A stretch of 54,154 nt of DNA from Candidatus Tayloriibacteriota bacterium (GTDB lineage: Bacteria > Patescibacteriota > Minisyncoccia > Phycocordibacterales > CAIRYW01): the NCBI GenBank assembly GCA_029288615.1, contig JARIGV010000032.1:1-54154 (forward strand), written 5' to 3'. Both the position numbers and the translations under genes were made by a program. How positions within the stretch are numbered: the first letter of the stretch is position 1; each line of letters opens with the position of its first letter. The notes below the pieces were generated by a model, which saw nothing but the letters and a program-made list of their open reading frames with translations, was not told where the DNA came from and ran no database searches. Of this stretch, positions 1 to 54,154 are shown in pieces.

Positions 1-1287
1 GAACATAACTTTTTTAAAGGATTATTACCTATTCCTATATTTATCAATGCAATGCCAAATGAAAATGATTTGGAAGCTGTTGTAAATGAAATGCTTGCAA
101 GTAAAGTAAAAGAAGTGTTGAAAGGCAAAGCCCTAGAAATATATCAAGATACGGAAAAGCAAATTAGAAAACTACAAAGAACAATTTATGAAAGAGAGGA
201 TATAAATAAGTATAGGACTGGTGTGAATGATAATTTCTCACAATTATTTCCGGGTATTCAGTTGGCAATTTCTGAAAAAGATCCAGAGACAGTCATAAAA
301 GCAATTGATAAGAAGTTTACAATTCACTTCCAACATATTGATGGAGATGGTAAGAAGAATAATGATATGCCTCTTTCCTTTGATAATATAGGCCACGGAG
401 CAATTCGGATGGCGATTTTCACACTTTTCTTAATGAAAGATTTTACTGGAGATGAAAATTGTAAAAAGTTTATAGTGTTGTTTGAAGAACCTGAATTATT
501 TCTTCACCCTTCATTAACTAAGCAGTTAAGAAAGTTAATATACGGAGTAACAGATGATAAAAAGCCTTTTCAATTATTATGTGCTTCACATTCTCCTCAA
601 ATGGTCGATCTGACAAAACCAAAAACATCATTAGTTCGAATGACAAAAAATAATTCAACCACAAGATTATATCAACTTGATGAAGAAGTTCTTCTTGATA
701 GCAAAAAACAAGTAAAGCAGGAGCTATATGAAGCGTTAAGATTTAATCCATTTATATGCGAAGCAATTTATGCTGATGAAGTTATCCTTGTTGAAGGTGA
801 TACTGAAGCTGTTATATTGCGTGCGTATTTGCAAGAAAGACCTCCTAATAAAGATATCTTTATTGTAAATTGCGGATCAGTTACCAATATTCCTTTCTTT
901 CAAAAGATGTTTGCAAAATTTAACATCAAATATCATGTTATTTGTGATGCAGACGGAAAGTTAGATACAAAGATTGATGATCGGCTTAATCCAACTTTTT
1001 CGAGTGGAATACAAAAAAGTATTTATTCTGAATTGCAAAGAGTTTACAGCATGCCTGAATACTATCCTGGGATTTTAAGAGTACATGATGATAACTTTGA
1101 GGATGCACATAGCAAAATAGTACACGAGGATTTAAAATTTACATTTACTGATAAAGACATCTTAAAACATGGTAAGCCGTATTGTGCAAATATGTATTGG
1201 AATGATGTTTTGCGAGGAAATCTCCATCATCCAAATATAAATGATGTTCCAATAATAAAATATATTAGAGAAATCATAGCTAAATAA
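1..1287 (+). CDS. OLD-family ATP-dependent endonuclease (ABC ATPase + TOPRIM), 5'-truncated by window edge
   Basis: Frame is open from base 1. Walker B/D-loop FEEPELFLHP, H-loop ASHSP, TOPRIM VILVEGDTE and DxD (CDAD). Walker A lies outside the window. Confidence 0.85.
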   Translation, partial: EHNFFKGLLPIPIFINAMPNENDLEAVVNEMLASKVKEVLKGKALEIYQDTEKQIRKLQRTIYEREDINKYRTGVNDNFSQLFPGIQLAISEKDPETVIKAIDKKFTIHFQHIDGDGKKNNDMPLSFDNIGHGAIRMAIFTLFLMKDFTGDENCKKFIVLFEEPELFLHPSLTKQLRKLIYGVTDDKKPFQLLCASHSPQMVDLTKPKTSLVRMTKNNSTTRLYQLDEEVLLDSKKQVKQELYEALRFNPFICEAIYADEVILVEGDTEAVILRAYLQERPPNKDIFIVNCGSVTNIPFFQKMFAKFNIKYHVICDADGKLDTKIDDRLNPTFSSGIQKSIYSELQRVYSMPEYYPGILRVHDDNFEDAHSKIVHEDLKFTFTDKDILKHGKPYCANMYWNDVLRGNLHHPNINDVPIIKYIREIIAK

Positions 1288-1288
1288 C

Positions 1289-2272
1289 ATGCATGTAATT
1301 TTAGATACCAACATTCTAGTGAATAATTACAGATTGGATACCCCACGCTTCCAGGCATTATTTTCATACTTAAAGAAAACTAAATCAAAGTTGTTAATAC
1401 CTGAGTTGGTTATGAGTGAATTATTAAAGAAGTATAAAGAACATTTATTTGAGTATTCTGATAGGTTAAACAAAGATAATAGAATACTGTTTGGTGACAC
1501 TGAAATGTCTAATGTAGAACAACTTAATAATAAGTATCAGCAACAGCTTTTAAAGCTATTTAGCGATAAAAAAATAACTTTACTTAAAGCTAAAAATCAT
1601 GCCTCAAAAAAGCTTTTTGAGAGAGCCTTAAATGCAATACCTCCTTTTGATAGTAGCGGAAGAGGATTTAGAGATACTCTTATATGGCTTGATATTATTG
1701 ATACTATTAAAGATAGTCCTGATTACTTTTGCTTTATTACAGCAAACACTAAAGATTTTGGTTCAAGTAAGTTATCTGAAAATTTACAAAAAGATATAGG
1801 AACTAATCCAGAAAAATTATTATATTTTAATTCAATTGAGGCTTTTCTCACTGTATACGGAGAGCAAATATCTTTTATAGATAAAGATCTACTTCAAAAA
1901 TTCTTTAAGGATAAATGTAAGTTTCTTTTATCAGAAATAAATGTAGGTAACATTTCGCATTCAAGTATTGAAGAAATTCCAAGAGAATATGAAGTGATAT
2001 CTATTGAATACTTTGACATAGGGAATATCGATATTGATGACTTCTATATTTATGGTTCTGATGCTAATAATTATAAAATTCAAGTCGAATTAGGAGTAAG
2101 TCTAGAATTAGATGTATCAGTTTATAGTACTAGGAAAAATGATTTTGATGAGCCAGAAATTATAAACGGTTACACTTATTGCTGGATCGAGATTTCTCTT
2201 CTAATAAATAAAATCTCTCGTGAGATTGAAGTTGATAAAAATGTACCAATCTCAGTTGGATATGCGATTTAA
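1289..2272 (+). CDS. PIN-domain protein (PIN_12/DUF4935-like putative ribonuclease)
   Basis: N-terminal ILDTNIL, PELVMSE, GFRDTLIW and FITANTKDF motifs; starts 1 nt after the OLD stop. Confidence 0.75.
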   Translation: MHVILDTNILVNNYRLDTPRFQALFSYLKKTKSKLLIPELVMSELLKKYKEHLFEYSDRLNKDNRILFGDTEMSNVEQLNNKYQQQLLKLFSDKKITLLKAKNHASKKLFERALNAIPPFDSSGRGFRDTLIWLDIIDTIKDSPDYFCFITANTKDFGSSKLSENLQKDIGTNPEKLLYFNSIEAFLTVYGEQISFIDKDLLQKFFKDKCKFLLSEINVGNISHSSIEEIPREYEVISIEYFDIGNIDIDDFYIYGSDANNYKIQVELGVSLELDVSVYSTRKNDFDEPEIINGYTYCWIEISLLINKISREIEVDKNVPISVGYAI

Positions 2273-2448
2273 TCAACTTTGATGACCGCGCCAGGATAAA
2301 ATATGTATCTAGAAGTATAGTTCTAATACACAGAGGTAGTATCTTATTTCATATTATTAGGAGTATTTGAAGCAATAGTAGGTGTTTTTAATATGTAAGT
2401 TAGCCGTTGGCAGTCCTGAATGAACTGGTTCCAAAATTGAGGCGAGAA

Positions 2449-2634
2449 GTCCACACAAAAGAAACCGCGAAAGCGGTTTTTTCTTTTTGTGTGGACCCCA
2501 AGAAAGTGCTAAACGCACTTTCGGCGGACTCGAACGCCGGAGTATATTTTTGAGACCACTCAAAAATACGAGGTGGTGACCAGACTAAAGCGAGTGACTG
2601 GCGAGCTTTAAGTCGAGGGAGAGATTCCGCTGGG
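2449..2634. other. Multi-hairpin intergenic element with tRNA T-arm-like motif
   Basis: Inverted repeats 2449-2460/2485-2496, 2502-2509/2515-2522, 2545-2554/2559-2568 and 2583-2591/2605-2614. GGACTCGAA (reverse complement of TTCGAGTCC) at 2526-2534. Confidence 0.55.
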
Positions 2635-2735
2635 TGGGAAGAGGCCAGAAAACCACGATTTCTAGATATTAAAACTTTATAATTTCATTAGACTGCCGTG
2701 CTAGAATATAGCGTTTAAATATTTTCAAAACTTTA

Positions 2736-4649
2736 ATGGAGAAAAAGACCCGCAACGATTCAAATAAATCACCATTAGAAAATCTTTTTGAGCTCGCACA
2801 CCAAGAAGCGTATGGGCTTAATTATCTTATTGCACTCCTAAGGCCAAAAGGTGTAGCTAATGTGTCCGATCCACTTTGGGCTGCTTACCAAGAATCAAAA
2901 AACAAAAAAGCTATTTCAGTATCAGAGGAATTGGTCGTAGAAAGCTTGGAGCTTATTTATAATCTTTTGGAATTAACAGCCAACAAAGACTACAATCCTT
3001 TCCCTTTTTGTGTTGAAAGTAAAGATACTGGAACACTACGCAAGCTCAGTTTGTTGCAAGTTTCAGATTTTGTTTCAGCGAGTGCGGAGAGTTACGGCGA
3101 ATTTCTTTTAGCATCACTAGTGAAAAACACTTTTTCAAAAGAAGCGCTGGAAGCAGTTATTAAAAAATCGGAATTTGATTTATCAAAAATCCAAAAATTT
3201 CTTGGTAAGTTGTGTCATCTATATTTTGAAGCTAGACTGAAATTTAAACACGAGCCGCTCCGTAAACTACCCAATTTTGAAGTTTTGGAAATCCTATCAG
3301 ACGAGGAACATGGACTCTATGGCATCAACATATATTTTTCGAACGGGACACATGCAAATTATGAAAGAAAAAAGGACCAGAGAACTGGTTTAAATGTTCT
3401 TACAAATTACCCCATCCAATTTATGGTTGGTGATCTTTCTAAATTGAAACCAGAGTGGGTTGTAGGAGAAAAACGTTTATTTGAAATAGGACTAGAAGGT
3501 AGATACAACAAATGGGGGGGAGTGAGGCCCCTTTTTTACCCACGTGGTTCGGAGATTCTTCTAAAAGAAGCGCAGAACATAGCCAAAGGTGATAATACAA
3601 TTGCAGGTATTTTGTTTTATGTGATGTGCACAGGACATAGAATCATAGAATTTGTTGCAAAAACACCAATCGAAATGCCCTCAAATTCTTTTTCTCTTGG
3701 CGGAAGAATGCATTTATATAAATGCGAGCAAAGTGAGGAAAGTAGCCATAGCGCTAAAGACTTTATTATTTATGATGGTCATTATGAGCTAACTGACTTA
3801 GACCCACTTTCTATTAGGTCTGCTATTGCATCTATAACAGTTGGGTTAAATAGAATGGCTTTTTCCTACGATTCCTCAATTGAATGGTGCTTGAAATATG
3901 GAATTGAGAAAGAGGCCTCTACTCCCAAACCTACTCCGACGAAAGAAGATCTGAAAGTTCTAAACTCTATGTTGGTTGATTTTCCTAGTACTGACGATGC
4001 AATAGTCTTGGATATTTGTCTGGACTGGTATCATCGAGGTGAGTTATCAAAAAAGAAAAACGAGTTTGTTGCTTTTCTTTGCTACTACATTGCTCTTGAG
4101 AGTGTTGCGGTCGCAATTGCGGAGGGGGAAGCAGACCTAGGGCTAAACTATCAGAAAGATAGCAGTAGTGAGAGGAAAGCAAAAAAAATTGAAGGTATCA
4201 AAAAGATTCACGACGAACTTTACGGTTCTGATCCGGAGGGGTTTATAAGGCGTGCATATTTCGATCATGTAATCGGTTTGAAGCAGAAAGTTCGCAAGGT
4301 CGCAGAGCTTGTTTTTGGTGCTGACCACCTTTATATAAAGTCTCTTTTTGAAAAGTGGGATGGAAATGATTCTTTAAGTGATTTGAGGAGTAAATTAGCC
4401 CACGGAAGCATAACTCTTCTTGATCCCGATCATAAAAAACTTATTAAAAAGCGACTTTACGAACTGAGTGATATCGTTAAAGATTTTGTTAAAAAAATAA
4501 TTATTAAGCCCGATCAAGAGTTTCCGGAGTGGTCAGGTAAGCATAGTTTTTCTATATTTCCGAGCGACCCTAGAGACACAATGGTTGCAAGTGATGAGAA
4601 AATGTTTGGAACAAAAGATTGGAGAATAAAACCAGAATGGTTTGATTAA
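2736..4649 (+). CDS. Hypothetical protein with C-terminal HEPN-like domain (ApeA/MauJ-like)
   Basis: 637-aa ORF; FLCYYIALES helix followed by the Rx4H motif LRSKLAHG. Confidence 0.6.
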   Translation: MEKKTRNDSNKSPLENLFELAHQEAYGLNYLIALLRPKGVANVSDPLWAAYQESKNKKAISVSEELVVESLELIYNLLELTANKDYNPFPFCVESKDTGTLRKLSLLQVSDFVSASAESYGEFLLASLVKNTFSKEALEAVIKKSEFDLSKIQKFLGKLCHLYFEARLKFKHEPLRKLPNFEVLEILSDEEHGLYGINIYFSNGTHANYERKKDQRTGLNVLTNYPIQFMVGDLSKLKPEWVVGEKRLFEIGLEGRYNKWGGVRPLFYPRGSEILLKEAQNIAKGDNTIAGILFYVMCTGHRIIEFVAKTPIEMPSNSFSLGGRMHLYKCEQSEESSHSAKDFIIYDGHYELTDLDPLSIRSAIASITVGLNRMAFSYDSSIEWCLKYGIEKEASTPKPTPTKEDLKVLNSMLVDFPSTDDAIVLDICLDWYHRGELSKKKNEFVAFLCYYIALESVAVAIAEGEADLGLNYQKDSSSERKAKKIEGIKKIHDELYGSDPEGFIRRAYFDHVIGLKQKVRKVAELVFGADHLYIKSLFEKWDGNDSLSDLRSKLAHGSITLLDPDHKKLIKKRLYELSDIVKDFVKKIIIKPDQEFPEWSGKHSFSIFPSDPRDTMVASDEKMFGTKDWRIKPEWFD

Positions 4650-4655
4650 ATTAAA

Positions 4656-5603
4656 ATGAGAATTATAACTGACAAAGATTTGTCACCTAATCTACAAAGA
4701 ATTCTTTCTGTTATGGATCACACGGTTTTATTCCATAGCGAATATGGTTTAAAGCACCCTAGCGCTCTTTATAATTCGTCTCTAGGTAAAATTGAAAATT
4801 CTTTACGGGAATTTTTAGAAATATATAAGAAATATAAAGTAAAGGATTTTGAGAATCTGGAAAGAGAAAGTACCCCAATCTTAATGAAAAACTATAGAGA
4901 TTTACTTTATTGTTTTAGGGAACATCTTGATGATTGTTTTCACGTAATAAAAAGTTTTATTCCAAAACCATTGAATGAAAAACAGGATAGAAATCAATAT
5001 TCATGGTTAAATAAAAATGTGAAAAATTTAGTTAAAAACTTATTTGAAAATATTTCGGAATACAAAAAATACTTAGATGATATTGTAAATGAATTGAAGC
5101 ACAATAACGCATCTCTTTGCTGTGTTGCGTTCTATGATTCAAATGATGGCTCTCAAAACTGCTTAGGTTATTTTGTTGCAAATGTGATCAATGACGCTTT
5201 TGAGCCTATAACAAAAATTCATGCCAAGGTCGGCAACACCTACACCGCGTTCTCTTTTAGAAGGGATTTAATTTATAATATTGTGAACATTTACAATCTT
5301 TCTGAACAAATAATTAATTTCATTGAAAATGAAATCGGAATTAATTTGAATAAGTTGAACCCCGTGACCCAGATGGCACCGGATATTAAAAAACAATTAT
5401 TTAGAGATGTTATGTCTATGCCCCGCATTCATTTTCCAGACGAATATTCAAAAGATGTCCCAAGCTTATCTATTACAGAGGATGAAAAATTAAAATTAGA
5501 ATACCCTTCAATGCTTTCAATAAAACCAAATAGATTAAACAGGGTGGTGGTTAATCATTCCGGTGATGGTCACACGAGAGAATTTAAAATTCCCTATATG
5601 TAA
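4656..5603 (+). CDS. Hypothetical protein, possible divergent HEPN (Cthe_2314-like)
   Basis: 315-aa ORF 6 nt after the previous stop; LLYCFREHLDD and IVNELKH resemble HEPN segments but the Arg is absent. Confidence 0.45.
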   Translation: MRIITDKDLSPNLQRILSVMDHTVLFHSEYGLKHPSALYNSSLGKIENSLREFLEIYKKYKVKDFENLERESTPILMKNYRDLLYCFREHLDDCFHVIKSFIPKPLNEKQDRNQYSWLNKNVKNLVKNLFENISEYKKYLDDIVNELKHNNASLCCVAFYDSNDGSQNCLGYFVANVINDAFEPITKIHAKVGNTYTAFSFRRDLIYNIVNIYNLSEQIINFIENEIGINLNKLNPVTQMAPDIKKQLFRDVMSMPRIHFPDEYSKDVPSLSITEDEKLKLEYPSMLSIKPNRLNRVVVNHSGDGHTREFKIPYM

Positions 5604-5688
5604 TTACATTATTCTTGTCATTATTTTAATGATAAATTTTAACTAAAAATTTTATTTTTCTCCCCAATAATCTGCTACACTTACTCTC

Positions 5689-6672
5689 ATGCACGGTAAA
5701 ACCTCAATCATCTCCGCCCTCATCGGAAACATCCTCGTTACCTTTTTTAAAGCGATTGTTTTCTTCATCACCGGTTCAGCGAGCATGTTTGCTGAGAGTA
5801 TTCACAGCTTTGCCGATACTTTAAACCAATCTCTTCTTTTTGTTGGTGTGATCCGCTCAAAAAAGCCAGCGGATGATGTTCATGGCTATGGATACGGCAT
5901 CGAGCGATTCTTCTGGTCTCTCATTTCTGCTTGTGGAATTCTTTTTATCGGTGCCGGCATCAGTGTGTATCACTCAATTGATTCGCTTGTACTTAAAGGA
6001 AGCGAGACAGGGCTTAATTTTAATATTCTTAGCATTGTCGTTCTTCTTGTATCACTCGTTGTTGAAGGTGCAACATTCCTTATTGCTCTTAGAGAACTTA
6101 CAAAAGGGAAGAAATTCTCAAAAGAATTGTTTGAAGAGGCAGATCCTGTCCTTCTTGCTGTGGTATATGAAGATGGAGCGGCTGTCCTTGGTGTTATCGT
6201 GGCGCTTGTGGCACAAAGCATTACATATCTTACAGGCAATATCGCATACGATGCATATGGTGGAATTTTTGTAGGCCTTATCCTTGGAATCCTCGCAATA
6301 ATACTCATTCGAAAAAACTATCACTACATCATTGGTAAAGCGCTCGATGAAAAAACGAAAGAAGAGATCATAAAATTCATGGAAGAAGATCCTTGCGTGG
6401 AGCAAGTGGTCGAGTTTAAGTCTGTGGCGCTCGATGTAGGCAAATTTAGAATCTACGCCACAGTGGAATGGAACGGATCGCCTTTGTATGAATCGAACGA
6501 TCTACGAAAAGACTTTGATGATATTAAAGATGACTTCACAAACTTCACGAAACTCATGTTTAGACTTCTAGATCGTATTCCAAGACTCGTAGGGAATCGC
6601 ATCGATGTGATCGAAAAGCATATAAAGGAGAGGTTTCCACAGATTACGTATGTGGATATAGAAATTAATTAG
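5689..6672 (+). CDS. Cation diffusion facilitator (CDF) family transporter
   Basis: SASMFAESIHSFAD, HGYGYG, YED motifs; about six TM segments plus a soluble C-terminal domain. Confidence 0.9.
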   Translation: MHGKTSIISALIGNILVTFFKAIVFFITGSASMFAESIHSFADTLNQSLLFVGVIRSKKPADDVHGYGYGIERFFWSLISACGILFIGAGISVYHSIDSLVLKGSETGLNFNILSIVVLLVSLVVEGATFLIALRELTKGKKFSKELFEEADPVLLAVVYEDGAAVLGVIVALVAQSITYLTGNIAYDAYGGIFVGLILGILAIILIRKNYHYIIGKALDEKTKEEIIKFMEEDPCVEQVVEFKSVALDVGKFRIYATVEWNGSPLYESNDLRKDFDDIKDDFTNFTKLMFRLLDRIPRLVGNRIDVIEKHIKERFPQITYVDIEIN

Positions 6673-6695
6673 CCAGGTAGTGTAAAATTACATAT

Positions 6696-6926
6696 ATGGC
6701 AGACTTCGACACATCTCAGGCGAAAAAAGACCAAGACTATATTCTCGATAGAGTTGATACGATCTATAAAAGTCTTAAGGAAGATGTGGTTGATTACTAT
6801 TGGGAGCGTGAACCACAGGATGAAGAAGAGGATTTAGATAATTCGGGAGCAATACGGCGATATTTGAGACAAGCTGAAGAGAGAATTGAAGAACTCTTGC
6901 GAATTCTCGATCGGAAATTTGAATAA
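6696..6926 (+). CDS. Hypothetical acidic helical protein
   Basis: 76-aa ORF filling the gap between same-strand genes. Confidence 0.6.
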   Translation: MADFDTSQAKKDQDYILDRVDTIYKSLKEDVVDYYWEREPQDEEEDLDNSGAIRRYLRQAEERIEELLRILDRKFE

Positions 6927-6944
6927 ACACAATTCACTATTTAG

Positions 6945-8297
6945 ATGCACAACAATAATTCTCCCTGGATCTTTGAACTAAAAACAGATAGGAAATCCGA
7001 AACATTGAAGCGCGATGAGTCGGCGGATATTGCTATCATTGGCGCCGGTATTGCTGGTATTTCTACCGCTTTTTTTATATTGGAGAATACTAAAAAGAGC
7101 GTCATTCTCGCTGAGGGCTATAAACTTGCTCACGGAGCGACAGGACATAATGCGGGACAGGTACTCGCGTATATGGAGCGGCCTTTTAAAAGCATTGTTG
7201 ATGAATTTGGCCTCGAAATGGCTTGTGACGGGCAGAAATCGATTGAAACTGGCTGGACTTTGATAGAGGATATGTACACAAAAGCAGGACTTACCATCCC
7301 TTTCACACGATTTTCGGGAAGTTTTGCATTCGCAACGAAGGAATATGCCTTTGAGCACCTTGAAAGAAACTATTTGGTGCAGAAAGGTGGGCTTTTGCCA
7401 GAAGAAAAAGATTTTTGGATCGCGGATAATTGCCCATGGCTCGATGAAGCAAAGAAAAAATTTCCTGGAGCATTTAAGGTGGTGTCACAAAAAGAAATTC
7501 TTGAACGAGCTGATACACATGATGACGAGTATGTAGCTCTTTCTATTGATTCGATCGGCTGTGTGAACTCGGCTGCATTTTCTGAAGGAGTAGGGCAGTA
7601 TCTTTTAAAAAAATATCCCGATCGATTTAAATTTTTTGAATATACACCGATAGGTAAAGTGGTGCTTAAAGAAAATTTTGCGCTGCTTGATGCAGGAATG
7701 CATGAGATCATTGCAAAGAAAGTGGTGCTTTGTACAAATGGATTTGAAAATATTGAGATCTTTGATCGGAGTGGACTTGGTATCGATAAAAAATTTCACA
7801 AAGAAGTAAGTGGAGTGATTGGATATATGGGCGCAACGGTAAGTAAGTCTGAAAAATTCCCATTCAACTGCGCCTATTCAAAAAACCCGAAGGAACCATA
7901 CTTTTATGTGACTCGAAGACAGTATGATTTTGGTACAAGCGGCTTCTCAACACTGACATGTGTGGGTGGTCCCGAAATAAATCTTGAAGATAGGAAGCAT
8001 TACATTCGTGATTATGCATATCCCGAGGATGCAAAAGAGAAAATCGAGAACTTCATCAAAGAAACATATGGTGAAAAAGAAGAGAAGAAGTTCGAGAAAG
8101 CTTTTTTCTGGCATGGACTGATGGGCTATACAAAAAACATGCTAAGGCTCATCGGTGAAGAGCCACAAAATGAAATTCTTCTCTACAATCTTGGTTGTAA
8201 CGGCGTTGGCATCTTGCCGTCTATATATGGTGGATGGAAGATAGCAGAAATTCTCTCTGGAAAGAAATTTTCTCCATCAATTTTTGATCCGCAGTAA
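6945..8297 (+). CDS. FAD-dependent oxidoreductase (DAO/PuuB-like family)
   Basis: IAIIGAGIAG Rossmann motif, GATGHNAG, VVLCTNG, GCNGVGI. Confidence 0.85.
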   Translation: MHNNNSPWIFELKTDRKSETLKRDESADIAIIGAGIAGISTAFFILENTKKSVILAEGYKLAHGATGHNAGQVLAYMERPFKSIVDEFGLEMACDGQKSIETGWTLIEDMYTKAGLTIPFTRFSGSFAFATKEYAFEHLERNYLVQKGGLLPEEKDFWIADNCPWLDEAKKKFPGAFKVVSQKEILERADTHDDEYVALSIDSIGCVNSAAFSEGVGQYLLKKYPDRFKFFEYTPIGKVVLKENFALLDAGMHEIIAKKVVLCTNGFENIEIFDRSGLGIDKKFHKEVSGVIGYMGATVSKSEKFPFNCAYSKNPKEPYFYVTRRQYDFGTSGFSTLTCVGGPEINLEDRKHYIRDYAYPEDAKEKIENFIKETYGEKEEKKFEKAFFWHGLMGYTKNMLRLIGEEPQNEILLYNLGCNGVGILPSIYGGWKIAEILSGKKFSPSIFDPQ

Positions 8298-8598
8298 TAA
8301 TTTTAAGCGTTTTTTGAGATTAAAACTCATCAATATCTCTTCAACTTCTCCACAATTTATTTTTTTAATTTCATTATCATTTTCTTTTGAAAAACTGATA
8401 AAATTATCTTAAATAACGGCTCCAGTAGTAGCTCATTTGAGACGGGTGATGACAAGTGGAAGTAAATGTTTTTTTGATGGGAAAAAGGTGATTATCCCCA
8501 TGTCCGAGTGCATCATTTAGGAGTAGAATATCTTGGCTAACAACGCGGCGTTGATAGCAAAAATTAATAAAAAGTTATTTTTAAACAGTCGAAAACAA

Positions 8599-11271
8599 AT
8601 GGAGATCTTCATAACAAAGCAGAACGGTACACGAGTGCCATTCAATGCTGACAAAATTAACCGCTCGATCGAAAGAGCCTGCAAAGGCCTCATGGATCCT
8701 ATCTCAATGGTGACGCAGATTGCCACAGAGACGAGACTTACTCTCTACGATGGCATCACAACCGAAGAGATGGACCAGGCTACAATCAACGCCGCACTCC
8801 AGAATATTAAAGACGACATTACATACGATAAAGTCGCAACGAGACTTCTTCTCAAGACGATTTATCGAAAGATTTTGGGCGATTACGACAAGGACAACGA
8901 TGATGATGTACAGGAAAAGCACAAAGAAGCCTTTATTGCATATATAAAGAAGGGAATTGAGGATGGAAAGCTCGATCCACGCATGGCTTCGAAGTTTGAT
9001 CTCGTTGAGCTTGCTCGCACACTCGATATCGACCGCGACGATCTCTTCCAGTATGCTGGCCTTTCAACATTCCTCAACCGTTACGCTCTCAAAAACATGG
9101 ATCAGAGCCCTCGTGAGACACCACAGTTCTTCTTTATGCGAATTGCTATGGGTCTTTCATTCAATGAAGAAAATCCAACTCTCTGGGCAAAGAAGTTCTA
9201 CAATAAAATGTCGAAATTTGCGTATATTGCAGGAGGTTCAACAAACCTCGGCGCAGGTACGACACATCCAGCTCTCTCAAACTGCTTCCTTCTCGAAATT
9301 CACGACGATATGAGTCACATTGCGAAGTCTGTTGCTGATGTGATGCTTCTTTCAAAAGGATCTGGAGGAATCGGCGCATCTGTAACAAAACTCCGCGCAT
9401 CTGGTTCGCCACTCAAGTCAAACAACGGTACTTCAACAGGTCCAACGCCATTTGCAAAGATTATTGATACTGCTATTCGAGCTATTCAGCGAGGAGGAAA
9501 GAAAAAAGGTGCTCTTGCTTTCTATATGGAGAACTGGCACATCGATTTTCCAGATTTTATCGATTGGAAACACAATGCTGGTGACGACTATATCCGAATG
9601 AGAACTGCAAACACAGCTGCTTTCATCTCAGATGAATTTATGAAGCGCGTAAAGAATGGCGAAGAATGGTACATGTTTGATCCTGCTGAGACGGCAGACC
9701 TTTGTGAGCTCTATGGAAATGCTTTCAGCGCAAGATATGCAGAGTATGTGAAGATGGCTGATGAAAAGAAGCTTCGCGCATTCAAAAAAATGCCTGCAAC
9801 AGAGCTTTTCCGAAAGATGCTCGTATCTCTTCAGACGACAGCACACCCATGGATCACATGGAAGGATACAATCAACCTCAGAGCGCTCAACAACAACACA
9901 GGTACAATTCACATGAGCAACCTCTGTACAGAAATCTGTCTTCCACAGGACAAAGAGAACATTGCTGTATGTAACCTTGCATCTCTCAACCTCGCAGCAC
10001 ACGTCAACAACAAAGAAATTCAGTGGGGTAAACTCGAAGAATCTGTTCGCCTTGCTATCCGCCAGCTCGATAACCTCATTGATATCAACGTTCTTCCTGT
10101 ACCAGAAGCTGAAAAAAGCGATAAGGAGAACCGAGCTGTTGGTCTTGGTGTGATGGGTCTTGCGGATTGTCTTGAAAAAATGGGACTTCCTTATGACAGC
10201 GCACCTGCATATGATTTCACTGATCGAATTTTTGAATTCGTAAGCTATATGGCGATCGATGAAAGCGCAAACCTCGCAGCTGTGCGCGGAAGCTACAAAC
10301 ACTTTGAAGGTAGCGAGTGGTCAAAGGGACATGTTCCATTCGACACGCTCGATAAAATGGAGAAAGAAAGAGGAACAAAGGTTATTGTGACACGAGAAAG
10401 CAAGCACAAAGGTCTCAACTGGGATGTGCTTCGCGCAAAGGTAAAGAAGGGAATGCGAAACGCGACACTTCTCGCTGTTGCTCCAAACGCAAACATCGGA
10501 CTTCTTGCTGCTGTAACTCCTGGAATGGATCCACGCTTCGCACAGGTATTCTCTCGAAACAAGATTTCTGGAAAGTACATGGATATCAACCACAATCTCG
10601 TAAATGATCTCAAAAACCTCGGTCTTTGGGAGAAAGTAAAAGATCTTATTGTTGAATACCAGGGAGACATTTCAGCTATCGAAGAAATTCCTGACTACAT
10701 CAAGAGTGTCTACAAGACTTCATTCTCAACATCTGCATATGCTTTCGTTGAAGTTGCTGCTCGCGCTCAGAAATGGGTAGATCAGGGAATCTCACGAAAC
10801 ATGTATCTTGAAACGAGAGATATCGACGAGACAATGAAGATCTATATGACAGCATGGGAGAAGGGTGTGAAGACAACATATTACCTCCACATGAAGCCAC
10901 GACACACGGCAGAACAATCAACTGTTTCGGTAAACAAAGCTACGAAGATGGGCAAACTTGGATTCGGAGCGCTTAAGAAACCAACTCAAAAAGAAGAAGT
11001 AGTTGTAGCAGTCGATGAATCAGAACTTATGGCAGAGTCTGCACCTGTGACAATGACATCTGAGCCGGAGCAGGTAGCAATTCCAGAGGCAGCTCCCCGA
11101 GCACCTGAACCTGTCGCAGCAGCTCCAGAGCCCGTTTCAGCAATTCGTACAGGATCTGGTGTAGGCTTCGCTGCAGTCGCTTCAAAACCAAAACCTAAAG
11201 TCATTATCGCGGCAAATAAGACATGTCCAACAGACCCAGCAGAGCTTGCACAATGCGATAGTTGCCAATAA
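8599..11271 (+). CDS. nrdA: Ribonucleoside-diphosphate reductase class I alpha subunit with ATP cone
   Basis: ATP cone ITKQNG...FNADKI, SNCF, SNLCTEI, VCNL, TTYY and C-terminal CDSC. ATG at 8599 preferred over the upstream TTG. Confidence 0.95.
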   Translation: MEIFITKQNGTRVPFNADKINRSIERACKGLMDPISMVTQIATETRLTLYDGITTEEMDQATINAALQNIKDDITYDKVATRLLLKTIYRKILGDYDKDNDDDVQEKHKEAFIAYIKKGIEDGKLDPRMASKFDLVELARTLDIDRDDLFQYAGLSTFLNRYALKNMDQSPRETPQFFFMRIAMGLSFNEENPTLWAKKFYNKMSKFAYIAGGSTNLGAGTTHPALSNCFLLEIHDDMSHIAKSVADVMLLSKGSGGIGASVTKLRASGSPLKSNNGTSTGPTPFAKIIDTAIRAIQRGGKKKGALAFYMENWHIDFPDFIDWKHNAGDDYIRMRTANTAAFISDEFMKRVKNGEEWYMFDPAETADLCELYGNAFSARYAEYVKMADEKKLRAFKKMPATELFRKMLVSLQTTAHPWITWKDTINLRALNNNTGTIHMSNLCTEICLPQDKENIAVCNLASLNLAAHVNNKEIQWGKLEESVRLAIRQLDNLIDINVLPVPEAEKSDKENRAVGLGVMGLADCLEKMGLPYDSAPAYDFTDRIFEFVSYMAIDESANLAAVRGSYKHFEGSEWSKGHVPFDTLDKMEKERGTKVIVTRESKHKGLNWDVLRAKVKKGMRNATLLAVAPNANIGLLAAVTPGMDPRFAQVFSRNKISGKYMDINHNLVNDLKNLGLWEKVKDLIVEYQGDISAIEEIPDYIKSVYKTSFSTSAYAFVEVAARAQKWVDQGISRNMYLETRDIDETMKIYMTAWEKGVKTTYYLHMKPRHTAEQSTVSVNKATKMGKLGFGALKKPTQKEEVVVAVDESELMAESAPVTMTSEPEQVAIPEAAPRAPEPVAAAPEPVSAIRTGSGVGFAAVASKPKPKVIIAANKTCPTDPAELAQCDSCQ

Positions 11272-11310
11272 AATAGACAAACTCATTAATACAGTTAAGT
11301 AAGTAAAAAT

Positions 11311-12306
11311 ATGCCACTCATCGGAAAAGCTTCTCCTGAAGACATGAATTTGCACCCAATTCGCTATCAGTGGGCCTATGATCTCTATAATCAGGCTGTG
11401 CGAAATACATGGTTTCCACACGAAATCGCTCTTAAGGAGGACCTCGAAGACTGGGAGAAGATGACTGAAGATGAAAGACATGCTGTGAAATTTCTCATGG
11501 CGTTCTTTAACCCCGCAGAACTCATCGTAAACCGATCAATCGCTCTTGGAGTTTATCCATACCTTAAATCTCCTGAGTGTCATCTCTATCTCGCAAAACA
11601 AATGTGGGAAGAAGCGAACCACTGCGTATCTTTTGAATACGTACTCGAAACATTCCCGCTCGACCGAGAAAAAGTTTTCGGAATTCACCTTGAAGTACCA
11701 TCAATGGTCGCGAAGGAAGAATTCATCATGAAGTATCTTAAGAGAATGACAGAAGATACTCTTGATATCACAACAACAGAGGGAAAGAAGGACTTCATCC
11801 GAAACCTTGTCGCAACAAACATTGTGATGGAAGGAGTATGGTTTTACTCAGGATTTATGGTGGCACTCTCATTCAGACAGCGAAACCAGCTTCGAAACTT
11901 CGGTTCAATGATCAACTGGGTGCTCCGTGATGAATCACTTCACCTCAAGTTTGGTATCAATCTTGTTCATAATGTTTTGGAAGAAAACGAAGATCTTCTT
12001 ACTGAAGAATTTGCAAATGAGATCCGAAACATCATCATTGAAGGAGTTGATAAGGAAGTTGCTTACAACATCGACCTTTTCCCAAATGGAATTCTTGGAC
12101 TTAACGCTGAATATGTAAACCAGTACGTGCAGTATGTAGCCGATCGACGACTTGAAGAGCTCGGATTAGAATCTCACTACAAAGTGACAAACCCAGCAAA
12201 ATGGATGTCGACTGCAACAGATGTACTCGAGCTTGTAAACTTCTTCGAGGCACAGAATACTTCATACGAAGTGGATGTGTCAGCTTCTGGAAAGGATAAG
12301 CACTAA
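11311..12306 (+). CDS. nrdB: Ribonucleotide reductase beta subunit, class Ic (R2c)-type
   Basis: Ferritin-like ligands E70, E101, H104, MEG, RDESLH; Phe108 at the tyrosyl radical position. Confidence 0.92.
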   Translation: MPLIGKASPEDMNLHPIRYQWAYDLYNQAVRNTWFPHEIALKEDLEDWEKMTEDERHAVKFLMAFFNPAELIVNRSIALGVYPYLKSPECHLYLAKQMWEEANHCVSFEYVLETFPLDREKVFGIHLEVPSMVAKEEFIMKYLKRMTEDTLDITTTEGKKDFIRNLVATNIVMEGVWFYSGFMVALSFRQRNQLRNFGSMINWVLRDESLHLKFGINLVHNVLEENEDLLTEEFANEIRNIIIEGVDKEVAYNIDLFPNGILGLNAEYVNQYVQYVADRRLEELGLESHYKVTNPAKWMSTATDVLELVNFFEAQNTSYEVDVSASGKDKH

Positions 12307-12314
12307 AATCTAGC

Positions 12315-12914
12315 TTGAAAGAGACCGAAGTAATAACTATTTTAAAACAAAATGGTATCGGGGTAATGCCAACCGATACCATTTTTGGCATTGTGGGTAC
12401 CGCTCTAGATGAAAAAACAGTTGAAAGAATTTATGCAGTGAGAGGAAGGAACCCTAATAAGCCGCTCATTGTCCTTATTTCGTCGCTAGACGAGCTAAAA
12501 CAGTTCGATGTAGATATCACAGATGATGTGAAGGAAACTTTGGAATCCGTATGGCCGGGCGAGGTGACGGTAATACTTCCAATTCAAGAAAATGCACTTT
12601 TGAAATGGAAATATCTTCATCGGGACACAGGTAAAATTGCATTTCGTCTACCAAGAAAAGAAGATCTCCTTCAAATTCTTAAGGAAACTGGTCCACTGAC
12701 AGCGCCGAGTGCAAATCTCGAAGGTTTTCCACCGGCAAAAAATATATCTGAGGCGAAGGAATATTTTAAGGATATGGTTGATTTTTACATGGAAGGGGAA
12801 AGTGGAGGGGAAATAAGTTCCACGATTATTGAATATGATGGAAAAGACTTTACTCTCATTCGAGAAGGGGCTGTGAGCGCAGATTTACTTCGCTCAAAAA
12901 AGGTGCTAAAATAG
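12315..12914 (+). CDS. tsaC: L-threonylcarbamoyladenylate synthase (YrdC/Sua5 domain)
   Basis: PTDTIFG, RGRNPNKPL, WPGEVT, APSAN, SSTII, IREG; TTG start. Confidence 0.9.
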   Translation: MKETEVITILKQNGIGVMPTDTIFGIVGTALDEKTVERIYAVRGRNPNKPLIVLISSLDELKQFDVDITDDVKETLESVWPGEVTVILPIQENALLKWKYLHRDTGKIAFRLPRKEDLLQILKETGPLTAPSANLEGFPPAKNISEAKEYFKDMVDFYMEGESGGEISSTIIEYDGKDFTLIREGAVSADLLRSKKVLK

Positions 12915-12921
12915 AGAAAAT

Positions 12922-13617
12922 ATGGCTAAAAATAAAGCTCAAACACCGATTGTCATCTCCGTTGGCGGTTCACTCATTGTGCCTGAAAAAATTGATACTA
13001 ATTTTGTTCGTTCATTTAAAAAACTTATTGATGGTGAAGTAAAGAAAGGAAAAAGATTTATCATTATTTGCGGTGGGGGAAAGACAGCAAGACATTATCA
13101 AGAGGCAGGTAGAGAGATCACAGAGCTTAAGGCGGCAGATATCGATTGGCTCGGTATCCATTCGACCAGACTTAATGCACAGCTCATACGAACAATTTTC
13201 CTAAACAAAGTAGAAGAAAGAATCGTTCATGATCCGCATGAAAAAGTATCTTTCACAAAACCAATTCTTATTGCAGCTGGCTGGAAACCAGGATGGTCTA
13301 CAGACTACGATGCAGTACTCCTCGCTAAAAGATTTAAAGCAAATAAGGTAGTAAATCTTTCAAATATCACTCATGTATATGATAAAGATCCTCGGCATAA
13401 TCCTGATGCAAAACATTTCAAGACAATTTCTTGGAAAGAATATCGAAAAATAATTCCTAAAAAATGGATCCCAGGACTTTCAAGCCCATTCGATCCGATC
13501 GCTTCAAAAGAAGCTGAGAAATCTGGTATTGAGGTTGCTATTATAAATGGTGAAAATCTCTCTGAGCTTGATAATTTCATACAAGAAAAACCTTTTGAAG
13601 GTACACTTATTTCATAG
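12922..13617 (+). CDS. pyrH: UMP kinase (archaeal-type)
   Basis: ISVGGSL, CGGGKTAR, DWLGIHSTRLNA, PGWSTD, VYDKDP, PFDPIA. Confidence 0.9.
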   Translation: MAKNKAQTPIVISVGGSLIVPEKIDTNFVRSFKKLIDGEVKKGKRFIIICGGGKTARHYQEAGREITELKAADIDWLGIHSTRLNAQLIRTIFLNKVEERIVHDPHEKVSFTKPILIAAGWKPGWSTDYDAVLLAKRFKANKVVNLSNITHVYDKDPRHNPDAKHFKTISWKEYRKIIPKKWIPGLSSPFDPIASKEAEKSGIEVAIINGENLSELDNFIQEKPFEGTLIS

Positions 13618-13620
13618 ATA

Positions 13621-13941
13621 ATGGAACAGTTTAAAGAACTTGATCCGCCAACAGAAAACGATTATCTAAATGAACTCAAGAAATCTGAGTTTGCAGAAAC
13701 GAGCAAGCATGGTATTCACACTTTAAGAAACCTCCAAAGCGCACTCCATTCACATATGGTAGTCGCTGAAAACAAAGGATGGACTGAAGAATCAATTCAC
13801 GAATATAAATTGGCGAGACAGACGCTCCGACTTTTTGGCAATGGAAAAATAAAAAAGGAAGGGGAATTTGGTGGGTTTGTATGGGTCAAAGATGGACTTC
13901 CGTATGATAAAGATATTCTCCTAAGTCCTGACGAACGATAA
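13621..13941 (+). CDS. Hypothetical protein
   Basis: 106-aa ORF starting 3 nt after the pyrH stop. Confidence 0.55.
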   Translation: MEQFKELDPPTENDYLNELKKSEFAETSKHGIHTLRNLQSALHSHMVVAENKGWTEESIHEYKLARQTLRLFGNGKIKKEGEFGGFVWVKDGLPYDKDILLSPDER

Positions 13942-13960
13942 AAATAGCGCTTAAAGCGCT

Positions 13961-14191
13961 TTAATGTAACTCTGACAGGCCCCAAAGAAGGAGTCCAAGA
14001 AGAACACAAATGCCGACTGTGATCCATTTCAGAACCCTACCACCTTTACTTAGGGTTTGTTGCTTTTCGGCATCTCTTTTGGCCCTAGACCTCATTTGCG
14101 CATGAGGTGGTTCTTCATCAGGGGCTTGATAGCTCGCTGCTCCGGACCATGCTGTGCCGTCCCCAGGCTGGAATTGGCGTGTGCGTTTCAT
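13961..14191 (-). CDS. Small hypothetical protein with C-terminal TM helix
   Basis: 76 aa ending in WITVGICVLLGLLLWGL; promoter-like TTGCTT-17-TATCGT upstream on the minus strand. Confidence 0.45.
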   Translation of the reverse strand: MKRTRQFQPGDGTAWSGAASYQAPDEEPPHAQMRSRAKRDAEKQQTLSKGGRVLKWITVGICVLLGLLLWGLSELH

Positions 14192-14235
14192 AAACTAGCT
14201 AAAACGATAGCACTTCCATTTTTATAAGCAAATAT

Positions 14236-14258
14236 AAAAAACGGGCCGAAGCCCGTTT
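14236..14258 (-). terminator. Intrinsic terminator (minus strand)
   Basis: AAACGGGC-TTCG-GCCCGTTT followed by a U run on the minus strand. Confidence 0.65.
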
Positions 14259-14266
14259 AAATTTTA

Positions 14267-14295
14267 TTGACAAGTATTCAGATCAACTATATAAA
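14267..14295 (+). promoter_or_regulatory. Sigma70-type promoter for the 14304 ORF
   Basis: TTGACA-17nt-TATAAA, 8 nt before the ATG. Confidence 0.6.
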
Positions 14296-14303
14296 TCATT
14301 ACT

Positions 14304-14534
14304 ATGAAGTACTTTGTTGTCGAGGTCTTTACGCCAGGATTGGGTACTACCGCGGCTTTTAAAGATGTCTACTTGGTGGAGGCGGAAACAGATCAGCTTG
14401 CAAAAGAAGCCTGCGGATCAGAAATTCCAAAAGGTGGCGGTATCCTAAGCGCAAAAGAAATGGTGCTGCCAAAACAGTCCGCGCCACTTCACATCAGTCA
14501 TTCTTGTATTTATATGAAGGACAAACTTTCTTAG
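14304..14534 (+). CDS. Small hypothetical protein
   Basis: 76 aa with its own promoter upstream and terminator downstream. Confidence 0.55.
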   Translation: MKYFVVEVFTPGLGTTAAFKDVYLVEAETDQLAKEACGSEIPKGGGILSAKEMVLPKQSAPLHISHSCIYMKDKLS

Positions 14535-14560
14535 CAAGACCGCAAGTCTTGTTATTTTTT
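14533..14560 (+). terminator. Intrinsic terminator between the 14304 ORF and atpC
   Basis: AGCAAGAC-CGCAA-GTCTTGTT followed by ATTTTTT. Confidence 0.55.
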
Positions 14561-14793
14561 TAGTTTGCGAGCACCACTACTTTTTCGCCATCAATTTCCG
14601 CAAATCCGCCTGGAATTTCAATCTCTCGCATGTCACTTCCGTGACCGATCTTTATAAGACCTTTTTTAAGGATAGTAATAAGCGGAATGTGTTCTGGAAG
14701 AATGGTGATCTCTCCGTCTTTTGCAGGCAAAGAGACCTGAGCCACATCGCCCTCAAAAAGTGATCCTTCGAGTGAATAAACAAGAAGCTTCAT
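14560..14793 (-). CDS. atpC: F1 ATP synthase epsilon subunit (N-terminal beta domain only)
   Basis: LPAKDGEITILPEHIPLIT, GGFAE; 77 aa; last gene of the atp operon. Confidence 0.88.
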   Translation of the reverse strand: MKLLVYSLEGSLFEGDVAQVSLPAKDGEITILPEHIPLITILKKGLIKIGHGSDMREIEIPGGFAEIDGEKVVVLAN

Positions 14794-14798
14794 TGGAT

Positions 14799-16190
<1,392 letters not shown>

Positions 16191-16228
16191 TTATTAATAA
16201 TTTACTTATAATTAATTTAATTTTGCTG

Positions 16229-17161
16229 TTAGCTTTCTTGAGCCGCCAAAGCCTCTTTTCCTGAAACAATCTCGATAAGCTCTTTTGTAATCTGAGCCTG
16301 GCGAGCTTTGTTGTAAGAGATTGTAAAGGTCTTGATAAGTTCCTTCGCATTCTCCGAAGCATTTTTCATAGCGACCATTCGAGCAGCATGTTCAGAAGCG
16401 TTTGCTTCAAGGATGCTGTGAAAAACCTCGATCTCAACAAGAGTAGGAACGAGATTTTTCACAATATCCGAAAGTGAAGGTTCAAATGTGTAGTCTTTAT
16501 CTTCCGCAAGCATATCGACTTTCATTTCAGAAAATTTTCCAGATGAAGGAATGATATTTTCAACAACTTGTCGAAGTGTCTCTGCGTTAAGTGGAAGAAG
16601 TGGGCGATGGACAACTTCTTGTTTGAGCGCGGAAATAAAGTTTGTGTAGATAATATCAACTTTATCGTATGTGCCACTCTCAAAGAGAGAAATAAGATGT
16701 TCTGAGAGAGGTTTTATTTCGGCGAGTGTTGCATAGTCTCCCATGAGCTCGAATGATCGGTTGATAGAAAATTTATTTCTTTCAAAATATTCTTTTGATT
16801 TTTTTCCTACAGCGACAATATCAAGTGGGTGAGCTGAATGCTTCACAAAATTGTTCGCCGCCTTGATGACGTTGCTGTTGAAGGCACCGGCAAGACCCTT
16901 GTCTGAGGCAACGACGACAAGAAGAGCTTTTTTGATTTCTCTTTTCTTAAAAAGGGGAGACAGCTCCCGCGCATCTTCGCCAAGAGATTTATCGATTTTC
17001 TTCAAAATATTTACAGCATGGAGAGCAAAAGGGCGGCCTTTGATAGCAGCGCCTTCGCTCTTTCGCATCTTCACAGCTGAAACCGCTTCCATCGCCTTTG
17101 TGATCTGCTGGATGTTTTTGGTCGACTTTATGCGGTTTTTAATTGCGCGTGAAGATGGCAT
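16229..17161 (-). CDS. atpG: F1 ATP synthase gamma subunit
   Basis: ITKAMEAVS, SDKGLAGAFN, ARMVAMKNA, RQAQITKE. Confidence 0.97.
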   Translation of the reverse strand: MPSSRAIKNRIKSTKNIQQITKAMEAVSAVKMRKSEGAAIKGRPFALHAVNILKKIDKSLGEDARELSPLFKKREIKKALLVVVASDKGLAGAFNSNVIKAANNFVKHSAHPLDIVAVGKKSKEYFERNKFSINRSFELMGDYATLAEIKPLSEHLISLFESGTYDKVDIIYTNFISALKQEVVHRPLLPLNAETLRQVVENIIPSSGKFSEMKVDMLAEDKDYTFEPSLSDIVKNLVPTLVEIEVFHSILEANASEHAARMVAMKNASENAKELIKTFTISYNKARQAQITKELIEIVSGKEALAAQES

Positions 17162-17174
17162 GTAGTGTAAAAAT

Positions 17175-18707
17175 TTATTTCTGGAAATAATTGTTTACGT
17201 AATCTGTTGTCATTTCCTTCACCTTCGCCTGATATTCGTCTGTGAATTCTGCCTTGTCAGCAAATTCCGTAAGGAAATTTGGATGTCGTTCCTTGATAAA
17301 TTGGATAAGCCCTTTCTCTGCTTCGCGAATTTTTGCTACTGGTACGGCATCAAAAAGTCCCTGTGTAACAGCAAAGATTGCAATAACCTGCTCTTCGAAT
17401 GGCTGGCTTCCATACTGAGCCTGTTTGAGAAGCTCTGTAAGTCGGCGACCCTGTTCGATAGATTTCTTTGTTGCCGCATCAAGATCAGATCCAAACTGAG
17501 CAAAAGCTTCGAGTGAACGAAATTGCGCGAGGTCGAGTCGCATTTTTCCGGCAACTTTCTTCATCGCTTTTGTCTGAGCTGTTGAACCCACTCGAGATAC
17601 TGAAAGTCCGGCGTTTACCGCTGGGCGAACACCTTTGTAGAAGAGTTCTGGTTCGAGGAAAATCTGTCCGTCAGTAATTGAAATTACGTTTGTTGGAATG
17701 TATGCAGAGATGTCGTTAAGCTGTGTCTCGATCATTGGAAGCGCTGTTATTGAACCACCGCCAAATGCTTTATCGAGGCGTCCTGCTCGTTCAAGAAGGC
17801 GAGAGTGGAGATAGAAAACGTCTCCAGGGTATGCTTCTCGTCCTGGTGGTCGGCGGAGCAAGAGAGAGATCTGTCGGTATGCCCATGCGTGTTTTGAAAG
17901 ATCATCGTACACAACAAGTACATCTTTTCCTTGATCCATGAAATATTCAGCGATTGCGCAACCTGTGAAAGGTGCGAGGTACTGAAGTGAAGCTGGGTCA
18001 GACGCTGCGGCAGAAACCACAATTGTGTACTCCATAGCTCCAGACTGTGTGAGTTTTTCTACGATCTGAGCGATCTTTGATTCCTTCTGACCAATAGCAA
18101 CGTACACGCAAATTGGTGTGCCGAATTTCTTTTCGTTCTTCTGGTGAATGATCGTGTCGATCGCGATTGCAGTCTTTCCAATCTGTCGGTCACCAATAAT
18201 AAGCTGTCGCTGTCCGCGTCCAATAGGGATCATCGCATCAATCGCCTTGATACCAGTGTGAAGTGGTACGTTTACAGATTTTCGTGTGATAACACCCGGA
18301 GCAATTTTCTCTAGCGGGTAGATCTTCGCAGTCTTTGCATCAATAGGAGCCTTACCATCCTTTGGTTCACCAAGACCATTAAGCACACGACCAATTACTT
18401 CGTCGTTTACTGCAATAGAAAGAATTCGCCCTGTAGTTTTTACTTTGTCGCCTTCAGCAAGGAGTTTGTCGTCGCCCAAAACGATCGCACCGAGCTGATC
18501 CTCTTCGAGGTTAAGCACCACGCCCAAAACCTTTTCTCCTGTCTTTGATTCAAACTCGAGCATTTCAGAATACTGAGCTTTTGAGAGTCCGTGTACGATT
18601 GCAACACCGTCTGCGACGCGTGCAACGTTTCCAACATGCTCAATATGAGCGTCGGTCTTAAGTGAAGAAATTTCTTTTTTGAGTGCTTCGATGATTGAAT
18701 CTTTCAT
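17175..18707 (-). CDS. atpA: F1 ATP synthase alpha subunit
   Basis: [28 protein letters not shown]. Confidence 0.98.
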
Positions 18708-18758
18708 GTGGGCGATTAATTATTGATAAATTATTTATAACGAATGTAAACTGGGCGT

Positions 18759-19130
18759 TTATTTGGCGACTGTTTTTAATTTTCGAAGTTTTCCTTGAAT
18801 TGACGAATCAATTTCATAATCTTCTGTTTCGATCTTGATCCCACCAATAAGGGTTGGGTCAACAACTACTTTCACATCTGCTTTTTTGCCAGCAATCTCA
18901 GTAATCTTTGGAATATGATCCTCGTGAGCGGCAGTGATAGTGAGATCAACAGTATCAGTCTTTCTGTTGTAAGCAGACTTAAAATGGCGAATTATATCGT
19001 TTATTTTGCTTGTTTTACCGCTTGAAACGATAAATTTAGCAATATCTCGAGCAGAATCCACTACAAGGTGAGGATGTTCTGCGGCAAGTGTGCCGAGCTT
19101 CTCTCCAATTTTTTTAGAAGAGAAAGCCAT
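18759..19130 (-). CDS. atpH: F1 ATP synthase delta subunit (short)
   Basis: DPTLIGGIKI...IDSSIQGKL C-terminal OSCP motif; lies between atpF and atpA. Confidence 0.85.
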   Translation of the reverse strand: MAFSSKKIGEKLGTLAAEHPHLVVDSARDIAKFIVSSGKTSKINDIIRHFKSAYNRKTDTVDLTITAAHEDHIPKITEIAGKKADVKVVVDPTLIGGIKIETEDYEIDSSIQGKLRKLKTVAK

Positions 19131-19640
19131 TTATTTCTTGAGGGTAAGTGCTTTAGCGAGAGCTTCGTCTTTAAGCTTTGCTTCTGCATCTTTAGTAATG
19201 TATTTACCGACTGTGCTTTCAATACCAGCGCTCACTAGTCCTGCGAGTTCTGCTTTGAGATTTGAGTAGAATTTCTTCTGTTCTTCATCAAGTTTTTTTG
19301 CACCGTCAGCAATAATTTTCTCTGCATCCTTTCGCGCAGCATCGAGAATTGTTTTTGCGCGAGCTTCTGCTGCATCTTCACTCTGCTTCATCATTTTTTG
19401 AGTTGACGCACGTGCATCACGAAGAATTTCTTCCTGTTTTGTTCGAGCTTCCTCCAAAAGATTTTCAGCAGAAGAATTATTTTCAGAAATCTTTTTTACA
19501 GTAGCTTCTCTTTCTTCAAGTGCGCCAATGAGTGGCTTGTATACAAGCTTTGTAAGTACGAATGCAAGAATAGCGAAGTTAATAACCTGCGCCAAAAGCA
19601 TTTTCCACTCGATACCAAGTGATGAAAAGAGAGTTTCCAT
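19131..19640 (-). CDS. atpF: Fo ATP synthase subunit b
   Basis: N-terminal TM QVINFAIL...YKP then a coiled coil. Confidence 0.93.
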   Translation of the reverse strand: METLFSSLGIEWKMLLAQVINFAILAFVLTKLVYKPLIGALEEREATVKKISENNSSAENLLEEARTKQEEILRDARASTQKMMKQSEDAAEARAKTILDAARKDAEKIIADGAKKLDEEQKKFYSNLKAELAGLVSAGIESTVGKYITKDAEAKLKDEALAKALTLKK

Positions 19641-19677
19641 TTATTTCAGATTTCTTAGAGAGAAATCGCCTAAGTAT

Positions 19678-19896
19678 TTAGACGAAGAGAATAATAAGGG
19701 CAACAACGAGAGCATACACCGCGATAGCTTCAGTGAAGGCAATAGCGAGGATCATCGCTGACTGTACCTTTGAAGCAGATTCTGGGTTTCGTCCGATAGC
19801 TTCCATAGCTTTTGAAGCGAGAAGTCCGATACCGATACCTGGGCCAAAAGCTCCGAGAGCGATTGAGAGTGCGGCTGCAATTTGTTTAAGTTCCAT
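19678..19896 (-). CDS. atpE: Fo ATP synthase subunit c (H+-type signature)
   Basis: GxGxG motif, RNP loop, ion-binding Glu in FTEA; lacks the Na+-type Q and ES/T residues. Confidence 0.96.
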   Translation of the reverse strand: MELKQIAAALSIALGAFGPGIGIGLLASKAMEAIGRNPESASKVQSAMILAIAFTEAIAVYALVVALIILFV

Positions 19897-19951
19897 TTTT
19901 GTAAATTATTACTACTATTAAATACCCTTTCTAATTAAGGTTTGTGGCGCA

Positions 19952-19980
19952 ATTGTAGTATATAAAGCCCAAGAATTCAA
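19952..19980 (-). promoter_or_regulatory. Internal sigma70-type promoter upstream of atpE
   Basis: Minus strand TTGAAT-17nt-TACAAT in the atpB-atpE gap. Confidence 0.5.
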
Positions 19981-20006
19981 GAGAGAGTTCGAGGGGAAAG
20001 GAGCTT

Positions 20007-20759
20007 CTAATGTGCCTCTTCGTGCATCTTTGCAGAGCTTGAAAGAAACATCATAGCGAGCACTGTAAATACGAGAGCTTGAATGAAACCTACGAAGATC
20101 TCAAGACCCATGAATGGAAGAGGAACAATGTATGGGGCAAGGAAAGAAATGATGAGCATAAGTACGCTTCCGGCAAAGATGTTTCCGAAAAGTCGGAAAG
20201 TAAGCGAAATGACGCGAGAAATCTCTCCGATAAGCTCAAGAAAACCTACAAAAAAGCCGATCGGGCTCTTGAAAGGGTTTACGAGGAATTTTCCAGAGTG
20301 ATGCTTCACGCCGATCTCTTTTACACCAACAACATGCGTTGCGATGACAAGAATAAGAGCGAGAGCGAGTGTCATGTTGAGGTCAGAGTTTGCGGTTCGA
20401 AAAAGTGGTACAAAAATTTCTTTACCAGCCTCCATTTCATGAAAACCAATCGTCTCAACTCCAGGCAAAATACCGATCCAGTTTGACGCAAGGATAAAGA
20501 AGAAGATCGTACCAACAAGAGGAAGGAATTTCTTTACTGTCTCTCTATCTCCTGCAAAAACCGCAAGGAAATCAATGAGTTTCTCCAAAATGATCTCCAT
20601 AAGTGACTGAAAGCGCCCTGGTACTGGCTTGATAGCTTTTTTTACAAAGAATGCGAGCACAATGAGCACGAGAACAGCGATCCACTCTGTAAGAAGACTG
20701 TTTGTGACCACAAATCCGGCAATTGTAAAAACTGGTTCTGCTGTGATTGAAATATGCAT
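20007..20759 (-). CDS. atpB: Fo ATP synthase subunit a
   Basis: SLTFRLFGN (essential Arg), IQALVF, PGRFQ. Confidence 0.96.
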   Translation of the reverse strand: MHISITAEPVFTIAGFVVTNSLLTEWIAVLVLIVLAFFVKKAIKPVPGRFQSLMEIILEKLIDFLAVFAGDRETVKKFLPLVGTIFFFILASNWIGILPGVETIGFHEMEAGKEIFVPLFRTANSDLNMTLALALILVIATHVVGVKEIGVKHHSGKFLVNPFKSPIGFFVGFLELIGEISRVISLTFRLFGNIFAGSVLMLIISFLAPYIVPLPFMGLEIFVGFIQALVFTVLAMMFLSSSAKMHEEAH

Positions 20760-20760
20760 A

Positions 20761-21021
20761 TTAAAAATTCGTGAATTTCTTAACTTTTTTGTAGATGATG
20801 ATTCCTGTGGAAATTATTGAGAGAAGGAGACCGATGATAAGAAAAAGCGGCGCTGTGCCGAAGTTTTTATCGATGACTCGTCCCGCAACAAGAAGAATAA
20901 TGAGCGGTACCGCTACTGTATAACCGATTTCTGTCGCAAATGACACAAGCTCTGCAGTAGTGAGAGCGTTGTTTTCATCTTCCTTCTTTTGCTGTTTTTC
21001 TTCTTGTGTGTTGTTTTCCAC
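20761..21021 (-). CDS. AtpZ/AtpI-family membrane protein (atp operon gene 1)
   Basis: Two TM helices, GRVIDKNFGTAP motif, first gene of the atp operon; GTG start. Confidence 0.8.
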   Translation of the reverse strand: MENNTQEEKQQKKEDENNALTTAELVSFATEIGYTVAVPLIILLVAGRVIDKNFGTAPLFLIIGLLLSIISTGIIIYKKVKKFTNF

Positions 21022-21077
21022 TTCAGAGAGTCTACTAAATAAGAGCGTTCATCGCAATATTTTGCTATATTGTCTTC

Positions 21078-21455
21078 ATGAAAATCGCTGGAAAAGTCAT
21101 CGAAGGAAAAAAGCAGGGGAGAGCTATTGGTTTTCCAACTGCAAATATAAGAGTAGCGCCTGGAGTATTTGAAGGTATTTATGCAGGAGTTGTTGAACTC
21201 GATTCGAGCAATCGAAAATATAAAGCCGCTGTGTATGTGAGCCGAAAGAATCAGACAATACTTGAGGCACATCTTCTTTCATTTAATGGAGATCTCTATG
21301 GAAAAAAAATTGCTGTCACTGTAGGTGAAAAGATTCGCGAAGATGCTGAAGTACAAGATATTGAGAAACTTAAAGAAATGATCCGTGCTGATATTGAGAA
21401 AATCAAAGCAATTCCAGAGCCAGCGCCCGTAGAACAGAAAAAACCGCAAAGTTAA
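21078..21455 (+). CDS. Stand-alone riboflavin kinase (RibF C-terminal domain)
   Basis: GRAIGFPTAN, GIY, LEAHLL, DLYG, IR motifs; no FAD synthetase domain. Confidence 0.88.
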   Translation: MKIAGKVIEGKKQGRAIGFPTANIRVAPGVFEGIYAGVVELDSSNRKYKAAVYVSRKNQTILEAHLLSFNGDLYGKKIAVTVGEKIREDAEVQDIEKLKEMIRADIEKIKAIPEPAPVEQKKPQS

Positions 21456-22031
21456 ATGTTTACCGGAATCATCAAAGGAATAGGAAAAGTTACTAAAATT
21501 TCAGATCAAAAAAATCTGAAATCTGTTTCTATTAGCGCACCAAGTGCGTGGAAGTTTATAGACGGTGAAAGCGTTTCTGTTTCTGGTATATGTTCGACAG
21601 TCATATCATCGAAGAAAAATGTTTTTGATGTTGAGTATATGAAAGAAACGCTTGATATCACGACAGCAAAAAATTTCACAGTTGGTGCCGAAGTAAATCT
21701 TGAAAGATCACTCAAAGCTGGCGAGCCATTTGATGGACATATCGTGTACGGACATGTTGAAGATGTTGGCGTGGTAAAAAAAGTCAGTCACGGTGCAGGA
21801 AATTCCGTTATCACAATTTCCGCTCCAAAAAATATCTTGAAATACGTTATATATAAAGGATCTATCGCAATCGACGGAGTAAGTCTTACCGTTTCAAAAA
21901 AAGGAAGTTCTTTTTTTGAAGTATCGCTTATTCCATATACGCTTTCGCACACAACACTTGGCAAACTCGTAGCAGGTGATAAGGTGAATCTTGAAACAGA
22001 CATAATCGCAAAGTATGCAAAGACAAAATAA
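21456..22031 (+). CDS. ribE: Riboflavin synthase (alpha type)
   Basis: MFTGII N-terminus, VNLER, GHIVYGHV, KGSIAIDGVSLTV. Confidence 0.93.
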   Translation: MFTGIIKGIGKVTKISDQKNLKSVSISAPSAWKFIDGESVSVSGICSTVISSKKNVFDVEYMKETLDITTAKNFTVGAEVNLERSLKAGEPFDGHIVYGHVEDVGVVKKVSHGAGNSVITISAPKNILKYVIYKGSIAIDGVSLTVSKKGSSFFEVSLIPYTLSHTTLGKLVAGDKVNLETDIIAKYAKTK

Positions 22032-22500
22032 TACATCTACAAAAAAATTTGAGGTAAAAAACGCGAAAAAACTTCGCATTGCTATTGTCGTCGCAGAATT
22101 CAATAGCGACATCACTTTTCTTATGCGTGACGCTGCAGTGGAAGAATTAAAGGTAAAAGGAATTCTCGAAAAAAATATTGAAATCATTCATGTACCAGGA
22201 GGGTTTGAAATTCCGATTGCTTGTCTTCGTGCTGCAAAAATGAAAGGCAATAAAAAAATCGACGGCATCATTGCAATCGGCTGCGTCATTCGCGGAGATA
22301 CAGATCATTATGTTTATATCGCAAACGAAGCAAATCGTGGCGTCATGAATGTCATGCTTTCTGAAAATTTACCGATCTCAAATGCAATTCTTACAGTAAA
22401 CAATCTCGAGCAAGCACAAATTCGCTCAACTGGCGCGAATAACAAAGGAATCGAAGCAGCAGTAGCGCTTCTTAAAATTCTTTCGCAATCTTTTAAATAA
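22015..22500 (+). CDS. ribH: 6,7-dimethyl-8-ribityllumazine synthase
   Basis: IVVAEFN, VPGGFEIP, GCVIRGDTDH, NKG. Confidence 0.93.
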   Translation: MQRQNNTSTKKFEVKNAKKLRIAIVVAEFNSDITFLMRDAAVEELKVKGILEKNIEIIHVPGGFEIPIACLRAAKMKGNKKIDGIIAIGCVIRGDTDHYVYIANEANRGVMNVMLSENLPISNAILTVNNLEQAQIRSTGANNKGIEAAVALLKILSQSFK

Positions 22501-22518
22501 CTATCTTCAATAAAAAAT

Positions 22519-22546
22519 TCTCGTTCAATCTTGCGATTGAACGAGA
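22519..22546. terminator. Bidirectional terminator hairpin
   Basis: 12-bp perfect stem TCTCGTTCAATC/GATTGAACGAGA between convergent genes, flanked by A and T runs. Confidence 0.7.
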
Positions 22547-22572
22547 TGTGTTTTTTTGTTGCAGGTTTTTGC

Positions 22573-23088
22573 TTAGGCGGCGGCGCGAGCAGGCTCTTTT
22601 TCCCATACAGCTAAGCGCGAATATGTCGCACTCTGAGGTGTCTCCTTATAGAGTGAGTACACCATCATGCTGTTGCCGCGGAATTCGAATTCGAATCCCT
22701 TATCTGGCAGGAGATTTTCAAGAGTGTCGCGCACCTGTGTCTGCCCGAAGGCTTCACAGAGGACCGAAGCGACCGCCGAGAGAAGCGGTTCCGGGAATCC
22801 GCTTGCCTCGATCGTCGCCGGCCCCATGGCGCCAGTATATTTCTTGAGCGCTTCTTGAAGAAGCGTCGTGAGCGCTGTCGCTGCGTATGTGCGAATCGCG
22901 ACGCGCTCAGCTTTCTCCCAGCGCGAGAGCGGCACACTCGTTTTCCGCACGATAGCACGTGCGACTTCGTGCGACACTTTTTCGATCGCCTTTATGGTCA
23001 GGAATTCCGTTCCTTTACCACTCCGCAAGTGCTTCTCGAGCCCTTTGGTGCCCGTCGTTACGACGAAAGGGCAGTCAGTGATGCTCAT
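22573..23088 (-). CDS. Hypothetical protein, GC-richer than neighbours
   Basis: Long minus-strand ORF; ATG at 23088 preceded by GGTGG. The start could be further upstream, up to 23190. Confidence 0.55.
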   Translation of the reverse strand: MSITDCPFVVTTGTKGLEKHLRSGKGTEFLTIKAIEKVSHEVARAIVRKTSVPLSRWEKAERVAIRTYAATALTTLLQEALKKYTGAMGPATIEASGFPEPLLSAVASVLCEAFGQTQVRDTLENLLPDKGFEFEFRGNSMMVYSLYKETPQSATYSRLAVWEKEPARAAA

Positions 23089-23256
23089 GATGCCACCGTT
23101 GAGGATACGGAGACTCTGGATCAGTTTGAACTGAGATGACTTAATCATAGATGTGTTCTGTTGCCACAGACTCTTCGAATAGGCGTGCAAATCTGCAACG
23201 TCAAAGAGCGGCTAATCTCTACATTAGCACAAAAATAGCAAAAAGTCAAATAAACC

Positions 23257-24207
23257 TTATTTTAAAAGGTTTTTTGGAAGAGAATATGTTTGACCGCCTT
23301 GATAAGAGACACAGAGTGAGCCCAATTTTGCCCCGATTTTCATCGCTTCAGGCATCGTTAAACCCTTTTGAAGACCGAAGATAAGTCCTGCACGGTACGC
23401 ATCGCCGGCACCTGTTGTATCTACAACTTTTTTTGCTTTTACTACATCAATTTTTGTCCTGCCACTTTGCGTATGGAGAATACTTCCATTCTCACCTAGA
23501 GTTTCGATGATCTCTGTTACACCAAAATTAAATATTTTTTCAAATGTCAGTCCAAAGTGAGATTTTATTTGGAAAATTTCTGTTTCATTTCCAATAACAA
23601 CATTTGCAAGCTTGAGACATTTTTCAAGTTGGCTTTTGTTGAATGTTGCCATCAGAGTTTGCCCTGGATCAAAGATTATTTTTGCGGTTTTATTTTGTTT
23701 TCGAAATTCTTCCATGTGCATCGTCATACTTTTTCCAGTACCCGCAGAGAAAATCGCGATCTTGATATCAGACATTTCTTTTTTTGAAAGAGTAGAAGAA
23801 AGCGGAACGTTTTCTACATTCTTTATATATACTCCTGGCTGAAAAATTCCGATTTGTTGTCTCTCATCATCTGCCATCGCATAAAAAACTGCTGTGTAAC
23901 CTTTTTTATCTTCATAGACACGAAGATTCACGCCATTATTTTCTAAGTGTTTTTTAAAATATGTTTCAAAATCTTTTCCGGCAGCGGAAAAGAGAAGGGG
24001 ACTCTGGCCGAGATTTCCGAGCCCATATGAAATATTTCCACCGGTACCACCAAAATACTCTTCTTTTTCAGAAGCTGTGAACATGAAATTCTGTGTGCCT
24101 AAAATTCCATTTTTGAGATTGATGTGATTCTTCACATTTCCAATGAGATCAAAAAGAATATCAATCGACACTGAGCCGTAAACAAGTATTTCAGATTTCT
24201 TTTTCAT
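23257..24207 (-). CDS. PfkB-family kinase, probable adenosine/nucleoside kinase
   Basis: GSVSID, GGTGGNISY, FDPGQ, NETE, VDTTGAGDAYRAG; downstream of ahcY. Confidence 0.85.
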   Translation of the reverse strand: MKKKSEILVYGSVSIDILFDLIGNVKNHINLKNGILGTQNFMFTASEKEEYFGGTGGNISYGLGNLGQSPLLFSAAGKDFETYFKKHLENNGVNLRVYEDKKGYTAVFYAMADDERQQIGIFQPGVYIKNVENVPLSSTLSKKEMSDIKIAIFSAGTGKSMTMHMEEFRKQNKTAKIIFDPGQTLMATFNKSQLEKCLKLANVVIGNETEIFQIKSHFGLTFEKIFNFGVTEIIETLGENGSILHTQSGRTKIDVVKAKKVVDTTGAGDAYRAGLIFGLQKGLTMPEAMKIGAKLGSLCVSYQGGQTYSLPKNLLK

Positions 24208-24210
24208 ATA

Positions 24211-24933
24211 CTATTTTATTTCTTTCTCCCAAACCCTTTTATATATTTTCTCAGAAATTAAATTCACGTCTCCTCTTATTTTTTGAATTTCATCAGATTC
24301 AGCATTTGTATCTACAATCGGTGTAATATCAAAATTTTGATCATCAGTTGTAACTCCTAAAACTGATTTATGTGAATCCTCTGTTAAAAAACGTGGCTCT
24401 GAATATCCACCGAAAAAGAATTTTCCTGGCCATACCAGCCTCTCAGCAAATTGAACAGTTGCTTCATTTACTCCTAATGCAGCAACATCAATTGAAAACT
24501 TTAATCCATTTTCGTCCTCAATCCTGTATAGACTAGTGATCAAACGGCCTATTGTTGTGGCGTCTTTTATATATTCAGTGACTATAAGTAAATTTTTATG
24601 ATCAATTACCTTTTCTGCCAAAGCTTCCTTTAGTATTGATCCAGCTTCACCATCTTCATCATGATTACCAACATATTTACCTCCAAGAATAAAGCTTACG
24701 GGAACTTTCTTTGCTGACCCGGGTACTTTATCTAAAATTTTTTTGACAACAAGGGATAGTAATCTTCCGCTTAGATCATCACTAATGATTAAATCATATT
24801 TGTGCGAATCAAAATTTTCTTTTAATTCCTCCACAAGTTTTTGAATTCCATTCTCTAAACTTTCCATTTCTGGAAAATTATAAAGATTCTCTTGTTTAGA
24901 TTCCTTATTGAATTCAAAACTCTCTCTATTCAC
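24211..24933 (-). CDS. Hypothetical protein, phosphoribosyltransferase-like fold
   Basis: YDLIISDDLSGR and LLIVTEYIKDATTI resemble PRTase segments; GTG start after the ahcY stop. Confidence 0.5.
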   Translation of the reverse strand: MNRESFEFNKESKQENLYNFPEMESLENGIQKLVEELKENFDSHKYDLIISDDLSGRLLSLVVKKILDKVPGSAKKVPVSFILGGKYVGNHDEDGEAGSILKEALAEKVIDHKNLLIVTEYIKDATTIGRLITSLYRIEDENGLKFSIDVAALGVNEATVQFAERLVWPGKFFFGGYSEPRFLTEDSHKSVLGVTTDDQNFDITPIVDTNAESDEIQKIRGDVNLISEKIYKRVWEKEIK

Positions 24934-24949
24934 TTTACTTTTATGACTA

Positions 24950-26209
24950 TTAATTCGTTCCTTCCTCCCAGCTTTCGAGATATTTTTTCTGCTCTGGTGT
25001 GAGTACATCAATTGCAATTCCAAGCGCTTCAAGTTTGAGTGATGCGATCTTATCATCAATATCCGTCGGAAGTGTATGTACTTTTTTCTCGAGAGTCTTG
25101 TAGTTTTCCAAAATATATTCAGCTGCGAAGCTTTGGTTTGCAAAGCTCATATCCATAACACTTGATGGATGTCCTTCAGCAGAGCCAAGATTTACAAGAC
25201 GGCCTTCTGCAAGAACATAAATCTTTCGTCCGTCGGCGAGTTCGTATTCTTCATTGTATGGGCGCGCCATAGAAATATTTTTAGAAAGCTTTTTGAGTGC
25301 CGGGAGATTTATTTCTGCATCAAAGTGTCCTGAGTTTGAGATCACAGCGCCGTCTTTCATCACTTCGAAATGCTTTTCGTCGATAACATTTTTATTTCCT
25401 GTCACGGTACAGATAAAGTCTGCTTTCTTTGCAGCCTCAAGCATTGGAAGCACTTCAAATCCTTCCATATTAGCCTCGAGTGCTTTTACAGGATCGATCT
25501 CAGTCACAACAACATGCGCTCCCATACCACGAGCTCGCATCGCAAGACCTTTACCGCACCAGCCAAAACCAGCAACAACAAAAGTCTGTCCAGCAAGAAG
25601 TCTGTTAGTGGCGCGGATGATGCCATCGAGAGTTGATTGTCCTGTTCCGTAACGATTATCAAACATATGTTTCGTCTTTGATTCGTTCACACCGACGACT
25701 GGGAATTTGAGGTTTCCTGATTTTGCGAGAGCTTCAAGGCGGATGACACCTGTCGTTGTCTCTTCTGTCGAACCAAAAATATCCTTGATCTGATCAGGAC
25801 GATTTTTATGAAGCTCTGATACGAGATCTGCACCGTCATCCATTACGATCTGAGGCTTTGCATCGAGAACTGCATTGATATGTTTGAAATATGTTGCATT
25901 GTCCTCACCTTTGATAGCGAAAACATTAATTCCAAAGTCTTTCGCAAGGGAAGCAGCAACATCATCTTGAGTTGAAAGAGGATTTGATGCGCAAAGAAAA
26001 ACCTCGGCACCGCCTTTTTTGAGAGTAATAACGAGATTTGCTGTCTCCGCTGTCACATGAAGACACGCAGCAAGAGTGACACCAGTAAATGGTCTTCTTG
26101 TTTCAAAATCTTTTGCAACAGTAGCAAGCACAGGCATATCTTTTGCAGCCCATTCGATTTTTTTCTTGCCCTCGGGAGCAAGTTCAATATTTTTTACGTC
26201 GTAAGTCAT
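24950..26209 (-). CDS. ahcY: Adenosylhomocysteinase (SAH hydrolase)
   Basis: [57 protein letters not shown]. Confidence 0.97.
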
Positions 26210-26246
26210 GGGGAGATACTACAATAAAAGGGAAGTTCGGGCTAAT

Positions 26247-27074
26247 TTACGACTGAAGATATTTTTTGATCTTTGCTTCATGCTCTGCGTATGTATTTGA
26301 GCAGTAGATCACGCCGTTTTTGTGGAAGTAGTAAAGGCAAGAAGTCTTTTGTGGTGAGAGTGCAGCTTGAAGTGCAGCGAGAGATGGATTTGCAATTGGT
26401 CCTGGAGGAAGTCCTTTATTGAGATATGTATTGTAAGGTGAATCGATTGTTTTAATATCGCTTGCTTTAACGACTGGCCACCAACCATTATCTTCATTTC
26501 CTTTCGCGTACTGTACAGTAGCGTCCATCTGAAGGCTCATACCGTTAAAAAGTCTGTTCCAGATCACACCTGAAATGAGCTTCATATCTGTTTTTCCAGC
26601 CTCTCGCTGAATGATTGATGCAATAGTGACAGCGGTATCGAGATTAATTTTATTTTTTGCGAGAGATCCTTTGATGTCTTTTGTCTTATCACTAAAACGA
26701 TCAAACATCGCAACTTTGAGATCTTCTCCAGAAATATCTTTTGAGACGAGATAGACGTCGGGGAAATATTTTCCTTCAACTGGAGTAACACTTCCATTAT
26801 CTGCTTCACCAAGAAAATCCTTCGTGTCGGTACTCGACCATTTCAAGCGATTTTCCACTGCAGCAGCAATCTGCTCTTTGCGCATTCCTGGTGTGACTTT
26901 TACATATGCCACTGTTGGGTTTGCGAGTGCCATGTAAAATTCTGGATGAGTGAGATTATCGAGCGCATCAAGAACAGTAGCACCAGCGTTTGCATGCTGA
27001 TTCGTATCAAAAAGACTCGCCGTAAAGAGAGCACCAAAGATAAGTAGAAATGCGACCAGGATTCGTTTGATCAT
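26247..27074 (-). CDS. mltG: Endolytic transglycosylase MltG paralogue 1
   Basis: N-terminal TM, EGKYFPDVY, ASIIQRE, LQMDATVQY, DSPYNTY, GLPPGPIANP. Confidence 0.88.
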   Translation of the reverse strand: MIKRILVAFLLIFGALFTASLFDTNQHANAGATVLDALDNLTHPEFYMALANPTVAYVKVTPGMRKEQIAAAVENRLKWSSTDTKDFLGEADNGSVTPVEGKYFPDVYLVSKDISGEDLKVAMFDRFSDKTKDIKGSLAKNKINLDTAVTIASIIQREAGKTDMKLISGVIWNRLFNGMSLQMDATVQYAKGNEDNGWWPVVKASDIKTIDSPYNTYLNKGLPPGPIANPSLAALQAALSPQKTSCLYYFHKNGVIYCSNTYAEHEAKIKKYLQS

Positions 27075-27185
27075 GTAGAAACATTGTAATAGAAAAAGGA
27101 AAGTATGCCCAGCTTTTAGATTGTGAATTTTTATCCTATACTTGTCGCACAAGTCAGCAAGATGATAAGAAAATAATTCAAATAT

Positions 27186-27410
27186 ATGTTCGGAAATTTT
27201 TTAATGAAAAAACTACTCGCTTCAAAGATGAAAGATGTACCTCAGGCAGATCAGGAGAAATTTTTTGCAATGCTTGAGAAAAATCCAGATCTCTTTAAAA
27301 AAATCGCAGAAGAGGCGCAAGAAAAAATGAAAAGCGGCATGAGCCAGATGGATGCCATCATGTCTGTCGTAAAAAAGTACGAAGGAGATCTTAAGGATGT
27401 GATGAAATAA
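27186..27410 (+). CDS. Small helical Met/Lys-rich hypothetical protein
   Basis: 74-aa ORF with a downstream terminator. Confidence 0.7.
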   Translation: MFGNFLMKKLLASKMKDVPQADQEKFFAMLEKNPDLFKKIAEEAQEKMKSGMSQMDAIMSVVKKYEGDLKDVMK

Positions 27411-27425
27411 TTTTAGATAAAAATT

Positions 27426-27454
27426 GAGACCAGACTAACAGTCGGGTCTCTTTT
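27426..27454 (+). terminator. Intrinsic terminator
   Basis: GAGACC-A-GACT-AAC-AGTC-G-GGTCTC followed by TTTT. Confidence 0.55.
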
Positions 27455-27470
27455 AATGGTCTGACCTGGA

Positions 27471-27743
27471 TCAAGATCGGAGCCCAACGACGTGATAAAG
27501 ACTCGAAATTTCACCAAATGTACCACGACGAACTACTGTCGATACCTCCGGATTCCAACGAGGATTATTCGCTATCACATCCTCAATATCGTTTGAGGCC
27601 GTTTGAACGGAAGAAACTGGCACTCCATTGAATAGGAGCTCAGAAAGGTTCAGAAAACTAGGACAGTAAGTACCTTCTGGTGCCTCCACAATGAAGCGCT
27701 GAGTTCCCAGAACAGGTCTTTGCAGCACGATAAGAAAGTTCAT
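27471..27743 (-). CDS. Hypothetical protein
   Basis: 90-aa ORF filling the gap, divergent from ychF. Confidence 0.45.
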   Translation of the reverse strand: MNFLIVLQRPVLGTQRFIVEAPEGTYCPSFLNLSELLFNGVPVSSVQTASNDIEDVIANNPRWNPEVSTVVRRGTFGEISSLYHVVGLRS

Positions 27744-27785
27744 ATCGCTTCAAATTAATCATCTTTCTGCTATATTGTACAGACC

Positions 27786-28883
27786 ATGAACTTATCAATC
27801 GGCATCGTTGGACTCCCAAACGTCGGCAAATCGACGCTTTTTAATGCTTTGACGAAAAAATCTGTCCCGGCAGAAAACTATCCTTTTTGTACGATCAATC
27901 CATCTGTTGGGATCGTCCCTGTACCAGACGAGCGACTCTGGCAGCTTTCAAAACTCTCAAATTCTGCAAAGACAATTCCAGCCGTTGTTGAATTTGTTGA
28001 TATTGCCGGTCTTGTGAAAGGCGCATCGGAAGGTGAAGGACTTGGTAACAAATTTCTCTCAAATATTCGCGAAGTAAATGCAATCGCAGAAGTTGTGCGT
28101 ATTTTTGAAGACGAAGACATTATTCATGTTGCAGGAAAAGTAGATCCTTTGTTTGATATTGAAATCATCAATATGGAACTCGTGCAATCTGACCTCCAGA
28201 CTGTAGAAAAACGTCTCGGCTCTGCAGAAAAAGATGCAAAAAGGGGAGATAAAGGTGTCCTCAAAGAAAAAGAAATTCTTGAGCGCCTTCAAAAAGTTCT
28301 CAAAGATGGAAAACTTGCTCAATCTGCGGAACTTTTGCCTGAAGAAAAAGAAATCATCAAAAGTCTCGCACTTCTTACATTGAAGCCGATCATGTACGTG
28401 CTCAACAAAAAATCTGGAGCGACAAATCTCGATGATACAAATGACGAACGCTATGTAAAACTCATGGATTTCATAAAAAATTCTGGAGCGGGATATGTTG
28501 TCATTGATGCAGGACTTGAACACGAGCTTAAAGACATGGAAGGAGCTGAGAAAGCAGAATTTCGAAAGGAACTTGGAGGAAAAGATGATGGTATCGATAA
28601 TCTCATCAAGAAATCCTATGAACTTTTGGGCCTTATTACATATTTCACAACAGGAGAGGATGAAACTCGTGCATGGACGATAGAAAAAGGATGGGCAGCA
28701 CCAATGGCCGGCACAGCAATCCACACAGATTTCAAAGATAAATTTATTCGTGCAGAAGTTGTCGCTTCAAGCGATCTACTCGCTGCCGGAGGATATGCAG
28801 GAGCTCGAGAAAAAGGTGCAGTACGCACAGAAGGAAAGGAATATATCGTCAAAGATGGTGACGTGATTGAGTTTAAGGTCTAG
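27786..28883 (+). CDS. ychF: Obg-like ATPase YchF
   Basis: GIVGLPNVGKST, NYPFCTI, DIAGLVKGASEGEGLGNKFL, TGS domain ending EGKEYIVKDGD. Confidence 0.97.
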   Translation: MNLSIGIVGLPNVGKSTLFNALTKKSVPAENYPFCTINPSVGIVPVPDERLWQLSKLSNSAKTIPAVVEFVDIAGLVKGASEGEGLGNKFLSNIREVNAIAEVVRIFEDEDIIHVAGKVDPLFDIEIINMELVQSDLQTVEKRLGSAEKDAKRGDKGVLKEKEILERLQKVLKDGKLAQSAELLPEEKEIIKSLALLTLKPIMYVLNKKSGATNLDDTNDERYVKLMDFIKNSGAGYVVIDAGLEHELKDMEGAEKAEFRKELGGKDDGIDNLIKKSYELLGLITYFTTGEDETRAWTIEKGWAAPMAGTAIHTDFKDKFIRAEVVASSDLLAAGGYAGAREKGAVRTEGKEYIVKDGDVIEFKV

Positions 28884-29201
28884 GAAAAACAATATGAAAT
28901 ATATCTTAGCAAAATGGCATCATAATAACTCTGAAGATCCAATTCTTATCTATAGTGAGATTGACGATAACAGATGGGAACATCGAAAAGTTGAAATCTT
29001 CAAAGATAACCATTATGGATTTGCTGATCATAATAATGAAATTAATGGATCTAGGCTGGGAACAGAACCATGGCCTGATTTGGTAAAACTTGGCACTGAA
29101 CCAGAATTCGATATTACAGAAATTTCAAAGGAAGAATTTGAAGAACTATGGCTCAAAACTAAAGATCAAAAGATGGCATCCTAATAGAGTTTAAAGTCTA
29201 G
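28851..29201 (+). repeat. Imperfect 33-bp direct repeat of the ychF 3' end (28851-28883 and 29169-29201)
   Basis: AAAGATGGTGACGTGATTGAGTTTAAGGTCTAG vs AAAGATGGCATCCTAATAGAGTTTAAAGTCTAG, 26/33 identical. Confidence 0.7.
28894..29184 (+). CDS. DUF6881-like small protein
   Basis: KWHH..EDP..IYSEID..RWE.RKVEIF.D...EISKEEFEELW pattern. Confidence 0.6.
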   Translation: MKYILAKWHHNNSEDPILIYSEIDDNRWEHRKVEIFKDNHYGFADHNNEINGSRLGTEPWPDLVKLGTEPEFDITEISKEEFEELWLKTKDQKMAS

Positions 29202-29478
29202 ACAAAAGGAAAACCACTCGAGATTGCTCAAGAGTGGCTCTACCAGTGGGATTTGGTCGTGATTGGAGATCCTTGCAGTGATCCCTAAGTGGTCACGGCT
29301 GCCTTGTACCAGACGCGATTGGCGATCTTATATACCATAATCTCACTGCGTTTAATATCACGATTAACAATCAAACAAACGCAGAGCAAACAAAGGGTCA
29401 AGTTCCGCCGCCGACCCGCACCCCTGAGACAAACTAACGCCGCACAATATGCGGCAATTTTTTTGTTATAATAAATAC

Positions 29479-30609
29479 ATGTTTTTAAATACTCGCGGAA
29501 AAATTGTGGCTATTTTTATTTCTGTGATTCTTATTGCACTTGGATATTTTCTCTACATCCATTTTTCTACTCCAGCACAGCCATCACTTGGATCGATGAC
29601 AGAAACACCAGCCCAAACTGCATCTTCAACATCTTCGACAACTACCGAGCCAGTAAAAAGTGCGGCGCCTGTCACGCAACCATCGCTTCCAGTTGTAAAA
29701 AGTCCGGCAACTACTACCACGCCGCTTCCAGCAGGAACAGATCAATTCACGATTGAGCTTGATGCGACTACATCTGACGCAATCGCTGCAAATCTTCAGA
29801 CTGGCCAATATATTCAAAGTGCAGATACATTTATAAATGCAGCAAAGGGAAAAAATTTTACTGCAGGTGCATACAAAATTTCTAAAGACATGAATGTGTC
29901 ACAGCTCGTGACAGTGCTTTCTGGTAAACCATACATGGTATGGGTCCTTATTCCTGAAGGACTTCGCAAAGAAGAAATAGCAGACCTTCTTAAGAAAAAA
30001 TTAAACTGGAGCACATCTGAGCGTTCTGCATTTCTCGCAGCGACAACTGCAAAATCTGATTACACAGAGGGTGTTTATTTTCCCGATACATATCTTATTC
30101 CAGTTGATGAAACTCCAGCAGATGTCACTAATCGCCTTATCGCAAAGTTTAATGAAAAATTCGCTCCATTTCTGCCGCAATTTAATGCGCAAAATATAAA
30201 ATGGACGACAGGACTCACTCTCGCATCAATCGTGCAGCGTGAAGCAGCAAATGATGCCGACACAGCACTCATCGCTGGCATCCTCTGGAACAGACTTGAG
30301 CAGGGTATGGCACTTGATGTTGATGCAACACTCCAATATGCACGCGGAGATGTAGGAAATGGCTATTGGGCGCCTATTACAACAGCCGAGAAGAAGATAG
30401 ATTCACCATACAATACATATATAAATAAAGGTCTGCCTCCGCATCCGATCTCAAACCCAGGTATTCCTGCGATTGCTGCCGTGCTCAACCCAGCTTCAAC
30501 AACATGTCTTTATTATCTTCATGATAAAAATCATGTAACACACTGCGCCGACACATACGAAGAGCACCAGGCGAATATACAGAAATATTTGATAGATACA
30601 GACAATTAG
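29479..30609 (+). CDS. mltG: Endolytic transglycosylase MltG paralogue 2 (Ser/Thr/Pro-rich linker)
   Basis: TM, T/S/P-rich linker, IPEG, EGVYFPDTY, ASIVQRE, DSPYNTY, GLPPHPISNPG. Confidence 0.9.
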   Translation: MFLNTRGKIVAIFISVILIALGYFLYIHFSTPAQPSLGSMTETPAQTASSTSSTTTEPVKSAAPVTQPSLPVVKSPATTTTPLPAGTDQFTIELDATTSDAIAANLQTGQYIQSADTFINAAKGKNFTAGAYKISKDMNVSQLVTVLSGKPYMVWVLIPEGLRKEEIADLLKKKLNWSTSERSAFLAATTAKSDYTEGVYFPDTYLIPVDETPADVTNRLIAKFNEKFAPFLPQFNAQNIKWTTGLTLASIVQREAANDADTALIAGILWNRLEQGMALDVDATLQYARGDVGNGYWAPITTAEKKIDSPYNTYINKGLPPHPISNPGIPAIAAVLNPASTTCLYYLHDKNHVTHCADTYEEHQANIQKYLIDTDN

Positions 30610-30654
30610 TCCTTTTTAAGGTATTATTTTTCTATTACAAAGTAATACTTTTCC

Positions 30655-31590
30655 ATGGAAACAACATCTGCACCAAAAAATTTTTTCCTTCAGCTTGGCA
30701 TTATCGCCACACTCTACATTTCAACAATAAGCTTTCTCTCTTTTATTTTTGATCTCATCAATGCAGCGTTTCCACAAAACAATCCTTACTCATACTATCC
30801 AGAGGATCTCTATTCTGGCGGTATGCGTCTCGCGATCTCATCTCTTATTGTAATCTTTCCGCTTTTCATCTGGCTTTCAAGAATCTATCGAAAAAACTCT
30901 ATTTCAATGTCAGGGGAGAATAAAGTTCGCAAATGGCTTCTTTTCCTCACACTTTTCCTCACTGGAGCTGCAGTAGCAACAGATCTTATCGTCCTCATTA
31001 ATACATTTCTCAACGGTGAAGACATCACAGCATCATTTATTCTTAAAGTTCTCGCAGTATTCGTAGTCTGCAGCGCAATCTTCGTATTTTATCTTAAAGA
31101 TATTTCGGGATATTGGAACGCAAACCAGAAGAAAGCAACAATCTTTGGCTATGTTGTATCAGCCATTGTCGCTCTCTCTATTATTGGAGGATTTTTCTAC
31201 ATTGGATCACCTACGACTGTACGAAATCAGAGTCAAGATGCGACACGTCAGAGTGATCTTTCGACTATTCAGTGGCAAATTGTTGATTTCTATCAGCAGA
31301 AAGGCAGACTTCCGGGCACACTTGATGAAGTAAAAGATCCAATTTCGGGAAATACAATTCCAGTTGATCCAAACACAGGTGCAGCGTATGAGTATCAGAA
31401 GACAGGAGCACTCACATTCTCACTCTGCGCTACATTTGCAACAGATTCATCATCAAAATTCTCGTCACCGATAGTTCCACAAGGATCTCTCAATGAAAAT
31501 TGGAACCATTCTGCCGGACACACATGCTTCGCACGAACAATAGATCCAGAAAGATATCCGGTATATAGCAAAGGCATTCAAAATCAATAA
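30655..31590 (+). CDS. DUF5671-like multi-TM protein with pilin-like C-terminal domain
   Basis: About five TM helices, then DATRQSDL..IQ..I..FY...GRLP, DP.TG..YEY and a Cys pair. Confidence 0.65.
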   Translation: METTSAPKNFFLQLGIIATLYISTISFLSFIFDLINAAFPQNNPYSYYPEDLYSGGMRLAISSLIVIFPLFIWLSRIYRKNSISMSGENKVRKWLLFLTLFLTGAAVATDLIVLINTFLNGEDITASFILKVLAVFVVCSAIFVFYLKDISGYWNANQKKATIFGYVVSAIVALSIIGGFFYIGSPTTVRNQSQDATRQSDLSTIQWQIVDFYQQKGRLPGTLDEVKDPISGNTIPVDPNTGAAYEYQKTGALTFSLCATFATDSSSKFSSPIVPQGSLNENWNHSAGHTCFARTIDPERYPVYSKGIQNQ

Positions 31591-31594
31591 AATC

Positions 31595-32203
31595 ATGCGA
31601 AAGATTCTTATTGGTACGCGAAATGATGCAAAATTTCGCATGGTAAAAGAATGCATGCCAGAAATTCCAGACGTTGAATTTGTAAATCTAAATGATATAT
31701 CTGCAATTGATGATTCAACTCTCGTAGAAGGCCCAGACTTTGAAGAAAATGCGAAATTAAAGTCAGAATTTTATTTCAAAGCTTCAGGAATTCCAACGAT
31801 TGCCACAGATAATATTTTTTGGGTAGAAAAATGGCCGAAAGACAATGGATTTATCGTGCACATGCGAAAAGAAGCCAATCCAGAAAGCCCGAGAGCAACA
31901 GATGAGGAAGTTGTAGAATTTTTCAAGAAATTTCTAGACAGTGTCGGTGGGGAATCGAAAGCAAATTTCTTTTATGCCATCGCGTATACCGACGAAAAAG
32001 GTACAAATACATGGGTATCAAAACAACACGACTATATTGTGCAGACCGTGCAATCAAAAAATTTCTGGCCAGGGTATCCGATGGAATCTCTCCTTATCGA
32101 TGCTGAAACAGGGGAGTATAAAGGTGATCAAAAAAATGAAAGAAGATATTCAAAACTTATTGAATGTCTTGCAACTGATGTGAAAAAGAGAATTTTGGAA
32201 TAA
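31595..32203 (+). CDS. Divergent Ham1/RdgB-family NTP pyrophosphatase
   Basis: KILIGTRNDAK, E.GPDFEENAKLK, IATD; the C-terminal SHR motif is absent. Confidence 0.7.
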   Translation: MRKILIGTRNDAKFRMVKECMPEIPDVEFVNLNDISAIDDSTLVEGPDFEENAKLKSEFYFKASGIPTIATDNIFWVEKWPKDNGFIVHMRKEANPESPRATDEEVVEFFKKFLDSVGGESKANFFYAIAYTDEKGTNTWVSKQHDYIVQTVQSKNFWPGYPMESLLIDAETGEYKGDQKNERRYSKLIECLATDVKKRILE

Positions 32204-32232
32204 TTGAAAGTTTAAGGCATACTATTTTCTAC

Positions 32233-35200
32233 ATGAAAAAATACGATCCTAAAAAAATAGAAGGAAGGTGGCAAAAGAAATGGCAATCGGAGAAAACATT
32301 TGTCACAAAGGACTCTGGCGCAAAGGAAAAATACATACTCGTAGAATTTCCTTATCCCTCTGGTGCCGGCCTTCACATGGGTCATATGAGACCTTACATG
32401 GCTGGAGATATCTCAGCAAAATACTGGCGCCTCAAAGGCTACAACACGATGTATCCAATTGGTTGGGATGCTTTTGGTCTTCCTGCAGAAAACTACGCGA
32501 TCAAAAACAAAGTTCACCCAGAAGTTTCAACAAAAAAGAATATTGCAAACGCAAAAAGGCAGCTTGCATCATGGGGAACGGGTTTTGATTGGTCGAGAGA
32601 AATAAACACAACAGATCCTGACTACTATAAATGGACACAAAAAATTTTCTTGGAGTTTCTCAAAGCAGGTCTTGCATATGAAGCGACAGGACTCATCAAT
32701 TGGTGCCCGAAAGATAAAACAGGTCTTGCTAATGAAGAAGTGATTGATGGTAAATGTGAACGCTGTGGTAGCGAAGTAGAGAAGAAAGAGCTTCGCCAAT
32801 GGTATCTCAAGATCACAGACTATGCAGAAAAGCTTTTGGAAGGACTCAAAGATCTTCCAGAGTGGCCTGAAGCAGTAAAACTCCAACAGGCAAATTGGAT
32901 CGGTAAAAGTGAGGGCGCTGAAATTGATTTTTATCTTAATTTCAAAAAAGATCCAAAAGTAAATGAGAACCGCGGACCAGACGGAAAGGCCGCGCATATT
33001 CCTGTTTTCACAACACGTCCTGATACGATCTTTGGTGCTACGTATCTCGTTCTTTCACCAGAACATCTCTGGGTCACACTCGCAACTGACGATAAGCATG
33101 ACGTTCTCGAAAATAAAGAGGAGGTAAAGAAATATATCGAAAATGTAAAAGGTAAATCTGACATTGAACGCACAGCTCTTGGAAAAGAGAAAACAGGTGT
33201 AGAGCTTAAAGGTGTTAAGGCTATTAATCCTGCAACAGGTGAAGAAATTCCGATGTTTATTGCAGATTATGTCCTTGCAGGCTACGGCACTGGAGCGATC
33301 ATGGCTGTTCCTGCACACGACGAACGAGATTATGATTTCGCAAAGAAATTTGATTTACCAATAAGACAAGTTGTAGCGGAACATTTTGTCGATATAAATA
33401 CACCCCCTAGAGAAGGAAAAAGGCATGCTCCTCGTGTTGTAGTTCAAGGAATTGTAAGAAATACAAAAAACAACACTGTCCTTCAGATTGTATGGAAAAA
33501 ATTTCCATGGAAAACATTTGTCATTGGCGGCGCTGAGGATGGAGAAAGTCTTGAGGACGCTGTAAAAAGAGAAGTCTTTGAGGAGACTGGGTACAAAAAC
33601 TTTTCTTCAATTAGAAAAATTGGATCTGAAATGCGCTCAGAGTGGTATGCGGAGCATAAAGATGAAAATCGCTACGCCCACATGCATGTCTATGAACTTA
33701 TTCTAGAAAACGATGAGCACGAGGAAATAAGTGGCAAAGAAAAGGAGAAACATGAAATTGCATGGGTGCCTTTTGATTCAATTTCAACTTCTTTTAAGCC
33801 AGTAAGCGAAATGCCAGCAATTCTCGCCGGACTTAACAAAAAAGAAGCGGGGGTATTTGCTGAAAGTGGAATTCTTATTAATTCAGGGAAATTTTCTGAA
33901 AAAAATTCTGAGGAAGTAAAAAAAGACATTGTTGAATTCGTCGGTGGAAAGATTGTCACAAAATACAAACTCCGCGACTGGGTGTTCTCACGCCAGCGCT
34001 ATTGGGGTGAACCAATTCCAGTCATTCACTGTGATAAATGTGGAATCGTTCCTGTTCCCGAGAAAGATCTTCCTGTTAAACTTCCAAAAGTAAAAAACTA
34101 CGAACCGACAGGAACAGGTGAGAGTCCACTTGCAGCAATTGAGAAGTGGGTCAATGTAAAATGTCCGTCATGTGAACAAAAAAAGAAAGAAACAAAATAT
34201 TTAGTCTTTGACTTTGATGGTGTACTTGGTGATACATGGGAGGCACATCTTCATGCTCGAGTAAACATGGGGGATAGTCCTGACCTAAAAGATGCGGTTG
34301 CGAAAGCAGAGAAATACTTTGAAACTAAGCCTTGGCATTCACGTGGAGAAAAATATGACGAAAGTATTCACATAGACTGGTCTACACGATTTGCAAAAGA
34401 ACTTGCAAAACTTGAGTATGATCTTTTCACTGATTTTCTTAAGGAAATTGGCAAAATCAAAAATGCAAAAGTAGCCATCGTGAGCGCGGGCTCAAAAATC
34501 TATTCCGAAGCGCCAATTAAAAAAGCAAAATTCAAGCATACTCATTTTCTAGGTATGGAAGATCATCATTCAAAAGAGGAAAAACTTGAAATGATTGCAG
34601 AAGCATGGAAGGTAGATGTAACGGAGCTTTACTATTTCACCGACACGAAAGCAGATGTGTACGAGCTGGAGAATCTTCTTAATCGTAAAAAGATTATTGG
34701 CTGTGCTTGGGGTTACGCCGGAGAAGAAAAATTAAAACAAGTTCTTCCGGAAAACCAGATCCTCAAAAAATTCAAGGATATTCACAAAGTTTTTGAGCCA
34801 GGAAAAGCAAAACGCGAAACAAACACAATGCCACAATGGGCAGGCAGCTCTTGGTATTGGCTTCGTTACACTGACCCAAAAAACAAAAAGGAATTTGCAG
34901 ACCAGAAAAAGCAAAAATATTGGACACCTGTAGATCTCTATTTTGGTGGGATGGAGCACACAACACTTCATCTTCTCTATTCTCGTTTTTGGAATCTTTT
35001 CCTTCACGACAGAGGACTTGTTACCGCAAAAGAGCCTTACATGAAGCGAGTACCACACGGCATCATTCTGGGTCCGGATGGCGAGAAAATGTCAAAGAGT
35101 CGAGGCAATGTTGTAAACCCAGATGACATCATTGCTCTTTACGGAGCAGATACTGTGCGCGTGTACATGGCATTCTTAGGCCCCCACGGTGCGCAAGTTG

Positions 35201-35748
35201 CATGGAATGATAAAGGTATTATCGGCGCACGAAGATTTCTCGAGCGAGTGTTTGCAATGAAAGAATTTATTTCAAAAAATGAAGACAAAAATGTTACAAC
35301 ACTACTTCATAAGACCATAAAGAAAGTAGGTGAGGACGTTGAAGCATTTTCGTTCAACACCGCCATTTCATCAATGATGATTTTTGTGAATACTGTTTTT
35401 GAATCAAAAAAAATCACAAAGAAATCTTTCGAAATATTTCTCATTATTCTTTCTGCCTTTGCACCTCATCTTTCGGAAGAAATTTGGAAGGAACTTGGAC
35501 ATAAAAAGACAATCTTTACTGAAAAATGGCCCACTTTTGATCCAAAACTTCTCGTTTCTGACACCGTAAAAATGGTTGTGCAGATAAATGGCAAGGTCCG
35601 AGCGGAAATTGAGGTAGGAGCTTCGGCCGAAGAGAAGGAAATTGTAGAAAAGGCCCTCTCGGAGCCTAAAATTGGGGAGTATTTGGAGGGTAAGGAAATC
35701 CGAAAAACCATTGTGGTTAAGGGAAAAATCGTCAATTTTGTGGTCTAA
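32233..35748 (+). CDS. leuS: Leucine--tRNA ligase with inserted NUDIX and HAD domains
   Basis: FPYPSGAGLHMGH, CP1 editing TTRPDT and GTGAIMAVPAHD, DWVFSRQRYWG, KMSKS; 1171 aa. Confidence 0.96.
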   Translation: MKKYDPKKIEGRWQKKWQSEKTFVTKDSGAKEKYILVEFPYPSGAGLHMGHMRPYMAGDISAKYWRLKGYNTMYPIGWDAFGLPAENYAIKNKVHPEVSTKKNIANAKRQLASWGTGFDWSREINTTDPDYYKWTQKIFLEFLKAGLAYEATGLINWCPKDKTGLANEEVIDGKCERCGSEVEKKELRQWYLKITDYAEKLLEGLKDLPEWPEAVKLQQANWIGKSEGAEIDFYLNFKKDPKVNENRGPDGKAAHIPVFTTRPDTIFGATYLVLSPEHLWVTLATDDKHDVLENKEEVKKYIENVKGKSDIERTALGKEKTGVELKGVKAINPATGEEIPMFIADYVLAGYGTGAIMAVPAHDERDYDFAKKFDLPIRQVVAEHFVDINTPPREGKRHAPRVVVQGIVRNTKNNTVLQIVWKKFPWKTFVIGGAEDGESLEDAVKREVFEETGYKNFSSIRKIGSEMRSEWYAEHKDENRYAHMHVYELILENDEHEEISGKEKEKHEIAWVPFDSISTSFKPVSEMPAILAGLNKKEAGVFAESGILINSGKFSEKNSEEVKKDIVEFVGGKIVTKYKLRDWVFSRQRYWGEPIPVIHCDKCGIVPVPEKDLPVKLPKVKNYEPTGTGESPLAAIEKWVNVKCPSCEQKKKETKYLVFDFDGVLGDTWEAHLHARVNMGDSPDLKDAVAKAEKYFETKPWHSRGEKYDESIHIDWSTRFAKELAKLEYDLFTDFLKEIGKIKNAKVAIVSAGSKIYSEAPIKKAKFKHTHFLGMEDHHSKEEKLEMIAEAWKVDVTELYYFTDTKADVYELENLLNRKKIIGCAWGYAGEEKLKQVLPENQILKKFKDIHKVFEPGKAKRETNTMPQWAGSSWYWLRYTDPKNKKEFADQKKQKYWTPVDLYFGGMEHTTLHLLYSRFWNLFLHDRGLVTAKEPYMKRVPHGIILGPDGEKMSKSRGNVVNPDDIIALYGADTVRVYMAFLGPHGAQVAWNDKGIIGARRFLERVFAMKEFISKNEDKNVTTLLHKTIKKVGEDVEAFSFNTAISSMMIFVNTVFESKKITKKSFEIFLIILSAFAPHLSEEIWKELGHKKTIFTEKWPTFDPKLLVSDTVKMVVQINGKVRAEIEVGASAEEKEIVEKALSEPKIGEYLEGKEIRKTIVVKGKIVNFVV

Positions 35749-35759
35749 AAGCCACCTTA

Positions 35760-35788
35760 TTGACATAATTTGCTAAGAATGATAGAAA
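35760..35788 (+). promoter_or_regulatory. Sigma70-type promoter
   Basis: TTGACA-17nt-TAGAAA with a TG extension, upstream of the 35825 gene. Confidence 0.5.
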
Positions 35789-35824
35789 TATAAGTACCAA
35801 AACACATAAAACAGATAAAAACAA

Positions 35825-36856
35825 ATGTCAGTGCTCACATTCAAACCAAAAATCACCGTCAAAAAGCTCCTCGCAGCCCTTCCTACACGTTCTCGTGAGG
35901 TTATTGTTGCTCGCTATGGACTTGGAAAGGATGCTTCAAAGATGACTCTCGAAGCTATTGGCGATAAATACGGTATCACTCGTGAACGAGTACGACAGAT
36001 CGAGAATTCTGGCATCATAAACATCCGAAAATCAAAATCTTTTAAGGAAGAAGTAAAAGTTTTTGAGGAACTTAAGAATATTTTTAAAACTCTTGGATCA
36101 ATTATTTCAGAAGAAGATTTTCTCAATTATATTTCTCCAAAAGATAAATCTCTTCAAAACGATGTTCACTTCCTTCTCGTTGTTGGAGATGCATTCAAGA
36201 AACAGAAAGAAAATGATGAGTTCAAACACCGATGGCACATCGATGATTCTCACGCAAAGAAAGTAGAGGAAGCGCTTCGAAAACTTTACAAAGGACTTTC
36301 AAATGATGAACTCCTTCCTGAATCAGAAATCATCACAACTTTCCTCAAGCATCTCGAGGAAGTAAACGAGGAATACAAGAACGAAGAAGTTCTCAAACGA
36401 TGGCTCTCTCTTTCAAAACAGATTTCACGAAATCCTCTTGGTGAATGGGGAGTTGCTCATTCAAAGAATGTTTCTGTGAAGGGAATTCGAGACTACGCGT
36501 ACCTCGCTATAAGAAAGCACGGATCACCGATCCACTTCCGCGAAGTTGCTAAATCAATCCAGACACTTTTCAACAAAAAAGCTCATGTTGCTACAACACA
36601 CAACGAACTTATTAAAGACAAGAGATTTGTTCTCGTTGGACGCGGTCTCTACGCTCTCGCTGAATGGGGATATATCAATGGTGTTGTAAAAGATGTGATC
36701 CAGAAGGTTCTTGAGAAAAATGGCCCCCTTACGAAAGAAGAGATCATCGACAAAGTTCTCAAAGAACGATACGTCAAAGAAAACACCATCCTCGTCAATC
36801 TTCAGAACGCAAAGAACTTCAAGAAAGACAAACAAGGACGTTACTCACTCGTATAA
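35825..36856 (+). CDS. Sigma-70 region 4 HTH protein with C-terminal winged-helix domains
   Basis: L..RSREVI..RYGL...TLEAIG..YGITRERVRQIE; HARE-HTH-like IHFREV...RFVLVGRGLYALAEW; no sigma region 2. Confidence 0.8.
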   Translation: MSVLTFKPKITVKKLLAALPTRSREVIVARYGLGKDASKMTLEAIGDKYGITRERVRQIENSGIINIRKSKSFKEEVKVFEELKNIFKTLGSIISEEDFLNYISPKDKSLQNDVHFLLVVGDAFKKQKENDEFKHRWHIDDSHAKKVEEALRKLYKGLSNDELLPESEIITTFLKHLEEVNEEYKNEEVLKRWLSLSKQISRNPLGEWGVAHSKNVSVKGIRDYAYLAIRKHGSPIHFREVAKSIQTLFNKKAHVATTHNELIKDKRFVLVGRGLYALAEWGYINGVVKDVIQKVLEKNGPLTKEEIIDKVLKERYVKENTILVNLQNAKNFKKDKQGRYSLV

Positions 36857-36858
36857 AG

Positions 36859-36886
36859 AAATCCCCGCGCCACGCGGGGTTTTTTT
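36859..36886 (+). terminator. Intrinsic terminator
   Basis: CCCCGCG-CCA-CGCGGGG followed by T7. Confidence 0.8.
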
Positions 36887-36925
36887 ATGAGAAAAGGTGC
36901 GGTATTATTATTGTGTAAAAAACGA

Positions 36926-38167
36926 ATGGATAATTTTCTTTCACTCTTCGGCTCATCTTCGCAGGGAGTCCTTCTCGACTCACTTGCTTTTGCTTATATT
37001 CTTATTGTAATAATTGCACCCTTTGTCTTGGCTGTAATGTTCTTTGAAGCATATGTCACTTTAAGACGAAATCAATTCATTCATAGCCAGAAAACGATCG
37101 TCCTTGCAATCACTCTTCCACAAGAGATTCTTAAATCACCACTTGCGATGGAACTTTTCCTTACATCTCTTTATCAAACAAAAGGTGAGGGAACATTTAT
37201 CGCGCGTCTTATCAAAGGACAGGTACGTCCGTGGTTTTCTCTTGAACTTGTTTCAGATGGTGGCAATATCAAATTTTATATTTGGACATGGAGTTTTTGG
37301 AAACATCTTGTTGAATCACAACTCTACGCGCAGTATCCAGACATCGAAATAAAAGAAGTAAAAGACTATGCGGAGAATGTTCATCTTGATTTCAATAAAA
37401 TGGATCTTTGGGGATGTAATTTCAAACTTTCAAAAGCAGATCATTTTCCAATAAAAACATATGTTGATTACAATCTCGATAAAGATCCAAAAGAAGAAGT
37501 GAAGATTGATCCAATGACACCAGTACTTGAATATCTTGGTGGACTTCGCAAGGGTGAGCATGCATGGATTCAGATCATTATCCGTGCTCACAAAAAAGAA
37601 AGACCGAAACCTGGAGCTGGATGGTTCAGCCGTGAAAAAGTTGATTGGACCCATCACGGAAAAGAAGAAATCAAACACATCAAGCAAGGTGATAAGCAGG
37701 AAGCAGGAGAGATTAAACTTACAGGAATTTCTCTTACCAAAGGCGAGCGAGATGTCATCGAAGCGATCGAGAAAAATATTGCAAAGATCGCATTCGACTG
37801 CGGTATTCGTGCTCTTTATTTTGCAGACAAAGGAGCATTCAATGATATCAACATTGCAGGACTCAACGGCTCTTTCAGACAATATAACGCCACAAATCTC
37901 AACGGATTCGAATCAGATCATGCCACATCCTTTGATTATCCATGGCAAGATTTCACTGGTAAAAAACTTAAACACAAAAAAGAGCACATGCTTCATGAAT
38001 ACCAGTCGCGCTCATTTTTTCATTCACCCCATCAGGGACATTTCTTTACAATGAATACAGAGAGTCTTGCGACTATCTATCACTTCCCAGGTCAGGTTGC
38101 TCGCACACCAACAATTTCACGTGTCGAAGCAAAGAAATCAGAAGCACCCGCAAACCTTCCAATTTAA
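36926..38167 (+). CDS. Membrane-anchored conserved hypothetical protein
   Basis: N-terminal TM; FSLEL, QLYAQYP.IEI.EV.DY, LATIYHFP motifs recall CPR proteins associated with TraG/VirB4-like ATPases; no P-loop here. Confidence 0.65.
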   Translation: MDNFLSLFGSSSQGVLLDSLAFAYILIVIIAPFVLAVMFFEAYVTLRRNQFIHSQKTIVLAITLPQEILKSPLAMELFLTSLYQTKGEGTFIARLIKGQVRPWFSLELVSDGGNIKFYIWTWSFWKHLVESQLYAQYPDIEIKEVKDYAENVHLDFNKMDLWGCNFKLSKADHFPIKTYVDYNLDKDPKEEVKIDPMTPVLEYLGGLRKGEHAWIQIIIRAHKKERPKPGAGWFSREKVDWTHHGKEEIKHIKQGDKQEAGEIKLTGISLTKGERDVIEAIEKNIAKIAFDCGIRALYFADKGAFNDINIAGLNGSFRQYNATNLNGFESDHATSFDYPWQDFTGKKLKHKKEHMLHEYQSRSFFHSPHQGHFFTMNTESLATIYHFPGQVARTPTISRVEAKKSEAPANLPI

Positions 38168-38176
38168 TTTCATTCT

Positions 38177-39169
38177 ATGGATTCATTACCGTCGGATTTC
38201 GAATCGGCACCCAAGAAAAAAATAACAACAAAAGCGCTCGCTCTCAGCGCAGCTCTTTTTATTTGCGTACTTCTTTTCATCTATTACTTTATGATTGGAA
38301 GCTTTGCGAAGTTTCCCGACGGTAAAATTATCTATGTAAAAAAAGGAGCCTCGCTTCGTGAAGTAGCTACAGAATTTAAAGTGGGCGGCATTATTTCATC
38401 ACGAAACCTTCTTATGATGACGATCATTACACTTGGTGGCGAAAATAAAGTCGTTGCTGGGCCATATTTCTTTTCAGGTGGAGAAGGCGTACTTCCACTC
38501 GCGCTTCGACTCATGTCAGGAAATTTTGAAATCAAACCACTTAAAATTACATTCCCAGAAGGATTTACTGTGAAAGCGATAGGAGATCGATTGAAGGAAA
38601 GAATTCCCGTCTTCGATGAATCTAATTTTCTTGCGCTCGCTAAACCAAAAGAGGGATATCTTTTTCCTGAAACATATTTCTTCTTACCTGATGTCACCGC
38701 AACAGACACACTCGAAGCATTTTCAAATGTTTTTGATCAGAAAATTAGCAGCCTCAAAAATCAGATCCTTTCTTCTGGACATTCACTGAACGAGATCATC
38801 ACAATGGCGTCCATTCTTGAGGAAGAAGTACGTGGTAGCGAGGATAAAAAGATTGTCGCAGGAATTCTCTGGAAAAGAATAAAAATGAGAATGCCGCTCC
38901 AGGTAGATTCCACTCTCGCGTACGAAATTGGAAAAACATCGGGACAACTTACTCTGACCGATCTTCAAACGGATTCTCCGTACAATACATACACGAGAAA
39001 AGGTTTGCCTCCAACACCGATTTCAAACCCAGGACTCGACTCGATCACGGCAGCCGTTGAGCCAATGACAACACCGTATCTTTATTTCCTCACAGATAGC
39101 CAAGGAGTAGTGCATTATGCAAAAACTTTTGAAGAGCATAAGGCGAATAAAGCGAGGTATTTGAGATAA
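38177..39169 (+). CDS. mltG: Endolytic transglycosylase MltG paralogue 3
   Basis: TM, ITFPEG, EGYLFPETY, ASILEEE, LQVDST, DSPYNTY, GLPPTPISNPG, YLYF. Confidence 0.92.
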   Translation: MDSLPSDFESAPKKKITTKALALSAALFICVLLFIYYFMIGSFAKFPDGKIIYVKKGASLREVATEFKVGGIISSRNLLMMTIITLGGENKVVAGPYFFSGGEGVLPLALRLMSGNFEIKPLKITFPEGFTVKAIGDRLKERIPVFDESNFLALAKPKEGYLFPETYFFLPDVTATDTLEAFSNVFDQKISSLKNQILSSGHSLNEIITMASILEEEVRGSEDKKIVAGILWKRIKMRMPLQVDSTLAYEIGKTSGQLTLTDLQTDSPYNTYTRKGLPPTPISNPGLDSITAAVEPMTTPYLYFLTDSQGVVHYAKTFEEHKANKARYLR

Positions 39170-39210
39170 GAACGGGACATCTCAATTATAATTATAAAAA
39201 TACTGAAGTA

Positions 39211-39405
39211 TTACTTCAGTGGGATCAAAAAAGCATAGAATATTTGGCCTACGACAACAAATAGATAGAAGCCGCACCAGAGTGTAATCCCAATCCGGTA
39301 AAGAATATCAAGATTATGCCGTTGACGTACTGTAGTAGCCTGACCGAATGCACCAATAGCAGCCAATCCTATACCAAAGGGCACAGCAAGAATGAACAAG
39401 TCCAT
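39211..39405 (-). CDS. Small two-TM hypothetical protein
   Basis: 64 aa with two hydrophobic stretches; TTGACT upstream. Confidence 0.45.
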   Translation of the reverse strand: MDLFILAVPFGIGLAAIGAFGQATTVRQRHNLDILYRIGITLWCGFYLFVVVGQIFYAFLIPLK

Positions 39406-39477
39406 TTAAACAAATAATGTGCTATCTTAATGCCGAAAGTCAAATAAAATAGCACCTGATATAACCTTCAGATGCCT

Positions 39478-39669
39478 TTAGTGTACGAAAGAGCGTTCGA
39501 ATATGAATGCGAGGTAAACTCCAAGGCTCAGGACCAGAAACGCAAAAGCCAGGAGAAATCGACCAAGACGCCTGCGTTTATAAGCCACCTGACTTGGAAA
39601 TGCTTTATCGGCATATGAAATAAGATCAATGACCAAATTGCAGGTATCCATGCTCCGAAGATCAAACAA
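39478..39669 (-). CDS. Small hypothetical protein with C-terminal TM
   Basis: 63 aa; KRRR followed by a hydrophobic helix; start uncertain. Confidence 0.4.
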   Translation of the reverse strand: MFDLRSMDTCNLVIDLISYADKAFPSQVAYKRRRLGRFLLAFAFLVLSLGVYLAFIFERSFVH

Positions 39670-39695
39670 GGTACAAGGTATTCCATATAATTTAT

Positions 39696-40793
39696 ATGAA
39701 ACATCTAAAAAGTGATAATGTCAATAGAACAGTCTTTGTAGGCCTTTCGGGAGGTGTGGATTCTTCCGTGGCTGCATATTTACTCAAAAAGGAGGGATAT
39801 AAAGTCGTTGGTGCTTTTATAAAGACCTGGCAACCAGAATTTATTGATTGTACCTGGAAAGATGAAAGACGGGACGCGATGCGCGTTGCTGCACACCTTG
39901 AAATTCCTTTCGTCACAATCGATCTTGAAAAAGAATATAAAGAAGGTGTTGCGGACTATATGATCCGTGAATACAAAGCCGGCAGAACTCCAAACCCAGA
40001 TGTTATGTGCAATAAAGAGGTGAAGTTTGGTGCATTTCTAAATCGTGCACTTTCTATGGGAGCGGACTTTGTCGCAACCGGACATTACGCACAAATTGCC
40101 CGTCCGTCCAAGGGCAGACCTTGGACAAAAATGCTGCGCGCAGTCGATAATAGCAAGGAACAGAGCTATTTTTTGTGGACTCTTACAGAAAAACAACTCG
40201 AGAAAATCATCTTTCCGATAGGTGGTCTCAAAAAATCTGAGGTAAGGAAAATTGCACAGAAAGCCGGACTTCCGACTGCAGAGAAAAAAGACAGCCAAGG
40301 AATTTGCATGCTTGGTGATATCAGTATGAAAGATTTTCTCTCACATTATATTCCAAAGAAAAAAGGAAATGTTTTGAATGTGTCAGGTGAAGTGATTGGG
40401 ACGCATGACGGTGCACTTTTTTTTACAGTAGGAGAGCGACATGGATTTACAATTACAAAAAAGACATCTGAAGAGGAGAGACTCTACGTTATTTCAAAAG
40501 AGGCAAAGAAAAATACTATTGTTGTTGGCACATACGATGACCTCCAAAAAGAAATTGAGAAAAGCTCAAAAGATATCGCTCTTGAAAATTTTCACTGGAT
40601 AAACAGCGAGCCCGAAGAAGGAAAAACACATAATGCGCAGATACGTTATCATCAGGATTTTCAGAAAGTCACTCTCGAGAAAACAAAGCAGGGTTTCATA
40701 GCTCACTTTAAAAATCCACAGACGGCTGCATCCGGACAATCTGCCGTATTTTACGACGATGACGTCTGCCTTGGTGGTGGAATAATAAAATAG
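39696..40793 (+). CDS. mnmA: tRNA 2-thiouridylase MnmA
   Basis: SGGVDS, TPNPDVMCN, ATGHYA, QSYFL, KKDSQGIC, GQSAVFY. Confidence 0.96.
   Translation: MKHLKSDNVNRTVFVGLSGGVDSSVAAYLLKKEGYKVVGAFIKTWQPEFIDCTWKDERRDAMRVAAHLEIPFVTIDLEKEYKEGVADYMIREYKAGRTPNPDVMCNKEVKFGAFLNRALSMGADFVATGHYAQIARPSKGRPWTKMLRAVDNSKEQSYFLWTLTEKQLEKIIFPIGGLKKSEVRKIAQKAGLPTAEKKDSQGICMLGDISMKDFLSHYIPKKKGNVLNVSGEVIGTHDGALFFTVGERHGFTITKKTSEEERLYVISKEAKKNTIVVGTYDDLQKEIEKSSKDIALENFHWINSEPEEGKTHNAQIRYHQDFQKVTLEKTKQGFIAHFKNPQTAASGQSAVFYDDDVCLGGGIIK
40106..40126. repeat. Short palindrome inside the mnmA coding sequence
   Basis: GTCCAAGG-GCAGA-CCTTGGAC, perfect 8-bp arms. Confidence 0.55.
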
Positions 40794-40805
40794 TATAGTA
40801 ATTTC

Positions 40806-41021
40806 AGCATAAGGTTCTCTAATTCTCTGAGTAACACGCGAGGGACTGACAAAAATAAGAGGAAGGCCTCGTGGCCTAAAGCTAGTTGGTGAAAGATTAA
40901 GTAGCGCCTAGTGAACGCGGATCTTTGTTTCGTTTAGCGAAGCGGGTAACGGCCCCCCCCAAGGCTAAGATGGGTAGCTGCCTGTATGAGTTGCTGCAGT
41001 CGGCCAGAGAAAAGAAATGCT
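40806..41021 (+). ncRNA. Candidate structured non-coding RNA, family unassigned
   Basis: Upstream TTGGTG-17-TATAGT; 5'/3' pairing AGCAT/ATGCT, TTCTCTG/CAGAGAA, GACTG/CAGTC; internal hairpins; strong hairpin downstream. Confidence 0.55.
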
Positions 41022-41049
41022 ATAGCCACCAGGGAAACCTGGTGGCTAT
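41022..41049 (+). terminator. Strong hairpin closing the candidate ncRNA
   Basis: ATAGCCACCAGG-GAAA-CCTGGTGGCTAT, 12-bp perfect stem; weak U tract. Confidence 0.6.
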
Positions 41050-41077
41050 CCTATTAATTGATTGTTACAATACGCTC

Positions 41078-41341
41078 ATGAAAATAGAAACATTCCGAGA
41101 AAAAGTACTCTCCGTAGTAAAAAAGATCCCTAAAGGAAAGACAATGACCTACAAAGAAGTCGCTACAAAAGCCGGAAGACCTGGGGCTTCAAGAGCTGTG
41201 GGTACAATTATGGCGAAAAATGCTGATAAAAATGTTCCATGCCACCGGGTCATTCGCTCTGATGGAAAAATAGGGCAGTACAATGGCCTACAGGGTAAAG
41301 ACAAATTAGCACTTCTTAAAAAAGAAGGGGCTATCAAATAA
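41078..41341 (+). CDS. ogt: O6-methylguanine-DNA methyltransferase family protein (C-terminal domain only)
   Basis: IPKGKTMTY, ASRAVG, active-site PCHRV; real start 41078. Confidence 0.85.
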   Translation: MKIETFREKVLSVVKKIPKGKTMTYKEVATKAGRPGASRAVGTIMAKNADKNVPCHRVIRSDGKIGQYNGLQGKDKLALLKKEGAIK

Positions 41342-41356
41342 ACTTCAATAAATTTT

Positions 41357-41968
41357 ATGTCAGCAGATACTCCAGAACACAGAAAGGAGCTTCTCAAGCA
41401 GATCAAAGATGAGGTGGTAGAACTTAAAAATTCACCACTTTATGATTTTCGTATTGAAAACAACAGCTATCCTGTCATCGGCGAAGGAGATCATTTTGCA
41501 AAAATAATGTTTGTCGGTGAAGCACCAGGAAAAAACGAAGCAAAAACAGGAAAGCCATTTTGTGGTGCTGCAGGAAAAATACTCGATGAACTTTTACAGA
41601 GTGTGGGTATTGAAAGAAAAGATATTTACATTACAAACATTGTAAAAGATCGTCCACCACAAAACCGCGATCCACTTCCAGAAGAAATAAAAATTTACGG
41701 ACCATTTCTCGACAGACAAATCGAGATTATAAAGCCACAGATCATCGCAGGACTTGGACGCTTTTCAAGTGTATATGTAATGGAGAAATTTGGCCTTCTT
41801 CTTGATATCGAGCCAATTTCACAAATGCATGGAAAGACATACAAGACAGAAGCAAGCTATGGAAAAGTAAAAATACTTCCTCTCTATCATCCCGCCGCGG
41901 CAATCTACAACCAACATCTCAAAGACACACTCAAAAAAGATTTCTCTGCACTCAAAGATTTAAAATAA
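41357..41968 (+). CDS. Uracil-DNA glycosylase family 4 lacking Fe-S cysteines
   Basis: GEAPG..E, PF.G.AG, TNIVK.RPP.NR.P, YHPAA. Confidence 0.9.
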   Translation: MSADTPEHRKELLKQIKDEVVELKNSPLYDFRIENNSYPVIGEGDHFAKIMFVGEAPGKNEAKTGKPFCGAAGKILDELLQSVGIERKDIYITNIVKDRPPQNRDPLPEEIKIYGPFLDRQIEIIKPQIIAGLGRFSSVYVMEKFGLLLDIEPISQMHGKTYKTEASYGKVKILPLYHPAAAIYNQHLKDTLKKDFSALKDLK

Positions 41969-42008
41969 TTTTATTTCATTGAACAGCAATTTGTGCTAGA
42001 TTAAGCCC

Positions 42009-43856
42009 ATGAATTCAGAAGAAATCCGCAGTAAATATCTAAAATATTTTGAAAATAAAGGGCACACTATCGTCCCTTCCGGACTTCTCGTACCTGAAAA
42101 TGATCCAACAACACTCTTTACTGGCTCTGGCATGCAGCCGATGCTTCCATATCTTTTGGGACAGACTCATCCGCTCGGCACACGTATCGTCGACTCACAA
42201 AAATCTTTTCGAACAGGAGATATTGAAGATGTAGGCGACAATCGCCACACTACTTTTTTTGAAATGCTCGGCAACTGGTCTTTCGGTGATTATTTCCAGG
42301 AAGAGCAGCTCACTTGGGTTTTTGATTTTCTCATTAATGAAATCAAACTCGATCCAAAGAAAATTTTCGTCACAGTTTTTGCAGGTGATGAAGAAAACGG
42401 ACTTCCGCGAGACACAAAAGCATGCGAACTTTGGCAAAAACTCTTTGCTCTGAAAGGAATTGAAGCAAAAGATGTCGTTCTCGACACAGAAGAAAACGGC
42501 GCAAAGCTCGGTATGCAAGGCGGCAAAATCTTTTATTATGGAGCAAAAAACTGGTGGTCACGCGCAGGAACTCCAGAAAAAATGCCAATAGGCGAGCCAG
42601 GTGGACCAGATTCAGAAATCTTTTATGAATTCGATTTCATCCCTCACGATCCAAAATACGGAGAAAACTGCCATCCTAACTGCGACTGCGGTCGCTATAT
42701 GGAAATTGGAAACTCTGTTTTTATGCAGTATGTAAAAGTTGCTGACAAAAAATTTGAACTTCTTCCAAAGAAAAATATTGACTTCGGTGGGGGATTTGAA
42801 CGAATTGCTGCAGCAGCAATTAATAGCTCCGACGTTTTCGAAATTGATATCTTCAAAGGCATTATCAAAACACTTGAGAGACTCTCAGGAAAGACATACA
42901 AAGACTCACAATACACCCGTTCGATGCGAATCGTTGCAGATCATGTGCGAGCAGCAACATTTCTCATTGGAGATGGAGTAAATCCTTCAAACATTGACCG
43001 AGGATACTTTGTACGCCGACTTCTTCGCCGTGCAATTCGCGTCTGGGACACATTGGGTATTCCAAATGCTGGAATCGGCGAACTTGTAGAACCTCTTCTC
43101 ACTTTCTACAAGACCGCATATCCTGAAACATGGGAGAAAAGAGCCGAAATTAAATCTGAAATCGACAAAGAAGAAAATAAATTCCGCCAGACACTTGAAA
43201 AGGGTATGAGAGAATTTGAAAAAGGCACAGATCCATTCATCCTTTTTACTTCATACGGTTTTCCTATCGAACTCACTGAAGAAATTGCAAAAGAAAAGGG
43301 AGTTACAATTGATCGAAATAAATTTGAGGAAGAATTTAAAAAGCATCAGGAGCTTTCTCGCGCTGGTGCAGAGAAAAAATTCAAAGGCGGACTTGGTGAC
43401 ACGAGTGATAAGTCACTTCAGTACCACACAGCCACACATCTTCTCCAGCAGGCACTTCGCGATGTTCTTGGAAATGAAGTTGGGCAAAAAGGAAGCAATA
43501 TCACACCGGAGAGACTTCGTTTTGACTTCACATTTTCTCGAAAAATGACAGATGAGGAAAAGAAAAGAGTAGAAGATATCGTCAATGAAAAAATAAAAGC
43601 TTCTCTTCCTGTTGAAGTGGTCACTTTGCCAAAAGAAGAAGCAGAAAAAACAGGGGCAATTCATTTCTTTGGTGAAAAATATCCTGATATGGTGACTGTC
43701 TACTACATTGGAAATGATCTCAACTCTGCATACTCAAAAGAATTCTGCGGTGGACCTCATGTAAAAAACACCGAAGAACTTAAAGGTAGATTCAAGATCC
43801 AGAAAGAAGAAGCTGTCTCTGCAGGCGTTCGACGCATCAAAGCTGTTCTCGAATAA
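42009..43856 (+). CDS. alaS: Alanine--tRNA ligase (short form without C-Ala domain)
   Basis: DPTTLFT, RHTTFFEMLGNWSFGDYF, ADHVR, editing HTATH and CGGPH, ends GVRRIKA. Confidence 0.95.
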   Translation: MNSEEIRSKYLKYFENKGHTIVPSGLLVPENDPTTLFTGSGMQPMLPYLLGQTHPLGTRIVDSQKSFRTGDIEDVGDNRHTTFFEMLGNWSFGDYFQEEQLTWVFDFLINEIKLDPKKIFVTVFAGDEENGLPRDTKACELWQKLFALKGIEAKDVVLDTEENGAKLGMQGGKIFYYGAKNWWSRAGTPEKMPIGEPGGPDSEIFYEFDFIPHDPKYGENCHPNCDCGRYMEIGNSVFMQYVKVADKKFELLPKKNIDFGGGFERIAAAAINSSDVFEIDIFKGIIKTLERLSGKTYKDSQYTRSMRIVADHVRAATFLIGDGVNPSNIDRGYFVRRLLRRAIRVWDTLGIPNAGIGELVEPLLTFYKTAYPETWEKRAEIKSEIDKEENKFRQTLEKGMREFEKGTDPFILFTSYGFPIELTEEIAKEKGVTIDRNKFEEEFKKHQELSRAGAEKKFKGGLGDTSDKSLQYHTATHLLQQALRDVLGNEVGQKGSNITPERLRFDFTFSRKMTDEEKKRVEDIVNEKIKASLPVEVVTLPKEEAEKTGAIHFFGEKYPDMVTVYYIGNDLNSAYSKEFCGGPHVKNTEELKGRFKIQKEEAVSAGVRRIKAVLE

Positions 43857-43913
43857 AATTCTCCAGAGACTCACTTGGATTTTATTTTCTGATTGTCTTA
43901 CAATGAGAGAGTC

Positions 43914-45071
43914 ATGTTCGACTTTCTTCGAAAGAAAAGTAATAAAGATGAAATAGTTTTTACTTTCGTTATTGAAAGTGGAAAAGTGTTATCTGCAATC
44001 ATCTCACATACTCCTGGTAAAAAACCTGAGATTCTTTACACTCACAAAGAATCAATTACATATCAGCAAGATGTAAACCCTGAACGACTTGAAAATCTCA
44101 TGCTTGAGAGCGTGAAGATGTCTGGCGACGTCCTTGCAAGAGAAGGTTATAAAAATATTTCACAAGGCAGCCGCCGAAGGAAAATAGCTGTATTTCTTGG
44201 CTCTCCTTGGTATGCGCCAATTCGAGGTGTTGCAAAAGTCACAAAAGACAAGCCATTTCTTATAAAAGAAAAAATGATTGAGGATACTGTGCGAGAAAAT
44301 TTTTCTTTAAGTCACAAAGATGCGGTCATTATTGAGCAGAAAATAATAACGGTGCGTGGTAATGGATATCGACTCGATAATCCGATCGGCAAAAAGGCGA
44401 GTGCCCTTGATATAGAATTCATTTCAAATGCTTCGTCTAAAAAAATTATTTCAGATATCGAAGAGATGATTCATGTGACGCTTCCTGTGCTTCCAATTAC
44501 ATTTCATACAACCATCTCAAGTATTTTTCCTTCGGCACTAGCAGCAATAAACAAGAAAAATTTCCTTCTTTTTCTTCCTGAGCATGAGATTTCAGATATT
44601 GTTCTTGCAAGAGAAGGGAATTTTGTAGCAAACATCTCAATTCCTTATGGCAAACACGCTCCCGTTCGTGCTATTGCCGCAGCATTCCACACAAGCAAGG
44701 AAGAAGCACACTCACTTCTCATGCTCTATCTTTCAAAAAAACTTGAGACTGAGAAAATGGAGCAAATAGATGAGCTTTTGAAGCTTATTAAGGCAAAATT
44801 TCAGGAAGTTTTGCGTGAAAGTCTCTGGAAACTTTCAACAACCGTCTTTTTACCAAGCGATATTGTAGTAGCTGATGCTCATCCGATTTCAAAACTTCTA
44901 GGCCTTTGGATTCAAACAGAAGAGTTTAGTGAGAAAACACTTACATCAAAAAATTTTGCTGTGCATTTTCTTGAAAATAATGATGTAGAGAAGGCTGTTA
45001 CTGTCCCGCTTGGTGTTACGTATCGAAATCCACTCCTTCTTTCAACAGCTTTGTACAACCAGTCTTTGTAA
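43914..45071 (+). CDS. Hypothetical protein, degenerate FtsA/actin-like fold
   Basis: Beta-rich N-terminus, NGY..DNP.GK segment, SIPYG motif; ATP-binding motifs degenerate. Confidence 0.5.
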   Translation: MFDFLRKKSNKDEIVFTFVIESGKVLSAIISHTPGKKPEILYTHKESITYQQDVNPERLENLMLESVKMSGDVLAREGYKNISQGSRRRKIAVFLGSPWYAPIRGVAKVTKDKPFLIKEKMIEDTVRENFSLSHKDAVIIEQKIITVRGNGYRLDNPIGKKASALDIEFISNASSKKIISDIEEMIHVTLPVLPITFHTTISSIFPSALAAINKKNFLLFLPEHEISDIVLAREGNFVANISIPYGKHAPVRAIAAAFHTSKEEAHSLLMLYLSKKLETEKMEQIDELLKLIKAKFQEVLRESLWKLSTTVFLPSDIVVADAHPISKLLGLWIQTEEFSEKTLTSKNFAVHFLENNDVEKAVTVPLGVTYRNPLLLSTALYNQSL

Positions 45072-45101
45072 ATCTCATAAAAAGTTTTACAATAGTAGGT
45101 A

Positions 45102-46463
45102 ATGGCACGAAAAAATATTTTTCACGATATTATCCCACCCGAAAAAAGATCAATCAGAAATCTCGCGCTGCCTTCTGACAAAGAAAAAAAAGAAATAGAT
45201 AAGAAAGAAAAAGAAGACCTTAAAGTTACCGCAAAAGACAGAGTACGAGAGAAAGAAAATGAAGAGGTAGTTCGCAAAGTAAATCTTAAAACCATTCCAG
45301 AAAAAGAGAGAGTTACAGAGGCTCCGGAGAGGACTTCAGGAAGAAACTGGGGGGATAAACCTCGCTCAGGCAGAAAAGTCTGGGTCATTACACTTATATG
45401 CCTTATTGCTCTTGCAAGTGCAATCGCTTTTCTTATTTCAAAAGCAACAGTCACTGTCACAATCAAATCATTCACCATCACTCTCGATGATGATATTTCA
45501 GCAACTCAAAATGATAAAGGTCTCACATATTCATCAATCGCTCTTACAGATACTGGCTCACTTGATGTCACATCATCAACAACAAAAAAAGTACTTTCTA
45601 CCGCAGCAGGTACTGTGGTGATCTACAACAACCAAGCAACATCACAAAAACTCATTGCCGGAACACGACTTGAAACTCCGGGAGGTCTTATTTATAAAAC
45701 TGACGCAGCAGTGACAATCCCTGCACGCACTGGTTCTGGTAGCAAAACAACACCCGGGAGTGTTTCTGTAAAAGTGCATGCAGAAGCAGCAGGACCTAAA
45801 TACAATATCGGTCTTAATGATTTTACTTTGCCTGCATTTAAAGGTGATCCTCGTTACCAAAATATCTACGGGCGATCGAAAACAGAGATGACGGGTGGCG
45901 CAGAAGGTAATGTGCCTGTACTTTCTGATGCTGACGCTTCAACAACAAGGTCTTCGATTGAAAAAACACTCGGCTCAAAGCTTCTTTCAGAAGCAACCGC
46001 TCAAGTGCCAGCAGATTTTGTACTCTTTAATAGTGCAAACGTCATTACATATTCTGATTTGCCAGCAGAAACAAATGGTGACAAGGCCACAATAAAAGAA
46101 CAAGGATCTTTTAAAGGTTACATTTTCAAAAAATCTGATCTTGCAACATATCTTGGCACACTTAAAGACGAGCCAATAAAGGGTGATGTGCCGCTTACAA
46201 TCGACGCTTCAAATCTCACGATTTCAAATATCTCTGAAGCGAACGATACGCTTAAGTTCCACGCAAAGGGCACGATTAAAGTTTCCTACATTCTTGATAC
46301 CGAAACTTTGAAGAAAGATTTGGAAGGAAAGAACAAAACTGAGGCAATACAAGTGTTTGAAAAGTACCCAGCGATCGATACTGCTAAGATTAGTATCACT
46401 CCATTGTGGTGGATTCCTGAAAATGCCGACAAAATTGAGGTAAAAACCAACGAAAGCAATTGA
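45102..46463 (+). CDS. Membrane-anchored baseplate-J-like domain protein
   Basis: Charged N-terminus, one TM, GTVVIYN, GTRL...G..Y.T, V.A...G..YNI, MTGG. Confidence 0.6.
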   Translation: MARKNIFHDIIPPEKRSIRNLALPSDKEKKEIDKKEKEDLKVTAKDRVREKENEEVVRKVNLKTIPEKERVTEAPERTSGRNWGDKPRSGRKVWVITLICLIALASAIAFLISKATVTVTIKSFTITLDDDISATQNDKGLTYSSIALTDTGSLDVTSSTTKKVLSTAAGTVVIYNNQATSQKLIAGTRLETPGGLIYKTDAAVTIPARTGSGSKTTPGSVSVKVHAEAAGPKYNIGLNDFTLPAFKGDPRYQNIYGRSKTEMTGGAEGNVPVLSDADASTTRSSIEKTLGSKLLSEATAQVPADFVLFNSANVITYSDLPAETNGDKATIKEQGSFKGYIFKKSDLATYLGTLKDEPIKGDVPLTIDASNLTISNISEANDTLKFHAKGTIKVSYILDTETLKKDLEGKNKTEAIQVFEKYPAIDTAKISITPLWWIPENADKIEVKTNESN

Positions 46464-46500
46464 CCAATGAAAATTGGGCTGCTATAATTTCCCTTACTTA

Positions 46501-46713
46501 ATGAGCAAAGAAAACGTAGAGAAAAAGTCAGGCGTCGTCACAGAAGCACTTCCTAACACGATGTTTCGCGTGAAGATGGAAGATGATAGTGAAATCCTCG
46601 CGTTTCTTTCTGGAAAAATGAGGCTCAACAGGATCCGCGTGCTCATAGGGGATCGCGTAGAGATGGAGATGGACCCCTACGGAGGAAAAGCCCGCATAAC
46701 AAGGCGTTTTTAG
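46501..46713 (+). CDS. infA: Translation initiation factor IF-1
   Basis: [27 protein letters not shown]. Confidence 0.95.
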
Positions 46714-46789
46714 GGAACTCAAAAAGCCCGAGAAATCCCCTTTACTTATAAAAGGGAATATAGTATATTACTCGTCACTTTACATATAC

Positions 46790-46906
46790 ATGAAAGTCAA
46801 AGCATCAGTTAAAAAAATGTGTCCGCAGTGCAAGACCGTCCGAAGAGGCGGTTATGTTCGTGTGATCTGCAAAGCTGACAAAAGACACAAGCAGCGACAG
46901 GGCTAA
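46790..46906 (+). CDS. rpmJ: 50S ribosomal protein L36 (absent from the ORF track)
   Basis: [38 protein letters not shown]. Confidence 0.97.
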
Positions 46907-46937
46907 TAGACATACATAAAGATAATTTAAACATCAA

Positions 46938-47315
46938 ATGAGAATTCTAGGTATTACAGTTCCAGACGAAAAGCGACTCGAGATTGCTCTCACTGCTATT
47001 TACGGTATCGGACGAAACAGAGCACACACAATTCTCGATGATGCGAAGGTTCCATACGGAAAGAAGGCAAAGGAACTCTCAACTGAGGAAGAGAATGAGA
47101 TCCGAAAATTCGTTGAGGGATACAAGCTCGAAGGAGAACTCAAGCGAGAAGTAGGAGCAAACATCAAACGTCTCAAAGATATCAAATGCTACAGAGGAAC
47201 TCGACACGCAAGACGACTCCCTGCAAGAGGTCAGAGAACAAAGACAAACGCACGAACACTCAAGGGTCCTAAGAAGACTATGGGTAGCGGACGAAAGAAG
47301 GTAGAGAAGAAATAA
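46938..47315 (+). CDS. rpsM: 30S ribosomal protein S13
   Basis: IALTAIYGIG, YRG.RH, RGQRTKTNART. Confidence 0.97.
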   Translation: MRILGITVPDEKRLEIALTAIYGIGRNRAHTILDDAKVPYGKKAKELSTEEENEIRKFVEGYKLEGELKREVGANIKRLKDIKCYRGTRHARRLPARGQRTKTNARTLKGPKKTMGSGRKKVEKK

Positions 47316-47344
47316 AAGTAGACTGAAAGACCAACACAAAAACA

Positions 47345-47776
47345 ATGGGAAAGAAAAAAATCGTAACAAAAGGATCAGAAAACAAGGATGAATCAAAATC
47401 TGGAGCAAATTCTCTTTCAAAGAAGAGAGTTGATGTTGGTATTCTTTCTGTTCAGTCTACATACAACAACACAAAGGTTCTTCTTACGGATGCTAAAGGC
47501 AACGCTCTTGCATGGAGCTCAAGCGGTAGCCTCGGCTTCAAAGGAGCAAAGAAAGGAACACCTTTCGCTGCTGCAAAAGTAGGAGAAATCGTTGGCGCAA
47601 AGGCTCAGGCTATGGGTATGCGAGCAATTTCAGTGGTTGTTAAAGGAGTAGGGTCAGGACGTGAGTCTTCGATCCGCGGTTTTATTTCTAAAGGAGCATT
47701 TGAAGTAACATCAATCAAAGATGCGACACCTGTTCCTCACAATGGACCTCGACCACCTAAGCCTCGACGAGTATAA
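47345..47776 (+). CDS. rpsK: 30S ribosomal protein S11
   Basis: STYNNT, GFKGAKKGTPFAA, PHNG.RP.K.RRV. Confidence 0.97.
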   Translation: MGKKKIVTKGSENKDESKSGANSLSKKRVDVGILSVQSTYNNTKVLLTDAKGNALAWSSSGSLGFKGAKKGTPFAAAKVGEIVGAKAQAMGMRAISVVVKGVGSGRESSIRGFISKGAFEVTSIKDATPVPHNGPRPPKPRRV

Positions 47777-47801
47777 AGCAATCTAAATACTGTTTAAATA
47801 T

Positions 47802-48404
47802 ATGAAAATCGGCCCAAAATACAAAATCGCACGACGACTTAACGCAGGAATCTTTGAGAAAACTCAAACAGCTAAATTCGCAGCTTCAAAAGAGCGACGA
47901 AAGGAGCGAGGAGGAAAGCCAAAGAGCGCTTTTGGTATGCAGATGAATGAGAAGCAAAAGGCTCGTCTCACATACGGTATTACAGAGAAGCAGTTTAAGA
48001 ACTACGTAAAGAGAGTTCTCGAAGAGGGAATTGGAAATCAGAACGATGCGCTTTTTGAAGCTCTTGAAACTCGTCTCGATAACGTCGTTTACCGCCTAGG
48101 ATTTGCAACGACACGAAGAGGAGCACGACAGATGGTTTCTCACGGACACATCAAGGTCAATGGAAAGAGAGTTACTGTGCCATCTTTCCGAGTCGCCAAA
48201 GGAGATAAGGTGACGATTCGAAAAGAAAGCGAAGGAAAGGCACTCTACCGAGATCTCGATGAGAGAATCAAAACCGTTTCAACACCAACTTGGATTGCTT
48301 TTGACATAAAGTCAAAGGAGGCGACAATTCAGGGTGCACCGAAGGCTGTTCCAGCGGAACTTCTTTTCGATCTTGGTGCTATATTCGAATATTATCGACG
48401 ATAA
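47802..48404 (+). CDS. rpsD: 30S ribosomal protein S4
   Basis: EKQK, LETRLDNVVYRLG, ARQMVSHGH, EYY. Confidence 0.97.
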   Translation: MKIGPKYKIARRLNAGIFEKTQTAKFAASKERRKERGGKPKSAFGMQMNEKQKARLTYGITEKQFKNYVKRVLEEGIGNQNDALFEALETRLDNVVYRLGFATTRRGARQMVSHGHIKVNGKRVTVPSFRVAKGDKVTIRKESEGKALYRDLDERIKTVSTPTWIAFDIKSKEATIQGAPKAVPAELLFDLGAIFEYYRR

Positions 48405-48483
48405 AAGACCCATATTTGCGTAAATCTCGAAAATGGGTTATAATTTTGCGCATATTTTAAAAAAGTAATTAAAGAGCAATATC

Positions 48484-49452
48484 ATGGCCGAAACAAAAAT
48501 TTTACTTCCAGGAAAACCAAAGATCGTGAAGGAGGACGCGATCTCAGGAGTCTTTGAAATCGAAGGCCTTTATCCTGGCTACGGTCACACTCTCGGAAAC
48601 TCTCTCCGACGAATCATTCTTTCATCTATTGAAGGAGCAGCGATCACATCTCTCAAGATCAAGGGAGTTGGTCACGAGTTTTCAGCTATCAACGGCGTTA
48701 AGGAAGATGTCGTTACTCTTATCCTTAACCTCAAAAAGGTTCGTGTTCGCCTCAACACTTCTGAGCCACAGACTCTTACTCTCTCAGTAAAAGGCGCAAA
48801 GAAAGTCACAGCAGCCGACATCAAGGCTCCTGGCCAGGTTGAGATCCTCAATGCTGATCAGTACATCGCTGAGATCACAGAAAAATCTGCAGAACTCGAA
48901 ATTGAAATCGAGGTTCAGAAAGGACTTGGATACGTTCCAAAGGAAGTCATCGCAAAAGAGCGAGTTGAGATCGGTACAATTTCAGTTGATGCAATCTTTA
49001 GCCCAGTGCGACGTGTTGCATACGAAGTTGAGAACATGCGAGTAGGAGACCGAACAGACTTCAACAAACTCCGCATCTACATTGAAACTGACGGAAGCCT
49101 TTCTGCAAAGGAAGCCCTCGAGAAATCTATTGTCATCATGATCGAGCAGCTTAAGGCTATTGTTGGTTTCAAGGAAGAAGAACCAGTTGAGGTTGCGGCA
49201 CCAGAGGCATCTGCGAAAGAAGAGGCTCCAAAAAAGAACCGTGAGGATCTTGAGGAGACATATAAGACTCGAGTAGAGTCTCTCGACCTTTCACAGCGCA
49301 CAATCAACGCTCTTACAAATGCAAACATCCGAACACTCGGAGGACTTGCACGAAAGAAGGAAAAGGATCTTCTTGAGGTAGATGGACTTGGAACAAAGGG
49401 CATCATGGAGATCAAGGCTATGCTCAAAGGATTCGGTATTGAACTTAAATAA
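48484..49452 (+). CDS. rpoA: RNA polymerase alpha subunit
   Basis: GYGHTLGNSLRRI, HEF, DAIFSPV, alpha-CTD. Confidence 0.97.
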   Translation: MAETKILLPGKPKIVKEDAISGVFEIEGLYPGYGHTLGNSLRRIILSSIEGAAITSLKIKGVGHEFSAINGVKEDVVTLILNLKKVRVRLNTSEPQTLTLSVKGAKKVTAADIKAPGQVEILNADQYIAEITEKSAELEIEIEVQKGLGYVPKEVIAKERVEIGTISVDAIFSPVRRVAYEVENMRVGDRTDFNKLRIYIETDGSLSAKEALEKSIVIMIEQLKAIVGFKEEEPVEVAAPEASAKEEAPKKNREDLEETYKTRVESLDLSQRTINALTNANIRTLGGLARKKEKDLLEVDGLGTKGIMEIKAMLKGFGIELK

Positions 49453-49471
49453 ATTTTAAACGGACACGACA

Positions 49472-49825
49472 ATGCGACACCACAAGAACAAAAGAAAATT
49501 CGGACTCACTAAGAACAAGAGAAATGCACTTCTTAAGACTCTTGCGGTGTCTCTTATTCGCGATGGAAAGATAAAGACGACAGCAGCAAAAGCAAAAGAG
49601 CTTCGACCATTCGTTGAAAAGCTTGTTACAATCGCTAAAGCTGATACTCTCGCTTCAAAGCGACTTATCGCAAGCCGCATCGGAGCTGGAGTTTCTGCAA
49701 AGAAGCTTTTCGCTGAGATCGTACCAGCACACAAGGAGCGAAAAGGAGGCTACACACGAGTTATCAAGCTTCCAAATCGAGCAAAGGACGCGAGCCCGAT
49801 GGCACTTATTGAATTCGTCAAATAA
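49472..49825 (+). CDS. rplQ: 50S ribosomal protein L17
   Basis: MRH, IKTT..KAKE, GGYTR. Confidence 0.97.
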   Translation: MRHHKNKRKFGLTKNKRNALLKTLAVSLIRDGKIKTTAAKAKELRPFVEKLVTIAKADTLASKRLIASRIGAGVSAKKLFAEIVPAHKERKGGYTRVIKLPNRAKDASPMALIEFVK

Positions 49826-49842
49826 ATTTAAACAGAGAAGTT

Positions 49843-50184
49843 ATGCATACAATCGACGCAACAAATCAGAAACTAGGACGAGTGGCAAGCCAGGCCGCAG
49901 CTCTTCTTTGTGGTAAAGCAAGCACAGACTTCGCTCGAAACAAAATGCCAGTGACAAAAGTTGAGATCACAAACGCATCAAAGATTTCTATCACTGAGAC
50001 AAAGAAGAAGACAAAGACTCATTCACGATATTCTGGCTACCCATCAGGACTTAAGAAAGAAACTCTCGAGAGAACAATCGAGAAGAAAGGATATTCAGAA
50101 ATTATTCGAAAGGCAGTATCTGGAATGCTTCCTAAAAACAAGCTCCGCTCAAAGATGCTTCTTAATCTTAAGGTTTCTGAATAA
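49843..50184 (+). CDS. rplM: 50S ribosomal protein L13
   Basis: IDA..LGRVAS, SGYPSG, AV.GMLPKN. Confidence 0.95.
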   Translation: MHTIDATNQKLGRVASQAAALLCGKASTDFARNKMPVTKVEITNASKISITETKKKTKTHSRYSGYPSGLKKETLERTIEKKGYSEIIRKAVSGMLPKNKLRSKMLLNLKVSE

Positions 50185-50195
50185 ATAGAAAGACT

Positions 50196-50597
50196 ATGGC
50201 AAAAGAAAACACATACATTGAAGCAATTGGACGACGAAAGACCTCAGTAGCTCGAGTGCGCATCACTCCAGACTCTAAAGGCGGCGTTACAGTAAACAAC
50301 AAGAATCTTCCTGAAGCTTTCCCAACAGCACTTCTTCAGAAGACTGTTCTCGAAGCTCTCGACAAAGCAGCAGACAAAGGAAAGTTTAAGGTAACAGCAA
50401 TGGTAAAGGGAGGTGGTATCACATCACAGGCAGAATCAGTTCGCCTTGGTATCTCACGAGCTCTCGTAGAATATGATCACACTCTAAGAGGTACTCTCAA
50501 GAAAGAAGGATATCTCAAGCGAGATCCACGATCTAAAGAACGACGAAAGTTCGGTCTCAAGAAAGCCCGAAAGGCACCTCAGTGGAGCAAACGATAA
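50196..50597 (+). CDS. rpsI: 30S ribosomal protein S9
   Basis: GRRKTSVAR, GGG, RDPR.KERRK.GL.KAR..PQWSKR. Confidence 0.97.
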   Translation: MAKENTYIEAIGRRKTSVARVRITPDSKGGVTVNNKNLPEAFPTALLQKTVLEALDKAADKGKFKVTAMVKGGGITSQAESVRLGISRALVEYDHTLRGTLKKEGYLKRDPRSKERRKFGLKKARKAPQWSKR

Positions 50598-50601
50598 CAC
50601 C

Positions 50602-50627
50602 AAATCCCTCAATCGAGGGATTTTTTT
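50602..50627 (+). terminator. Intrinsic terminator after rpsI
   Basis: AAATCCCTC-AATC-GAGGGATTT followed by a T run. Confidence 0.8.
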
Positions 50628-50720
50628 ATTGTGCTCCACAAAAAAGGGGCTGTGGAAAGATCACTTCTTGAATTTGCACACTGTTATACAATTAAATAGT
50701 TATCCATTTAATACATTTGT

Positions 50721-51104
50721 ATGTCATTCGAAGAAATACCACAGGAAGGTGTAGAAGAAACTCCGGAGGAAAAGATTGAAAGCATGTTTAAGCCAGAACA
50801 GGTAGAAGCTGATATTGATAACGCCATCGCAGAAATAAAAAAGAAACGCAGTGGTCTATTTCGAAATAGTTTCAAAAGAGAGAACGAAGAAGAGATTATC
50901 GGGGAAATCATGGATGTTATAGCGGAGAAATATAGCATCAATCAAGATATGGTGCTCAACAACACTCCTGAAGTTGATGAGGAGTCAGACGAGGAGGAAA
51001 TAGCGGAACACGCAAGACAAACCATAGAAACAAACAGGGCGACAGATTTTGTACTTACATACACAAACAAAAAGATTGCGGAAGCACTGGAAAAGTATTG
51101 GTAA
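50721..51104 (+). CDS. Acidic hypothetical protein
   Basis: 127-aa Glu-rich ORF between rpsI and grpE. Confidence 0.6.
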   Translation: MSFEEIPQEGVEETPEEKIESMFKPEQVEADIDNAIAEIKKKRSGLFRNSFKRENEEEIIGEIMDVIAEKYSINQDMVLNNTPEVDEESDEEEIAEHARQTIETNRATDFVLTYTNKKIAEALEKYW

Positions 51105-51127
51105 GAAAGAGCCAATGTATTACAAAG

Positions 51128-51159
51128 AAAAAACAGTGGCTTAAAATCTACTGTTTTTT
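51128..51159 (+). terminator. Probable terminator
   Basis: AAAAAACAGTGG...CTACTGTTTTTT inverted repeat. Confidence 0.5.
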
Positions 51160-51201
51160 ATTTCTTGCAATCTCCAAAAAATCTTTTACAATGCACATAC
51201 T

Positions 51202-51789
51202 ATGCAAGATGAAAACTCAAACACACCAATGAATGACGAAGAAAACGATGTAACAATCGACGGAACAGATCTCGATGACAGCGTCGTGTCTGAAGAACAC
51301 GCAGGCGATACAATAAAGAAACTCCGAGAGAAATTAAAGATCGCTGAAAAAGAAAAGATCGAATATCTCACATCTCTTCAGCGCGAACGGGCAGACTTCG
51401 TCAATTTCAAGAAACAGCAGGAAAGCGAAAAGAAGGATCTCATCAAATTTGCTTCAGAACGTCTCGTAGATGATCTCATTCCCGTAATGCAAAACTTCGA
51501 CATGGCTTTCGCAAACAAAGAAGCTTGGGAGAAAGTAGATAAAAACTGGCGCACAGGTGTTGAATACATTTACAACCACCTCAAACAAACACTTGAAGGA
51601 AACGGGCTTACTGAGATTAATCCACTCAATGAAAAATTCGATATCATGCGAGACGAAGCACTCGAGCATGTTCCTGTGGAGTCAAAAGATAAAGACGGTA
51701 TCGTCATTGAAGTTGTACAAAAAGGATATAAACTCAACGGCAAAGTCATCCGCCCAGCGAGAGTGAAAGTAGGGGAGTTTAAGAATTAG
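51202..51789 (+). CDS. grpE: Nucleotide exchange factor GrpE
   Basis: RADFVNFKK, LIPV, EVVQKGY.LNG.VIRPA.VKV. Confidence 0.95.
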   Translation: MQDENSNTPMNDEENDVTIDGTDLDDSVVSEEHAGDTIKKLREKLKIAEKEKIEYLTSLQRERADFVNFKKQQESEKKDLIKFASERLVDDLIPVMQNFDMAFANKEAWEKVDKNWRTGVEYIYNHLKQTLEGNGLTEINPLNEKFDIMRDEALEHVPVESKDKDGIVIEVVQKGYKLNGKVIRPARVKVGEFKN

Positions 51790-51795
51790 ACAGTC

Positions 51796-51823
51796 TTGAA
51801 AAGGCTGAAAAGTTTGGTATAAT
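51796..51823 (+). promoter_or_regulatory. Extended -10 promoter for the leader ORF and dnaK
   Basis: TTGAAA-16nt-TATAAT with TGn extension (TGGTATAAT). Confidence 0.6.
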
Positions 51824-51840
51824 TCTGTTATATTTTTGCA

Positions 51841-52143
51841 ATGCTCACAACACCACGCTCACAATTTGTAGAAAAGATCATCACAAGTCCAGAAGGAATC
51901 GACTTCAAGGTTGTTTTCCTTGTCTACGAAGAAAACGGCAAGGTAAAAGGACACTTCGTCTCTGCGACACCCGTTTCCGCACCAGCCCAAGCAGCAGACG
52001 AGCACATCCTCGCACTTGGCGGAAAGATTGAGAAAAATCTTTTCTTCCAGATCTTCGAGAAAATAGAGAAGAAAGTAATTCCTTCTCCATACTCATCACT
52101 TTTGTATTTCAAAGGAAGCATTCCTCGTGCTCCGGCCTTTTAA
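51841..52143 (+). CDS. Hypothetical 100-aa protein upstream of dnaK, C-terminal RAP motif (candidate arrest peptide)
   Basis: Small beta-rich N-terminal domain, Ala/Pro linker, C-terminus SPYSSLLYFKGSIPRAPAF. Confidence 0.6.
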   Translation: MLTTPRSQFVEKIITSPEGIDFKVVFLVYEENGKVKGHFVSATPVSAPAQAADEHILALGGKIEKNLFFQIFEKIEKKVIPSPYSSLLYFKGSIPRAPAF

Positions 52144-52158
52144 ATAAACCCTAAAAAT

Positions 52159-52185
52159 CTGCAAAGTTTTTCTTTGCGGTTTTTT
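52159..52185 (+). terminator. Terminator/attenuator-like hairpin between the leader ORF and dnaK
   Basis: CTGCAAAG-TTTTT-CTTTGCGG followed by T6. Confidence 0.5.
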
Positions 52186-52228
52186 CGCATGTCTTATTAG
52201 CTCTATTAAATTAATCTCATTCAAATTT

Positions 52229-54121
52229 ATGTCTAAAATAATTGGAATCGACCTCGGAACAACAAACTCTGCGGTCGCAGTGATGGAAGCAGGTGCTCCA
52301 AAGATCCTCGAAAATGCCGAGGGTGCACGCACAACGCCATCTATCGTTGCTGAATCAAAGGGAGGCGAACGACTCGCTGGCCTTCTTGCACGTCGACAGG
52401 CTGTCACAAACCCTACAAACACTATCTTCCAGATCAAACGATTCATCGGCCACACATTCGACGAGCCGGGAGTACAGAAAGATAAAGCATCTGTGCCTTA
52501 CAAAGTTGAGAAATCAGCAAATGGCGGTATCGAAGTAGAAATGGCTGGAAAGAAATATCGACCAGAAGAAATTTCTGCAATGATTCTTCAGAAACTAAAG
52601 GCAGATGCGGAAGCTCGCCTCGGGGAAAAAGTAACAGAAGCTGTGATTACAGTGCCGGCATACTTCAACGACGCACAGCGACAGGCCACAAAAGATGCAG
52701 GAAAGATCGCAGGTCTTGATGTAAAACGAATCATCAACGAGCCAACAGCAGCAGCTCTCGCATACGGATTCAACAAAAAGAAAGATGAAAAAATCGTTGT
52801 GTTCGACTTCGGTGGAGGTACATTTGATATCTCAGTTCTCGAAGTCGGAGATGATGTTGTTGAAGTAAAATCAACAGACGGGGACGCTCACCTTGGAGGT
52901 AAAGATATCGACCAGAAGATCATCGGCTTTCTTGCAGAAGAATTCAAAAAGGAATCTGGTATTGATGTTCGAAGCGACGCACTCGCTCTCCAGCGACTCG
53001 ATGAAGCAGCAGAAAAGGCAAAGATTGAGCTCTCAACAGCAGTACAGACTGAAGTAAACATTCCATTCATCACATCAGATGCTTCAGGACCACGACACCT
53101 CATCATCACTCTCACACGAGCAAAGCTTGAAGAACTCACAGGAGAATTTATCGAACGAGCGATGTCTATCACAAAGCGAGCGATGGAAGCATCACCATTT
53201 AAGATCGGGGATATCAACGAAGTAATCCTCGTTGGAGGACAGACTCGAATGCCAGCTCTCCAGGCTGCAGTAAAAGCATACTTCGGCAAAGAGCCAAACA
53301 TGAGTGTAAACCCAGACGAAGTAGTAGCACTCGGTGCTGCAATCCAGGCTGGAATTCTCGCAGGAGATGTTAAAGATGTACTTCTTCTCGATGTGATCCC
53401 GCTTTCACTCGGCATCGAAACAATGGGATCAGTAGCAACAAAACTTATCGAAAAGAACACAACTATTCCAACATCAAAGTCACAAGTATTCTCAACAGCA
53501 AGTGACAATCAGACATCTGTAGAGATCCACATCGTGCAGGGTGAACGAGCAATGGCGAAAGACAACAAATCTCTCGGCCGATTCATTCTCGATGGTATTC
53601 CACCAGCACCGCGAGGTATCCCACAGGTTGAAGTAACATTCGATGTTGATGCAAACGGAATCCTTAACGTAAAAGCAAAAGACAAATCAACAGGAAAAGA
53701 GCAGTCGATCCGTATCGAAGCAAGCTCAGGTCTTTCAAAAGAAGAGATCGAGAAAATGCAGAAAGATGCTGAGATGCATGCAGAAGAAGATAAGAACAAC
53801 AAAGAAATGGTTGATCTTCGAAACACTGCAGACCAGGCGATCTACACGGCTGAAAAAGCTATCAAAGATAATGGAGATAAAATTCCAGAAGATCTCAAGA
53901 AAAGCATTGAAGAAAAATCAGCAGCCCTCAAGAAAGATAAAGAGGGAACAGATAAGGCAGCACTAGAGAAATCTATCGAGGCGCTTTCAGCTGAGATCTC
54001 AAAGATCGGTGAGATGATGGCAAAGAATGCACAAAACGCAGGACAGCAGACACCTGGAGCAGATCAGAAACCAGAGGAACCAACTCGAGACGCAGAGACG
54101 AAACCCGAGGAAGGAAAATAA
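52229..54121 (+). CDS. dnaK: Chaperone DnaK (Hsp70)
   Basis: [39 protein letters not shown] linker. Confidence 0.98.
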
Positions 54122-54126
54122 AGGAA

Positions 54127-54152
54127 TGCGCCGCCGCCAAGGCGGCGGCGCA
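54127..54152. repeat. GC-rich perfect palindrome after dnaK
   Basis: TGCGCCGCCGCC-AA-GGCGGCGGCGCA; the window ends before any U tract can be seen. Confidence 0.6.
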
Positions 54153-54154
54153 CC

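Follow-up and report, generated by a model that had tools for sequence, protein, structure and literature searches.

A conserved RAP-ending open reading frame upstream of dnaK in Patescibacteria: a candidate arrest-peptide leader

The window analysed here, i.e., the whole stretch of 54,154 nucleotides, carries between grpE and dnaK a 100-aa open reading frame (ORF) that ends in ...SPYSSLLYFKGSIPRAPAF and that, judged by conservation far beyond chance, is a real gene of an unannotated family. On balance we favour the reading that it encodes a cytosolic, ApcA-like arrest peptide of the RAP class that tunes expression of dnaK; the stalling, its release and the route to dnaK are what we infer from the conserved features described below. 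A more tentative proposal is that the peptide is a natural chaperone-monitoring substrate, in which a soluble N-terminal domain, 38 residues away from the peptidyl-transferase centre, would signal by force on the ribosome that the nascent chain folds or is captured by Hsp70 and so set the synthesis of DnaK, as a functional replacement of HrcA/CIRCE in one order of Patescibacteria.

The ORF family and its genomic setting

Full-length homologues of the ORF were found in 20 of 61 relatives by a single-sequence search (E 5e-30 to 2e-3). BLAST placed 18 of these between grpE and dnaK, and the remaining two lie in the same slot, with the frame read from the search coordinates. The ORF was situated directly upstream of dnaK in every locus that could be checked, with spacers to dnaK that range from 27 to 459 nt (85 nt at the source locus; Table 1). 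A profile search matched 63 of 301 genomes sampled within the same order and, at 50% identity, yielded 349 representatives, of which almost all are 92–116 aa long. Among 401 genomes sampled across the phylum to look for spread beyond the order, only the source genome and two marginal matches (E about 3e-4, one of them with an internal stop) were retrieved. Neither Pfam nor NCBIfam has a match to the ORF, a profile search of the PDB with the family gave only E above 0.8, Foldseek with the ORF model retrieved no PDB structure at E 0.001 or better, no usable match was found in the ESM Atlas, and Rfam gave no match over positions 50600–52600.

Table 1. Features of the grpE-dnaK region, in coordinates of the window.
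Feature	Position	Strand	Basis or detail
grpE, 195 aa	51202..51789	+	Pfam GrpE, E 7e-41
Sigma-70-type promoter TTGAAA, 16 nt, TGgTATAAT	51796..51823	+	11/12 consensus positions, extended -10
100-aa ORF, unnamed family, candidate arrest-peptide leader of dnaK	51841..52143	+	Homologues
Residues 8-44, conserved three-stranded beta domain, proposed sensor	51862..51972	+	AlphaFold2 pLDDT about 95
Residues 56-60, mid-motif (I/V)-L-x-L-P	52006..52020	+	L59 in 112/123
Residues 80-100, I-x-S-P-Y..L.FF.SQPT-RAP-S/A/T/N-F, proposed arrest sequence	52078..52140	+	Conservation profile
R96-A97-P98 codons CGT GCT CCG	52126..52134	+	Followed by GCC TTT TAA
Ala99 codon GCC, proposed A-site codon	52135..52137	+	S/A/T/N in homologues
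Intrinsic-terminator-like hairpin + T6	52159..52185	+	Arms CTGCAAAG/CTTTGCGG at 52159-52179, T6 at 52180-52185; 8 bp, 4 G-C pairs, loop 5
A/T-rich spacer before dnaK	52186..52228	+	No Shine-Dalgarno; best promoter-like match 8/12
dnaK, 630 aa, ATG at 52229	52229..54121	+	77-92% identity to relatives' dnaK

Heat-shock operons as a rule have a regulator for their first gene (hrcA, ctsR), and hrcA takes this position in hrcA-grpE-dnaK-dnaJ. HrcA (PF01628) was found in none of the 61 relatives; the control search was positive for 7 of 14 named genomes. A search for CtsR gave no hits. The preliminary description had seen no CIRCE at the locus, and this holds for the whole 788-kb genome, where no match with three mismatches or fewer exists. 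Of an HrcA/CIRCE regulon, then, neither the repressor gene nor the inverted repeat before dnaK was found. It is conceivable that the ORF is itself a small DNA-binding autorepressor that has replaced HrcA, with a beta domain that binds an operator in its own promoter and an activity controlled by the chaperones. That HrcA and CtsR were not found and that the ORF is the first gene behind the sole strong promoter would agree with this, and the weak Foldseek rows include the beta-sheet nucleic-acid binders PriB and Pur-alpha, all at E above 0.2. We nevertheless consider it very improbable: when 38 promoters were aligned at the -10 no operator-like repeat besides the -35 and -10 was seen by eye, the ORF lacks a promoter of its own and directly follows grpE in some loci (e.g., L017), it has no sequence match in Pfam, NCBIfam or the PDB, and the invariant C-terminal RAP and the spacing rule described below would be left without explanation.

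The ORF was also considered as a replacement for DnaJ, and this was rejected. A J domain is absent from the source genome but present in 58 of the 61 relatives, where its gene is usually located immediately 3' of dnaK. As the contig ends 33 nt past the dnaK stop codon, dnaJ of the source genome was probably lost to an assembly gap.

The C-terminal motif and the architecture of the peptide

Whether the C-terminal RAP is conserved in homologues was one of the checks that the preliminary description had set for its proposal of an arrest leader, and conservation proved to be nearly complete. All 150 representatives (150/150) have R[AG]P 2–8 residues before their C-terminus, a count that is somewhat biased as the search profile contained the RAP columns, and the motif was placed likewise in 108 of 109 further homologues. 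In 146 of the 150 the motif lies 2–4 residues from the end, and three loci have 11–28 residues beyond it. The middle residue was A in 117 and G in 6 sequences (n = 123), and the residue following Pro was S (90), A (23), T (20) or N (17) and never Pro (0/150); R[AG]P[STAN] is invariant in 258 of 259 sequences. Two positions past Pro, F, L or I was found in 85 of 104. Three diverged copies that were located by position and not by profile end in RAPT, RGPN and RPPT. At the motif all six Arg, all four Ala and all four Pro codons are in use among 40 loci, which argues that selection acts on the peptide and not on the mRNA. Within the source genome no other RAP-ending leader was found among ORFs of at least 60 aa, and only nine short ORFs (31–53 aa) have such an ending.

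Conservation is concentrated in three blocks (residues 1–45, 56–60, and 80–100) with a variable linker between them. AlphaFold2 predicts strands at residues 8–15, 21–31, and 34–44 with pLDDT about 95; only residues 8–44 are confidently folded, as residues 45–100 have pLDDT 66–71, and the C-terminal tail is not packed onto the N-terminal domain. G19 is invariant and F26 and G33 are nearly so in the conservation profile. The small, soluble, beta-rich N-terminal domain of the preliminary description is thus borne out by the model. No transmembrane-like stretch or membrane signal was found in the family: the median of the best 19-residue hydropathy was 1.18 among 252 sequences, and it was at least 1.6 in 12 of the 252. 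The distance from L59 to P98 is 37–40 residues in 119 of 123 sequences and that from G33 to L59 varies from 18 to 38, and the distance from F89 to P98 is 9 residues in 120 of 123. A length of 37–40 residues corresponds roughly to that of the ribosome exit tunnel.

This arrangement suggests how the peptide could act. With a ribosome at ...SIP-R96-A97-P98 the conserved 18–20 C-terminal residues would be in the exit tunnel, and with peptidyl-Pro-tRNA in the P-site and the small-residue codon of Ala99 in the A-site peptide-bond formation would stall. During the stall the three-stranded N-terminal domain would have emerged from the ribosome, and the L-x-L-P motif would lie 38 residues back, where the tunnel opens. 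If the domain then folds, or is captured by DnaK/DnaJ, this would pull on the chain and end the stall. The length of the stall could in this manner report the folding or chaperone capacity of the cytosol and set the output of dnaK.

The main alternative is that the finished peptide works in trans, as a small protein of the DnaK system (a co-factor, substrate mimic or titration sensor). The beta domain and the tail, with a hydrophobic LxFF followed by QPTRAPS, would be binding surfaces, and RAP would be held constant by contact with a partner rather than by the ribosome. Such a role would account for an N-terminal domain that is well conserved and confidently folded and for the hydrophobic residue kept two positions past Pro, and these two features suggest in any case that the finished protein matters too. 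A complex prediction of the ORF (123-row alignment) with the substrate-binding domain of DnaK (residues 384–610, 16-row alignment) scored 0.24 with a mark of 0.32 and weighs neither way. We find a purely trans-acting role rather unlikely, though, as the natural variation parallels arrest mutagenesis site by site (R, then A/G, then P, then S/A/T/N), the motif is 2–4 residues from the end in almost all representatives, and a spacing of 37–40 residues that is free of sequence constraint is hard to explain for a tail that AlphaFold2 leaves unpacked. The regular presence of regulators in the first position of heat-shock operons, on the other hand, suits a trans-acting partner.

Promoters, hairpins and the route to dnaK

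The preliminary description had placed a promoter after grpE, the 100-aa ORF with its C-terminal RAP, and a hairpin with a U6 run before dnaK, and all three elements were confirmed at the same positions (Table 1). The hairpin begins 15 nt past the stop codon of the ORF and is located 49 nt before dnaK. No terminator was found between grpE and the ORF promoter. Of all sites within 50600–54154 the ORF promoter scores highest; since promoter-like sites in this region (4) are not above the number in shuffles (5.0 ± 2.2), it is the strength of this particular promoter that matters. It is predicted to drive the ORF and probably also dnaK. In a survey of 38 related loci the ORF was often leaderless, with a perfect TATAAT 6–17 nt 5' of its ATG in 25. 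A promoter score of at least 10 was reached upstream of the ORF in 12 of the 38 loci and in none of 35 spacers between the ORF and dnaK. On these scores the strong promoter is the one before the ORF and not one before dnaK. The preliminary description had named a separate dnaK promoter 3' of the hairpin among the observations that would speak against the leader; a weak candidate may be present there (TTCGCA, 17 nt, TAAATT, 8/12). A strong promoter and an often leaderless ORF could also allow the peptide to be made in quantity, as a trans-acting partner might be. A motif shared before dnaK (ATTCACTAA) was considered and dismissed, as few loci carry it and it is not enriched genome-wide. Shine-Dalgarno sequences are hardly used by the source genome, in which GGAGG occurs in only 10 of 638 upstream regions.

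The preliminary description had further proposed that the hairpin (dG -8.8) serves as an attenuator. Whereas the leader part of that proposal is supported by the invariant RAP and selection on the peptide, the attenuator part is not supported for the source locus. Ten terminator-like sites were found in the region compared to 3.5 ± 1.9 in shuffles, and 18 of 37 related loci have a terminator-like element in the spacer before dnaK. Counted from the first base of the Pro98 codon, the terminator stem begins at +27 nt. A stalled ribosome reaches to about +15 nt, and the hairpin is consequently outside the reach of a ribosome stalled at RAP. When the region under a ribosome, either at RAP or at the stop codon, was kept unpaired in the folding the hairpin remained unchanged, and no antiterminator or alternative pairing for 52159–52185 was found. 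Of an attenuator of the trp/pyrBI type, the leader ORF and the hairpin with a U-run are thus present and a switch that depends on ribosome position was not found. A terminator that stands between leader and target and shows no antiterminator is at odds with a leader acting in cis, and such an element separating the ORF from dnaK, at the source locus as in the 18 related ones, is what would be expected of a stand-alone gene for a trans-acting protein. Rho-dependent control of the tnaC type is unlikely, as the RNA-binding domain of Rho was not found.

A route from the arrest site to dnaK can be discerned in relatives with short spacers. Among the 17 loci whose spacer does not exceed 75 nt, 11 have a SecM-like hairpin between the codons following RAP and the start region of dnaK (footprint of the arrest site against 26 nt around the dnaK AUG, with the pairing reached by 2% or fewer of spacer shuffles), and in 6 of the 17 this hairpin was not found. 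In these 11 relatives a ribosome at RAP would open the hairpin and free the dnaK start region. Pairing of tail codons with the start of dnaK in short-spacer relatives also speaks against a trans-acting protein. It fits plain translational coupling equally well, however, because the hairpin would be opened by any ribosome in the course of translation. At the source locus no pairing between the arrest site and the dnaK start was found, and that of the tail codons with the dnaK start region is at shuffle level (26 of 60 shuffles reach the observed value); the latter pairing was unconvincing in 13 loci of the family. A long-range helix of this kind in long-spacer loci was discarded as an end effect, as it arose on cutting the RNA at the P-site and failed in wider windows and against shuffles.

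It could be argued from these hairpins that dnaK is controlled by RNA only, through terminator or thermometer hairpins combined with translational coupling, and that the ORF is unrelated and RAP a structural quirk. Many loci have a hairpin between the ORF and dnaK, one that masks a start region devoid of a Shine-Dalgarno sequence could melt with heat, and any ribosome that finishes the ORF would open it. We regard this as improbable because it explains neither R[AG]P[STAN] in 258 of 259 sequences nor that selection acts on the peptide and that the family is strictly linked to dnaK.

Comparison with known arrest peptides and heat-shock feedback loops

The closest parallel is ApcA of actinobacteria, an arrest peptide encoded upstream of yidC2 (Sakiyama et al., 2021; PMC7897499). 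Its stall occurs with Pro in the P-site, and in the published account of its A-site variants arrest is at wild-type level with N, T, S, D or A and impaired with M, V, E, H, L, K, I, Q, F, Y, W or R, the arrest-compatible set being P, C, N, T, S, G, D or A; ApcA homologues have G or S (PMC7897499). The RAPA ending of the source ORF was regarded as non-canonical in the preliminary description; measured against these A-site variants it is within known tolerance, as A sustains arrest by ApcA at wild-type level. As described for ApcA, ApdA and ApdP, Arg is irreplaceable and Pro tolerates at most a change to G, in ApdP, while A-to-G is tolerated or enhancing in ApdA and ApdP and efficient stalling is confined to the unmutated R-A-P in ApcA (PMC12992588). 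Natural upstream ORFs reported to cluster with ApcA end in RAPS, RAPA, RAPT and RGPT (PMC10987492). The dnaK-leader family resembles ApcA in that a short ORF to which no function is assigned immediately precedes the target gene and in having a conserved C-terminal R-A-P followed by few residues and a stop. In both the A-site residue is a small one other than Pro, and the S/A/T/N of the family are all inside the reported ApcA-permissive set. The family differs in that the target is a cytosolic chaperone in another phylum, and the likeness is drawn from the published description. The upstream position, the C-terminal core, the A-site residue (by the ApcA rule, not the ApdA/ApdP rule) and the selection at peptide level that mark the RAP class were all found in the family.

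ApdA and ApdP are likewise encoded by short upstream ORFs, with an R-A/G-P core close to the C-terminus, but they need Pro in the A-site, which no dnaK-leader representative has, and most of the RAPP/RGPP peptides carry localisation signals. RAPP-like words are reported to be under-represented across phyla including Patescibacteria (PMC12992588, legend of Fig. EV2), and ORFs of the RAPP/RGPP type, CruR among them, precede genes of varied function (PMC12992588; PMC10951233). The main text of PMC12992588 does not mention dnaK, Hsp70 or GrpE, and full-text literature searches found no arrest peptide tied to dnaK or Hsp70. In the same literature the characterised bacterial monitoring arrest peptides sense protein export, membrane insertion, metals or small molecules, and none was found that senses cytosolic folding or controls a chaperone.

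SecM has an arrest motif of about 17 residues that ends in R-A-G-P, and its aromatic residue about 15, hydrophobic residue about 9, and Arg 2 positions before the P-site residue have counterparts in Y84, Y/F89, and R96, counted from P98. As in SecM-secA and MifM-yidC2, the end of the leader is joined to the start of the target by a stem-loop in 11 of 17 short-spacer relatives. Unlike these two systems, the source locus has, in place of the stem-loop, a terminator-like hairpin beyond the reach of a stalled ribosome, and no Shine-Dalgarno sequence to mask. The monitoring substrates of Sec and YidC (SecM, MifM, VemP, ApcA, ApdA/P) have an N-terminal signal or transmembrane segment, which the dnaK-leader family lacks; where SecM-secA of E. 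coli and MifM-yidC2 of B. subtilis use an export or insertion signal as sensor, a soluble beta domain would serve here.

If the proposed mechanism is correct, this would be the first natural chaperone-monitoring arrest peptide and the first case of a chaperone controlled by a stalling sensor, and it would operate in cells in which Shine-Dalgarno sequences are almost absent and leaderless mRNAs numerous. It would also be a first point of entry into the control of the heat-shock response in Patescibacteria, given the absence of HrcA from the 61 genomes searched. Folding on the ribosome is already measured in the laboratory with arrest peptides as artificial force sensors, and it is tempting to speculate that, with a natural force sensor before dnaK, cells apply the same principle to proteostasis. 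The proposed leader would then resemble the HrcA/CIRCE, sigma-32, and HspR loops in feeding chaperone availability back on chaperone genes, and the ORF occupies the first-gene position of hrcA. It differs from all three in that it belongs to no recognisable DNA-binding family and that sensing would take place on the ribosome and not on DNA.

The grpE-dnaK interval and its promoters

The 100-residue ORF between grpE and dnaK, its promoter, the RAP codons, the hairpin with its U6 run and the lack of CIRCE were all confirmed where the preliminary description had placed them. No CIRCE pattern was matched across the 788-kb assembly (98.8% complete) with up to three mismatches allowed. The promoter is the top-scoring site within 50600-54154.

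Features of the window in and around the grpE-dnaK interval
Feature	Position	Remarks
127-aa acidic ORF	50721-51104 (+)	between rpsI and grpE; Pfam matches at noise level only
Terminator-like hairpin	51128-51159	downstream of the 127-aa acidic ORF
grpE promoter		TTGCAA, 16 nt, TACAAT; end 9 nt 5' of the grpE ATG
grpE end	51789	Pfam, E 7e-41
ORF promoter	51796-51823	TTGAAA, 16 nt, TGgTATAAT; 11/12 consensus positions and extended -10
TGAAAAG, two copies	51797-51814	
ORF	51841-52143	100 residues, C-terminus SPYSSLLYFKGSIPRAPAF
R96-A97-P98 codons	52126-52134	CGT GCT CCG, then GCC TTT TAA
8-bp hairpin	52159-52179	onset 15 nt past the ORF stop
T6	52180-52185	
dnaK start	52229	

A promoter-like score of at least 10 was reached in none of 35 ORF-dnaK spacers, against 12 of 38 regions upstream of the ORF, and the top match in the window's own spacer (TTCGCA, 17 nt, TAAATT) agrees at 8/12 positions. 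The strong promoter therefore belongs to the ORF, and dnaK may have a weak promoter of its own in the spacer. A perfect TATAAT lies 6-17 nt 5' of the ORF ATG in 25 of 38 related loci, and at 6-10 nt in 20 of those 25. In the window's genome (G000) the same hexamer is the most enriched in the 40 nt 5' of ORF starts (75/638 upstream regions, 13-fold), which indicates that many mRNAs are probably leaderless; its distance to the ATG is often 7-10 nt (e.g., at 43914, 45102, and 27074(-) in the window). GGAGG occurs in 10/638 of these regions, i.e., the Shine-Dalgarno sequence is hardly used. In the related locus L018 (G048:C34), some 60 nt ahead of the ORF ATG, four tandem copies of TTGAAAAT(T) directly precede the promoter's -10 box, at the position where the window has its TGAAAAG copies.

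HrcA was detected in none of 61 genomes (G000 and 60 relatives) by a search whose control was positive in 7 of 14 named genomes, and CtsR was searched for and not found. Three sigma-70-family genes were found, so an alternative sigma factor may be involved. The ORF product could itself act as an HrcA-like autorepressor, which is highly improbable as a shared operator was not seen in 38 aligned promoter regions. DnaJ was not found in the window's assembly, but 58 of 61 relatives carry it, mostly immediately 3' of dnaK. Since the contig ends 33 nt past the dnaK stop (54121-54154, a stretch containing a 13-bp hairpin of which 10 pairs are G-C), the absence of DnaJ most likely reflects an assembly gap rather than loss.

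Spread of the family and conservation of the RAP motif

Full-length matches to the ORF were obtained in 20 of 61 related genomes with a single-sequence search. The order grpE-ORF-dnaK was confirmed by BLAST for 18 of the 20, and in L019 and L020 the frame sits in the grpE-dnaK slot as read from the search coordinates. Profile A1, built from 20 sequences, matched 63 of 301 genomes sampled within the same order and, in a library reduced to 50%-identity clusters, 349 representatives (161 with E <=1e-10), nearly all of them 92-116 aa long. A second database returned 189 matching proteins, all without a Pfam domain and, where named at all, called 'hypothetical protein'; the names of their sources point to Candidatus Paceibacterota, Parcubacteria, and Taylorbacteria. 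No match to the family ORF was found in Pfam, NCBIfam, a PDB profile search, Foldseek, or the ESM Atlas. With profile A2 (123 sequences), 401 phylum-wide genomes yielded only the window's genome and two marginal matches, neither of them convincing; by these searches the family seems restricted to a single order.

Of 20 loci inspected from genomes missed by the single-sequence search, 16 contain the dnaK start. In 12 of these grpE adjoins dnaK with no family ORF between, one carries an unrelated 112-aa ORF, and three hold diverged copies, detected by position alone, that end in ...QQPRAPTFIS, ...QKTRGPNL, and ...WLFARPPTK. The last of these (L066, G051:C1) has an R-P-P variant of the motif. At locus L093 (G119:C24) 28 residues follow RAP and another coding-looking stretch takes the place of dnaK; this locus seems to be interrupted by an insertion.

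Conservation of RAP in homologues had been named beforehand as a point on which the preliminary description could fail, and the motif was retained. Among the profile A1 representatives listed, R-[A/G]-P stands 2-8 residues from the end in 150/150, a count somewhat biased because the profile included the RAP columns, and it is present in 108 of 109 additional homologues, the exception (P0255) ending in ...NARAQTY with R-A-Q. That three copies were recovered by synteny alone argues that the result is not circular. Proline is followed by two residues in 50, three in 65, and four in 31 of the 150 representatives listed, and in the same set the residue directly past it is S (90), A (23), T (20), or N (17) and no other. 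No row of the 123-row alignment departs from R96 or P98, and position 97 has A in 117 rows and G in the other 6. Across 40 loci the motif is encoded with every available Arg (six), Ala (four), and Pro (four) codon, so selection is on the peptide and not on the RNA. Control of dnaK by RNA only is judged improbable.

The family has three conserved blocks: residues 1-45, residues 56-60, (I/V)-L-x-L-P, and, beyond a sequence-variable stretch, residues 80-100, I-x-S-P-Y/F-x-x-L-x-F-F-x-S-Q-P-T-R-A-P-S-F. AlphaFold2 (123 sequences) predicts three antiparallel strands for residues 8-44 (pLDDT about 95) and gives residues 45-100 scores of 66-71, with one helix at 67-77. None of 252 sequences has a clear membrane segment (median best 19-residue hydropathy 1.18; at least 1.6 in 12/252). 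The L59-to-P98 spacing is 37-40 residues (mode 38) in 119 of 123 sequences although the intervening residues are unconserved, F89 and P98 lie 9 residues apart in 120 of 123, and G33-to-L59 varies from 18 to 38 residues. With some 18 conserved residues leading up to the proposed stall site, the arrangement matches that of SecM-type monitors, which have a fixed ruler approximately as long as the ribosome exit tunnel and a sensor part outside it. It is also conceivable, if rather unlikely, that the ORF product is a finished trans-acting partner of DnaK, for which speak the sequence conservation of the N-domain, a hydrophobic residue two positions past Pro in 85 of 104, and the terminator that follows the ORF. 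Complex prediction of the ORF with DnaK scored below the verdict mark and was counted neither way.

Possible coupling to dnaK

Two types of spacer separate the ORF from dnaK. For the short type, of 27-75 nt, 17 loci were analysed: pair probabilities were summed over pairs joining the region covered by a ribosome positioned at RAP to the 26 nt surrounding the dnaK AUG, and the sum was compared with that of spacer dinucleotide shuffles. At most 2% of shuffles reached the observed pairing in 11 of 17 loci (L015, L017, L038, L039, L010, L030, L107, L081, L104, L086, and L099). L089 (6/100 shuffles) and L045 (18/150) were borderline, and the signal was absent from L007, L105, L106, and L094. Hairpin sequences vary from family to family. 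In every case the 5' arm is formed by the codons directly after RAP and the stop codon, and the 3' arm ends 2-10 nt 5' of the dnaK AUG. This is the geometry of SecM-secA and MifM-yidC2, and such a hairpin would also be opened by a plain translating ribosome.

The window belongs to the second, long-spacer type. A hairpin with a U-run separates ORF and dnaK in 18 of 37 loci, and among loci of the window's own family a near-constant 49-62 nt lies between U-run and dnaK ATG. The preliminary description took the window's hairpin for an attenuator, which is unsupported there. A stalled ribosome protects to about +15 in toeprints and the stem begins at +27 nt, counted from base 1 of the Pro98 codon, beyond this reach; the hairpin is kept in folds that leave the footprint unpaired, for a ribosome at either RAP or the stop codon; and the tail codons pair with the dnaK start at no more than shuffle level in the window (26/60 shuffles reach the observed value) and convincingly in 0/13 loci of its family. 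A Rho RNA-binding domain was searched for and not found. In L003 (G001:C4), a related locus, the sequence AGC TTT TAG C, which comprises the final codons and stop of the ORF, recurs 15 nt further on and there forms the 5' arm of the terminator-like hairpin, so that the single 3' arm could pair with either of two 5' arms. ACTATTCACTAA, 15-25 nt 5' of the dnaK ATG, is common to L002 and L009 (also L006 and L012), from different genera, and is not enriched upstream of G000 genes in general.

Comparison with known arrest peptides

The arrest, trans-partner, autorepressor, and RNA-only readings are not fully exclusive. The position-by-position motif pattern, the peptide-level selection, the spacing rule, and the strict dnaK linkage are best explained by an arrest peptide, and we lean slightly towards one that controls dnaK in cis. 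Release of the stall might then come from folding or from DnaK.

When ApcA (RAPG), ApdA, or ApdP (both RAPP) stalls the ribosome, the P-site is occupied by Pro, the third residue. Arg is irreplaceable in all three, A-to-G is tolerated or enhancing in ApdA and ApdP while ApcA stalls efficiently only with wild-type R-A-P, and Pro is nearly irreplaceable, with P-to-G partly tolerated by ApdP (PMC12992588). At the ApcA A-site, N, T, S, D, and A give wild-type arrest and P and C enhance it, and arrest is impaired by M, V, E, H, L, K, I, Q, F, Y, W, and R (PMC7897499). The RAPA of the window, earlier regarded as non-canonical, thus falls within known tolerance. Natural uORFs clustering with ApcA carry RAPS, RAPA, RAPT, and RGPT (PMC10987492). 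dnaK goes unmentioned in the main text of PMC10987492 and of PMC12992588, and full-text searches yielded neither an arrest peptide with a link to dnaK or Hsp70 nor a description of the ORF family. The mechanism class is already known; should the arrest reading be true, a sensor that is soluble, a chaperone as target, and the phylum would be new. With R fixed, A or G, P fixed, and then S, A, T, or N, the family shows the pattern that these experiments would predict for an ApcA-like arrest sequence.
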